Assembly: GCA_044892525.1 (NCBI GenBank)
Contig: CM097886.1
Location: forward strand, 60,078,001 to 60,142,000
Length of the DNA stretch: 64,000 nt
Direction of reading: 5' to 3'
From: Schmidtea polychroa
Lineage: Eukaryota
Shown: positions 1-64,000 of the stretch, in pieces
Position numbering within the stretch: position 1 is the first letter of the stretch
Layout: the number at the start of each line of letters is the position of its first letter
The notes under the pieces: model-generated
What the model was told of the DNA's origin: nothing
Databases searched by the model: none
Seen by the model: the letters and a program-made list of their open reading frames with translations, nothing else
Made by a program: the position numbers and the translations under genes

Positions 1-1545
1 TGTCTTTTCCCTTTGGTTACTAATTCATACAATACAAGAAGGAAATAAAATTCAGATAAATGGCGGGTTTTATTTTGATTTGATCCGATTAAACAACCGG
101 AATTTTATTTAAATTTTCTTAAAAAATTTAATTTATTATCAAATGCTATTTCTATTTATTGCTTTTTTCCAATATGTTTCTTTTCTGTAACTTGCATTTT
201 ATTAATTTTAATTAATCATGTTTTATTTTTTTATTAAGTGTTTGTTTAATTTATTGTTTATTTGATGTATTTATAATTTTAAATAAACTTTTTGCGTTGT
301 TTATGTTATGTTGGCTAGCTCCGGCAGTTCCTCTTTAATTACTTTTTAATTATTAATTAATTTCTAATTACTTAATTAATGACCTTCTGCCTCAACACTT
401 ACTTGGAGCTGGCCATCAGAGCTCTGTACATTTTCTATAATAACTTGGTCATTAACAGTGATTGTGGTTTGAATGCAGCATAATTAAATCATTTTCATGA
501 TTGGAATAGTGGTAATTAGTATATTGAGAATGAGAAAGAAAGATCAACGTGGTTGCTTCTAACCCAGCAATAATTATGTTGAGAGATCCTCTGAGATCAA
601 ATTTATTTAATGCTGCTTCTTGATGTTTCCATAATTTATTCATTTTATAAATTTCCCATAAAAATAAATTAAGGTTTTTATATATTTTTAGGGTAAATTT
701 CCTACTAAATCTTTTCTCTTTGGCTGGATATTCAGTTCGGTTGGAGCAGCTTTAGTTTTCCTGGTGATTAAAATTTATTTTACCCGTTTTTATTGTTTTG
801 AGTAATTGAATTCATATTCACACTTCATTTTATCAGATCCTCATCGATTCATCATCGTGACCCACTTTTATAATTTTCAAAATATTTTAATTATCATACT
901 CAGTGTTCCACTTGTTCTTTAAATTTATATTATTATTATTAACATTTTTATTTATTAATTATTTTTTTATTAATTATTTATTATTAATTGTATTTATTGA
1001 TTCATAGTCAAGCTTTTTAATAAATACAATGTCAATGGAAAAGAAATCAGTAGTGAAGTTTTAAAAAAAATTTCTTATAATATTTTTATTAATTATTTTT
1101 ATTAACAACAAGTGAACTATATGGGTTTCTGTGTAACCAATTTCTGTTACGATGCATTTCAACCAGCGATTTACCAGTGAATAGAAACTATAGAAAGTGG
1201 CATTCTTTTCAATGAAATCTTGTACTTATCTTGTAAGATCCTCCTTGCTCTTGCAAATGTATTTTCCGGGTGAATAACGACAAATCGGCAGTACGTCCTT
1301 TTTGGTGTTCTGTGGTGAGTCGTTAGGCCGTCTTGCCGAAATGTCATACAACAAAAACGAAACAGGTCGAAAACGAACACCTTTAATATATATATATATA
1401 CACACTAGAGCCTCGAGTTGCGTCGTTAATGTGTTCCAATAAATCGCGACGTATCTCGAAACAACGCAATTCGAATTTTAATTTTGTATACATTTGTATT
1501 TGTTTTTATATAATAGGTTCCGATAAAATCTGAAATCCATGTTTT

Positions 1546-3496
1546 TGTTGGTTACTTAGGGGTGTGTCATTTTAAATTTTTAAATGCATTAGGGGTAATC
1601 ATATATATTCACTCGACTCTTTCCTAAGCACCTCCATGACTATTGCAATTTAACCATTTGTGTACCCATGGCGACGACCATGTTGGTACTGTACACAAAG
1701 GCGAAAAAACAATGAGCAGGTGAGCTCTATTGCTAAAACTACTCCCCGTTGTATTTTCTCTTCGGGTTCTAGACGGCCGATAGAAGGTCTTACGTCATTG
1801 ATCATTTTCTATTTTTACTTTTCTATCTCATTCGGTTATGGTCTTCATTTCTAGTTGTTTTCTATTGTTTTCTTTTCAAAATTTTGTGTAGGGACGCGCC
1901 CTTTTTTTTCTATTAATAAAGGTTGCTAGGTATTTCTTTTGATATTTATGAATATTTAAACTATCTCGCAAAAAAAATTTGAGCAGGAATTGGCCCTTAT
2001 TTTCCAGCTAATAATTATTGTTCTACACTTCCTACAATATCTAAATTATCCTTTGAAAAATTTGAGCAGGGATTGGCCCTTATTTTCCAGCTAATAATTA
2101 TTGTTCTATACTTCCTACAATATCTAAATTATCCTTTGAAAAATTTGAGCAGGGATTGGCCCTTATTTTCCAGCTAATAATTATTGTTCTATACTTCCTA
2201 CAATATCTAAATTATCCTTTGAAAATTTTGAGCAGGGATTGGCCCTTATTTCCAAGTTAATCCGCGCTTCCCATAATATTTAAATTGTACTTCAAAAAAT
2301 TTGAGCAGGGATCTGCCTGTATTCTCAGTCCTAACCTATGTTTGGCCAAAGTACTTCCAGCGATAGGACCCGTGAGGAAGCCGCCACGTTTCGGCCCAAT
2401 CCAGCTGCGTGATTGAAGAACCTCATGTCCACCGGCTGAGCTCCCGAAGGCACCTCATGCCATGACATGAAGTTCCTCAACTCCACGTTACTATCGTTCA
2501 CAATCAACAAATAATATAAATGAACTCAATAAAAACTATTATTTCAAACTTGAAACTAAATGGAATTAAACAATAATAAAAAAAAACTAAACTAAATTGA
2601 ATATAAAATTTATTTAACTTAAAACATTACCTAAAATTTCACATTAAAATAAAATTACCAGTCCAATCCACATGGGCATAAAATCGAAAATTGAGAGCAT
2701 ATGTTCGTTACCTGACAAACGATTTGTTGTGTAAAACTGAAAACTAATTTAACAAGTTGAACAACTGAAATTTCAATCCGTATTTATACTGATTGAATTG
2801 TATGCCTACGCATTCTCTGCTACTATATCCAATTAGAATGCGAGGCAATTCTGATTAATTTTTGCATGCATGTGTGCAATTATTGTTTTTTAATTTAATT
2901 AATTTAGTTAATCAAAATTCTAATTTTTATTAACTTTTAAGATTTATTTTTATAAATTCTATAATCAAAATAGTTTTTTGCTAATTTTAATTTAGTTTTA
3001 CAAGTTTTGTGATTTAAATAAGTTCAGTTAATTTTACTTTAGTTTCATTAATTTAAACAATTTGGTTTTATAAGTTGTATAATTTAAATAATTTTGTTGG
3101 TTTTATTTTTAGTTTTAGTTTTATAAATTTTATGGTTTATCTAATTTTACTACTTTCATTCTACATTTTTTATTATTTCTCCAGTTTACTAGATAATTTA
3201 TTTTAAATTTTAAATTTATTTATTTAGAAATTTTCCATATTATTAATTAATTCATTACCCATTATTTTATTTCTTAGTGGTTAGCTATTCCGAATGTGAT
3301 GTTTCTCCTAATTGTGTTAGTGATTGCGACCTTTATTTTCATTCCTTTATTTTTTCACCCGGGTCTTATTTATCATCAATGTGTTATGTACTTTAATTTG
3401 TATTGATTAGTGTTTTAATTTAACTTGGTGCGATTTTTTTGTTATGTATTTTTGATTCATTAAAACAAGCTCTCGATTCTCGGTTCTAGCCCAACA
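1546..3496. mobile_element. Solo-LTR-like element, copy A (1951 bp)
   Basis: Starts TGTTGG (1546) and ends CCAACA (3496), flanked by TTTT on both sides. Colinear with 29376-30951, which has a clean 4-bp TSD. No pol-like coding seen. Confidence 0.75.
1973..2310. repeat. 83-bp tandem repeat inside LTR-like copy A
   Basis: GAGCAGG anchor at 1981, 2064, 2147 and 2230 (83-bp period), plus a diverged unit at 2303. Copy B lacks the three 83-bp units. Confidence 0.9.
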
Positions 3497-3671
3497 TTTT
3501 TAAAAACAAAAATTAGTTATATTGATACATATTTAAATAAAAATAGGTATGAATAGATTAACTATTATTTAATAAGTTTTATTAAACCAAAAACTAATGC
3601 AAACATTAATAGAATTTTAAAATAATGTAAAATAATGAAGCAACATAAATTTATAGAATTTATTCAGATTC

Positions 3672-4060
3672 TTATTCATACGTTGGTTCAGGACTTGGCG
3701 TTTGCTTTTCTTTTGGTTGTTTTATTATAAAATTATTCAGAGTTATTTGAACTGCCTTTTGTTTTTTATCCAAATAAATTTTTTTGTAACAGCTGATGGA
3801 GGCCTCTACAGCTTGAGTAACCTTTGTACTTTGATCAGTATCTGGATCTTCTGGAACAAATATTTCTAATGCCTCAGATATTAATTTAATTGCTTTCCCC
3901 ATACCCTTTGTTGTTAATTGTTTCACTTCTGGTACTTCTACGGAATTGTCGTCATTCTCATAAATATTTTGAGCCATTTCAATTAAATCTGCGGTACTAA
4001 CATCAAAATCCTCTTCTACCCCAACAATGATGGAAATTATTAGTCGGTAGATATGGATTT
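3672..4060 (-). pseudogene. pogo/Tigger transposase C-terminal remnant
   Basis: KQLTTKGMGKAIKLISEALEIFVPEDPDTDQSTKVTQAVEASISCYKKIYLDKKQKAVQITLNNF matches the typical Tigger/pogo C-terminal tail. No DDE core is attached. Confidence 0.65.
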
Positions 4061-4199
4061 CTCGTGGTTTGGCCAACGGTCTAGTTGTGTATCTTTGTGA
4101 CGCTTTCAATTGAAATCTAAACACTCATCACAGCTACGGTCAACTCTGTAGTTCGTGCGCTGTGATCGGTTTTTACGATGAAGGAGCTATGGGATGACA

Positions 4200-4315
4200 C
4201 GTCAGCTACTTTATTGGGTGAGTATGGAGTGGGTGATTCTTACATAGGTCATCTATCTCCTGTACCACGAGTCCTCGCCCACCCGTCCTCCTTTGGAATT
4301 TTAGACTGTCTCAAA
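4200..4315 (-). pseudogene. Possible non-LTR retrotransposon (R4-like) RT C-terminal fragment
   Basis: LKFQRRTGGRGL resembles the LYxPRxxGGRGL motif downstream of RT in R4-like elements. Very short and degenerate. Confidence 0.3.
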
Positions 4316-4826
4316 AACAGTCACATGAACACAATAGTGTGCAAAAATTGAACAACAGCAAAATTAGTTTAATATTTGCATTAACATGCAAAAATTGGTA
4401 GGCCAGGAATGGCACGCATAAAAATAGTTTTAGAGAAAAAAAAATTTTTAATTAATTTTAGATATAAATAAATATATAATAAAACGTTCAATAACTAAAA
4501 ATTAAACAATCTATATCCTAAGGGCATGAGAGATTCCTCTCAAGCAGTCCCCTAACGGAACTGTTCCATGCATTGGCACTAAAACTGGCAAACGTCAGTT
4601 GTCTGAATACTGAGTAAAATGATTTTGTTCTTGACGAAAGTGTTCTATCAGTGTATAAACGGATGGGTGTTGACAGTCGACTGTTTATTGAAATTAACTA
4701 TTCCAGGCTTCTACAGAGTTTTTGTTACGTAGAAGGTTGTCAACGTTGATTTTTTTTTAGATTATAGAAGTTATTAAATTTCGGAATTAGGTGTATTTAT
4801 CAAATTGCACTTAAACTACGGATAAA

Positions 4827-6961
4827 ATGGATAAGTTTCTAATTAAAAAAAGACGTGCTGAAGATGACGTTTGCAATGAAGCCTAGAATAGAGGAAACTA
4901 CACAAGAACCAACAGTTCAACTGGCTGAATATGTAGGCAACAAGTGTAATAAAAAAATTTCAAAACCTCGTTTATACAATAATGATTATATGAAACTGGG
5001 GTTCACATTTTTTGGTAATGAAAACAATCCTAGCCCCCAGTGTTTAGTTTGCGGGATATACTTGCAAATGAAAGTATGGTACCAAACAAATTAAATCGCC
5101 ATTTTGCTACAAAACACAGTCCGGAAGACCAGTCGAATACTTTATTGAACTTTCAAGGTCCTTTAAAAAGCAGTCTTTATCGTTCACAAAGAGAATGAAA
5201 CATCAGAGAGAGCTCAAGATGCTCAAATAATTGCCAAAAACAAAGAACCACACTCTATTACAGAAACTACCATAAAGGACTCTTGCTATGTTATTGTTCG
5301 AACATTGTTTGGGCCCGAATTTGAGATAGAAGTTAATAAAATTCCTTTGGCAGATAATACGATTGGAAGACGTATTCAATACATGTCTGGTGATATTAAG
5401 CTTCAAATGAAGACTATTTTTCAAGACAATAATATGATCTTTACATTGCAATTAGATGAATCAACAGATGTTAGTGGGTTAGCACAATTACTAGTTTTTA
5501 TACGTTTCATTCATAATGAGAAAATTACTGAGCAATTCTTGTTTTGTCAAGAACTTCCAATGAGAACTAGAGGCGAAGACATATTTAAAACTATAGATTC
5601 CTTCATGAAGGAAAATAATTTGCTGTGGTTAAATTGTGTAGGAATATGCACAGATGGTGCACCCTCAATGGTTGGTTCAACAGAAGGTTTTGCGGCATTT
5701 GCAAAAAAAGAGAATGAAAATATTATAATTACTCATTGTTTTTTACATCGCGAAGCTTTAGTCGCGCAAACCATTGGAGATGAATTAAGAAAAGTTTTGG
5801 ACAAGGTGGTTAAAATGGTCAATTATATAAAAAGTAGAACTCTTAAATCCAGATTATTTTCTCATATTTGTGAAGAAATGAGGGCAAAGTATAAGAAGTT
5901 TTTACTGCACACAGAGGTTCGTTGGTTGTCAAGAGGTCGAGTGCTTTGTCGTGTATACGAATTGAGGGAAATGATGTTTGAAATTTTTAAAGAAAACCAT
6001 CAGAATGAATTCTGCGATCTTATTCAAAACAAACTTTGGTGCTCAAAATTGGCATATCTTGCTGATATATTTGAGCATGTGAATAAAATAAACACCAGTA
6101 TGCAAGGAAAAGGAGAAAATATGTTATGAGCGGTAGATAAAATTTATGCTATGAGAGACAAGATAGCCATTTGGAAAATGAAAGTGAACGAAGAAAATTT
6201 TGAAATGTTTTCCAAAACTGCGAGCTAAAATGTGATATCAGCAAGCTAATTGTTGACCATCTAACATTGCTTGGAGAGACAATTTATCATTACTTCCCAA
6301 ATGTTGAAATTAAAGAATATGATTGGATCAGAAATCCATTTCCTTCAACTGCGCTGAGTAACTTTTCAACTGTTGAAGAAGAAGAATTAAAAAATGATCG
6401 GAGTCTGTTAATAATGTACGGAGAGGGTGACTTAGACAACTTTTGGATTTGCGTTTCGAAAAGACATCCAAACATAGGCAAAAAAGCGTTAAAAATTCTT
6501 CTGCAGTTTTCTACTACTTACATTTGTGAAGTATCCTTCTCAACAATGTCAAACTTAAAGACATTGCACCGAGGAAGCTTAAAAATGCTTGATGGCGGAA
6601 TGCGAGTCTCATTATCTAATATTCCACCAAATATTCAATGGTTGTGTTCTTCCCATCCAGCTCAAATATCTCATTAAAATTGTAAATATATATCGGCGTT
6701 ATTCAAATTTTTTAATTCTTAATTAATTACATATTGTTACTTATAAACGATACCATCCACATTAAATCTTGTTTTCAGTCATGAACTATACTTTTCTGCC
6801 ATTTATTTCGATATTTATATTTAAATGTTTCATTGTCTCTTGTATAACGGTTTACCATATGGCGTAAGTTGTATGACGTCTGGTAAAACTGATTTGCTGT
6901 GTCGCGAAATGATGGAAGTCTAAAAAGTGTGTCACAAGCATGAAAAGGTTGGAAAGCACTG
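4827..6961 (+). mobile_element. Degenerate Buster/Charlie-type hAT transposon
   Basis: ATG at 4827 (MDKFLIKK). BED-finger segment YNNDYMKLGF..PQCLVC, then LQLDESTDVSG, CTDGAPSM, HCFLHREAL, LLHTEVRWLSRG and LLQFSTTYICEVSFS, split over several frames by stops and frameshifts, ending 6677. Right TIR AGGTTGGAAAGCACTG ends 6961; left TIR not found. Confidence 0.9.
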
Positions 6962-6967
6962 ATTTAA

Positions 6968-7290
6968 GTAATATCGTTCAAAATGAGGTCGTAGAAGTAA
7001 TCTCATATTAGACCAGCTATAAATAAATAACTATTATTCAATAATAGTAGATTGCACGCCTGATCAAAGCGACATGGAATAATTTAAACGAAAAGTTGAC
7101 TTCAAATATTATATTCGAGGGTTGGGGTTTTTTGGCAGAATTAATATAATATCGCAGACAAACAAAATCCAGTTGGCTGTTTCATGAAAAGTGAACACTA
7201 AATGTTACTGAGAAACTAGGGAAGAAGTGAAACAAGGTCGTATAGCGATAGTAAAGAGTGTCTACTCCAAAGAAACCGATTGCCAAAAGT
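6968..7290 (+). pseudogene. Decayed hAT (ZMYM1-like) transposase fragment
   Basis: NIVQNEVVEVI and YSIIVDCTPDQSDME resemble the IQNEII..FSIIxDxTxDxS..EQ block of this hAT group. Multiple stops. Confidence 0.45.
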
Positions 7291-7351
7291 ATTCGATTTT
7301 GTCTTATACAAATAGCTAATTCATATCGACAAAACTATTAACATTCTAATG

Positions 7352-7687
7352 GTTTGTAGAAAATATTACTAAATCATTTCACTGGCGAGCTGTAATTCAA
7401 AAATAGAACTTTTCGTAACAAATTTGTATAGCTATTATTGATATTATCGTTTGTTTAGTTCTGAAATCCAAATTACTAGTATAGTTCAAATATGCAGCTC
7501 GCCAGTGTTTATAGCAAAGCACCAAGAAAGAGTGTAATTTATTCATTATACATTAAAGGTGTGATTGTAACATAATAATGAAGTGCAAAGCAGTGGACAT
7601 TTAAAGTTAGATTTTAGTTCGTTGATGAAAACGGGATAAAAGAATGCCAATTTTTTGAGAAATGATTTAGTAATATTTTCTACAAAC
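7352..7687. repeat. Inverted-repeat (MITE-like) element
   Basis: Perfect 29-bp inverted repeat GTTTGTAGAAAATATTACTAAATCATTTC at 7352-7380 and 7659-7687, plus an inner CACTGGCGAGCTG / CAGCTCGCCAGTG pair. Confidence 0.6.
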
Positions 7688-8102
7688 AATAAAATCGTAA
7701 CTAACTTTAACTCTTAGTTTTTCTTAATTAGTATTCTTTGGAAAGATAAAAATAGCGCCAAATTTAAAAGTGAGCATTCATTTACATAAAGGGGCTTGAT
7801 CAAAATACATTCTATTTTATTCAGGATAACAATAGTCATTTTCTATACTTTAATTAGCACATTGAAAACAGCTTTCATAAAACATTCATTGTATTTCTGT
7901 TTTCATTTGACTAAATATTCGATACCCATTAGAACATCTTTGGAACGAATAATTTTACGCTTTTAAATCGATTAATCTATCAATTAACATCCAACTGTGA
8001 TTAATAATTATTAGTAAATTTCAATTTAGTCTTATGCAATAAAATAGAAAATCGCTATGTAATTAAGAGTGCAAAAATCAAAATTTCGGTTTAAAACAAA
8101 TC

Positions 8103-8485
8103 TTAGTTTTGCTCGAAATATTCTAGCGAATCTCCTTCAGATTTTTCTTGCAATCCATGTAGAGCTAGATCTCCTTGTCCCGGTAGAGGTTGATACACTC
8201 TGACATGTACATGTTTACCCTTACCAAGATGCACCTAAATTAAGAACAATAAACATTAACTTATAAATGAAAGAAACCTTCGCAAAATAATTTACTCCAG
8301 CTACAATTTGAGATTTTAATGACAGAATATCAAAATTTTCACACTTGTGACCTAAACGTTCTTCAACTTTAGGTTTTATCTAAATAGTTTTAACAAATTT
8401 TAAAGATACTAAATATTACAGTTAGTAGGATCTTAATTTCTTCTTCATTTGGAGTTCTAGCATTGGAAGTTCCACCACATAGCAT
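8103..8485 (-). CDS. Stefin / type 1 cystatin (cystatin A/B family), 99 aa, 3 exons
   Basis: Exons 8485-8420, 8379-8278 and 8234-8103 with phase-0 GT-AG introns of 40 and 43 nt. They give MLCGGTSNARTPNEEEIKILLT-IKPKVEERLGHKCENFDILSLKSQIVAGVNYFAK-VHLGKGKHVHVRVYQPLPGQGDLALHGLQEKSEGDSLEYFEQN*, with N-terminal Gly, QxVxG motif and LP loop. Absent from the ORF track. Confidence 0.95.
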
Positions 8486-8734
8486 GTTTGATTTGACAAG
8501 GAATAATCAAGAAAAAGAAATCAAAAATTATTTAACAGGATAAACAAAGTCTTGAAATAACTGTTTGAAACAAAGCATATTACATAGCGCAATTAATTAA
8601 TATTATCACAGTCTTTCAAAATTCATCAATTAAAAAACTTTAAAAAATGTTTGTTAAACATTTAAAAATAAATTATAGTTCTCATTAACTACGCATAAAT
8701 GGCAATTTAAATTTTAAAAATTGTAGAATGTTAA

Positions 8735-11700
8735 AGTTAAATCCATCTTTAGATCCATCTTTAAATTTCGCAGAAAAATCTTGAAACTAACAATAGATAT
8801 TTATTCAAAGAATTTATAAATAATAAGTTTTAATTAATTCACAAAAACCGCCAATTCCAAATTATTTAAACAAAAAGATATATAACTCTCCCCTTCTTAA
8901 GACTTTTCGCACTTCTTCAGCCATTCGATTCTTCTTTCTTTCGCTCCTTCTTGTGAATGTAGTTCGACTCGATGAGGTGATAGAAATCTGGCGATTTTAT
9001 ATGGGCCATCGTATTGCATACCATCCTTGTGTCTGTTCTGCGGCTCCTTACGTACGAGTATCTCCTCCCCCACCTCGAAAACACGAGTGCCCCTCTTTGT
9101 CTTATCCATAGCTCTCATAGTGTCTGCGGCTTTACTCGAGTTAAATCTGGCGTCTTCGATTCTTTCGCTTCTTGATATCTCGGCTTGTTTCAGGTTAGAG
9201 TGTAGGTTAACACTCCGTCCATAAATTATCTCAAATGGTGATAAACCTGTAGCACTTTGTCGACTGCTATTTATAGTGAACTCTATTCTGGGTAGAAGTT
9301 CGTGCCAGTTTCTCTCTTCACATCCGCCTGCCAATGTTGCTGTAATAAGATCTCTTATCGTTCGTATGGCTCTTTCGGCTAAACCATTTGATTGGTGCTG
9401 ATAAGGTGAGCTGAATTCCTGTTTGATTCCAAGTTTCTGTAGCTTCTGTCTTAGGAAATTCCCTTCGAAATTTCGGCCTCTATCTGTTAAAATACTCTTC
9501 GGTTTTCCAAATCGATAGATCCAACTATTAAGTATTGTTTTGAAGATGGTCCCTTCGTCTTGCTTTGTGATTGCAGTTAAAGAAATCAGTTTGCTAAAAC
9601 GGTCCACCTTACTACCATATATTTTTTATGGCGTTTATTTCCATGTAAGCCACATCTATAACAATCTATTCTAGGAATTCAGAGCTATATCTAGGAATAA
9701 ATGTTTCCTTGGTTCTTGTCTGATCGATCTTTCTCTTAGCGCAGATCTCGCAACATCATAAACAGAGTTGGATTGTTTCTTGCATTTTCGGCCAATAAAA
9801 TATCTTTTTCATATAATGAAATAATTTCTTAACTCCAATGTGACATAGTTCTTCATGTAGCGTTGTTGTTAACAGGCCTGCAAATGTTTCTGGGACTAAC
9901 ATTAAGATATTTTTGTTCTTTTCTACTGTTATTAATCCTCCATCATTTGTGTATTTTTTACGTTAAAAGGAAAACAATTCTTTTTCTCCCGAGTACATCC
10001 ATTTTCCAATATCTGTCGCAGCTCTCGAAACCGAATGTCCTTTTGTTGTTGTTCCCATACTTTTTCCATAGCTTCTGTTCTTTGGATAGTATATATAAAT
10101 ATATATATAATCTTTGATTTTCCTTCCTTAGCTTCTTCATGTCTTGTTTGACACTGGGTACAAACCATACTTTTAAATCTTGATAGTCCATCTGCATTCG
10201 AGTGTTCTTCGCCTTTCCAATATTTTAGTTCAAAATCATATTCCGACAGGTTAGCAAACCATGTTTAGAACTGCGGACTGATTGGCGTTTTTGTAGTGTT
10301 CATGAAAACCAATGCCTTGTGGTCGGTGCGAATTATGAATTTTTTTTCGTACAGATATTCTCTAAAATGCATGACGTATTCATGTACGGTGAGCAGTTCT
10401 TTCCTGGTTACACAGTATCCCTTTTCATGTGATGACATATGTCTCGAGCCATAAGCTATGACAGATTCTTCTCCATCTTTTGTAATTTGACTCAAAACTG
10501 CACCAATGGCTCCAAAACTAGCGTCTGTGTCTAAGATAAAAGTCCTATCTTCTCTTGGAAAATCAAGGATAGGTGCTTCGCACAAACGTCTCTTCAGAGT
10601 TTGGAAGCTCTCATTGCATTCTTTAGTCCAACTTATATCTCTATCACATCCAGATGTTGCAGCGTATAATGGTTCGGCGATTTTGGCATAGTCTTTGATG
10701 AATCTTCTATAGTAGTTCGTTAATCCGAGAAACGATCTCAATTGTTTTGAACATTTTGGTACTTCTGCTTTCTCAATCTCTTCCACTTTCTTCCTGTTTG
10801 TCTGGATACCCTTCTCGTTAATTGTGTGACAAAGGAAACACAATTCTGTTTTATTGAATTTGCATTTTTCTGGATTTATCTTCAGTCCTGCCACTTGAAT
10901 TCTTCTGAATATTTCCCTTAATAGCTCATCCTGGTCTTTTTGACTTTTACCATATACCAAGATATCATCTAGATAAACTACCACTCCCTTGAATAGCATT
11001 CCTTCTAGCACTGTGTGCATCAGTCTCTGGAATGTCGTAGGAGCTGTTGCTAAGCCAAACGGTAGTCTATTGAAGCAAAATTGTCCTTCTCTTGTACTGA
11101 ATGCAGTCATTTCTTGAATTTCTGGAGCCAACTCCACTTGATAATACGCCTGACCTTAATCGATTGACGAAAATATTTTTGCATTCGCGAGACAGTCTAG
11201 TAAAAATTTGGTGTTAGGCATAGGAAATGACTCTTTTTCTGTTATGGAATTTAATCCACGATAATCTACACACATCCTGATAGATCCATCTTTCCTCCCT
11301 ACTATCACTAACGGGGCATTCCAAGGATTCTTGCAACACCGAATAACATTTGCTTTCATTAACTCTTTTATCAGTTCTTCAATCCTTTTCTCCATGTGCA
11401 TTGGTTGACGTCGAGGATGTTGCATTATTGGGCCTCCTGTTATCCGCATCTCATGTCGAACTAAGTTTGTAAATCCCAGATCGAATTTCGATGCCATAAA
11501 AATTCCGCCGTATTCCCTGATCATTCCTTCAATATCTTTATTATTCTCACCTGCCATCGCCACTAGTGCTTTATTTATTCTTTCTTCATCAGTGTAAAAT
11601 TTGTTTATCAATGACGTTTCTATATTATTGATTTTCATTAACTTTACTCCAAACTCTTTCATTGTATCAATGCCCCCTATGAATTCGGGTTTGATCTCTG

Positions 11701-11997
11701 ATCCATTCTTCGGCTTCTTTTAAACCTTGTCCATCATATCGTCTGATGTTCAGTGTGAGCATGGCATGATTTCGGTAGGCATTCCATTAGCGATTTTGTC
11801 GATTTCGAAATGGCGTTGATATTTTGATTTTCGGCGTGGTAGCCAGTTAAATCCATCTTTAGATCCATCTTTAAATTTCGCAGAAAAATCTTGAAACTAA
11901 CAATATATATTTATTCAAAGAATTTATAAATAATAAGTTTTAATTAATTCACAAAAACCGCCAATTCCAAATTATTTAATCAAAAAGATATATAACT
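8735..11997 (-). mobile_element. Ty3/Gypsy LTR retrotransposon, internally deleted and non-autonomous (3263 bp)
   Basis: 153-bp LTRs at 8735-8887 and 11845-11997 (2 mismatches seen) with AGTTA...TAACT termini. 5-bp TSD GTTAA at 8730-8734 and 11998-12002. PPT AAGAAGGGGAG abuts the 3' LTR; PBS-like TGGCTACCACGCC follows the 5' LTR. Confidence 0.95.
8897..11700 (-). pseudogene. Gypsy pol remnant: RT, RNase H, integrase
   Basis: RT motifs PWNAPLVIV, RMCVDYRGLN, LPFGL and YLDD; RNase H motifs TDAS and TDHKAL; integrase motifs ILTDRGRNF and HQSNGLAER. Broken by frameshifts (~11150, ~9900, ~9650) and a stop at 10265. Confidence 0.92.
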
Positions 11998-12574
11998 GTT
12001 AAATTATGATTGAATTCCAAAATTGTTTTACAAAATTTTTATGAAACTGTGACTAAGTTTGATGAAGGTCCGCTTGTCATAAGAATTAATGTTTTATGAA
12101 CTCTTGTTATTATGTCCTGCATCAGTAAAAATACAATACTGAAACAATTTACTTAAGTTTTCACAGCAATTAAATAAATATTGTTGAGTTAGAACTCAGC
12201 TGTTTTCGATTGTTTTAATGTTGTAATAATACACATACAATCAAACGCATTAAGGTTAAATACAATCTACAAAAGTAGATCAAGTTAAAAAAATATTGTG
12301 AGAAATAATAAGACCCGTTCAAATAAAATGATTAAAAGCAATAGGTCACAGGCCGTTACCACACCCGTAGCAAAGTCTACAATATCAAAGTTGCAATCCA
12401 CCATGCTGACTAAATACAAAATAAAGAAAAAGAATATTATTATATTACAGCGACGGTGAACCTATGACCCACGTGTCAGACATTGACACACGCAACGAAT
12501 TCAAGTGACTCACAAGTTGTTTTGTTATTTTAATTATAAAATAATAATCATACGAATGTGTTCGAAGATATATA

Positions 12575-12680
12575 CAGTCGAACTCGGTTATAACGAACTG
12601 CTTGGGACCAGAAAATTTGGTTCGCTGTAACCGGTGTTTGATATAACCAGGAAGCAAAAAAAAGTAGAAAAAAACGTTTT
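12575..12680. mobile_element. pogo/Tigger-type terminal fragment
   Basis: TA followed by CAGTCGAACTCGGTTATAACG with internal repeats of the TATAAC motif. No partner end found. Confidence 0.55.
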
Positions 12681-13017
12681 TTTTAAATTATTAATAAAAC
12701 ATCAAAAATGATAAAATATGCAAGGGTTTTTATTATTCTTTTTTATTTTATGTTCGGTCATTTTTAAATATAATTTAAAATACTAGTTTGCTTAATAGAA
12801 TTCAACTTGAATCGAAGATTAAATTTTATTTTTAAGAGTTGTTATTGATGTATTTTTATTGTGATATTTCTTCATTGTTTTTCATTGTCTCGGTGATGAA
12901 CACACAATGATCTTCATTATGTAATTTTGATTAGTTCTTTTCTTGTATCAATATGTGAAGCTGAATAATGATCTTGTTGTCTAGGATCCAAAGTTTGCGA
13001 AAATTCATGGTTGGCAT

Positions 13018-13621
13018 CAGGGCCGAAGAGAGAGGGGAGACGGGTATTTTCCCGGCGCCCCGTTTTGAAAGGAGGCCCGGAGAGGTGCACTAAAATTTCG
13101 GAATTCGCAAATTTAAAAGCTTGTAAAGCAATGTTTATGTAATTTTGATTTAGAAAAAAATAATATCTTTTTAAACATTGAATTTAAATACATTCTTTCA
13201 AGATTTCAAAACTACTAAAAATCAACGAATTTTTACTATCGCAAATAATACTACTCGAATAAAGTGATTTTTCTAAAATTTATAGTAACAATTAAATTTC
13301 TGTTTGAATCGACGTCCGCTAATTTGTTTCCTGTTTTGTTTGTATGAAAGCATACTAATGCTCAATTGTCATGGGTGCTGGATCTATTCTGCTGCCTATG
13401 ACCATTGAGCTATGGGATCGAGTGATCGATTCAAATTTTAATTTGATGTTCAATATTTTCAAATATATTCCATATAAAAAAACCAATTGTCCGTTCAACC
13501 AAAAGTATGATTGCATACAAACAAAACACATAACAATTTAGATTAAAAAAATATTATAATAATCGATAAATGGCCCGCGTTATCATTTTACCAGGGTCCA
13601 TCCAGACTTTCTACAGCCCTG
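13018..13621. mobile_element. hAT-type MITE
   Basis: Imperfect TIRs CAGGGCCGAAGAGAG / CTTTCTACAGCCCTG. Flanks GTTGGCAT and GTATGCAT match at 6 of 8 positions (degenerate TSD). Confidence 0.65.
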
Positions 13622-14239
13622 GTATGCATAAAGTTCATCAGAAATGTATGTATCAAGATTGAAACATTTCAAATGGAAATGCTGGCAAATTTGAAAAATA
13701 ACTGGATGAACCAAATAAAGAACAATTTTTTAAGATATGTAAAAGTTAATATTGTTTCGGGCGATCTCTGTGCGCTCAACGGGTTGTGCAGGCATTGTGT
13801 TGTGGTGCCTGTTATGATTATCTAGTGTGTCTTACTTTAATTTGGTGTGTATCCTGGATTGTTGATTTCTATAGATCATACATGTATCTGATTGGATAAC
13901 TCTTTGTATTTTTTGTTGACAAAATTGAATCAATACAGTTTAAATCGATTTTTTCTAGTTTTTTCGAATCGAACTTTGTTTCTCTGTGCGATTTTCAAAT
14001 TTTGTAATTCGATTTATTGGAATATAATTTTCTCTGAATTTGGAATTCTTAAATGATTTTCTATTTCAAAAAAGATGAACCAACTTTGATATTCATGAAT
14101 TAAGTAGAAACTTTAGTCAATAAAGAGAAGATAAAATCAATGAAGTGTGATATGAAATGTTCTTTTAGTGATTCAATCAGTGACTCGCTGAACGAAAATA
14201 ATATCAATCGGAATTCATCGAGAAAGAGAACGAGAAGCG

Positions 14240-14910
14240 ACCGGTGATAGGGTTAGCTTGATTCGAATTCCAATGGAAAAGTTCAATCTAGTGAACACAG
14301 ATCTAAGAATTAGATGAATTTCAACAGAACCTTCAAAGATACGCATTTCATAAAATATCTTTCATATGTCATGGAATTCCCATTGAAGTTATAATTAACA
14401 GGATCAAATATAATTGAAAACAAATAACGCGGATTACAAAATGTATTCTTATTGAAAAACATTAAAACAATGTTTTTTATTTCATTTTCTGCATCAAAAC
14501 CATTAATTAATAGCCTTCATTCACAACCGTGGCATTATTTGAAGAGAACTATAAAAAAAGAGATATTAAAAAGTTTAAAACAAAAATTAATGAATTAATT
14601 AGCTTAAATTAGCTACAATGCCTTATAAATTAAAGATCTTATGACAATAAAATGCATTATGCAAACGTTCAACTGAGTTGTTGTGATTTCAAGCATATCT
14701 TACTTGAAATCCTACTGACTGTATTATTCTCCAAATACTCCAAAAATTTTGAAATACTTCTGGAAACACAAAGGAAATATCTTGAATTATTGAAAAATTT
14801 AATAATTATCAGGAACGAGTAATTTGTGAAGTTTCATTGATAAGATAGTAGGATCCGAAAATGAATGTGCAACATGTCGTGAACACTTGTGTCTTGAATG
14901 TTTCTAAATA
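14240..14910 (+). pseudogene. Possible piggyBac transposase relic
   Basis: GDRVSLIRIPMEKFN segment and a terminal Cys cluster ECATCREHLCLECF* resembling the piggyBac cysteine-rich domain. Many stops. Confidence 0.35.
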
Positions 14911-15046
14911 GTTTGAGAGATAAATTGTGGGTATATAGATTGTTATGATTTTCAAATATGTTAAATTATTAAGTAAAAATAATTATAATTTCTATTTTAA
15001 AAATATTTTAATTTATGGATTGTTTGTTAAAATTAACAAATTATAA

Positions 15047-15421
15047 TAAAATATTTGGTACTTCCGTGTTATTTTACCCCCAAAAATTAAATTAAAAAAG
15101 AACATATAATTATTATATTTATTTTCTAAATCACAGTTACAAACTTAGCAAATGTTTGTAAAGAGTTTGTAAATGGTCATCTAGGTGGCCAGAAAACCAC
15201 AATGTCGTTGAGAATAGTGTCGAACACATCGGCACTGTTGCTTAGAACACGTTTGCGCCACATAAACTCACATAATCACATAAATCACAGATAGCCTTAA
15301 TAAATTCATGTTCAATAACGTCATCAATAATGTATTCTCTCATTTTTTATATTGTTATTTTAATTGTATTTTATAATTTAATTTTTGGGGGTAAGATAAC
15401 ACGGAAGTACCAAATATTTTA
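15047..15421. repeat. Inverted-repeat (MITE-like) element
   Basis: ~50-bp arms AAAATATTTGGTACTTCCGTGTTATTTTACCCCCAAAAATTAAATTA, inverted at 15374-15421. Confidence 0.65.
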
Positions 15422-17422
15422 GAAAATTTGAAATATATTTATTAAAAATAATTTATTATTTAAACTAAATTTTAAAAATACTTTTTAAAATCAATAATAT
15501 TTGAATAATTTTTTTATTAAATCTATTATTCAGATGTTTAGTGGGCAAATCTAGATGAAAAGATCAGGTACTTAAACCTCTACACAATTATTTACGCTGA
15601 CCTCTTCTGAACCCATGGGGCTCTACCATGTTTGTATTTTACATAGGAGCTAATGTGAATGAACAAGTGAGTTTAAAATCCTAATTAGGAGTTCAACTCG
15701 GGTATATATCTGCATGAGAGCTTTGCTCTGTAAGCAGCTCTCGATTTATTTCGGGTATGGAGTCGAAGCACTGATGAAAACATTACTTTTAAGGATAAGG
15801 TAAATGTGCAAATAAATAAACGGGAGACTGAACAAAATAGACAAATGAAAAGCTAATTTAACAGTAAAACTATATTAGGGATTAAAGATAACATACGAAA
15901 ATAAAAATAAAAGTTTTAAGATTCGTTCGAAAATTTGGCTTCAATTGATTGTAAAAATTGTTATAATATAATTGTATACTGAAAATTGTGGTGAAAACGT
16001 CGGCTTTATAATAATTTTGTGTCCTGGCTTAACCAAACAGGTGATGATACAATTCCTCATTTGGATTCGTTTTAATCTTATCTTTTATTTTAAAATGATT
16101 CAACCTAATTGGTTAATTATTAATAATTATTATTAAGTATTATACTCATTCTTTGCTTTAATTATTTATATTTATTATTTTTATCTAATTTTCTTCCCTT
16201 GATTGGTTTTTTGTCTTTTATTTCAGACACGTCACCAGGGACGTCCTCGGGTGTTTTTCGCTGCTCTGTGTTTTTTTTGTTCCTTTTTCTTGGCGATTTA
16301 TATTTATTTCAGTAATTAATGTCCCTTGTGTAATTACTTGCGTTATTTAATTTATTAATCATCTATTTCTTGAAGTTCTGTGTATTTTAAATAGCTGCTT
16401 GCGGTTTCCGTGCTCTATTGCTTTCATCTCGACCTACTCGTACCTGGTTCATTATATTTATTTTTAAGTAAGCTTATTTTTTTGTTTTTTCATTTATTTG
16501 GATTTGGTTTTACCCAGCTCAGTCAATCACTATAATATCTATAATTTTTTTCTATTCGACCTTATGAAAACAGGAAAAATGTCGCAATATATTGTGAAAT
16601 GAATTTGTGATTAGCGCTTTGTTATAATTCTAGTAATATTATTATTGGGTTATTAGTGAATTATGGGAAAACACTACTGACTCCTCCGTGCTGTATAAAG
16701 AATAAAGAAGAACTAACACAATAAATTTTATTTAATAAATTACACCCGTTAATACACACACTAGATTTCTAAAACTTACACTTTTTCTTTATAATAATAT
16801 CGGTAGGTAGCCTAATCAGTATCCATCTCTGCGAACTTGGGTAGGTTTCGCTTAGGACTTACAAACTCTCGTTTAATCACACCAAAACATTTTATAAGTT
16901 TTAATAACCGGCTCCTTTTATAAGACACTCCATTATCCGTCATCTCCTTTAGTTTAATTCTCAACTGAAATTTGGGAAAGATTAAATTAATTACTGTCAT
17001 CTTACCTATCAAGCTCGGGAATTTTTTTACTAATTAAATTGAAAATTCGATTTCAATTAATTAATTAGTTTGTAATTTTTTAATAACTCCTCTCTATTTT
17101 TTGATTTTTTAATTAACTTTTGCACTTCATTTTATTTTCTGCATTTTTGTGTTAAATTTTATTTTTTATTGTTTTATATTTTTGTTTATATTTTTGTGTC
17201 GGCCCCTTAATTTTACATAACTCTCACATTATTATATTACTGTTAATATATAATTAATTAAAATATTAATTATAATTACACTATTTCATATCTCCACGTG
17301 TTAAAAGAAATGCCAACAAAATTTTCTAATCCAACAACAGATGTTGTCGTTAGACTAGTTTTCCCATTATTAATTGTGTTTGTGATTGTTTTTCAAATTG
17401 AATTTCCAAAATAATAAATCTC

Positions 17423-20087
17423 ATGATTAAATTGTTAGATTTTTTATTAATTTATTAATTAATATTTAATTTATTTTAGGATATTATTCAATTGGTTAAT
17501 AACCCTTGAAATTGCGTTTGGTATCAATGACGAGGTCTGCTCAATTACCAAATACACGAATGATTTTACTAAAGAGGTTTCAGAAGAATCTTTGCCATCG
17601 CGAAAGCGAATTGAATGGTCAAAGTTAAAAAAGCTAGCCTCTTCTGGAATTGACACCATAGAATGTTATAAATTGAAAAAATCTCATTCGGTCTTATTCG
17701 GGCCGAGAGTTTTCAAATTTGAGGATTATTTATTTGATAAGTATAGATTGAAGCCCGCCAGCCAAAATAAAAAGAATGAAAATAAGCAAACTATAACAGC
17801 TGATGAAAACCTAATAACTAATACTAAAAAAGAACCCGAGCAAGCAAAAAAGGAAATAGATTACAGAAATGATTCTAGTCATGATGCTGCCAATACAAAT
17901 AAGATTGATGGGGAAAACCACGTGGTGAAGACAACTGAAAAAGCGATTGAAAATGACACATTAATCAATGTATTAAATGTTAATAATGCAACGAAACTTC
18001 AAACTAACGGTGAAAATATTGACAAAGAAAGCGTGACAATTAATAATGATTATCATAATTCATTTCAAAAGCAAAAACTAAAAGAAGCGACAAATACGAA
18101 AAAAGACAATAGCTTACAAAATAATGATGACAACCAAAAATTAAATCAAGACCGAAAAGAATCTGAGAAAATGCCGAATTTATTAGACATGCAATATAGT
18201 GAAGAAATTAATAATGAAATAAAATCTAAAAAAGAAGGGACAGATTTCCAATCTCAAGGTAATCAGGAGAGGGATAACATAACAGAAACTGATCAAATAG
18301 AAATGAATGTAAGAAAAAAAGAAAAAGATTTCGAAAAGAATAAAACTAACACTAAAAATGAGACTACTAAAAGGCCAGAAGAAACAAATTCCAAACAATC
18401 GGGTAATGAATTAACAAAGAGGAAATCTGAAAATGATAACACTATTAAAATTGGCTTAGATATTGTAGAAGGCTTCATAAATCGAAAGGACTCCGAAGAA
18501 ACTAAAAATGGAAAAACTGCATATACCTTAAAAAATATCATAAACAATATTATCGAACAAAAAAATAGTCAGTTCGAAAGTTTAAAAAGAAAATATAAAG
18601 AAGATTCGCAAAAAGTCATTTATGAAAAGGAAGTAACGAGAAAAAATAAAATAAATAAAGATGATAAAAAAATGACAAATTCAAAATCTCAATCTAAAAT
18701 ATTACTAAAAATTGACGAAGAAACTGATAAGAAATCACCTAATGAAAGAGGAAAGCTTTCTAATGAAACTGTAAATGAAATCAATCAGGAAATTAAAGAT
18801 CTGTCGGATATCAACCAGATAAAGCTTACTGAAAATGTTCCAAATGATTTAGAAAAGAAAGAAATAAAAAAAGAAACGAAAATGAATAACCGACAAGATC
18901 CAAAGGTCTCTTCTATGAAGAGCAAAATTGAAACAAACTCTTTAAAACTACACACCGAAAACAAAAAAACCAATCCTAACAAATCTAATAAAATCAGCAA
19001 TAAGAAACCTCCGGGAACAAAAATAGAAAAGACCATCATAAAGAAAACCAATTCGAAAGGCACTGGAGAAAATAAATTAATCGACAAATCAGGTGCAAAA
19101 GCCCATATAAAAATGGGTGACAATAAAAATATTAACATTTCTAATAAGACAAACGAAAGACCTATTGACAAGTTATCAAAACCTTCGAAAAATTTGAGCA
19201 AAATATCAAATAATACAATTTTGAAAAGTGAGGAAGATGAAACAAAAAATAATACAGGTGCAAGTGGCAATGGTGATTCAAATCAAACGAATATTAATGA
19301 AATGAATAAAACCATTTCCCAAAATCTTTCTAATAATTCTTTCGCAGTAAAAAAGTTTATCAAAAAAGACCATTACAGTCGACGTCAGATAGAAAAGCAA
19401 GAATGCCAAAGTAAAGAAATCTCAGTTTTCTATGAATTAATAAATTATTATAAAAATCAACCAAGAGCTCCAAAGTCAGACGCTCGAAATGAAGAATTTC
19501 ACGCCGAAAGCAAAAGTATAAATGATCAAAAAAAGTATGAACCACCATTAATAGATTTAGAACAATTTTTGAATACTATTTATTCACAGTCATCCAAATT
19601 ATTATCGGAGTCTGAAAAAAGGATTTCCACTACATTTGGCAGCCGCTTATCCAAAATACAAAACGGAATATACCGCATAGAATCCAAATTGAAAATTCTA
19701 GACAAGAAACTCGAAAATATTTTCGCTAATCAAAATAATTTAGAAAAAAAACTTTTGACCATCGAACACCTTCACTTTCAACCTAACCAACATGAACCAT
19801 TATTAATAGAGATCAGAGAAAACCTAATTCAACTAAAAAACTCTACTAAAGATTTACTAATAAAAAAACAGAAGAGAAATAAAAATGTTATTTATCCAGA
19901 ACATCCAAAGAATTTTTTGAAAAATTTACATCCGAAAATTATTTTTCTTCCTTGCCAATTTTTTCAAATAGTCGGTTTCCAAATATGTTGCAAAGAAACT
20001 AAAAGAGTTCATGTAAAAATAAACGATAAACAAAGAATGACCTATCAAAGTTTAAAAAGTAAGCTTTATTTTAAATTTCTTATTTGA
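17423..20087 (+). CDS. Orphan secreted Lys/Asn/Glu-rich low-complexity protein (~870 aa) with C-terminal predicted coiled coil
   Basis: Exon 1 at 17423-17433 (ATGATTAAATT), a 46-nt GT-AG intron at 17434-17479, then one open frame to 20087. The spliced N-terminus MIKLILFNWLITLEIAFG-INDEVC looks like a signal peptide. The 3' end may splice further (GTAAG at ~20059). Confidence 0.75.
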
Positions 20088-20878
20088 ACAAAATTATAAA
20101 ATTTCTAAAAATCCTAAAATAAATAATTTATAATATTTAAATCAGTACCATTTTATGTTTTTACCATTTAATTATTATTATTGTTTGATATTAATGATTT
20201 TTCGATAGGAATTAGCTCTTAATCTGACTCCTCGCGTTCAATAATTAAGCAAATGAAATTCGAATTCCAATAAAATAACCAAATGCACTTAATAAAGGAA
20301 CCCGGTGGATACCACCCAAATTCAAAACACAATCTGCCTGAATTTCATTAACTTCAATTCTTTGACTCCTTTTAATGTGCTATTAATTTACTCTTTACGT
20401 TATTTGACTAACTTGCATTTTAACTTTTTTTGTCTGCATATATATAAAATTTCCGCCATTAATTATATGCCTAAAATTGAACTGTTTCATTTGCTTCTCA
20501 TACGATATTGGATCTAATTTGAATGCATAATATATTGCCCAATTAGACTAATGTGAGACGCTCATTCAATATCGAATTTGTTTTTTCCCAATTTTATTTA
20601 TTGGCTCATTAAGCTGACATTGCCTTAAATATAAATTAATTAATTAATTTGTTTTTAGGTTCATGACCCCTCTGTAAACCTCTCTTCGATTTAAAATAAT
20701 TTTATAAGTCTTCAATATTTCATTTGCCACTGGTTACCACTCCCCTCCGAAAACTATTGAATTTTACTTTTTTCGAATCTTTATTAATTTTTAATTGATT
20801 TAGGTGATTTGTAATTTTCCATTTTTATTTCATACGTTTGCATATTCCGAACATTAATATTATTATTTTTATTATTAT

Positions 20879-21676
20879 TGTTGAGGTCTGTAAATTAAAA
20901 TAAATTTAAATGGAATTTAGGTTGAAAATCTAAATAAAAAGTAAGTGAAGAAAAAAGAGAGACAAATAAAAGCGTGATCATGCACAGAATTGATAGTAAA
21001 GGAAAGTACGATGGAAGCAGTATTAGGAAATGGCAAAAGCAGTCACGAAAGGCAAGAATCCGGAAATCCGAGAAAAATCAATAAATTGTAAAATCATCGA
21101 AATCGAATTGGGAAAACGGGACAGGTATAGATTAGCTAATGGTGAACAAGATGATAATTAGGGATTTATCAGAAAATGGTTAGAAAAAGTCGAAAAGCAT
21201 TCAAATGTGTAAAAACAAAAAAAGTTAATTAATTAATTGGCTAATAGAAAACCCGCGCTAGTGGGAAACCCGAGTCAATGGAGAACCCGAGAGATGAAGG
21301 AAACCCGAGCTGGGTAAACAAGAAGGAAAGTAAACAGAAGGAAGATTTGGGTCCATTAGCTTGACACAATGATTATTTGGAAAAGAGCAAGGAGAAGATA
21401 TGTGTGCAGAAAGGCCGGACGGGCCATTAATTATCTTTGTTCGTTGGACCATTATGGGTGACAGCCGAAGCAATTATGTGGAAGCGAATGTCAAGTGAGA
21501 GATTGACTCGGCAATAACCATTTGTCATCCTGATTTCGAAGAGTATATAAGGAATGGGAAAATCAGAGCAAATCGGCTAGCTAGGGTTAAAAGAAATCGA
21601 GCCTAGGAAAAGGTAAAAACGAATTTAGGAGATTAGGGAAAAAGAAGAGATAGAATAAGAATAAAAATTGTGAACA
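20879..21676. mobile_element. LTR-like sequence of uncertain boundaries
   Basis: TGTTGA...TGAACA ends, purine-rich + strand, TATATAAG near 21545 and a GAAACCCGAG array shared with 46869-46970. No TSD found. Abuts the truncated Penelope-like RT. Confidence 0.3.
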
Positions 21677-23335
21677 ATGAGACTTGTTTTATCCATGATT
21701 GGCACTGCCCAGTATAAAATAGCCAAATTTTTGGATGGATTATTGAAACCATTAATACGATCAGAATTTGAATGTAAAGATAGTTTTGAATTTGTTTCCT
21801 GCATTGCACAATATGATAGACAAAGTATGGATGAAATTATGGTTTCGTTTGATGTTTGTAGTCTGTTTACTAATGTACCATTGGTTGAAACAATTGAATT
21901 ATGTTGCTTGTTATGGAATGAAAATATTTCTGAACATCATATTTTGGATAGAACAGCATTTCGTGAACTTCTTGCATTTGCAACTTCAAAAATCAATTTT
22001 CTTTTCAAAATGAATGGTATCAACAAATAGATGGAGTTGCTATGGGTTCTCCTTTAGCACCAACGATGGCTTCAATTTTTCTTAACAAGCTTCGAAAAGA
22101 AAATTGCATCTTTCCAATGTATGAAACCCACTGTTTATAAACGGTATGTGGATGATATTTTTCTTATATTTGAAAATCAGAGGCATGTTGACCCGTTTTT
22201 GCATTATATGAATAGTCTACATAAAAACATTGTATTCACATGTGAAACGGAGAAAAATCATCGCTTGCTTTCTTGGATCTGTTAATACAACGCAAAGAGA
22301 AACACTATGAGACAAAGATTTATAGAAAACCAACTGATACTGGTCTCTATACTTCTTCCGAAAGTTTTTGTGAATTCAAGTATAAAAGAAATATGGTGAA
22401 GGGGTTGATTTATCGTGCATGGTCTTTGTCTTCTACTTTTAAAAATTCAGTGAAAAGTGTTGACATATTGGTTGAATTGTTAATGAAGAACGGTTATTCA
22501 AAATCCTTTTTAGTAATTATGGTGAAAGAGACTGTTGACAAATTTATTAAAAATCGTAAGGATCCATGTTTGAGAAAATCTGGGTGTGATCTTGTTGAGA
22601 TGTGTGAGTCTGATGAGTTAAATAAATTAAATAGTGTGAGCCAGGATGATGAGCCTAAATTTGTGTTAGAATTGCCGTACTCAGAAGGTTTTAAGGATTA
22701 TAAAGTGAAGATAAGAAAGCAGTTAGGGAATTTAAACTATCGGATAGTGCCAACTTCATGGAAAGTACGCAATATGTTTATTAATAAGTCAAAAACTCCG
22801 GTTGAATTGTGTTCCGATCTCGTTTATCAGTTTACATGTAATGGGTGTAATGCCACATACATTGGAGAGACTTCCCGTCATCTCTGTATTCGAGCTCGAG
22901 AACATTGTAGACCGAAGGTTTTGACCCATATTGGTGAGCACAATAAGGGCTGTAAGATTAAAATAGGTATGTCTAATTTTAAAATTTTATTAAAAAATTT
23001 CGATAATTATTGGGAACGTGTGATTTGTGAGGCGTTGTTGATAAAATCATTGATTCCGAAAATTAATGTGCAGAATGCAGTGGATACTTGTGTTTTGAGT
23101 GTTTTTAAATAGGTTTTTTTATATTGTATGTATTGATTGTTGTATTAAATTAAATAATTAATAAAAAATTTTTAAATTATTAAATTAAATTTTAAATGTT
23201 AAAAATTTAAAAAAAAATAATATATTAAATCAAGTATAATTTTTTTAAAAATAAATATTGTTTTTATAAAATAAAAAGATTTTTTATATATAATTAATAA
23301 ATTTGTTTAAAATCCTTAATTTAATGAGTTATTAT

Positions 23336-23382
23336 ATCCCAACTGATGATTACAGGAAAACTGTCGAAATATATCGTGAAAA
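23336..23382 (+). ncRNA. Minimal type I hammerhead ribozyme-like motif (degenerate)
   Basis: CTGATGA (23343) - T - TACAG/GAAAA/CTGTC stem II - GAAA - TATA - TC (23375), with a palindromic stem III, located 230 nt after the PLE stop codon. Stem I pairs poorly. Confidence 0.6.
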
Positions 23383-23435
23383 GAATGTTTGATTGGCGGT
23401 ATCTTATAATTAAATCATTGCCATGTATGTTTAAC

Positions 23436-23500
<65 letters not shown>
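23436..23500. repeat. (TTA)n microsatellite
   Basis: Directly visible run of about 21 units. Confidence 0.95.
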
Positions 23501-23511
23501 TAAAACAATTA

Positions 23512-23575
23512 CAGCAGTCCCTCGTATAACACTTTACTTTGATTTATTTTATATTTAAGTTTAAATTATATTATT

Positions 23576-23659
<84 letters not shown>

Positions 23660-23737
23660 TTAGTTTAAAAAAGTTTCGTATAACATGGTTTTGATATAGC
23701 ACTGTACGAATTAACCCTGTTATACGAGGGAATACTG
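23512..23737. mobile_element. pogo/Tigger-type MITE carrying a (TA)n tract
   Basis: TA-flanked TIRs CAGCAGTCCCTCGTATAACA / TGTTATACGAGGGAATACTG, with (TA)n at 23582-23655. Confidence 0.85.
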
Positions 23738-24008
23738 TAAGTGATAATTTAAGCATTTTGTTGCGAATAATTTATTTAATGAAAAAAATTTCGACTATAA
23801 GATAGTCCTTGTCAATCTGCTNNNNNNNNNNNNNNNNNNNNNNNNNNNNNNNNNNNNNNNNNNNNNNNNNNNNNNNNNNNNNNNNNNNNNNNNNNNNNNN
23901 NNNNNNNNNNNNNNNNNNNNNNNNNNNNNNNNNNNNNNNNNNNNNNNNNNNNTTCTCAGTTTTTCTATTTAATTAGTGACACATAAACATAAGATTAAGT
24001 TTCTATAG

Positions 24009-24065
24009 CAGTGGTCGGCAAACTGTGTGCCATTGTGACTTCTCAGATGCGCCGCGAAAAGTTTT
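24009..24065. mobile_element. hAT left-end fragment
   Basis: CAGTGGTCGGCAAACT, a typical Buster/Charlie TIR. Partner end not found. Confidence 0.45.
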
Positions 24066-24334
24066 TGAATATTGAAAAATTTTCTATTCAATCCGCTTCA
24101 TTTGGATTTATTTTAAAAAATTTCAGATCAAAAACAAAAAAAAATTAGTAAGAAAATCGCATTTATTTTGCTTTGTTATTGCCTTTGATTTTGTGTCGAT
24201 TTTTTAACTCAATTAGTATAGTAACAATTTTTACATAAAAATATGTTCACTTTGTATTATTAATGGCATATTTATGACATTGCCCATATTTTTCAATATT
24301 TATTTTAGAATTTTTAATACGAATTTAATTTAAG

Positions 24335-26907
24335 GTTGTTTTAATGTCACAGAGAATGAAAGAATAATAAAAATTATCCCAAACGACAATAAAAATTTGC
24401 AAAAGGAATGTCTATGTCGAAATAAATCACTTGTAATACTACAAAGACGATCGGGAAATGTTAATTTCACTCGGAAATGGGATGAATATAAAAATGGATT
24501 TGGAAGTATGTTAATATATAAAAAATTTTAAATAAAATTTATTTAATTCTTCATTAAAACTAATAATTAAAAATAATTAAATTCAGTAAAAATATACAAA
24601 AATTGGCTTCGATTATTAACCTAAATTTGATGACTTTGATATATTTTTAATGACTTTGTGATGATCTTGGAAGGTTATTCTGGTAAATGTAAGTTAAAGT
24701 CTCAATCTCATTACTATGTACCAAGATTGATTACGCACTTGATCCATAATTTTGCTAGCCAAATTAGATTATTTAAACAAAAAAAAACATTTTCTTTAAG
24801 GAAATGTTAGAAAAAAATTTCTAAATATATTTTTAAGAAAATTTTGAGGAATTTTAAATTTGTGGCATACAACTGTGTGACGGGGCCCTTATCACTCAGG
24901 CCCGCCGACAGCGATTCCGAGCTCCTAGGCAGAGCATTTCATGGGGCCCTAAACAATTGTTAATCGTACAACGCATAAAATAGCAGATGACGTTTTATTT
25001 GACGTAGTGGCCTGTGGCCCGTGGGTGTGTTCTATTGTACACAAATGATACGCATGGTTTCAGTTTCAGTAATCATGGTTAGTAAATATAACAGTTTTGA
25101 TACCAGCATTAAAAAACTCAAAACTTTATATAGATTATTTTTGAATATTGATACCGATGTCGATCTAACTACTTGTTGATGTTCGTTCAATTTATTTTGA
25201 TGGAATTCAGATGCTTGAACTTTAAACTGATTTTAGTTTAGTCAACCTAAGTGTCAGTAATATTATATTTAAATACATCACAAATCGAACCCGGCCCTTG
25301 AGCATTTGCACCACCCCCTCTCGGTGGGCGTGTCCTTACTAAATGCAACTAATAATTGAATACTAAAATTTGCAATTACAAAGAGAGGACAGGCTCTTAT
25401 TTTAATTTCCTATTATCGTTCAATAAAATCTATACACGAAAATAATATAATCTCAAAACTTTACTTTTCACGGTTTCACTTAGGCAAATGTAGAAACGAG
25501 TTTTATCAGTTCAATTTTTCAAGCAATGTCATGTTCACTTGATGAAGTAACTTGTCCAGCAAATCTTTCTTGTATCATAACTGTTAGTGAATATGTCCAA
25601 TCCATTTGAACTTTGAGGGGCCTTGTTCGTCACTAGTCTCAAATATTTGAAGTGTCAAGAGAAATTGCAGAACATTAACAACGTTCAGAACACAATTTGT
25701 TATATATTTTTTAATACAAAGTTAAATATATACTGTGTTTATATACACCTTGAAATTTGTTTTGAAATGACATTGATAACAGTGTTAGGTCACCTAACTT
25801 AGGTGTAATAAAAACAATTATTCAAACAAATGTATTTTCAAAATATTAAATTTAAGAAATTAAAAATTGAAAAAGGCCATTTGGTGAAATTTGGGTAAAT
25901 TATGCAATATTCGATAGATAAAATTGATTTTTAGATAAAATATGTCGATTAAAAATGATATATGGTAAAATTTAGTTATCTTGATGTCGGATCCAACAAA
26001 AGAACGTACATGACTGTATATGATAATATTGTTAACATTTCATTTATATTTGATATCATAAAATTTATTTTTCTATGTAGAATTTTCTGATAGCTTCTGG
26101 ATCGGACTCGAGTTTCTTCACCAATTAACGAAGAGTAACTCCTACAAATTGAACATTCACATAAGAGATTGGGATAATAATACATTCTACGCAAGATATG
26201 ATCAATTCAGAATAAATTCGGAAAATATTGGATATCAGCTATATGTAAAAGGATATAGTGGAAATAGTGGGGATTCTCTAGTTCCTCACAACGGGAAAAA
26301 GTTTTCTACTATAGATGTAGATCATGATGAAGTAGCCATAAAATTTGGTGGGAGCTGTTCAAATAGATTCCGAGGTGGATGGTGGTAAGTATTACTATTT
26401 GTGTAATGCGGCTTTTAAGTTTATTATTTTACTCCTTGTACAAAATGAGTCTTTAGAAAAGTGTAATTTAACAACGATAGTGATAAAAGTCGGCAGTTTT
26501 AGAAATAATTTTTCAAGACGTTTTGTTAATATTTTTTTGCAGTATTTCTTTACCACGAGGAGAATCATTCCATAGTTATAATCCTGTATTACATAGTAGA
26601 AAGAATGGTTTGATTTTAGACCTGTCTGAAACTGTACTTCTCAATTTTATTTTGCCCTCAGAACTTGGTTATATTTTATTTTCAACACCTAGGCTCTCCT
26701 AGCATTTCTCTGTGCATTCTTTATGGCAATTTAATAAAGTAATTTATTTTAAACAGGTATTACTCGTGCTACAAATGCAATCCAACTGGAGTGTTCTATG
26801 AAAAGGGAAAGGTAGCCCCCCAAATGTTTGACGGTATCTCGTGGAAAACATTACGACCTCCCAGTTATTCATTTCAAGAATTTGTGATGAGTCTAACAAG
26901 TCTATAA
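24335..26907 (+). CDS. Fibrinogen-related (FReD/FBG domain) protein, 5' exon not located
   Basis: Exons 24335-24505 (VILQRRSGNVNFTRKWDEYKNGFG), 26081-26384 (FWIGLEFLHQLT, YSGNSGDSL..HNGKKFSTID, FRGGW) and 26757-26907 (WYYSCYKCNPTG...WKTL) splice in frame through GT-AG junctions to a TAA at 26905. Confidence 0.9.
24897..25332. mobile_element. hAT-type MITE in FReD intron
   Basis: Imperfect TIRs CAGGCCCGCCGACAG / CTCTCGGTGGGCGTG. TSD only weakly recognisable. Confidence 0.45.
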
Positions 26908-27663
26908 TAAATAATTTTGTCCGTATTTAAATTGTACAAAGTTGTAATAAATATTATTGTTTATAATATCATGGCCTTTATATTGATTATATTCCATAAT
27001 TTGTCTTGAGTCAATATTTAATTAATTAAATGAATAAAAGCACTGACATCTAAGTTATATAGTTCAATTATTCATATGTATTATGCCATTCTAATGAAGA
27101 GTCCGCAACAGTTTTTGAAACGGTAGGTAATGTTGAAATTGAAATCGTTCGATGATAAACATAAAATAAACCGTTTTTGCGCAGAAATTTCGAGGAGAAA
27201 CACATTTCTGCTATTGATATAATCGCATTTATTATTAGAAATATCTGAAAATACAATGGCAATTTAANNNNNNNNNNNNNNNNNNNNNNNNNNNNNNNNN
27301 NNNNNNNNNNNNNNNNNNNNNNNNNNNNNNNNNNNNNNNNNNNNNNNNNNNNNNNNNNNNNNNNNNNNNNNNNNNNNNNNNNNNNNNNNNNNNNNNNNNN
27401 NNNNNNNNNNNNNNNNNNNNNNNNNNNNNNNNNNNNNNNNNNNNNNNNNNNNNNNNNNNAAAATAATAATAACAATTGTGAGGTGTGATAATTTATTATT
27501 TAAAAATTGATAAAAATAAGTTGATTTTAAGAAAATTGAAATTATAAAATTTTGATTTTATCTACAATATTAAGAATTTTTGAATTTAATTTTAAATATA
27601 ATTTTATATAAAAATTATAAGAACTTTTTTTCACAATTTCACAACTGATTATTTTTTCCATTG

Positions 27664-27828
27664 AATTTATTAAAAAGAGAGCTTGAAGACTATAAATCAG
27701 TAATATATCGACGTGTTTTGATACTCGCGAATTTTCGGCACTGCCTTTTTCAAGTGAAAATTCGCGAGTATCAAAAAACATCGATATATTAATGATTTAT
27801 AGTCTTCAAGCTCTCTTTTTAATAAATT
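27664..27828. repeat. Long palindrome (hairpin element), copy A
   Basis: ~72-bp near-perfect arms (AATTTATTAAAAAGAGAGCTTGAAGAC...GAATTTTC) around a 20-nt centre. Same family at 45972-46189; remnant at ~995-1085. Confidence 0.9.
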
Positions 27829-29375
27829 ATATAAAAATATATGCAGTACGTAGAAATGTATTTTTGAAGTTTACTTTGGTTGCTGCAAATTGCCTATGAT
27901 TTAGGAATTATTTCCACTTATCTGGGTTTCAATAAGATCCTTGATATAATTTGTTTTATAAAAATATTTCTTCGTGATTTCTTTCTGCAAAGAGTTCTTT
28001 GGAGGGGAGGGGTGGATTTATTTGAAAGATTTTGAACGTTTCCTGAGCTTTATGTAAAGCCCTAGATATGAAATCTTAAGATAATTAAGAGTCTGTTTTG
28101 AGTTAATTTGTGTATTTTGCGAGAAAGTTAATATTCTTGAAATTATTATTTTTGTATTCATGTATGAAACAAGAAAATAATCAGCCCCCTTTTACCAATT
28201 TCTATTGAAATTACCTGTTAGCATTCATAATTACAGTAAAAATGATTATTTAACTGACAATAAAAAACATCTTTACCAAAGCTGCAATGGCAAATGCATT
28301 AGGAATTTCCAAACCAGCTACGATTGATGAAGCAATGAATCCGATGACGGTCAAAACAGAATAAATGACATTCTACATAAAATTATTCAAAGAAATAATT
28401 TTATCAAATATTACAATCAGCGCCCACGGGCCGCAGAGATAGTAAATGAGATTGGTCAATTTGGAGAATATCAACAGGCCACCGAATATCGAGGTAAATG
28501 ACACACAAAAATTTATCCAACTTCCCTTCGAATTACCACTAAATTCGACATTCGATGAAATACAAATTAGAATAACAAAATTAATAATTATTTTTATTAA
28601 TTTTAAAATAGTTTCAGGAAGTTTGAATTCATTAATATTTAATTGAATAAGAGGTAAATCATTTTTTTCCTTTTGGCTCATGATGATTAGCTTTAATGCA
28701 CCCTATTCAACTATAAAAACTCTTCAGTTTAAATTTTTTTATATAAAATATTAGTTTTTAAATGGAAACAATCTTTAACACTCTTAATTAGTGAAATATA
28801 ACTATAATTTTAAAGTTTAAATTTTCACTGAATATAAGTTTTGAAATTTTATATATTAAAACGCGAGACATTTTTTAATTTATATGCCATACTTTGTTCA
28901 TGTTTAAATTTAAAAAAATCGGTACATCTACTCTCTTTTTTTATGATTAAAAAAATTATATATATATATATATATAAAAAATAAAATTTAAATTATAAAT
29001 ATTATAATGCCATTTAAATTTAAATTAAATTCAATTAAAATTTTAAAAAGAGAGCAAGGAGATACTGGGAAAGTGCCAAAAATTCAATTTAGGGACATAC
29101 AACTAATTCGAATAAAGATTTTATTCAAAAGGACATTGAAATAAATAATGTATATATCTGCTCCGTTAGTCAATGTTCCAACGAAAGCACGGGACACTTG
29201 ATTTGACGATTGTACGGAGATTGTTGATGATCTTGAATTTTGGCATGTAGACTCCAGTATCGTATGATGTGAAAGTATTTAGATCCTCGTCTGGAATAAC
29301 TTGTTAATTAACTCCTTTTGGCTGAAGACGGATGGGTCAATCCTGTTCTCGTAACGAATTTTACCAGGATAATCG

Positions 29376-30951
29376 TGTTGGTTACTTAAGGGTGTGTCAT
29401 TTTAAATTTTTAAATACGTTAGGGGTAATTATAGGCATTCACTCGACTCTTTCCTAAGCACCTCCATGACTATTGTACTTTAAACCATTTGTGTACCCAT
29501 GGCGACGACCATGTTGGTACTGTACACAAAGGCGAAAAAACAATGAGCAGGTGAGCTCTATTGCTAAAACTACTCCCCATTGTATTTTCTCTTCGGGTTC
29601 TAGACGGCCGATAGAAGGTCTTACGTCATCGATCATTTTCTCTTTCTACTTTTCTATCTCATTCGGCTATGGTCCTCATTTCTAGATGTTTTCTATTGTT
29701 TCCTTTCAAGATTTTGTGTAGGGATGCGCCCTTATTTTTCTATTAATAAAAGTTGCTAGGTATTTTTGATATTTATGAATAGTTAACCTATCTCGCAAAA
29801 AATTTGAGCAGGGATCGGCCCTTATTTTCAAGTTAATCCACACTTCCCATAATATTTAAATTGTTCTTCAAAAAATTTGAGCAGGGATCTGCCTGTATTC
29901 TTAGTCCTAACCTATGTTTGACCAAAGTACTTCCAGCGATGGACCCGTGGAGAAGCCTCCACATTTCGGCCCAAAATCAGCTGCGCGATTGAAAAGCCAG
30001 CATACCCACCAGTCTGAGCATCCCGAAGGTACCCCAAACCATGATATGCTGGATCTCAATTCCACGGTACTATCGTTCATAATCAATAAGTAATATAATT
30101 GAACTCAATAAAACTATTATTTAAAGCTTGAAACTAAATGAAATTAAACCATTAAAAAGGACAACAAAAGAAAATTTAACTGAGACATTAATTGCATATA
30201 AAATTTATTAATTAAAACACTTCGTAAAAATTACAATAAGAATAAAAATAAATTACCAAATCCACGATGGCATAAAATCGAAAACTGATAACTTTACTGT
30301 CTGCAAATTACATTGTGGTGCTGAAAAACAAGTTCTTCAAATGAATTTGTGATCAGTATTTATACTGATTTTGAATGCGCATTTATGCATGTGCTGTCAC
30401 TCTATCCAATCAGAGTGCGAGAAATTTTGACTTAATTTTGCATACATGCATGAGTGTATGCAATTATTTATTTGTCTTTAATTTCATTAATTTAATTAAT
30501 TAATTATTTAATTTTTATTAATTTTAATTTTATAAATTTTATAATTTAAATAATTTGAGTTATATTAATTTTTATTAATTTAAACATTTTTATCTTTAAA
30601 TTTAATAAGTTACATAACCATTTAATTCTATAAATTTTACAATTTACATAATGCTAACTAATTTTATTATTTTGACGATTTAATTTTTATATTATTTAAA
30701 TAATTTTCAACTAATTCTATTTACCTTTTATTATTTTTCTATCGAAATTTTTAAGTGTTGAATTTTTCTGTTAAATTTATTTATCTCTTTATTCTATTAT
30801 ACGGGGTTTACTGACTCTTAATGTGTGATGAAATTTATTTTATTTATTTTATATTAAACCTTGGTCATAAATTTTTTCAACTTTGCGGTTTTTGTGTTAG
30901 GTATTTTCGATTGATTAAAACAAACTCTCAGTTCTCGGTTTCGGCCCAACA
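29376..30951. mobile_element. Solo-LTR-like element, copy B (1576 bp)
   Basis: TGTTGG...CCAACA termini with a perfect 4-bp TSD ATCG (29372-29375 and 30952-30955). Homologous to 1546-3496. Confidence 0.85.
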
Positions 30952-31261
30952 ATCGCTAGAATTAAAAATTAGTGTTCCAAGGTAAATTTCTTGGGTCGAA
31001 TAAATGGTGTTGATGATCAAGACCATCATCAGAGAGGCCATAGCTAAGAAAACGAAGGCTTCAGTTTCTTGAATGTCAGGCATATTTTCTTTATTGGTTC
31101 TGATGAGATTAAAGCTTGGGAAGTTGAATGATTCATTAATTGTTTTTTTAATTGATTTTGATTTTTGGAAAACAAGTGAAGATTATTTAAAAATTTAATT
31201 TTAATTTGATTTAGTTACAATTAATTTAATAATATATTTTAAGTTCAATTATTAAATTGAT

Positions 31262-31677
31262 AAAAGTGGGAGTCGGAGGCATTACACTCAATACTGTAAA
31301 GTTCTGAATGTAAAACCACTGGAATAAAGTACCCCGTAAACACTAATAGTAACATTTTCTCAATTACAGAATCCCTGGTAGTGGAATTTATGCTTAATTC
31401 AAAAACTCCAAGTACAATAAGATTTCGTCTAGCAGAAGTAGTGTATGAGAAAAAATACCAAAAGAATGGCAATCAAATGACAGTCAAGATTCGAATACAG
31501 AAAAAATGTACCGAACAGATAAGTACAAAAAGAGAAAGAATTAAGATACAAATAGTAAAGAATGAAAGAAAAATATCCTATAATAATAAGTCTCGAAATA
31601 ATCGAGAACTTCATGTCGGTTATATGGTGTGGATTAAAAAGGATATGGCAGGAAAGCATGACTCTCAAAATGGTTAA
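31262..31677 (+). pseudogene. Decayed retroviral-type integrase C-terminal fragment
   Basis: MLNSKTPSTIRFRLAEVVY and YNNKSRNNRELHVGYMVWIKK resemble the STTGxSPAE and L.VGD.V.. segments of Gypsy/Ginger integrases. Confidence 0.45.
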
Positions 31678-31866
31678 TAAATCATTTGGAAATATTGTTA
31701 ATATTTATTGTAATAGTTTTATCATAATTAATTGAAAGTAGAATTTAAAGATTTTTAATAAAATATTTCAATTTGTAAGTAATATATCAATCTTGACAAC
31801 AATTAATATTCAATATATATTTAAAAGTAAATTCAAATTTTAATTTTAACTTTTTTGTTGCATTCA

Positions 31867-32172
31867 ATGTCGTGCAGTGACAAACCTTATTGTATCTCCA
31901 ATGGACCTCGATTCCCCAATCCTGAAATAGATCCAACTCTAGGAATAGTTGACAATCCGTTTGCAACGAGGGACTTCAACATTTACACTTGTTTAGATAA
32001 ATATAACAACGAAGGTATTAATCAAGGATTCATATGTAATTATTGCAGTGACAATTACAATTTTGGGTCTGAAAGAGGCTATAAAATGAGATGTCGACAA
32101 TGTGGGCGAATTACTTATTCTGATATAGAAGCAAGAGTTTCTGACGCAGATCGTTTTAAATTAAGTGAATAA
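31867..32172 (+). CDS. Small intronless Cys-rich hypothetical protein (101 aa), CxxC-x16-CxxC
   Basis: ATG at 31867, open to TAA at 32172. Contains CNYC...CRQC, is more GC-rich than its flanks, and has AATAAA about 30 nt downstream. Confidence 0.5.
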   Translation: MSCSDKPYCISNGPRFPNPEIDPTLGIVDNPFATRDFNIYTCLDKYNNEGINQGFICNYCSDNYNFGSERGYKMRCRQCGRITYSDIEARVSDADRFKLSE

Positions 32173-32559
32173 TATTCTTATTTAATTTAACTTATTTTAT
32201 TTTTAATAAATAATTTATTCTTTATTATTGAAATGAAAATTTTTGTGTAGTTGAATAAATTGAGCAATGCGCTTAATATGCGTAATGCTTATATATTAGT
32301 TGTTCTTCAGTATCTTTTTTAATACGGTAGAGAAAATTTCAAACTTATTAGTTACTGGACAACAAATCCGTTCTTCAAAATGGGTAATGTTTATAAAGAC
32401 AATAAAACCTTCATATAACGGACTAATTTGGTAGGTGTGTTCGTTAAAACTGAAAATTCGTTATATAAAAATAGGTTTAAAATAAATGAAAAACCGTTTT
32501 TTTTAAATATGTACATTGTACACTGTATTTAGATATAAATAAAAAATATAAAATTTAAT

Positions 32560-33900
32560 TTAATTGTCTTTGGTCACTCGTCCTCAAGGTCGTAACAAGG
32601 CATTATCGCGCCCTGTGCGGTTCATATATCTGGCGCCCCCAACACGTGAATTCAAAACAGTCTACTATAATCATTATAATGTTCATGTTAAGATTGTTGA
32701 CTATGTATTCATCTCCAGCTATTATATAATAGGTAGTAATGCTATTAAAATTCTGTTGCTAATTGAAAAAATGACAGGAACCCATTTTGTGGACTAACAT
32801 TTTATAAAATACACATCTTCGAAGGCACACTAATGGACCAGTCCAACCATAGGCTAGTCCAAAGATAGGCTAGCTAGGATGTCGTTTTTTTCGTTCTTGT
32901 CATTTATTATTTTTTATTTATATTTTTTCATTTTTTGGTGACATTAAAAAATTGGTACATCCTAATTTTGAACTGCTTTCAGGTGTGCGCCCTGTGCAAC
33001 TGCACCGCTCGCACCATCCTTGTTACGGCCCTGCTCGTCCTGAAGTGACGTTGCTGTTTGATATGAGCACGCTTGCTTTCGGTAATCCTGCTTTGAAAAA
33101 GGAATCAAGTTTTGTTTGCACTTTTGAAGTTTGCTGTTTTTTATAATCAGCTCCCAAAAATTACGAAAATGTGTATAATAATAATATAGTTTAACTTCAT
33201 TATCTGACGAATGGTCAAAAAATGTTATTAGATTGTCTAGATCGGATCTTACTACTGATAACTGGCAGTGTTGTTTCTTCTTTGCTATCTTCACTTTCAT
33301 CCTTAATTTTAGGTTCATAACTTCATATGCTATTTAAATTTCAGTCATGATATATTACTCTTGGTCATATTCATCTACTTCTAGCCATTGGAAAACATCT
33401 TCCTCAGCTATTTTTTATACTTCATTATTATGTATTGTCCTACAGAAGTCAGTAACTTCTAATCATTCTAAATCTATTTCTGTATCTTGGCCATCAAACA
33501 AATTCTTCCAACAAATTTGTAATGTTTGCTCTTTCACCTCATTCTATGGTGCAGCAAAATTAAAAATTGTTGATTTTAAATTGTAACACTAAGTTTCGTA
33601 AGATACGCTGTCCTCTTGTATCTTCTGCATTATCTTCACTCTGAAATACAACCATTACTTCATCTAAAACCTTTCTGTAATAATTTCGTTTGGATGCCAA
33701 AATTATTCCCTGATCCATGGGTTGAAAAAGCGATGTTGTATTTTTTAGCAAAAACATACAACTAAAGTTCCCATATTCTGAATGTAGGATATTTTCATGG
33801 GGATGAGAAGGAACTTTGTCTAAAATCAATAAACATTTCACCTCTTACTGCAGTATTCCCAGTTTCTTCTCTTGAAATTTTCTCACTATATGTACAAATT
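32560..33900 (-). pseudogene. pogo/Tigger transposase relic
   Basis: KCLLILDKVPSHP..NTTSLFQPMDQGIILASKRNYYRK (DDE core) and NEVKEQTLQICWKNL. Truncated at ~33900 by the satellite block and interrupted by a hAT MITE. Confidence 0.8.
32585..33033. mobile_element. hAT-type MITE
   Basis: TIRs CAAGGTCGTAACAAGG / CCTTGTTACGGCCCTG with a perfect 8-bp TSD CTCGTCCT (32577-32584 and 33034-33041). Confidence 0.9.
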
Positions 33901-34020
33901 CTTTAAAAAACCAATTTATGAGAATATCTGAGTAGGTAGATAGTAGCGCACTGCAGCAATGACCCCCGGGGGGGGGGTTCTGCTGCAACTTTTTTTTTGC
34001 TGCAACTTTTGATTACGCAA

Positions 34021-35270
34021 TTTTTCAGACTATAGTGAGGGGGTCTCGATGGTCCTGGGATTTTCAATACAAAAAAAATTTTTCTATACAAAAACGATGG
34101 TCCTGGGATTTTCAATACAAAAAATTTTTTTCAATACAAAAATCCGACTATCAATAAAAAAGCCAAGGAATTTTCAGACTATAGTGAGGGGGTCTCGATG
34201 GTCCTGGGATTTTCAATACAAAAAAAATTTTTCTATACAAAAATCCGACTACCACTAAAAAAGCATGGATTATTCACACTATAGTAAGGGGGTCTCGATG
34301 GTCCTGGGATTTTCAATACAAAAATCCGACTACCAATAAAAAAGCCAAGGATTTTTCAGACTATAGTGAGGTGAGTCTCCTTGGTCCTGAGAAATAGGTG
34401 GTCTACACTAAAAAAGCATGGTAATTTAAGGTCTCGGGATATTTTCAATACAAATAGGTGGTCTACACTAAAAAAGCCAAGGATTTTTCAGACTATAGTG
34501 AGGTGAGTCTCCTTGGTCCTGAGAAATAGGTGGTCTACAGTAAAAAACGTGGTAAATTTTTCAATTAAAGTAAATAATGGTTCTAAAAATTAAATTACAG
34601 TAAATAATGGATAAAACGATGGTCCTGGGATTTTCAATACAAAAAATTTTTTTCAATACAAAAAGCTGGTCTACACTAAAAAAGCCAAGGATTTTTCAGA
34701 CTATAGTGAGGTGAGTCTCCTTGGTCCTGAGAAATAGGTGGTCTACACTAAAAAAAACGTGGTAATTTAAGGTCTCAGGATATTTTCAATACAAAAAGCT
34801 GGTCTAAACTAAAAAAGCATGGTAATTTAAGGTCTCAGGATATTTTCAATACAAAAAGCTGGTCTACACTAAAAAAGCCAAGGATTTTTCAGACTATAGT
34901 GAGGTGAGTCTCCTTGGTCCTGAGAAATAGGTGGTCTACACTAAAAAACGTTGTAAATTTTTCAATTAAAGTAAATAATGGTTCTAAAAAATTAAATTAT
35001 AGTAAATTATGGCTCAAATTTTTAAATTACAGTAAATTATGGTCCTAAAAATTAAATTAAAGTAAATAATGGTTCTAAAAATTGAATTAAAGTAAATTAT
35101 GGTTCTAAAAATTAAATTAAAGTAAATTATGGTCCAAATTTTAAAATTAAGTAATCAATGGTAAAAAATTTTAAATAAGTAAATTAAAGTAATAATTTTT
35201 AAATTAAGTAATCAATGGTAAAAAATTTTAAATAAGTAAATTAAAGTAAGATTTTAAAAATTTAATTACA
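34021..35270. repeat. Modular minisatellite grading into a ~30-bp AT-rich tandem repeat
   Basis: CAGACTATAGTGAGG recurs about 7 times with shuffled modules (GGTCCTGGGATTTTCAATAC, GGTCTACACTAAAAAAGC). TAAAGTAAATTATGGTTCTAAAAATTAAAT units take over from ~34960. Confidence 0.9.
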
Positions 35271-35499
35271 AAAAGTTGAAGGTGTTTGAGAATTGAAATT
35301 TTTTAATGAAAATTTTTATGAAATATTTTTCAATGGTAATTTTTTATGGAAATTTTTATGAAATATTTTTCAATGGTAATTTTTAATGAAAATTTTTATG
35401 AAATATTTTTCAATGATAATTTTAGATGGAAATTTTTAAGATAACTTTTAATGAAAATTTTTATGAAATATTTTTCAAAGACAAATTTTAATAATAATT

Positions 35500-36725
35500 C
35501 AACAACAAACCAACAACTTAGTACCAACAACCAGTAACTTACGAACATGTAGTTACAACCAGATACCTACAACTAGTTACTAACAACTAGTTACCTGCTA
35601 CCAAGTACTTCCAACTAGATACCACGTACTAACTAACTCTCAAACAACCAGATACTTACAACCAATTACCACCTACCCATTAACTAGCTACAACCAGCTA
35701 ACTAGGTACCTGATACCAAGTACTAACAACCAGTTACCAACTACTAAGCACCTACAACCACCTACAAAGTACATATAACCAACCAACTAGGTACTAGATA
35801 CCAAGTACTTGCAACCAACATCAACCAGGTACTAAGCATTAATTACCAACTACTAAGTACCTACAACCACCTACCCATTAACTAGCTACAACCAGTTAAC
35901 AGCAACCAACCAACTACCAAGTACTAACAACCAAAAACAAGCAACCAACTAGGTACCAAGCATCATCAACTAGATACCAAGTACCTTCAACCAACTAGCT
36001 ACCACCTACCCATTAACTAGCTACAACCAGCTAACTAGGTACCTGATACCAAGTACTAACAACCAGTTACCAACTACTAAGCATTAATTACCTACAACTA
36101 GTTACTAAAAACAAGTTACCTGATAGCAAGTACTTACAACTAGATACCACGCACTAACTAACTCTCAAACAACCAGATACTTACAACCAGTTACCAACTA
36201 CTAACTACCTACAACCACCTACCAATTAACTAGCTACAACCAGCTTACTAGGTACTAGATACCAAGTACTAACAACCAGTTACCTGCTACTAAGTACCTA
36301 CAACCACCTACTAAGTACCAACAACCGACAACAACCAAGTACTAAGCATTAATTACCACCTACCAAGTACTAACAACTAACTACCACCTACCAAGTACCT
36401 ACAACCAACTACCAAGTACCAAGTACTAACAACTAGGTACCAGATACCAAGTACTAACAACCACCAACAACCAGATACCTACAACTAGTTACTAACAACC
36501 AGTTACCTGCTACTAAGTACCTACAACCAACTAGCTACCACCTACCAAGTACCAACAACCACCTACCCATTAACTAGCTACTAAGTACTAACAACTAACT
36601 ACCACCTACCAAGTACATACAACCAACATCAACCAGGTACTAAGTATTATCAACCAAGTACTAACAACCAAGTAACTTACCTAGTACTAAGCACTGTCAA
36701 CTAGATACCAAACACTTACAACCAG
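35500..36725. repeat. A/C-rich degenerate minisatellite
   Basis: Shuffled ACAACCAG, CAAGTACT, AACTAG and TACCACCTAC motifs with a G-poor + strand. The same motifs recur at 37150-37245 and 37680-38010. Confidence 0.9.
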
Positions 36726-37039
36726 ATGACCACATGAAATTATTGGTTAAATATGAAAATAAGGATTATATTTAGTTGTTAAGTAAATTATGGTGTAAAA
36801 TTAAGAAATAAAGAATAATTAGGTAAATTAAGGATAAGTAAATTAAAGTTAAAAATTTTAAATTAAAGAAAACAATGGTTCAAAATTTAAAATTAAGTAT
36901 CCAATGGTTCAAATTTTAAATTAAAGCTAAATAAGTAAATTAAAGTAAGATTTTTAAATTTATTATCAAAAGATTGAATAACCACCAACTTTTTTGAGAA
37001 ATGTAATTTATAATGAAAATTTAAATGGAAATTTAAATG

Positions 37040-37040
<1 letters not shown>

Positions 37041-37092
<52 letters not shown>

Positions 37093-37112
37093 TTAATAAT
37101 AATAATAATAAA
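37041..37112. repeat. (AAT)n microsatellite
   Basis: Directly visible. Confidence 0.95.
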
Positions 37113-38609
37113 AATACTAATAATTCAACAGTTACCAACAATCGGTTACTGATTATTTTTTAACTAGGTGCTAACAAATACTTACAACTAGATACCACGT
37201 ACTAACTAACTCTCAAACAACCAGATACTTACAACTAACTACTAAATATTCTTTATTGTATTTTATGAAATGCTTTTTAAATTAATTTTTTATCTATCTT
37301 CAAAAATATATTTAATTACAATCATTAGAAAAACCTTTTCAAATTTAACAAAAATGTTGATTTTCATCAAAAAAACCACAACTCATCACCACGTGGATTT
37401 CAAAATAATTTTAATTACAATGAAAGACTAATGAATTCTAATTTACAAAACATTCTTCTTTTAAATGATAACTTATTATTGCAAAGTAAAAATCGCATTC
37501 AATAAATACTTATTGTTGATCAGTTTTATTATATATACTCTGAGTTTATCCGACAGGATGTTTTGACCCCCCTAAGGGTACAGGTCGTAAGGGTACTGGT
37601 CGTAAAGGTACTGGTCGTAAGGGTATTAGTCGTAGGGGTATTGATCACTCTCAATCCCCACCTACTCATTAATTAGCTTCCATGTACTAACCACTAGGTT
37701 TCAAACAACTAAATACTAAACACTTACAACCATGTACTAACAACCACCATCAAAACCCATCGAGAAATTAACAAATATCAACCTACAACTAGATACTTAC
37801 AACCAGATACCTGCTACCAAGTACTTACAACAAGATACCAAGTACCAACAATCAACTAACCACACATAAAAATAATAGCAATTAAATACAAAATATTCTT
37901 CATCACATACAATATCTTCTTATCAAAATCTAAAAAGTCAATCAGATACCAACTACCAAGTACCAAGTACTAACAACCAACTACCTAGAACCAACAACTA
38001 TGTACTAACAAATTGATCTTTAAAAGAAAAATACTCATCACTTGAAAAATTAGATGAAAAATTATTTGAACTCAAGGCATCAATAACTTGGTAAAAATTG
38101 ATTAAATTATTGTAAAAATTTAAATTATTCAAAATATACTAAATTAAAAATATATAATTAATGGACAAGAAAGAACTTTAAATTCTAGTCATTGATCATT
38201 CAAGTTAATATGAATCAACTAAGATAATAAATTAATAAGAATTTTGAAATAAGATCTAGTAGATAATTGATTTAGATTGAATAAATTAATTTAAATAAAA
38301 TTAAATTTAATTATTTTTTTAAAAGTAATACATGTACTCAAATTGATTGACTGATTTCTTAATATATTCAAAAAATCAGTATAAATTCATTACAATTATC
38401 AAAGTCAGCAATCTACAATAAAAATAATTATCATTAAATTCCAAAAGAGACTAGATAACTAATGATAACATCTAATAAACCAGTAAATTTATTTAAATGA
38501 CAATAATTGGTATATCCAAGTGAATTCTCCAATAAAATCATCTAAAAAGAATCATTTTCCCCTAAATATATCAATATGTAAAGATTAGTATTGTAATGAT
38601 AAATACTTG

Positions 38610-39040
38610 TTAAAGATCATATATTCACCTCAAACTAACAAGATTCCTTAAAATCCCTTAAATGACTACATTTCTACCCTTAATTCATATTATTACAAAT
38701 ATCATCTAAAAAGCATCAAATTTCATTGAAATAACACTATCTTTAAAGATTGATATTTTAAAGATAAGTACTCATAAAAGACTATATATTCACCTCAAAC
38801 TAATAAGATTCCTTAAAATCCCTTAAATGACTATATTTCTACCCTTAATTCATATTATTACAAATAATTCATTAAAATCATCTAAAAAGCATCATTTCCC
38901 CTAAATATATCAATATTTAAAGATTGATATTTTAATGATAAGTACCCGTAAAGGATCATATATTCCCCTCAGACTAATAAGATTGCTTAAAGTCCCATTT
39001 AAATGACTATAATTCTAACTTTAATTCCTATTATCACGAA
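38610..39040. repeat. ~170-bp degenerate tandem repeat (3 units)
   Basis: ATATATTCACCTCAAACTAA..AAGATTCCTTAAAATCCC..TTAAATGACTA recurs near 38620, 38785 and 38958. Confidence 0.8.
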
Positions 39041-39554
39041 TATTTCCCTATAAAACATGTAAAATCATTAACCCTAAATAATTTATAAAATCTAATGATA
39101 AAAGTGGTTATAATTAAATTTTTGTTAATCACTGTACTCGAAATTTAAAATAAATATAACTGACTAGGTCCCATTGAAAGATTAAATTTATCCATTCAAT
39201 AAAATATATTTCTTCAAATGATCATTTTTACCAATATTCAACCGATTTAATTACTAATTAAAATCAAGATTTCTTCCAATAAAGATCAATTTTATTTAGT
39301 CAATGTTTTAAGTCCATATTTCTCAACTTTTGTCGTTGTCAGTCTAAATAAAGATAAAAATAATTTAAAGTTGATATCAATCCCAAATATCTGTAAAGTT
39401 TTCATCGTCAAAACCAAGTAAATCGATCATTATCCTTACTTAATAATCCATAAATCTAAATTAATATACAATGAATTAATCACAACCTAATAAAACGATA
39501 TAATTATTATTGATACATAACTGACTAATTGACATTTCCCTTAAAACAATGATA

Positions 39555-39870
39555 TTTTACCAACATCACCATTAAAAAAATCATATATTCCCATCTTAAC
39601 CGATGTCTCATTAAATTTAACCGACTATATTCCCATCTTAACCCATAATTCATTCAATTCAATCGACTATATCTCCCTTACAATGATATATTCCTACCTT
39701 ATCCGATCTCTCATTAAATTCAATCGACTATATCTCCCTTGCAATGATATATTCCCATCTTAACCGATTTCTTATTAAAGTCAATCGACTATATCTCCCT
39801 TACAATGATCTATTTCCATCTTAACCCATCCCTCATTAAATCTAATCGATAATATCCCATCTTATCCGAT
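39555..39870. repeat. ~55-60-bp degenerate tandem repeat
   Basis: CGACTATATCTCCCTTACAATGATATATTCCCATCTTAACC units, about 5 copies. Confidence 0.8.
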
Positions 39871-41024
39871 CTCTCAGCAAATATTTCTACCCTTTTAAAC
39901 ATCTATCCGATTATATCCCTTAATTTCCCTAAAGATTCCACCCACTTGAACCCTTTAATATATATCAATCCTCTTAATATCCTTAGAGAACTTCAAAAAG
40001 TATGAATTTTCATAAACTGTTAAAGACACCAGGCATTCTTCCATTGAAATAATTTAGAAGCTAAATAATAAGAGCCCACTAAAAGATCAAAATTTACTAA
40101 AATTTTCTACAAATATTTACCATCAAATACTGGAGATGATATATATTGATTGATCATAATTCTTCATCGATTCAACCAATCATTTTCAAGCAATAACAGC
40201 AAACTAAATTTCTGTATATCCTACAATAATTATCAAGTAAATTTAAAGTCATTGATAAATATTCTTAGAAAATTATTGAAAAAAATTATCTTTTCAAATA
40301 TATTACAAAGTTATCATCAAAAATTTATTCTATCACTTAATTATTAACCTAATTGTCAATGAAATTAATTTTTATTTAAAAACTATTCAATAAAATACAA
40401 CTAATTATCAAGAAATTAACTAAATTTATCAATTAAATTTATCACCATTAAAACTTTTAATCAGTCAACATGAAATTCTTAGAAAATTATTCAATATCCT
40501 CATAAAAATTTATCCTACCACTTCATTATTGTAAAATCTCTAATTATTAACCTCATTGAAAATAATTTTTATTTAAAATTAAAAAAAAAAACAAGTAAAT
40601 AAAAATACATCCAATTATCAAGAAATTAATTAAATTTATCTTAGAATTAGCATTAAATTATTAAATATTCATTCAATAAACATGAAATTCGCAAAAATAA
40701 TAGGAAATTCACAAAAATGATAGATATCCACAAAAATTACAGATAATCAAAAAAATTACGGAAAATAATAGAAATCCGCAAAAATAATAGAAATTCACAA
40801 AAAAACGATAAAAATTCACAATAAAAAAACGATAAAAATTCACAAAAAAGATAGAAATTTACTTGAATAAAACCATCAACTCTAAAAATTATGAATGCCT
40901 TAAACATCAAATTTGCCTAAATAATCATTCAAATAAAAACATTAAATACCTTTACGACTAATACCCTTGCGACATGTTGAATGTGAGTAGTACCCTTGTG
41001 AGCAATACCCATAGGGGGACAGAA

Positions 41025-42995
41025 TATTTTGTCGGATAAACTCAGAGTATATATTAATTAACTCATTTTTCATTGAATTAGTCAAATTATCATAAATTTC
41101 GATAAAAATTCTAAAGTGGTAAGCAATGTAAAGAGAAATATTCTTTAAACTTTGATAAAATTAACAATGAAGGTGGTAAGAATCATTAAAGTGAGGAAAT
41201 TATTCATTACTCGATTCAAATGGGTGAAAATAATTGGTAGAATAATTCATTAATGGATCATTGAATGGGCATAGATAAGAAGAAGGTTGATAAAAATGTA
41301 AATATATTAATTGAATTTATTTAAAATTATTTCATAAAATTCATAAATTTAATAAAAAAAACTTTTAAAACAAATATTTGTGGGAATAATTAATCAAAAT
41401 CTGGGGGATATTAGTGATTAATTAATGGAAAATAGAGAATCGGGGAATATAAGTGAATAATTAATGAAAATTCTAGGGAATACAAATGATTAAATAGTGG
41501 AAATCGGGGAATATAGAAGATTAAATAGTGGGGTATTGAGAATCGGTGGAATATAAGTGAGAAGGATATGTAATTTAAACTATTTTATTACGTAACAAGC
41601 CATGACTAGTTTATTGCATAACAAGCTGTGAACGGGATTTTACCAACATTTTACCTAGTATGTAATTTAATTTTTATTGTATTTTTAAATTGTATATATT
41701 TTCAATATCATTCTATTGTTTTATTCCAATAATAAGTTTAAAAAGTATATAATGATTAATAAATTAATATCGTGTTAACATTTATTTGAGAATTTAAAAA
41801 ACTTTACTTAAAATTTAGTGAAGTATTTAATTTTGATTTAATTTTTAAGACAAATATTTGAGTATTAACTTATTTTGATTGAAGTATCATATTTAATATT
41901 ATGATGATTGTTTTCTAAATTAAAATATTTTAGTGTAAAATAGTAAATTTAGTAATGAATAGAATACAATATTAAAGGACTTTTTGAAAAAAAAGTAACT
42001 TTTAATATCTAATCAATAAGTTTTAAAAGTCTATAACTGATAATACACTTATTTCTTATTCACATTTACTTATAAAATTTATATTTTTAAATTTAGTGTA
42101 AAAGTATTTAATTTTTATTGTAATTTATAAAAATCATCTATTTGAATAGTTATCTTATTTTGATTAAAAAGGGTAATATAATTAATAATATGATAATTGT
42201 TTTTGAAATATTTAACGTAAAATAATAAATTTATTAATAAATAGCTATTATTACAATATTAAAGGACTTAGTCATAATTTTGAAAAAAAAATAACCTAAG
42301 TTACTTTTTATTTCTATTACATAATTCCGTCAATAAGTATGTAACTGGTAATAGATTAATTTCTTATTTACATTATTTGAAAATTTGAAAAACTTATAAA
42401 ATTTATATATTTTAAATTTAGTGGAAAGTATTTAATTTTAACTGAATTTTATAAAAAGGTATATAATTGATCTTATTTTGATTGAAAAGGGTAATTGATT
42501 TAGAAATTATTTAGTGTAAATCAAAACATTTAAATTATTAAGGTATTAAAGTACTTATTCAAAAATTATAAAAAAGACCTAATCAATAATTCTCAATAAA
42601 ATACCATTCACAACTTGTTATGTAATAAACTAGACGCGGCTTGTTATGTAATAAACTAGTTTAAATTATATATCCTCCTCACTTATATCCCCCCGATTTT
42701 GATTAATTATTCCCCACAAATATTTCTTTTTTTTATTAAATTTATGAATTTTATGAAATAATTTTAAATAAATTCAATTAATATATTTGCATTCTTATCA
42801 ACTTTCTTCTTATCTATGCCCATTCAATGATCCATTAATGAATTATTCTACCAATTATTTTCACCCATTTGAATCGAGTAATGAATAATTTCCTCACTTT
42901 AATGAAGATTCTTTTTAAAACAAGATATTTTTATTTGACTAATTCAATGAAAAATGAGTTAATTAATATATACTCTGAGTTTATCCGACAAAATA
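41025..42995. mobile_element. Foldback-like element with ~400-600 bp inverted arms
   Basis: Blocks at 41025-41090, 41175-41420 and 41545-41630 are reverse complements of 42930-42995, 42670-42905 and 42600-42690. The AT-rich centre contains degenerate ~300-bp direct repeats. Confidence 0.85.
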
Positions 42996-43318
42996 AGATA
43001 CAGAAAACTTAGTAATCTCAACTGAATAACATTTTTTAGAGGTTGAAATTATCTTTTATACTAAATAAAAAATCCTAGTTTTTCGAAAATAATTAGGCAT
43101 TGCGAATTTTCATTGGCCACTGTAAAAAAGCCCTTTATCCAATTAAAGTTCATCTGAAACTTGACAGAAATTTAAAAATTCCAAATTGCATAAAAGCCTG
43201 AACAAACTACGCATAATCAATGAACAGTGGGCGTTGGAACCACTCAAAAAACTAAATTTGTAACAACTGTATATTAGTCACAATAAAAATATCACATAAA
43301 ATAATCAAGGCAATAAAA

Positions 43319-44673
43319 CTATATTTGAAAAACTCGTCCAGTTTTGTCCTCTGACACAGTGACAACGCAGCCATCATTTTTTGTTACGAACATATCCCAA
43401 ACGATTCCCGAATGTCCCCACCAAGTCGGCACGTCTCCACTGGGATTAATTCGCCCATCCCAACAACACAATCTTCCATCGAGTCCAGACGTATAAAACA
43501 CTGGCTTACCACGACTCCACTTTAATTGTGAAACTGTTGATTGCTCTTCATATTCATTTTCAGTTTTACTATCTTGCAGAGCCGTCGGAACTGTTGACTT
43601 ATAATTCCACATGTACCGGATTCGATTGTGCGATAAATCATACACCCCAATTATTCCATTTTTACTGGCAAACGCAAGATATTGCAGTACGTCTGAAAAT
43701 GCAACATTTGTCACTAAGCCACCATCTTTAATTGCAATTCGATTCAATTTACAGTTAACATTCTGACCACCATATACTGCACAAGCTAGAATAATTTGAC
43801 TCCAATCCCCAATAGCAATCATTTCCGAGTTATTTAATTTATGAGTGGCAAACCCGGCTCCAAGCCCTTCGTCATTATCTTCCTCTTCATTTGCAATCGA
43901 ATTTAAATCAATTTTAATCATGTTATAAGTATTAACATCACATAAATTTAATTCATTTCTGTTGCTGCATTCTTCATGAGATTGCTCACAACTCCCACCA
44001 TAAAGTACAGCAGAATTATTCCCATTCAGAATGACATTGAATCCATTGCAGCAACAACCTTTGCCTTGATTGTAAAAAGTAGACACCATTTCTTGTGAAT
44101 TTTCATCGGATAAATTACTAATTGAAAATGACTGGACAGTTCCAGTTTTATCACAAACATATAAAAATTCATCTTTGGATAATGGATCAATTATCCACTT
44201 AAAGTCAATAATTTCTGAAACTTCAATTGATTTGAATTTATTAAACTTCATTTGATCAAAATTTAATTTCCATACGATTACACAACCAAATAAATCCCCA
44301 CTTACAAGGAATGAGTTAGTTTCGTTGATGCTTAATTTCGTTATTGATTCTGAATGTCCATATAATGTATCAATTTGTTTGCCATCTTCTAAACTCCAGG
44401 CAATTATAGCATCATCCATTCCACCAGTGAATGCAACTCTTGATTTATTGTCACAAACTACTGACAAAACAACATTCGAATGACCACTCAAAACAAATTT
44501 TGCATCATCTTTTAATGGAATAATTTCTTCAAATTCGTCCTCATCTGAAAAATAATTTATAAAAACAATTATTATTAACATGCATAATACATACCAAGAT
44601 CTGTTTCACATTCTTCAATTACTTCTTCATATTCACTATCACTTGCATTTTCAAACTCCATACAATTTTCCAT
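43319..44673 (-). CDS. AAMP: WD40-repeat protein, AAMP/Sqt1-like (434 aa, 2 exons)
   Basis: Exon 1 at 44673-44595 (acidic MENCMEFENASDSEYEEVIEECETDL), a 50-nt intron at 44594-44545, exon 2 to 43319. The acidic N-terminus, GHSNVVLSV..AFTGGMDD..AW, GHSES..LVSGDLFG..VW and the terminal SEDKTGRVF match the AAMP/Sqt1 layout. Confidence 0.75.
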
Positions 44674-45928
44674 TTCGAAATGATCACGCAAAGTGAATTT
44701 AAAATCTTACCAAATTCTGAATAGTTTTTAAACAAAAATAACTTTTTATAATATAACAAAATTTCGGATGACAATTAAAATATTTATTTAATTTTGTAAC
44801 AAATATTATTTATTGTCATTAGATTTTGACTTAAAATATTTAATAAATTTAATAAATACTTAATTTACCAAATATAATTTTAATTTTGTAGATTTTTATC
44901 ATATTATAATAATAAGTTTCTTAACACGTTGAACGCCGCAATGCTAAAAAACAAAGATTCGCACAGTGTTCAGCTTGTTAAAATGTTTCAAAATTGGGAA
45001 GATTTTGTTTTCACGTTGTTTTGGAAACAGTTTCAAAATCTGCAAAAATGAAAATTATTAAATCCTATAGTTCATATAAAACATTGCCCATTGCTTAAAA
45101 TTTTTTGCCAACAGAGCAAATGCAACTTGGTGAATATTATAATTTATTAATCTATACTTCGTGTATATTTTGTTGGATAAAAATGTAAATAGATGCAAAA
45201 AATCAGGAAAACTCTCAATTACAGCCTAATTTCTAATTTTTATTATTTTATTTATTTGAACTACAGCTTTGAACTACTGCTTTTTTTGAATCTTTATCAA
45301 TCGATATTTTCACTTACCTGTAAATCGAGCTAATCACAAAAGTCTTTTATAAGAGTCTTCAGAACAGCAATGTAATTAGTAGCTCAAAAATCCTGAGGAG
45401 TTGATACTTGGAATTCCACAAAGGTTTAGCTGTTCAAATCCGTTAAAAGCCAAAGACTCAGCAATAAACCACTAGAAAAAATCAGCAATAAGAAATACAT
45501 CCAATTTTAAATAAATTAACGGATAATCCATCAAGGTTTTAGAACCTGTTTCTTCCTATTTTTGTCGAGCATTTTGACATTCTTCTTCTGTAATATCTTC
45601 CTGCTAGGTTCGTGTCTAATCGAACTAAAACATATATTACGTACCGAAATGATTTAATATGATCCAGAAACTTGAACAAAATTTATTTAATTTTCTGATT
45701 AAATGAATTCCAACGAAGAGTTTTCAATGATCGATTTTTATTGCTAATAACCTGCAATGGTTGTGTTAGCTTTGGTTTCTGTTTTGCCTGAGTATGCTAA
45801 TTTATTGTTCTGTTCGAAATAGTTTGTTTTCAATCTTTTTGTGTCTGTATTTGTGTCCCTCAACTAATAATATAACGCTATTTAATTGATGATAAATAAA
45901 CCACATTCTATAAATAGTAATTATTAAT

Positions 45929-45931
<3 letters not shown>

Positions 45932-45965
<34 letters not shown>
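45932..45965. repeat. (TA)n microsatellite
   Basis: Directly visible, immediately before palindrome copy B. Confidence 0.9.
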
Positions 45966-45968
<3 letters not shown>

Positions 45969-45971
45969 TGA

Positions 45972-46189
45972 AAATAGAGTTTGAAGACTATAAATCAGTA
46001 ATATATCGATGTTTGTTGATACTCACGAATTTTCGGCACTGGTTTTTCACTTGAAAAACGCTGTGCCGAAAATTCGTGAGTATCAAAAACATCGATATAT
46101 TACTGATTTATAGTCTTCAAGCTCTCTTTTTAATAAATTTAATGGAAAAAATAATCAGTAGTGAAATTGGAAAAAATATTTCTTATAAT
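45972..46189. repeat. Long palindrome (hairpin element), copy B, plus tail
   Basis: Palindrome at 45972-46130 pairs almost to its tip (GTTTTTCA-CT-TGAAAAAC). It is followed by the same ~60-bp tail seen, inverted, next to copy A. Confidence 0.9.
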
Positions 46190-46619
46190 CAGTGCTCGAA
46201 GTGGAACAAAATATGTGCCGGGATAGGCATGCTGTGGCAACCGGGATTCCAGGCTTTTATGCAGAAATTTTCAGTTGGGGGTGTTGCAAAACTTTGGGGG
46301 GTGTCCAACAAATTTTTTTTTGGGGGGGGGGGGGTGTCCACCCATTTAATCATAAGTTTCAGAATATACCTACCTATCCATTACTGCTGCTTGGGAAATT
46401 CTTAATTGAATAGAGAATAGAGAATAAAGAATATATATATACATACATATATGGATGTACTATGTGTGACCTTAATTGCAGTATTTGTGTGCCTATAAAA
46501 TGAAATAAGTACCGGGATAAACCTATAGATTATATGAAATGAAGTGCCGGGATGCTATTCCGCCTACATAATCAATGCCGGGATAATATCCCGGCTATCC
46601 CGCCTCACTTCGAGCACTG
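46190..46619. mobile_element. hAT-type MITE
   Basis: 14-bp TIR CAGTGCTCGAAGTG, perfect 8-bp TSD CTTATAAT (46182-46189 and 46620-46627) and subterminal CCGGGATA repeats. Confidence 0.92.
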
Positions 46620-49537
46620 CTTATAATATATATGTTGGGGTTAGTGCAAAAACAAAAAATATAATATATAAAAGGAAAGCATAACAAATATTGGTAAAAT
46701 CAATAAAAGTGCAAAATTAATTCAAACTTACTAAAAATCAAAATTCAATATTGAACGGGGGTATCGGATATGGTTGAACCAGAAATTGATAGATGAGTTC
46801 AGAAATTATAATGAAAATTTAATAAGATGTTCACACGGTAAGTTAATGTGGAAAAACAAATTAATTAAAATTAATTAATCTGTAATGGAAAACCCGGGCC
46901 AATGGGAAGCCCGAGCCCATGGGAAACCCGAGCGCTGAAGGAAACCCGATGCACAGTGAGACCCGATAGATCAGATAAGAGAGGGAGTATTTCCAGCGCC
47001 AATCTAGGGTAAACAAATTAAAACAATTTGGAAACCCTCAAGTATTTACCTAGGATTCCCGGGAAATAATTACTTAATTAAAATTCTGTAGATGATTGCT
47101 TTCTCAGAAACAGTATAAGGAGAGAGCTCAGAAACAGATAATCCTACGGGTTAAATTTATCGGTTACTCGACTGAGCTGAACAATTTTACATACACACAC
47201 GCACGTATGTTTCATTTACAATACATTAACATTAACAAAATCTATAAACAAGAAAGAAACACTGTTAGAAAGAACAAAAGATGGCATTAATTTTGGTGCA
47301 TTCATAGATTCCTTTCGTCAGCATACCCTTGTCGTCACTATTCTTACAATCAAATTATTTCAACACATTCATTAACTTTTTGTAATCCAATTTTAATTTT
47401 CAGATGAATTTTCATTTTATCGTTTGTTTTTCCGGTTGACAAATTGTATTTGATCTATTAAATTAGAGCTGGAGAAAGGTAAAGACAAAAGAATCACAGA
47501 AAAAGCTAAGAGGTAATGTTATCATTTCAATTTCGGTTGCAACTCTTACAGGGGTCTCATATAAAATCAAGTTGCAATGTTCATGATATGAAAATTCAAA
47601 AGTTAATTTTGCTAAAATAGTTTGTAATTACATAAATGATAAACCGTCGTACTAATCTTGTTTTATTCAGTTTGACATGATATTTCATCGTCTAAAAATG
47701 GGTTTTCCGTTTGCAATATAGTCTGGTTTATATATGCAAGTCTCTAGATCTAAGATAATTGGTTAAAGATTTATTTGATTTAATCAAATACTTAGAAAAG
47801 ACTCGTAGTTTACCTTTATGATCCGCTTGGTTACTTTGCGGAGGAAGTAACCAATACTATCAGTCATGTATATTACGAGCTATGTTAATTTTGAACAAAA
47901 TTGATATTTTTAAATCATCACATCATTTTATCTTAAAATTTAGGTGCTTATCACATTAACTGTTAATTGCAAACAATGAACACAATATTTGATTTACTTT
48001 TAATAAAATAATAACATTTTGTTTATATTTTAAATATTTTACCCAAAATAAGACCCCCATAATATGAACAAAAAATGTCACTAATATAAAAAAAATGATT
48101 TGGTCAGAAAAAAGAACTTGCTGAAAAGATGAAAAAAGAGATGGTTAAAAACCAGAGACTTCTGGAACAGAAGCACAGTGTTTCACTTGGATTAGTCAAT
48201 AAGCCTTCGAATATGGAATTTGAGAAAGAAGTTCCCGAGAATCTTCTAATTAGATGAAATTAACAGATCAAATGGAGGCAAACTGAAGATTCAGAGCCAG
48301 TTTTATTTATCAGGTTTAATGAATCTAGAAGCAGAAATATAAGTGTTTGAAAAGCTTGAAAAGTATTTCTTACAGCATCTACCTGAAGATATTAGCCATC
48401 TATTGAAGGTAAAAGACGAATTGGTAAAATAAAAAATCAATAGGCATCCAATAATCATTGGCTGGTTAATTCATAAAAGGAAAGATTAAATTTATGTCAT
48501 AAGATAAATGTCGTAATATTCACATTTTAGTATTTTATAACAAATCCATTTCGCATGTTCACAGTACACGGAATTATGAACACTCAAAAATCCGGTCCCC
48601 TCACGTTCTCATTGAACAGGACTTACTGTATGAATATTATTAGACAAAGATGCTTTCATTTCATTACTGTTAAAATGTTTTTAGGCCTTGCTCAAATTTA
48701 TGAAAATTTTCACAGCAGGTATGGCATGCTCGGAAACAAATCTCCTAGTGATGTTACCAACAACCTTTTGGAAAAGACTATGTATCATAATAATTTCAAG
48801 TAACAGTTAGCTCAACCTCTTATTCGTCTCATCTTTTACGTATACACCAACCATTTATCCACTGACTTCTCCACTAATTCATCTGAAATAAAGAGAGATT
48901 TAGATTTCATCTATATTGAAATAAAAGAAGAGGATAGAGGTGATTTTTGTATTTAGTTTTAAATAAAAATTGAGGTTAAGCTACATTGGCCTGGCCTTAG
49001 TATTATTTTTTATTATATTTTTACATCAAAAAATGCAGTTTTCTTGACAAAATTGTGTTAAAAAAGCCTCTCTAATGCTAATAATAACAAATTTTTTATA
49101 TCTTTTCGAATTTAAAAACTCTTGCTTCACATGGTCATTAAATTATCTGTGGCAACTCTTCTTCGAGTATTCTTCTATAAAAAGTTCACAAAAAACAAAT
49201 TATTGAAGGAACCTAAACAAAAAAAAATTACTTTTGTAAACACTTGCCCTTTACCTGATAATTCGACCCCCACTCATTAACTTAGTTATTGGTTAACTTT
49301 TTGTGATTTGTGTACAAATAAGGAATTCGTAATCATTCATAACCTTTCAGGTAACCAAGTCCGAATATTTGTTTATTTCATAATCAATTCCACTAAATAA
49401 ACAATTTCACAGGTGCCGTATAAATCCCGCCTTTGAAAGCAACCAAGACAACGGAAAAAGAAAACTAATAAGCCACATGCTGCAGATATATTCATTCATA
49501 AATATCATTCGAAATGTATTTCAAACATAAGAATTAA

Positions 49538-51235
49538 ATGATGAAAATTGCATTATTAGTCTCTTTAATTTTTGGACTTCTAGAAGCTTCTACAGTAAAC
49601 AAGCCATCGACATGTACCTTTCCATTTCATTACAAGGGTGCTACTTACAATGAATGCATAAAGTTCGACTCTCAATACTACTGGTGCTCGGCTTATGAAA
49701 TTTACAATGGAACTTTTTCCTATTGCCAAGAGGACAAAACCGATCAAATAACAGATCAGCATTTCTATGATTTGATAAAAAGATCCCAAGAAGCCGTTTC
49801 CAGACTTGACAAGCTACAGCAAAACTTGAATAACAAAGTAATAAACTAGAACTAATTTACTTCAAACCAATATTCATTCTAGAATGGTCAATGCTCTCAA
49901 TGCATTGAAATTATGAAGACGATTTCGACGACAATTACTGATCAATCTGCAATCTATATGGATCAAAATAAACGTCTGCTAGGTCTTCGAGAACAACATG
50001 CAAAGCTTGAAAATGTTGTTGATCAAATTAAACAGTAAATTTAATTTAATCACACCAATTAATTTTCATTATTTATTGAATAGACATTATCAAAGGAGAC
50101 GCTGTAAGCAAAGTCCAGATGGAATTGAATATATTGGTAGAGTTTCAATGACAGCTTCCGGGTTCCAGTGCCAAAACTGGACATCTCAATTTCCACACAA
50201 ACATGAATACGTGGAATCCAATAGATATCCCGATAACGACATTGCATTAACCCGAAACTTTTGCAGAAATCCAAGTGGAGATGTCGGACCATGGTGTTAC
50301 ATTANNNNNNNNNNNNNNNNNNNNNNNNNNNNNNNNNNNNNNNNNNNNNNNNNNNNNNNNNNNNNNNNNNNNNNNNNNNNNNNNNNNNNNNNNNNNNNNN
50401 NNNNNNNNNNNNNNNNNNNNNNNNNNNNNNNNNNNNNNNNNNNNNNNNNNNNNNNNNNNNNNNNNNNNNNNNNNNNNNNNNNNNNNNNNNNNNNNNNNNN
50501 NNNNNNNNNNNNNNNNNNNNNNNNNNNNNNNNNNNNNNNNNNNNNNNNNNNNNNNNNNNNNNNNNNNNNNNNNNNNNNNNNNNNNNNNNNNNNNNNNNNN
50601 NNNNNNNNNNNNAAATAAATTATTCATTAATATTTAGGCTCAAAAATCATGGGAACACTGCGTGATACCGGAATGTGATATAGACTGTAGAATAAATGAA
50701 AAAGGTTATAGTTTATTTATTTGTATATTTTAAAAATTTACAGAACAATCTGATCTTCCATTATGTGACTCTTATCCTTCGTATCAGTGCCCCACTGGAT
50801 CTTTATTTTTCAATGTAATCTTTATATTTTCATATATTCTGGTGATAAATAATGCCAATTTAGAACTACTGTTATCAAAAACATGAAACTCCATTAACAT
50901 ATGTAGAAGCGGAAAACAAATGTGTTAAAGATGGGGGACATTTAGTATCTATTCAATCGCAATCCGAAAATATATTTGTCGCAAAAACGGTTTATCCTGG
51001 AGCAGATGCTTTCTATATAGGAATGAATGACGTTACAACAGAAGGTGCTTACGTCTGGACGGATCTATCACCATTAAAATACATGAAATTCTATGCGGGA
51101 GAACCAAATAATTATGCAAACGAAGACTGCGTGCAAATGGGACGATACCCAGCACAGAGAGAAGCTTGGAATGACATCTCATGCGAATCTAAAACTGGAT
51201 TTGTTTGTAAATTTAAACCGATTCCGTTAGAATAA
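49538..51235 (+). CDS. Secreted mosaic lectin: signal peptide - FN2 - coiled coil - kringle - C-type lectin (EPN/WND)
   Basis: Exons 49538-49837, 49883-50034, 50084-(gap 50305), 50638-50704, 50744-50814 and 50864-51235, with visible introns of 39-49 nt. FN2 CTFPFHYKGATYNEC..WCS; kringle YIG..TASGFQCQNW..NFCRNPSGDVGPWCY..WEHCVIPEC; CTLD CPTG..YCY..HLVSI..FYIG..GEPNN..EDC..WNDISC..FVC. Confidence 0.92.
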
Positions 51236-51852
51236 AATTTCAACTATTTTTCTTCTAATAATAAAGATCTCAAACTCATTTTGATTGTTTATAAAAGTCC
51301 CTGAAAAATTGTTATAAGAATTCATTTATATTCATCATCAAATTCCTAATTTGTTAAGAAATAAAAATGAGGATAAAATTGCAGAATGAAGGTTTAATTT
51401 AGATCAAACTTGCCAATAAAATTTATGCTGAATTTTGAAGAGGAAATTTTTATTGTTGAAATACTTTTTAAACAAAATTTACAAAAATTAGTTGATTAGA
51501 ACGGGTTTTTAAATTTTCAATATTTTTTTTTGAGGGGGGAGAGATAAATATATTGATATTCCCCTATTAAAGCTATACTTTAAGTACAGCTCACCCTAGG
51601 TATGTTCTGTATTTTTATAAAGATTTTGTAATAATTTGGGCAAATGCAATACATGACTTTTAAATATTTTTAGAGAAAATTGTCAGATTACCTAATTTTT
51701 TTTAATTGTTTTTTATCTAACATCTGTTTCCCTTGCAATATACCAATTTTTGATTTGAACAATCTTTTTATTAATTTTTAAATTTTTGTCTTTTTTGACA
51801 ATTTGCACTCAATTCTCAGTGTATTTTAATTTCTTTATACGTTACTCTAGAT

Positions 51853-54228
51853 CAACGGTTCTCAAACTTTTTGAACCGCGGAGCCCTCCAAAGCCATATA
51901 GATTTCCACGGAACCCCATTGGTTCACTAATTATGTGTATGCCACTCGATGATCTAACATCGAAGAGTATATATATTTTTATATATATATTTATAAATAA
52001 AAAAAGATTTAAATTTTTTGTACTTCAATTGAATCATTTATTTATCGGAAAATAATTACAAAATATTACAAAAAACAAACATTGCTAGTGGGACGGATGG
52101 ACTTGTTTCCTTTTTTGACATAATTGTTTTATGTCTGGCTTTATAGAGGACAGTTGAATCCTCATATCAGCTTCTGCATCGAGTCTATTGCGATATTTTG
52201 TTTTTGTTGCAGCATACGAAGAAAATCCAGATTCGCACAGATAAGTTGTAGCGAAAGGAAGAAGTATTTTAACAGCTTGAATTGATAAATCTGCATATTC
52301 TTCTCTCAAAGTACACCAAAATTCTGGCAAAGATAGTTTTTCAAATAGGAGCTGCAGTGAGGAATCTGATATCATGTCAATGAAAATTTCGTACTCCTTA
52401 GCTGTGAATTTTTCTGGCCTTTTCTGCACTATGAATGGGGTTCTAATCCATGTATAACTTTTAAGCTTTTCATTCTCTTCATTTGGAAAATATTGTTTGA
52501 CCGAGTTTAGAATTTCTTCCAAATGTTGACAAATTTCATCACACAACATAATAAGGTCACTTGCATCAATGTCTCCTTTAATTTCATCGCAGAAATCCTT
52601 AAGTATTGTGAAGCTATCTAGTTCACGAGAGCGAATGCAAGAGATCCATAATTCCAATTTCTTTTTAAAAGCTTGAATCTTATCATTGGCTGTGAACACT
52701 GTTACTTGTTTTCCTTGAAGTGACATATTCACTTTATTTATCTTTGAAAAAATATCGGCGAGATATCCAAGTCGAAACAACCATAGTTTATCTGTCAATC
52801 TTTCTTGTAAGTCCATCCTGTTGTTCATGAAAAAGGAGCCCAATTCGGAACGTAGCTCGAATAGTCGAACAAGTACTTTCCCTCGAGACAGCCATCGTAC
52901 TTCGGTATGGAGCAGTAAAGCTTTATGAAGGCTGCCCATATCTTCGCATAGAATCTTGAAAAGCCGAGTTTGTAATGGTCGCGATTTTATGAAATTTATA
53001 ATCTTTACAGACTCGTCAAGGACCTTTTTAAGTCCCAATGGCATTTTTTTTACAGCAAGTGCTTGGCGATGAAGAATACAGTGGCTATTTGTGCAGTTTG
53101 GTGCTAAGTTCTTGATTTTTGCGACAGCGCCAGCAGTTTTTCCTACCATTGCCTTTGCACCATCAGTGCAGATATCAACACAGTTTTTCCAATCTAAGTT
53201 ATGAGTATTAAAAAAGTTATCCACCATTTTAAATATTTCGGCACCAGTTGTATCGGTTGGCAATGGTTGACACAAAAGTAGATCCTCTTCAAGCAAATTT
53301 AGATGCTGATATCGGACAAATACAAGCAAGACTGCAAGTCCAGCTACGTCTGTGCTTTCGTCCATTTGCAGAGAAAAATTACAACATTGCAGACGAGATA
53401 TCAATTCAGCCCTTACATTGGCTGCTAAATCTTTAATTCGACGAGCTACCGTGTCATTGGATAGTGGCACATTAGTGATTTCTTTTGCCGACGTTTCATC
53501 AAGTATACATTTAGCGATATCGACTGCACAAGGCTTGATCAATGTCTCAGCTATTGTATGAGCTTCGCCTGCCAATGCAATACGATAACTGACAATATAT
53601 GATGCTTCAGTGGCCTTCTCATTGCTAGTTTTAAATGTTGAAACAATTAGGCTTTGGCGCTTTAAGAGTTCATCACGCATACGCATAAAATAATCAACTT
53701 TCTTATGTTTAAACTCTGGATGTACGGTTTCCAAATGGCGACGCATTTTAGCGGGTACCATAGCACTATTTGGAAAAAGCTTGCTGCATAAGACACATTG
53801 AGGCACATTGTTAGCATCTACAAAACCAAGAGACAGGTAGCTTTCATCATATTTCCTTTTCTTAGTGGCTGGTTCACGTAATATGCTCGTAGTGGCAGCA
53901 GATACTTCTTTTTCTGGATTTATGCAAGTTTCCACTGTTGTTTCATTTTCAATGTTTTTGGATGTAGACGGTCCAGCTGATTGCTGCGATCCTGTATCTT
54001 TCGATGTACCTTTGATAAGCCAACGATCCATACTTAATAAGTTGCAGATAAAAAAAATAATAATTAAAACTCGCTTAATAATGTATATATAAGTAATTTA
54101 TAGAAATAAATAAATTAATATGTAAATTAATAATAATTTTTAGCGATTTTAAATTTATAATTCACGGAGCCCTTTGAGGTACCTCGCGGAACCCCAGGGC
54201 TCCGCGGAGCACACTTTGAGAACCGCTG
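51853..54228 (-). mobile_element. Complete Buster-type hAT transposon (2376 bp)
   Basis: TIRs CAACGGTTCTCAAACT / ACTTTGAGAACCGCTG. Perfect 8-bp TSD CTCTAGAT (51845-51852 and 54229-54236) with the central TA typical of Buster. Confidence 0.97.
52085..54031 (-). CDS. Intact Buster/Charlie hAT transposase, 648 aa
   Basis: BED finger (PQCVLC..MRRHLETVH), MDESTD, CTDGAKAM, HCILHRQAL, LLHTEVRWLSRG and PFATTYLCESGFS. No stops. Confidence 0.97.
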   Translation of the reverse strand: MDRWLIKGTSKDTGSQQSAGPSTSKNIENETTVETCINPEKEVSAATTSILREPATKKRKYDESYLSLGFVDANNVPQCVLCSKLFPNSAMVPAKMRRHLETVHPEFKHKKVDYFMRMRDELLKRQSLIVSTFKTSNEKATEASYIVSYRIALAGEAHTIAETLIKPCAVDIAKCILDETSAKEITNVPLSNDTVARRIKDLAANVRAELISRLQCCNFSLQMDESTDVAGLAVLLVFVRYQHLNLLEEDLLLCQPLPTDTTGAEIFKMVDNFFNTHNLDWKNCVDICTDGAKAMVGKTAGAVAKIKNLAPNCTNSHCILHRQALAVKKMPLGLKKVLDESVKIINFIKSRPLQTRLFKILCEDMGSLHKALLLHTEVRWLSRGKVLVRLFELRSELGSFFMNNRMDLQERLTDKLWLFRLGYLADIFSKINKVNMSLQGKQVTVFTANDKIQAFKKKLELWISCIRSRELDSFTILKDFCDEIKGDIDASDLIMLCDEICQHLEEILNSVKQYFPNEENEKLKSYTWIRTPFIVQKRPEKFTAKEYEIFIDMISDSSLQLLFEKLSLPEFWCTLREEYADLSIQAVKILLPFATTYLCESGFSSYAATKTKYRNRLDAEADMRIQLSSIKPDIKQLCQKRKQVHPSH

Positions 54229-54236
54229 CTCTAGAT

Positions 54237-54358
54237 CAATGATCTTCAAACTTCAAAAGCTCGAGGAACCATTACGTGAAACAAATTTATTTATGGATAA
54301 GGTTTAAGAGATTTCGCGCAACCCAAGGGTTCAGTGGAACACAGTTTGAAGACCACTG
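54237..54358. mobile_element. 122-bp Buster-type MITE
   Basis: TIRs CAATGATCTTCAAACT / AGTTTGAAGACCACTG, flanked by CTCTAGAT at 54229-54236 and 54359-54366. Confidence 0.9.
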
Positions 54359-54804
54359 CTCTAGATAAACCCTAACATTAGTTTGTATGTTGTAATAATT
54401 CTGCCAAAAAGTTTTCCGCTCGATATAAAATTATCATATCCGAATTCAATTTTACGTTTACTATTTGGTCATGCCTTTTCCGACCGAAATATTAATTTTT
54501 ACATTTTTCAAATTTTAAATAAATTTCTACACTCAAATTTCCTTTTCGAAAATCTATTATTTTATTGATGTTTCTATTAATAAAAATTTGTAAAATTAAT
54601 GTAAAAATATTAATTATTTACTTCACAGACCAAATTATTATTACGTGATTAATTTCCAATTTTACAATGCCTTTTAATTTTAGTAGACAACATGACATTT
54701 CTTATTTTAATATTTCCTGAACACTGACTATTCTCTAACGAGTGATGCATATTTTATCCAATTTCAACAAGTTTTACATTTCATCGATATATTTATACCT
54801 AATA

Positions 54805-55033
54805 CACTCATACCTCGCTATACGGCTGCTCTTTATACGGCTTTTCGCTATAACGGCCTACTTTAATTACGGCACTTTTTCGATTTACGGCCTAAAATGT
54901 TTCGTTATACGGCCAAAAATCCTATTGAATTTATATGGAATTGTATCAAAATGTATTTGATTCGTTATGCGGCGTTTCGCTTTGCGGCCAACTTTCCTGG
55001 AACGTATCTAGGCCGTAAAGCGAGGTATGAGTG
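54805..55033. mobile_element. pogo/Tigger-type MITE
   Basis: TA-flanked TIRs CACTCATACCTCGCT(A/T)TACGGC with internal TACGGC repeats. Confidence 0.88.
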
Positions 55034-58000
55034 TAGTCACAGTAATGGTAACAAAATATGGGAAACTAAATGATTTCAAATGAAGATTCAATAAATTGTA
55101 CAATTATTTTAATTAATTAGGCTTCAAATGGCCATATAGAAAAAGCATTTGGAATAATTAAAAAAATGTTTAAGGAATATGCTAGTACATGTAGTATATT
55201 ATTATTATTTTCTAGGTCGCAATACAATCCTCTTAGGATGGATATTTATACAAGTAGATTTGCGATTTAATGTAATGGTTAAATAAGATGAGTTGTCGAA
55301 TGGAATTTTTGACATTCTTTTAAGTAAAATGTATTTTGTGGTGTTGGAAATAAATCGCACAGTTAAAAAATTGTAATATTTTGTCAAAAAGAACAAAGTA
55401 GCTTCATTAGAATGTCCTGTTTTCCAATATTTTCTAAATCGTGAAACTACAGCTGGCATAAAACTCTGACATGCGTAATAATGTTAAGAATCCAATTGTT
55501 GAGCTCTAACATCAATAAAATGAAATAAATTAATTATAAATATAAGCAATTAAATAAAAAAACACTTAATTGACCTTTATTTGTCTCATTACTCACCGAA
55601 TTCAGAGCATTATTAGTAACTATTGCAGATTTTACGCACCATTTCTAATGAATGCTTCTGGTCGTGACGGGGCACGTTACGTTCTGATGTAAGATATCAA
55701 TGAGAAACCTGGCTTCTCCAGACTTATGTTGATAAATTTATAATTTAAATCATGTTGTTGCATGTTAGTAAATATAAATTNNNNNNNNNNNNNNNNNNNN
55801 NNNNNNNNNNNNNNNNNNNNNNNNNNNNNNNNNNNNNNNNNNNNNNNNNNNNNNNNNNNNNNNNNNNNNNNNNNNNNNNNNNNNNNNNNNNNNNNNNNNN
55901 NNNNNNNNNNNNNNNNNNNNNNNNNNNNNNNNNNNNNNNNNNNNNNNNNNNNNNNNNNNNNNNNNNNNNNNNNAATTTTTATAGAAAATCCATTTTATTT
56001 AGATACGGTTTCGGGATTTATTTTTATAAGTCTAAAATGCATAATTGTTGTGGAGGCGGTAGAAGTAACTGATAGTTTATCTACTTTTTTATTTTCTTTA
56101 TTTTCTTGTTTAATTTACGATCTTTTTCAAACCATAATTTTCATCGGTTTTTCAACGTTTAGAAAGACCAACTTACAAGTTTGAAGATCTTGTTATTTCC
56201 ATTGTTCTTTTTAGCATATGCTTTATTGTTGTTAATTTTTTTCAATACCGTATTTCCCTATAAATATCACAGAATCTCATATTAATTTCTACTCCAAAAT
56301 ACACGATAAGGCTTATTTTGGGGAGTTGTCTTATTTTTCATGTAGAAAAGTCGACATTTATTCAAATATGGTCTTCATCTAGAAAATCATCATAATTTTT
56401 CAAATCCGATTTCAATTTCTTACGATTCCATATTTGTGAATTATGCTAAGGCTTATTTTCTGTTTAAATATTATCGGGTAGGGTGGTACCAGTAGAAGTG
56501 TAAACATAATCTATGGTCTACGGTAAATGTTTTACAGGTACTGGGCCCCATACTACATGGCAATTCTATTATATAACAACAAAAATTTATTCAACTTCAA
56601 AATTGCAAAACAAATTTCAATTCCACTTTGAAAACTTTTCAAATCATGCCATTATTATTTAAATCCAAATTATATCTTATAAAATGCATACATTCCTTCA
56701 TGCAATTACAAAGTCTGGCTCTAAATGATGAATGTATCCTTTTATGAACATTGTAGTATCCTCCTCATCTGAACTTATTTCCTTTGCTAAAACAGATATA
56801 GCTTTACAACGGGATTTTGTATATAAGTTTTCCTAGCTTCAATAACATTGGCTCACGATTCTAGAAAGTGGTCTGATAAATACATAATAAAAATTCACCC
56901 ACTCAACAACATCAATTTGTGCCAAGTTTAAAATATATATTATTGGTTGCACTGCAAGAAAGGATAGGATTCTTTTTTTCTATTCCTCAATAATATCTTG
57001 GTTATGGTCTACAAAATCTTGAATGTCTTTGATAATTTAAATATCATCCAGATTTTCGTTAATTTCTTTGGAAAAGTCCAGCAAATTGTTCTTACTTTCA
57101 TTTCAAATATTTTATTTTTTTGTCTCAAGAAAATTAACACCATTACTCCTCATTATTCGATTTTTTTCCCTAACTAGATATAATTTCTTTTTTTTCGATT
57201 CATTTAAGAGGACACTTTAAAGAATATCTCAAACTCAAAACCACACAGGAGGCAGTTTCAAAAAAATTATTTTTTTTCATAAATATACAAGTTATAAACA
57301 ACTATAATGACTATTATGAGTTCTAGATATCCTGCTTAGCTATTTATTAGTTATTAAATCCGCGTCTAATCGCTATGTGCCACTGGTTGTCCGGGCTGGT
57401 TTTGAATCTCGCATAATATATACAACTTTTTATTTGTTTAGTAATAAGAAAACAATATTGGATCACAATTTTGCATCACAATGATCATAATCATAAATTA
57501 TGCCAGATTGGAAGTGAAGAGTAAAGTGGTTTTTTGTTCGCCTCTGCCTACGACATAAACATTTTCGGCCTCTACTACTCAAAATAATTGTATTTGCACT
57601 TTGTTTAAAACATCAAACAAAATATTTTCGATTTTATACTTTATGGAAAAGCGCATTAGAACTTATTTTTAGGGGATGTTTTATTTTTTTTCGTGTAGAA
57701 AATCCTCTATTTAATCAAATATCGAACCCTGTAATCCGACTTGAATTTCTTGAGAATTGCACTTCGAAACGAAAGTTTTCTATTTCACACAATGTTAGGA
57801 AACTTGATTATTTTTTAATAATAAAATTAACCTCTCTCTCTCTCTCTCTCTCAGATGTTGAGTTGTACTTTATGTAAAAAACGGTTAAGTTAATGATCAA
57901 TGTCGTTACATGTATTTTTTGAGATCAAAGTATCACTATTTTATAATAAAAAGGAAATTGTATTAATATTAAAAATTTCAAAGAATGAAATAGCACTTTT

Positions 58001-58576
58001 AACCGGACCTCTGAACAATTCTTTTTTTGCAGCTCAAGATAAACTTTATAACACCGAATGTGCACTACACCTACTCGAGTGACTGGAATAGCTGAATTCC
58101 ATATTTATCCTCTATATATCCCATTCTTTTATATTTTTATGAAACGAAAATTTAATAGATAATTTTTTATGAACCCAAACTATAACATGGTTGGGATAAG
58201 GGTTTCTTTTTCTTGGTTCCTTTCATAGCCATGCTTGTAACCACTCTTTAGACGCGGTACCAAATTCGGGAAAACTTTCCTCTTTTAACATATACAGTTA
58301 CAGAAATAGGACTATGCAGTGGATAATATATCCTCCCTTCTCCAACACTGGATACCGACTATTTTCAGTCATTTTTGTGACAAGAATGAAAAAGTGCTAC
58401 AAAACTTTTTTATTACGTGCATTTAACCTTTCAAATAGTAGAGAAAGTGTCACTGTCCTCATATTTCACTGTTATTAAAAGATCATTTTGTATAATTTAA
58501 TTGAACTAAAAATATTATCAAACTCAACAATTATAATGATAATATATTAAATAAAAATTATTTATTAAAAATAACA

Positions 58577-59798
58577 TTAATCAATTGATATCTCCGTTGA
58601 CGGGGAGCTACTTTTATCACTGGAATGGAAATATTTCGTAATATTTGTATTCAATTCCGAGATTGCATCATTAATATATGGCTCAATTTTTATAAAGTCA
58701 TTTACTTTGTTGATCCCGTTTTGATTACGGATTAAGGATTTATTATCAAAGGCTGGATGGTATCCCCTAGAGTCCATGAGAGTTTCGCGTAAACATGTTT
58801 CGGGATGAATTTGATAGCTAGAGTCAACAAAAGGATCTTTGTTTTGCACCAAAGGTATATTAGACTTGATAGTGTCTAAATCAGTAATTGCACTGTTGAT
58901 ATAATTATTGCTTTTTTTATTATTTTTATTATTATTAATATTATTATTATTAGCATTTGATCTCTTTCGTTTTCTAGTTGGATCTTTACTGTGGATCCTG
59001 GTGTGCCGTGTCCGCTCATCGGACCGAGAGAAACATTTGAAACAGATCTCACAAGAATAAGGCTTCTCTCCGGTATGTGTTCTAATATGGGTTCGTCGAT
59101 GATCCGACCGGATGAAAGTTTTATCACAATATGGACAAGTGAGAGTTTTAATACCGGTATGAATTTTTTCGTGCCGTCTCAATTCATCTTTTCTGGTAAA
59201 TCGACTGGGACAATCTGAACATGAAAAGGATCTTTCAGCTGGGAGTTTATTAGATTTTTCCTCTCTCGTAATTGAACTGATTGGAGCTTGTGACTGTTCA
59301 AGTTTTATATTTGTTTGATTAACAATTTGAGGATTGTCATGAAAAATGGGTTTCAATTTTGAACTGTCATAAATTGAATAATTATTCATGTTCTGGAAAT
59401 TATTGTTGGAAAACCGGTATATATATTGTTGGTATGGATGAACATATTGGAACTGGGAATCAGGAATTAGATCAGTAGAAATAAATGGGTCATTTTGTAA
59501 GATTTGAAGTAAACCATTGGGATGGTCTGAATTCAATTGATGAAGGAGACTATAATTACCATTCATATTATTGCTGGGATACTGATAACCTCCACCATTA
59601 AATTCCACGTTTTGAATGAATCCACAGTGCTCATTGTGTGCTAAAAAATGTGATAATTAAAACAATTCTACCGTTAATTCTACTTGGAATGTTTAAAAGA
59701 TTTTCAAATTGTTTCGAATTAATATCAAACGATGAAATATGACCAGAATTATGGACATAGCCAATTGTATCATCATTAGAACCTTCGTCTAAAATCAT
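58577..59798 (-). CDS. EGR: EGR-family triple C2H2 zinc-finger transcription factor (392 aa, 2 exons)
   Basis: Exon 1 at 59798-59684, a 43-nt intron at 59683-59641, exon 2 at 59640-58577. Recognition helices RKDELRRH, RSDHRRTH and RSDERTRH versus canonical EGR RSDELTRH, RSDHLTTH and RSDERKRH. Confidence 0.85.
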
Positions 59799-60539
59799 TT
59801 TGTGAAAATTCAAATACCAAAAGTGTAATTATCATCGTTTTATAACCAATAAATAACCGTCACGGGCCAATGACTCTGAGAATACGTGGCGTCTCTGTAA
59901 CAACAAATGTAATGAGAAAATAAAAAGCACAGACATCGCAACAAAAAATTTACCAATCAAAAAACGATTCAGGGTTTTATTTGTTTTAAATTAAAATTAA
60001 ATAAAATGCAATTATTAATTAATTTTATTAAACTAATTACATTTATTTAATTCGATAATAAGTTATCGCTAAAACAGGTTAATTTTAATTTTTAGATTTT
60101 ATTTATGAAACTTAATTTATAAAATAAAATAATAATTAAAATCATGTTAAATTCCCATCGGAAATATATGAAATACAGTGAGGGATATTTCATTCCGGTC
60201 ACATTTTCATCGTTCAATTGTTCCGAGTTGCTTTCATTGGAAAAGGACAGAAATGAATTTTTAGAGCCGCAATTAGACTTTTTATCGAGATTAAAATTAT
60301 GCGAAAAGTATTTAAAATAGATTTAATAATTTTTATTAATTTATTAATTTATTATATAATAATAATTATGAGATTTAATGTTTGTTTTTTTCAGTGACGA
60401 CATGGATAAGTTGAATGAGTAAGTTTGAGGTTCGTTTTTTAGAATAAAATAATTTAATTAAAGGCCGGCAAATCCTCGGAATTCATTATCGTGAGTAATT
60501 TCTGTGGAATAAATTTTCATTTCGGTTTTCTTCAGGAGC

Positions 60540-61590
60540 ATGGGAGTTTTGGGAATCAAAGAAAATATCAGTGTCCAAATCCCCGAAGAAGTATTGCAAT
60601 AGATATTTATTTAATAATTATAAAAAATAAAGAAAAAACTTATCATTAAATTTATAATATATTTGAAAATTATTTTAATATTTTATATCATGTATATTAC
60701 GGCCAGGGTGGTACTGACCCCCAGTGATGTGACATAATTCCATTTTATTTCAGTTTGATGATATCGGAAAGTATGTGGGAAGTGCATGCCAGCAAGATTT
60801 CACTCACCTCTTCAATTGCTATTATTATTTATTTTCATCAAAAAATGTCATGCTCCAGTTGGTTTATAAGTGTAACCCTGATACCTTCCATATAGACAAA
60901 TTTGGTTAGCTCCTGTTTGTTCCTTATTATAATCATTAAAATTTGTATATTAACAGAGATATTTGCTAACAAAACTATGTTTTACTTTTTCTAAGGTTTA
61001 AAACCTTCTATGGTTATTATAGGTCTACTTCGATCCCCTTTTAGATTTTGTCGTTTTGTATTCGAATTTTCATTATTTCATTATTTTGTTTGTTCCAAAT
61101 TCCAAAGGAAGTATAAAAGTTCCATTTGGATATCTTTGTCAGTATTTGCCGTAAATTTTGTTTCAAGCTGCTTATTTTGAAGTGTTGTCGTTGGAGAGGC
61201 ATTTGATATCTAAACCTAGGTTAAACTTACTTTGTTTTAGTATCGGTTTCATTCCGGCGTTAAATTATCTACCTTTAAGTAGCCCACGAGTTTATTTGGA
61301 GTATTCAACGGGCTACTTGAGATAAATATTTTTTTAGTATATAGAAAATGTGATATTTGTATTGTTTAAAAAAAATATAAAATCAACTTGGCCATGAGAA
61401 ATTTCATTGTTTTTATGTTATTCCAAGGTAATTGAGATTATGAAACCTTTCCGGCCTTCAGAAAGCACTTATCGGAACGTTACAAAACGCCTGGAGCTTG
61501 ATATGAATATGGGATTGGATCCTGCTCACAGAGATAAGGCATGCGTTAAAATGTTCCCATCATATGTTTCTAAAGTACCTACAGGGAAAG
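60540..61590 (+). CDS. Hexokinase, first two coding exons (rest presumably beyond the window)
   Basis: Exon 60540-60590 (MGVLGIKENISVQIPEE) joins in phase 0 to 61428-61590 (VIEIMKPF...MGL...VKMFPSYVSKVPTGK), the hexokinase VKMxPxYV..P.GxE segment. Donor GT at 61591. Confidence 0.8.
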
Positions 61591-61938
61591 GTGAAATTTA
61601 ATTGAATTTGAAATCATCTGTAATATACTTGGTTAATAAAGTTATATTTAGGAATGGGTTTCAACAATTTCTTCCAGCCACTTTATTTTACAGTTACTAA
61701 ATTCCATAATAAATCGAAATGTACTCTTTATTGCTGTGAAATAGATGAAAATCGAATATGAAAAAGCAAATGGGATCGTTACCCACTAAATCTGCGCACG
61801 GGGGGGTGAAACAGGGCCGATTAAGAAACATTTTGACGCAATTTTACAGAATAAATAAATCAAAAACCTGTAAACAAATTGAATGAAAATTTCTTAGATT
61901 TTTTTTATATTTATATTTATATTTTATACTTAGCTCTA

Positions 61939-62133
61939 GGTTCTAGGACAAAATGTCACCGGACAAAATGTAGTGGACAAAATGTCGTGGACAAAATATA
62001 CATACTCAGAGTTTATCCGACAAAATATTTTGTCCCCCTATGGGTATTGGTCGCAAAGGTACTGATCACACTCAACATGTCGCAATGGTATATTATCAAC
62101 AACATTTATACCATGACATTTTGTCCGGCCACC
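61939..62133. mobile_element. GG...CC MITE with 8-bp TSD (Mutator- or Merlin-like)
   Basis: TIRs GGTTCTAGGACAAAATGTC / GACATTTTGTCCGGCCACC, TSD TAGCTCTA (61931-61938 and 62134-62141) and tandem GGACAAAATGT subrepeats. Confidence 0.85.
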
Positions 62134-62622
62134 TAGCTCTATATTGAAAAAAGGAAAGTAAAGGAAATTAAAAGCGAAAATAGATTTTAAAATAATAAGA
62201 TTTTACAAATGTATCTCCTTCAGATACAAACCAATCCTAAAAGTAATCGAATTATATATCCGAAAAATATGTATGTCACTGGTTACTATGAAAACCATGA
62301 ACAAGGTTAATTAACTCCTTAACTCTTTAGATATGTACCATTGGGTGTTATGACTATATTTTGTACCTTCTCTCGGTGCAGTAAATTCTTTGTAACCCCC
62401 ACCCACATCACTTTTCTCTGCTACTTTTTAGTAGATAATAATGTGCACCCCAGATCGACTCTCATGATTTTTAAAAAAAATTTTGGTCGAATTGGGAGGG
62501 AGTATGATTTTTTCAATTTTGTTTTAATCAATGATTACATAACTATAAATGTTGGTTTTTATTTAATCAACGATTACATCATTAATTTAAATATTTTATA
62601 AGAAATTATGATATATCTATAT

Positions 62623-64000
62623 CAGTGTTCTTCAACCTGGGTTCCGCGGAACCCTTGGGTTCCGTATAAAAAATTATGGGTTCCGCGAACAAATTTTATG
62701 ATTTCTTATAAAAAAAGTTTTCAATATAAATAAACATATAATAATTTATATTTTATACATTGAAAATTTTCTGTTGTAAAATTTTACGCCTTGAAAATTT
62801 ATGAAATGCTACAATGACATTGAAATTTTTTTTATTTACTAAAAATGTAAGAAAAGTATAAATTATCAAAAATATTTGAGAATAATTCGATTTTTGCTTT
62901 AAATTTCAATATATAATCCTTTGAAATTTGAATATAGTTTCTAAAAATAAATTTATAATCATAGGATGCGGGAGTTACCTTGGTTTTGTGATACGTATGT
63001 GAAATTTGACGTGTATTTAATTTAGTTTCTAACTGGTGGATGTGTTTTATGTTAATCTTTAACTAAAAGTTAATATTTAATTAAAAAGTGTTTATTAAAA
63101 TAAATTTGTTTATCTGCCTTTATTGCAAAAAGTACAATTATTTAAAAAAAATAACTTTGAGTTTTAATTTATTTCATTTAGTGTAAATACAGGTATGTTA
63201 TTTTTTATTAAATATTAAATATTAAGTATGTGATGTAAAGGTAGAAAAAAAAGGGTTAAAAATGTATTAAACTTAAAATGTAAACATTTTTTCTAAATTT
63301 AATCTTTTATATTTAAACATTCAACTTTTATATATTTAAACATTTCATTTATAACTTTATATTAAAATATGTATGAATTTTTTTTCTATTTATTAAGTTT
63401 TCATAATTTTAATTAATTTTCGAAATTTCCCAACATTTTTAACCTCTTTTGGAGGTTTTTTGATAAGTTTAGTTTTGTCATAAAATCGATTTTATTTAAA
63501 TTTAAATTAAATTAGGATACCATACCGTTATATAATGGATACTTGGTTAAAAACTGGAAAGCTTCCTGCTAAGGTCAAGGAAGTTAATTTAGAAACTGAA
63601 ACAGCATCGAAAGACAATGCAGTTAGTTCTAGGCTTGATACAGAAACATCATCGAAAAATCTGCCTTCTAAAAACAAAATAGCTAATGATTCAGATAAAT
63701 CCACTAAAAAAAGAAAGTATGATGACGAATATTTAAAATTTGGATTCGCCTGGATTGGTAATGAAAAAGAACCAAATGGATTATGCGTAGAGTGTGAAAA
63801 AGTAATGCATAACAGTAGTTTAAATCCAGCAAAAATGAAAAGACATTTGGAAACTAATCACCCGACTTTAAAAAATAAAAGTATTGAGTATTTCCAGAAA
63901 AAGTGTAATGAGCTTAAACAGAAAAATCAGCAATTTAAGAAATTCATACATGATGATAATATAAATGCTTTGAAAGCATCTTATTTGGTCAGTTATCGTG
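62623..64000 (+). mobile_element. Buster-type hAT transposon, 5' part (runs off the window)
   Basis: Left TIR CAGTGTTCTTCAACCT preceded by ATCTATAT. An ORF from ATG 63535 (MDTWLKTG..KKRKYDDEYLKFGF..LCVEC..MKRHLETNHP..ASYLVSYR) is open to the window end. Confidence 0.92.

What the first reader, a model, noticed from the sequence alone, without database searches (positions are those of the whole stretch)
49538..51235. Secreted FN2 - coiled coil - kringle - EPN C-type lectin: an unusual domain architecture
Seen: manual splicing gives a signal peptide, one FN2 domain, a ~90-aa helical linker, a kringle and a long-form CTLD with EPN and WND. Known: EPN/WND marks Ca-dependent mannose/glucose-type binding. 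FN2+CTLD occurs in mannose receptors, FN2+kringle in factor XII/HGFA, and coiled-coil necks trimerise collectins and tetranectin. I do not recall all four in one small soluble protein without a protease domain. Inference: an oligomeric pattern-recognition or matrix/plasminogen-interacting lectin built by exon shuffling.
Basis: partly seen in the sequence, partly recalled or inferred. Interest (0 to 1): 0.7.

Follow-up and report, generated by a model that had tools for sequence, protein, structure and literature searches.

The report
Secreted FN2–coiled-coil–kringle–C-type lectin gene
This is a real, transcribed six-exon gene of a planarian-type flatworm that encodes a small secreted lectin. 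The protein combines a collagen-binding-type FN2 module, a self-associating helical stalk, a kringle and a mannose-type sugar-binding domain, an arrangement I did not find described, although each part and the general principle are well known.

Summary
Window 49538-51235 (+) holds one six-exon gene for a 397-residue secreted protein. Its parts, in order:
- a signal peptide
- FN2 (Pfam E 3.8e-8)
- a proline-free helical stalk of about 94 residues with a central CxxC
- a kringle (E 3.6e-19)
- a long-form C-type lectin domain (E 7.8e-22) with EPN, the following Glu, and WND intact

RNA-type contigs from four runs (two studies) join all six exons at GT..AG borders. They bridge the assembly gap with 11 extra letters, which keeps the frame (673+11=684). 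The "two genes" rival is therefore essentially refuted.

Three copies of the exon-2 stalk piece are modelled as a parallel, in-register coiled coil (score 0.59, best control 0.01).

The same genome has two more predicted genes with the same N-terminal cassette (signal peptide, FN2, helix, CxxC, helix). One has a CTLD head only; the other has a small Cys-rich head. The stalk therefore looks like a reusable oligomerisation cassette.

FN2, kringle and CTLD do co-occur elsewhere, but only in giant multi-CTLD "mannose-receptor-like" invertebrate proteins. I found no small collectin-like version. My database search was limited because the spliced protein could not be submitted whole.

Verdict: a new variant of the soluble oligomeric C-type lectin theme, of moderate interest. 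The scan has noted other kringle mosaics elsewhere in this genome.

The parts
49538..49837 (+). Exon 1. ATG; signal peptide (residues 1-18, 49538-49591); FN2 domain (Cys26-Cys63, 49613-49726); first helical stalk segment (residues 67-100).
   Evidence: In-frame stop directly upstream. Pfam fn2 E 3.8e-8. Nearest solved FN2 is PDC-109. RNA contig of run X2 starts at 49536 and joins 49837 to 49883.
49883..50034 (+). Exon 2. CxxC (Cys104 and Cys107, 49892-49903) and the second helical stalk segment; the preceding intron is phase 0 and the following one phase 2.
   Evidence: GT..AG joints 49837/49883 and 50034/50084 in three runs. Heptad pattern. Three copies modelled as a parallel in-register coiled coil: ipSAE 0.59, best control 0.01.
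50084..50304 (+). Exon 3. End of the stalk (basic QRRR) and the first roughly 67 residues of the kringle (Cys158 onward); the exon continues into the assembly gap.
   Evidence: Pfam Kringle E 3.6e-19, profile positions 5-64 of 79. Nearest solved kringles are plasminogen K2 and K4.
50305..50612 (.). Assembly gap (N, length only estimated). It holds the last 11 letters of exon 3 and the 5' part of intron 3. Letters not reproduced.
   Evidence: Contigs of four runs have 11 letters between 50304 and 50638, and the frame is kept. The other introns are 39-49 bases, so the true gap is probably much shorter than 308 (inference).
50638..50704 (+). Exon 4. End of the kringle (Trp-Glu-x-Cys ... Cys241) and start of the Cys-containing linker.
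   Evidence: A stop codon lies just upstream in frame, with an AG acceptor at 50636-50637. Joint to 50638 in four runs.
50744..50814 (+). Exon 5. Linker and start of the long-form CTLD (first extra cysteine, Cys266).
   Evidence: Joints 50704/50744 and 50814/50864 with GT..AG.
50864..51235 (+). Exon 6. [quoted passage not shown]
   Evidence: Pfam Lectin_C E 7.8e-22, profile positions 2-107 of 107. PDB matches include collectin-11, langerin and mincle at about 60 bits. Single copy in the genome.
51231..51278 (+). 3' end. Two AATAAA signals (51231, 51260) and two poly(A) addition sites (51248, 51278).
   Evidence: Poly(A) loose ends in run X5 (table 7). Signals located.

Best explanation
One expressed gene of a planarian-type flatworm encodes a 397-residue secreted mosaic lectin. 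Its order is: signal peptide, one FN2 domain, a two-segment alpha-helical stalk broken by a CxxC, one kringle, a short disulphide-containing linker, and one long-form C-type lectin domain with a complete mannose/GlcNAc/fucose-type Ca2+ site.

Shown:
- the gene structure
- transcription as a single spliced mRNA, including across the gap
- the four modules
- intact sugar-site residues

Supported by modelling: the stalk self-associates as a parallel in-register coiled coil. A trimer was modelled; the actual number of chains was not determined.

Inferred:
- The CxxC cysteines lock the oligomer covalently.
- The oligomer presents several weak-affinity sugar-binding heads for high-avidity, Ca2+-dependent binding of repetitive glycans.
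- FN2 (collagen/gelatin-type ligands) and the kringle (protein ligands) tether the complex to matrix, mucus or cell surfaces.

Functionally it would be a collectin-like soluble agglutinin or cross-linker in which an FN2 module replaces the collagen tail. It belongs to a small lineage-specific family that reuses the signal-FN2-helix-CxxC-helix cassette with different C-terminal heads.
For: - Pfam hits for the three globular modules, with matching solved relatives.
- Spliced contigs from four runs in two studies carry all six exons in one open frame, with canonical borders and poly(A) tails.
- The product has 20 cysteines in the expected patterns, no transmembrane segment and no Gly-X-Y repeats.
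- EPN, the Glu of the following Asn-Glu-Asp, and WND are all present.
- A 146-residue database fragment (P0081) is 80% identical and keeps all of these residues. This points to a conserved orthologue in another organism.
- Coiled-coil model: ipSAE 0.59/0.42/0.59, best of 3 controls 0.01, partner pLDDT at least 79, runs agree on at least 95% of contacts, contacts at a/d heptad spacing. In the tool's calibration the mark was reached by 21 of 30 proteins solved as pairs of one chain and by 0 of 23 solved as single chains. That calibration used two copies, and the tool notes the counts hold only roughly for three.
- Two paralogue models share the collinear cassette with the CxxC at the same place, and their FN2 domains are confirmed by Pfam.
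Against: - No binding, oligomer state or expression site was measured.
- My crude heptad score beats shuffles only modestly (17/500 and 37/500 shuffles reach it for the two segments).
- The complex test is a model's own confidence, and coiled coils may score from memory.
- Unlike collectins and tetranectin, the stalk is not adjacent to the sugar-binding domain. A kringle and a 24-residue linker intervene, so fixed trimeric head geometry is not expected.
- The kringle lacks part of the canonical lysine-binding centre.
- The two paralogues are my own models, with no RNA check.
- Four residues of the kringle lie in the gap.
Confidence: 0.7

Rival explanations
1. The protein is mainly a structural or adhesive secretion component (mucus, adhesive-gland or basement-membrane cross-linker), not an immune recognition molecule. 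The CTLD would bind the animal's own glycoproteins, and FN2 and the kringle would bind collagen or lysine-rich secreted proteins.
For: - Flatworm adhesive secretions use C-type lectin and kringle proteins. A six-kringle protein is required for adhesion and is proposed to bind a lysine-rich cohesive protein (PMC9229212).
- Planarian C-type lectin-like genes are expressed in mucus glands and at the body edge (PMC7958881).
- FN2 is a collagen/gelatin-binding module (named family knowledge; PMC3435950).
Against: - There is no expression-site data for this gene.
- EPN-type sites with a coiled-coil stalk are the classic design of humoral pattern-recognition lectins.
- The two roles are not mutually exclusive.
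Confidence: 0.3
2. The CTLD acts as a protein-binding domain rather than a sugar-binding one, as in tetranectin, whose CTLD binds a plasminogen kringle. Kringle and CTLD of neighbouring molecules would then bind each other, giving self-assembly or auto-inhibition.
For: - A coiled coil plus a long-form CTLD is the tetranectin design, and tetranectin's CTLD binds kringle 4 (established knowledge, recalled, not tested here).
- Kringle and CTLD are adjacent in this protein.
Against: - All five Ca2+-site-2 ligands of sugar-binding CTLDs are kept, and are also kept in the 80%-identical fragment P0081.
- No test of a kringle-CTLD contact was possible, because the spliced pieces could not be submitted together.
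Confidence: 0.1
3. The locus is really two genes (an FN2-helix gene and a kringle-CTLD gene), or the two sides of the gap were wrongly joined by the assembler.
For: - An assembly gap of unknown true length lies inside the model at 50305-50612.
- Contigs can in principle be chimeric, as the tool itself cautions.
Against: - Records of 1115-1209 letters from three runs in two studies carry all exons, with the same joints and one open frame. A fourth run bridges the gap with the same 11 letters.
- The kringle is split by the gap, and its two halves fit one Pfam profile and one six-Cys pattern.
- The exon-2/exon-3 joint links stalk and kringle in frame.
Confidence: 0.03

Closest known systems
Collectins (mannan-binding lectin, surfactant protein D, collectin-11)
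   Same: Secreted, with an alpha-helical coiled-coil stalk and an EPN/WND Ca2+-dependent CTLD. Collectin-11 is among the best single-domain PDB matches (62 bits). Avidity through oligomerisation.
   Different: No collagen-like Gly-X-Y region; an FN2 module sits at the N-terminus instead. The stalk is separated from the CTLD by a kringle and a linker. The CTLD is long-form, with the extra N-terminal disulphide. CxxC lies in the middle of the stalk.
Tetranectin group (CLEC3B: coiled coil plus long-form CTLD)
   Same: Small soluble protein made of a coiled coil plus a single long-form CTLD; functional link to kringles (recalled knowledge).
   Different: Here the kringle is part of the same chain and an FN2 is added. 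The sugar-type EPN site is intact. Sequence similarity is no higher than to other CTLDs.
Mannose receptor family (MRC1, MRC2/Endo180, PLA2R1, LY75) and invertebrate 'mannose-receptor-like' giants
   Same: FN2 lies N-terminal to the CTLD(s). These are the top whole-protein PDB and database matches. Invertebrate members also carry kringles: Owenia, Anneissia, Diadema, Tubulanus, Mytilus. One tunicate protein (Styela clava XP_039270230, P0028) has fn2, Kringle and 12 Lectin_C domains.
   Different: Those proteins are 1100-3300 residues long with 5-16 CTLDs. The vertebrate family members additionally carry a ricin-type head and a transmembrane anchor. This protein has 397 residues, one CTLD, a coiled coil and no membrane anchor.
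Factor XII / HGF activator (FN2 and kringle in one chain)
   Same: FN2 and kringle occur in one secreted protein.
   Different: No EGF, FN1 or serine protease domain. The reading frame ends after the CTLD.
Described planarian C-type lectin-like proteins (Girardia tigrina SCARF family, Dugesia japonica Dj-CTL)
   Same: Secreted planarian CTLD proteins. Dj-CTL is induced by bacteria and needed for normal wound healing (PMC7958881).
   Different: SCARF proteins are dual-CTLD (PMC514892). In the texts I could read, no FN2, coiled coil or kringle is mentioned for them.

Membership tests
C-type lectin-like domain superfamily (Pfam PF00059) | Full-length match to the CTLD profile above the curated cut-off | tested here: met
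   78.5 bits against a cut-off of 22.6, profile positions 2-107 of 107; 155 PDB CTLD sequences matched at E<=1e-5.
C-type lectin-like domain superfamily (Pfam PF00059) | Four core cysteines (C1-C4), plus the extra N-terminal pair in the long form | tested here: met
   Cys294, 363, 381 and 389, plus Cys266 and 277.
Ca2+-dependent mannose-type CTLDs | Ca2+-site-2 ligands: Glu-Pro-Asn, a downstream Glu, and Trp-Asn-Asp | tested here: met
   EPN at 354-356, Glu in the following Asn-Glu-Asp-Cys, WND at 376-378. Sugar binding itself is not testable with these tools.
Collectins | Collagen-like Gly-X-Y repeat region N-terminal to the neck | tested here: not met
   No run of three or more Gly-X-Y anywhere in the protein.
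Collectins | Coiled-coil neck directly preceding the CTLD | tested here: not met
   A kringle (residues 158-241) and a 24-residue linker lie between the stalk and the CTLD.
Mannose receptor family | Ricin-type head, FN2, 8-10 tandem CTLDs, transmembrane anchor | tested here: not met
   FN2 is present, but there is only one CTLD and no ricin hit. No hydrophobic segment follows the signal peptide.
Kringle domain (Pfam PF00051) | Profile match and six cysteines in the 1-6, 2-4, 3-5 pattern spacing | tested here: met
   69.3 bits against a cut-off of 34.3 on exon 3 alone. Cys158, 180, 211, 222, 236 and 241. Four residues are unread in the gap.
Lysine-binding kringles (plasminogen K1/K4 type) | Anionic pair Asp55/Asp57, a cationic centre (Lys35/Arg71) and aromatic Trp62, Phe/Tyr64, Trp72 | tested here: inconclusive
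   Alignment to plasminogen K4 read with K4 numbering from memory. Asp57, Trp62, Tyr64 and Trp72 are kept. Position 55 is Ser, and positions 35 and 71 are not basic.
Fibronectin type II domain (Pfam PF00040) | Profile match and four cysteines with conserved aromatic residues | tested here: met
   33.6 bits against a cut-off of 22.2, profile positions 1-42 of 42. Cys26, 40, 50 and 63. Best PDB match is PDC-109, E 6.4e-8.
Factor XII / HGFA-type proteases | C-terminal trypsin-like serine protease domain | tested here: not met
   No such Pfam hit; the frame stops at 51233, after the CTLD.

The most novel reading that the evidence does not exclude
The signal-FN2-helix-CxxC-helix unit is a flatworm-specific, disulphide-locked oligomerisation cassette, analogous to the collagen-neck unit of collectins. 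It has been combined by exon shuffling with at least three different recognition heads: kringle plus CTLD, CTLD alone, and a small Cys-rich domain. This would define an undescribed family of humoral recognition or cross-linking proteins in planarians.
Probability: 0.35. Interest if true: 0.6.

Novelty: new variant of a known kind. Interest (0 to 1): 0.45.

Why it matters
Planarians regenerate open wounds in microbe-rich water, yet their humoral recognition molecules are poorly characterised. An abundant, secreted, probably oligomeric mannose-type lectin with matrix-binding modules is a concrete candidate that can be tested by RNAi and with recombinant protein.

For protein evolution, this is a compact natural example of FN2 and kringle in one invertebrate chain. 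FN2 was once thought to be vertebrate-only and derived from kringles. The gene also shows an oligomerisation stalk being reused with different heads, which would be convergent with collectins.

It does not overturn anything known. Every module and the avidity principle are familiar.

Tried and rejected
- **Whole-library search with the CTLD exon.** The best 150 of 22,278 hits were almost all giant multi-CTLD proteins whose summed scores crowd out single-domain relatives. Only P0081, a 146-residue fragment at 80% identity, is orthologue-like.
- **Walking from P0081.** It found only itself. No encoding contig is on record. The libraries here hold almost no planarian proteins.
- **Search with the full-length spliced protein.** It could not be handed to any search or folding tool: there is no reference for spliced sequence, and I did not type it. 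A true architecture search (InterPro/CDART-like) was therefore not done. Absence of a small FN2-coil-kringle-CTLD protein elsewhere is not shown.
- **AlphaFold2 on the CTLD exon without an alignment.** Mean pLDDT was 35.9, which is useless, so no fold search was run.
- **Stalk exon against the own genome.** It matched only itself. The paralogues' stalks are too diverged for sequence search and were found through their FN2 exons instead.
- **Other FN2 loci.** These turned out to be different architectures (CAP/VAL+FN2, triple FN2, FN2 plus VWC-like) and are not members of the cassette family.
- **Best kringle paralogue (43% identity).** It follows a PAN/apple-like pattern, so the kringle here is not a recent local copy.
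- **Heptad scoring against shuffles.** Only weakly significant.
- **Literature searches.** No description of this architecture was found.

Full report
**What is in the sequence**

The window is AT-rich (about 25-37% G+C), and this gene's introns are tiny. Reading 49400-51300 in three frames and placing splice sites gives six exons on the + strand:
- Exon 1: 49538-49837
- Exon 2: 49883-50034
- Exon 3: 50084-50304
- Exon 4: 50638-50704
- Exon 5: 50744-50814
- Exon 6: 50864-51235

A stop codon lies directly upstream of the ATG.

Pfam scans of the single exons give:
- fn2 on exon 1: E 3.8e-8, complete profile
- Kringle on exon 3: E 3.6e-19, profile positions 5-64 of 79
- Lectin_C on exon 6: E 7.8e-22, complete profile

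The remainder of the kringle (Trp-Glu-x-Cys ... Cys) is on exon 4.

The nearest solved relatives are:
- PDC-109 and the gelatinase FN2 modules
- plasminogen kringles 2 and 4
- for single CTLDs: aggrecan, collectin-11, langerin and mincle, at about 60 bits

None is close enough to suggest orthology.

**The gap**

Exon 3 runs into the N stretch 50305-50612. In frame, a stop lies immediately before an AG acceptor at 50636-50637, so exon 4 must start at 50638.

I laid four RNA-type runs (two studies, three samples) on 49300-51500.
- Three runs each have one contig of 1115-1209 letters covering all six exons.
- The joints are 49837/49883, 50034/50084, 50704/50744 and 50814/50864, all GT..AG.
- A joint from 50304 to 50638 carries 11 letters that lie on neither side.
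- A fourth run bridges the gap in the same way.

Exons 1-3 sum to 673 letters. With 11 more the sum is 684, a multiple of three. Exon 4 begins in phase 0, and the four codons concerned contain no stop.

So the two sides of the gap belong to one mRNA and are in frame. The gap hides four residues of the kringle and the 5' part of intron 3. They are not reproduced, and they stand as X in my working translation.

The other introns are 39-49 bases long, so the true gap is probably far shorter than the nominal 308 (inference).

Poly(A) tails start after 51248 and 51278, each about 17 bases downstream of an AATAAA.

All runs differ from the genome at 49718 (Ser61 to Ala) and 50244 (Ala to Thr in the kringle). 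These are most simply strain polymorphisms.

The runs are labelled RNA only by guess. However, spliced contigs with poly(A) tails, holding about 0.45-0.71 of the genomic words, are what RNA gives.

**The protein**

The product has 397 residues, arranged as follows:
- Residues 1-18: a classical signal peptide (MMK, then 12 hydrophobic residues). No later hydrophobic segment exists, so the product is secreted.
- Cys26-Cys63: FN2.
- Residues 64-157: no proline and only two glycines. This region forms two heptad-patterned segments (about 70-100 and 108-157) separated by Asn-Gly-Gln-Cys-Ser-Gln-Cys.
- Cys158-Cys241: a six-cysteine kringle.
- A 24-residue linker with two further cysteines.
- Cys266-Cys389: a long-form CTLD, with the extra N-terminal cysteine pair plus the four core cysteines.

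The CTLD has EPN (354-356), the Glu of the following Asn-Glu-Asp-Cys, and WND (376-378). This is the full set of ligands of the sugar-binding Ca2+ site of mannose/GlcNAc/fucose-type lectins (named family knowledge).

There are 20 cysteines in all. Two N-glycosylation sequons are present (Asn57, Asn182).

The kringle keeps Asp57, Trp62, Tyr64 and Trp72 in plasminogen K4 numbering. It has Ser at position 55 and no basic residue at positions 35 or 71 (numbering from memory). Lysine binding is therefore open.

**Does the stalk oligomerise?**

My simple a/d-position score exceeds shuffles only modestly (17/500 and 37/500 shuffles reach it).

The complex predictor was given three copies of the 50-residue exon-2 piece. 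Results:
- ipSAE of 0.59, 0.42 and 0.59, against a best control of 0.01
- partner pLDDT at least 79
- runs agreeing in at least 95% of contacts
- contacts at 4, 7, 11, 14, 18, 21 ... in register between chains, which means a parallel coiled coil

In the tool's calibration the mark was reached by 21 of 30 proteins solved as pairs of one chain and by 0 of 23 solved as single chains. The tool warns that these counts hold only roughly for three copies, and that such passes can come from memory.

I read this as support for self-association, not as proof, and not as a determination of the number of chains.

**Relatives in the same genome**

The assembly has 781 Mb, with four pieces of 272, 190, 145 and 93 Mb. 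This fits a Schmidtea-like planarian: four chromosome pairs and about 764-774 Mb for S. mediterranea (PMC9177419). Earlier notes of this scan reached the same view. The species was not determined.

- The CTLD exon is single-copy.
- Kringles are numerous; the best paralogue is only 43% identical and follows a PAN-like module.
- At least 28 FN2 matches exist.

Two FN2 loci proved informative.

At C2:36882268-36883521 I could build a seven-exon, 299-residue model: signal peptide, FN2 (Pfam E 1.6e-13), helix, Cys-Glu-Thr-Cys, helix, then a CTLD with EPN and WND (Pfam on the last exon 22.9 bits). It is collinear with the window's protein except that the kringle is absent (blastp E 3e-19).

At C2:188057520-188058332 a five-exon, 213-residue model has the same cassette, with Cys-Gly-Asn-Cys in the stalk. 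It ends in a small Cys-rich head (weak Pfam CC domain, E 1e-3).

The three cassettes align end to end at about 27% identity, with the CxxC in one column. In both paralogues the FN2 exon and both stalk exons are phase 1-1, the signature of shuffled modules. In the window's gene the signal, FN2 and first helix are fused into one exon, and the phases are 0, 2, 0, 1, 0.

Other FN2 genes are of different kinds:
- CAP/VAL plus FN2, as reported for turbellarians (PMC3435950)
- triple FN2
- FN2 plus a VWC-like module

**Is the architecture known elsewhere?**

Among the 150 best CTLD hits in the 1.84-billion-protein library, local scans found kringles in six and FN2 in four. Their source names and Pfam scans show giant "mannose receptor 1-like / lymphocyte antigen 75-like" proteins:
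- an annelid (Owenia)
- a crinoid (Anneissia)
- sea urchins (Diadema)
- a nemertean (Tubulanus)
- mussels (Mytilus)
- a tunicate (Styela clava XP_039270230): 12 Lectin_C, one Kringle, one fn2, plus discoidin, LCCL and trefoil domains

A clam study also lists kringle among the domains of its mannose-receptor-like genes (PMC12321717).

The set of three globular modules is therefore not unprecedented, and kringle-CTLD mixing is widespread in invertebrates. What I did not find is the small, soluble, coiled-coil version.

That negative result is weak. The spliced protein could not be submitted whole. The word-indexed search sees only proteins of similar length to the query. The libraries evidently hold almost no planarian proteins.

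The only close relative is a 146-residue fragment (P0081, a UniParc accession held in the MetaClust source). It is 80% identical over the CTLD and starts at the exon-4/5 junction, with every cysteine, EPN and WND conserved. This suggests a conserved orthologue in another organism.

Seven literature searches found no description of this arrangement. The known planarian C-type lectin-like proteins are the dual-CTLD SCARF family and Dj-CTL.

**Most likely mechanism**

The design (secretion signal, oligomerising helical stalk, EPN-type CTLD) is that of the soluble avidity lectins: collectins and the tetranectin group. Weak monovalent sugar binding is multiplied by oligomerisation.

Here the collagen tail is replaced by an FN2 module, and a kringle sits between stalk and head. 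I therefore expect a flexible, probably disulphide-locked oligomer. It would bind mannose/GlcNAc/fucose-type glycans in a Ca2+-dependent way. Through FN2 and perhaps the kringle, it would attach to collagen-like or other protein ligands.

Whether the glycans are microbial (opsonin or agglutinin) or the animal's own (mucus, adhesive or matrix cross-linker) is undecided. Flatworm adhesion systems do use kringle and C-type lectin proteins (PMC9229212), and Dj-CTL responds to bacteria.

It fails the defining tests for collectins (no Gly-X-Y, stalk not adjacent to the head), for the mannose receptor family (one CTLD, no anchor) and for factor XII-type proteins (no protease). It works like a collectin without being one.

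**Verdict**

I class the gene as a new variant of a known kind. Interest is moderate (0.45). It is raised somewhat by the reusable FN2-stalk cassette, and limited by the ordinariness of each module, the known promiscuity of kringle and CTLD shuffling in invertebrates, and the lack of functional data.

Noticed in passing
G000:C2:36882268-36883521 (+) (loci L029/L034): Predicted seven-exon, 299-residue paralogue: signal peptide, FN2, helix, CxxC, helix, then an EPN/WND CTLD without a kringle. The FN2 and stalk exons are all phase 1-1, and a long (TAT)n repeat sits in the intron after the FN2 exon. This is my own model, with no RNA check.
   Followed up: partly
G000:C2:188057520-188058332 (+) (loci L028/L033): Predicted five-exon, 213-residue gene with the same FN2-helix-CxxC-helix cassette. 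It ends in a small Cys-rich domain (Trp-Phe-Gly-Thr-Ala-Pro ... Cys-Trp-Thr-Gly-Lys), with only a weak Pfam CC-domain hit (E 1e-3). Its identity is unclear.
   Followed up: partly
G000:C2:130313635-130313742 (-) and cluster C4:46045585-46119679 (+): CAP/SCP (venom-allergen-like) genes carrying an FN2 domain, C-terminal in one and N-terminal in a five-gene tandem cluster. These match the FN2-bearing turbellarian VALs that PMC3435950 reported as unusual.
   Followed up: partly
G000:C1:161886380-161886586 (-) (loci L027/L014): The kringle most similar to this gene's kringle (43% identity) follows a PAN/apple-like cysteine pattern, suggesting an HGF/plasminogen-like gene.
   Followed up: no
window 52085-54031 (-): An intact 648-residue ORF that reads like a hAT/Buster-type transposase but gave no Pfam hit at E<=1e-3. 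It lies 850 bases downstream of the lectin gene and is covered by another note of the scan (s1-254568).
   Followed up: partly
window 43319-44581 (-) and 58577-59608 (-): An intronless 420-residue WD40-repeat ORF, and a 343-residue ORF with three C2H2 zinc fingers of EGR-like layout. Both appear intact.
   Followed up: partly
window 49718 and 50244: All RNA-type contigs differ from the genome: T>G (Ser61 to Ala, in FN2) and G>A (Ala to Thr, in the kringle). This is probably a strain difference or an assembly base error.
   Followed up: no
window 50091-50102 (residues 154-157): A basic cluster Gln-Arg-Arg-Arg lies directly before the first kringle cysteine, and Lys-Arg-Arg sits at the equivalent place in the C2:188.05 Mb paralogue. 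This may be a convertase cleavage site that would release the head from the FN2-stalk. Untested.
   Followed up: no
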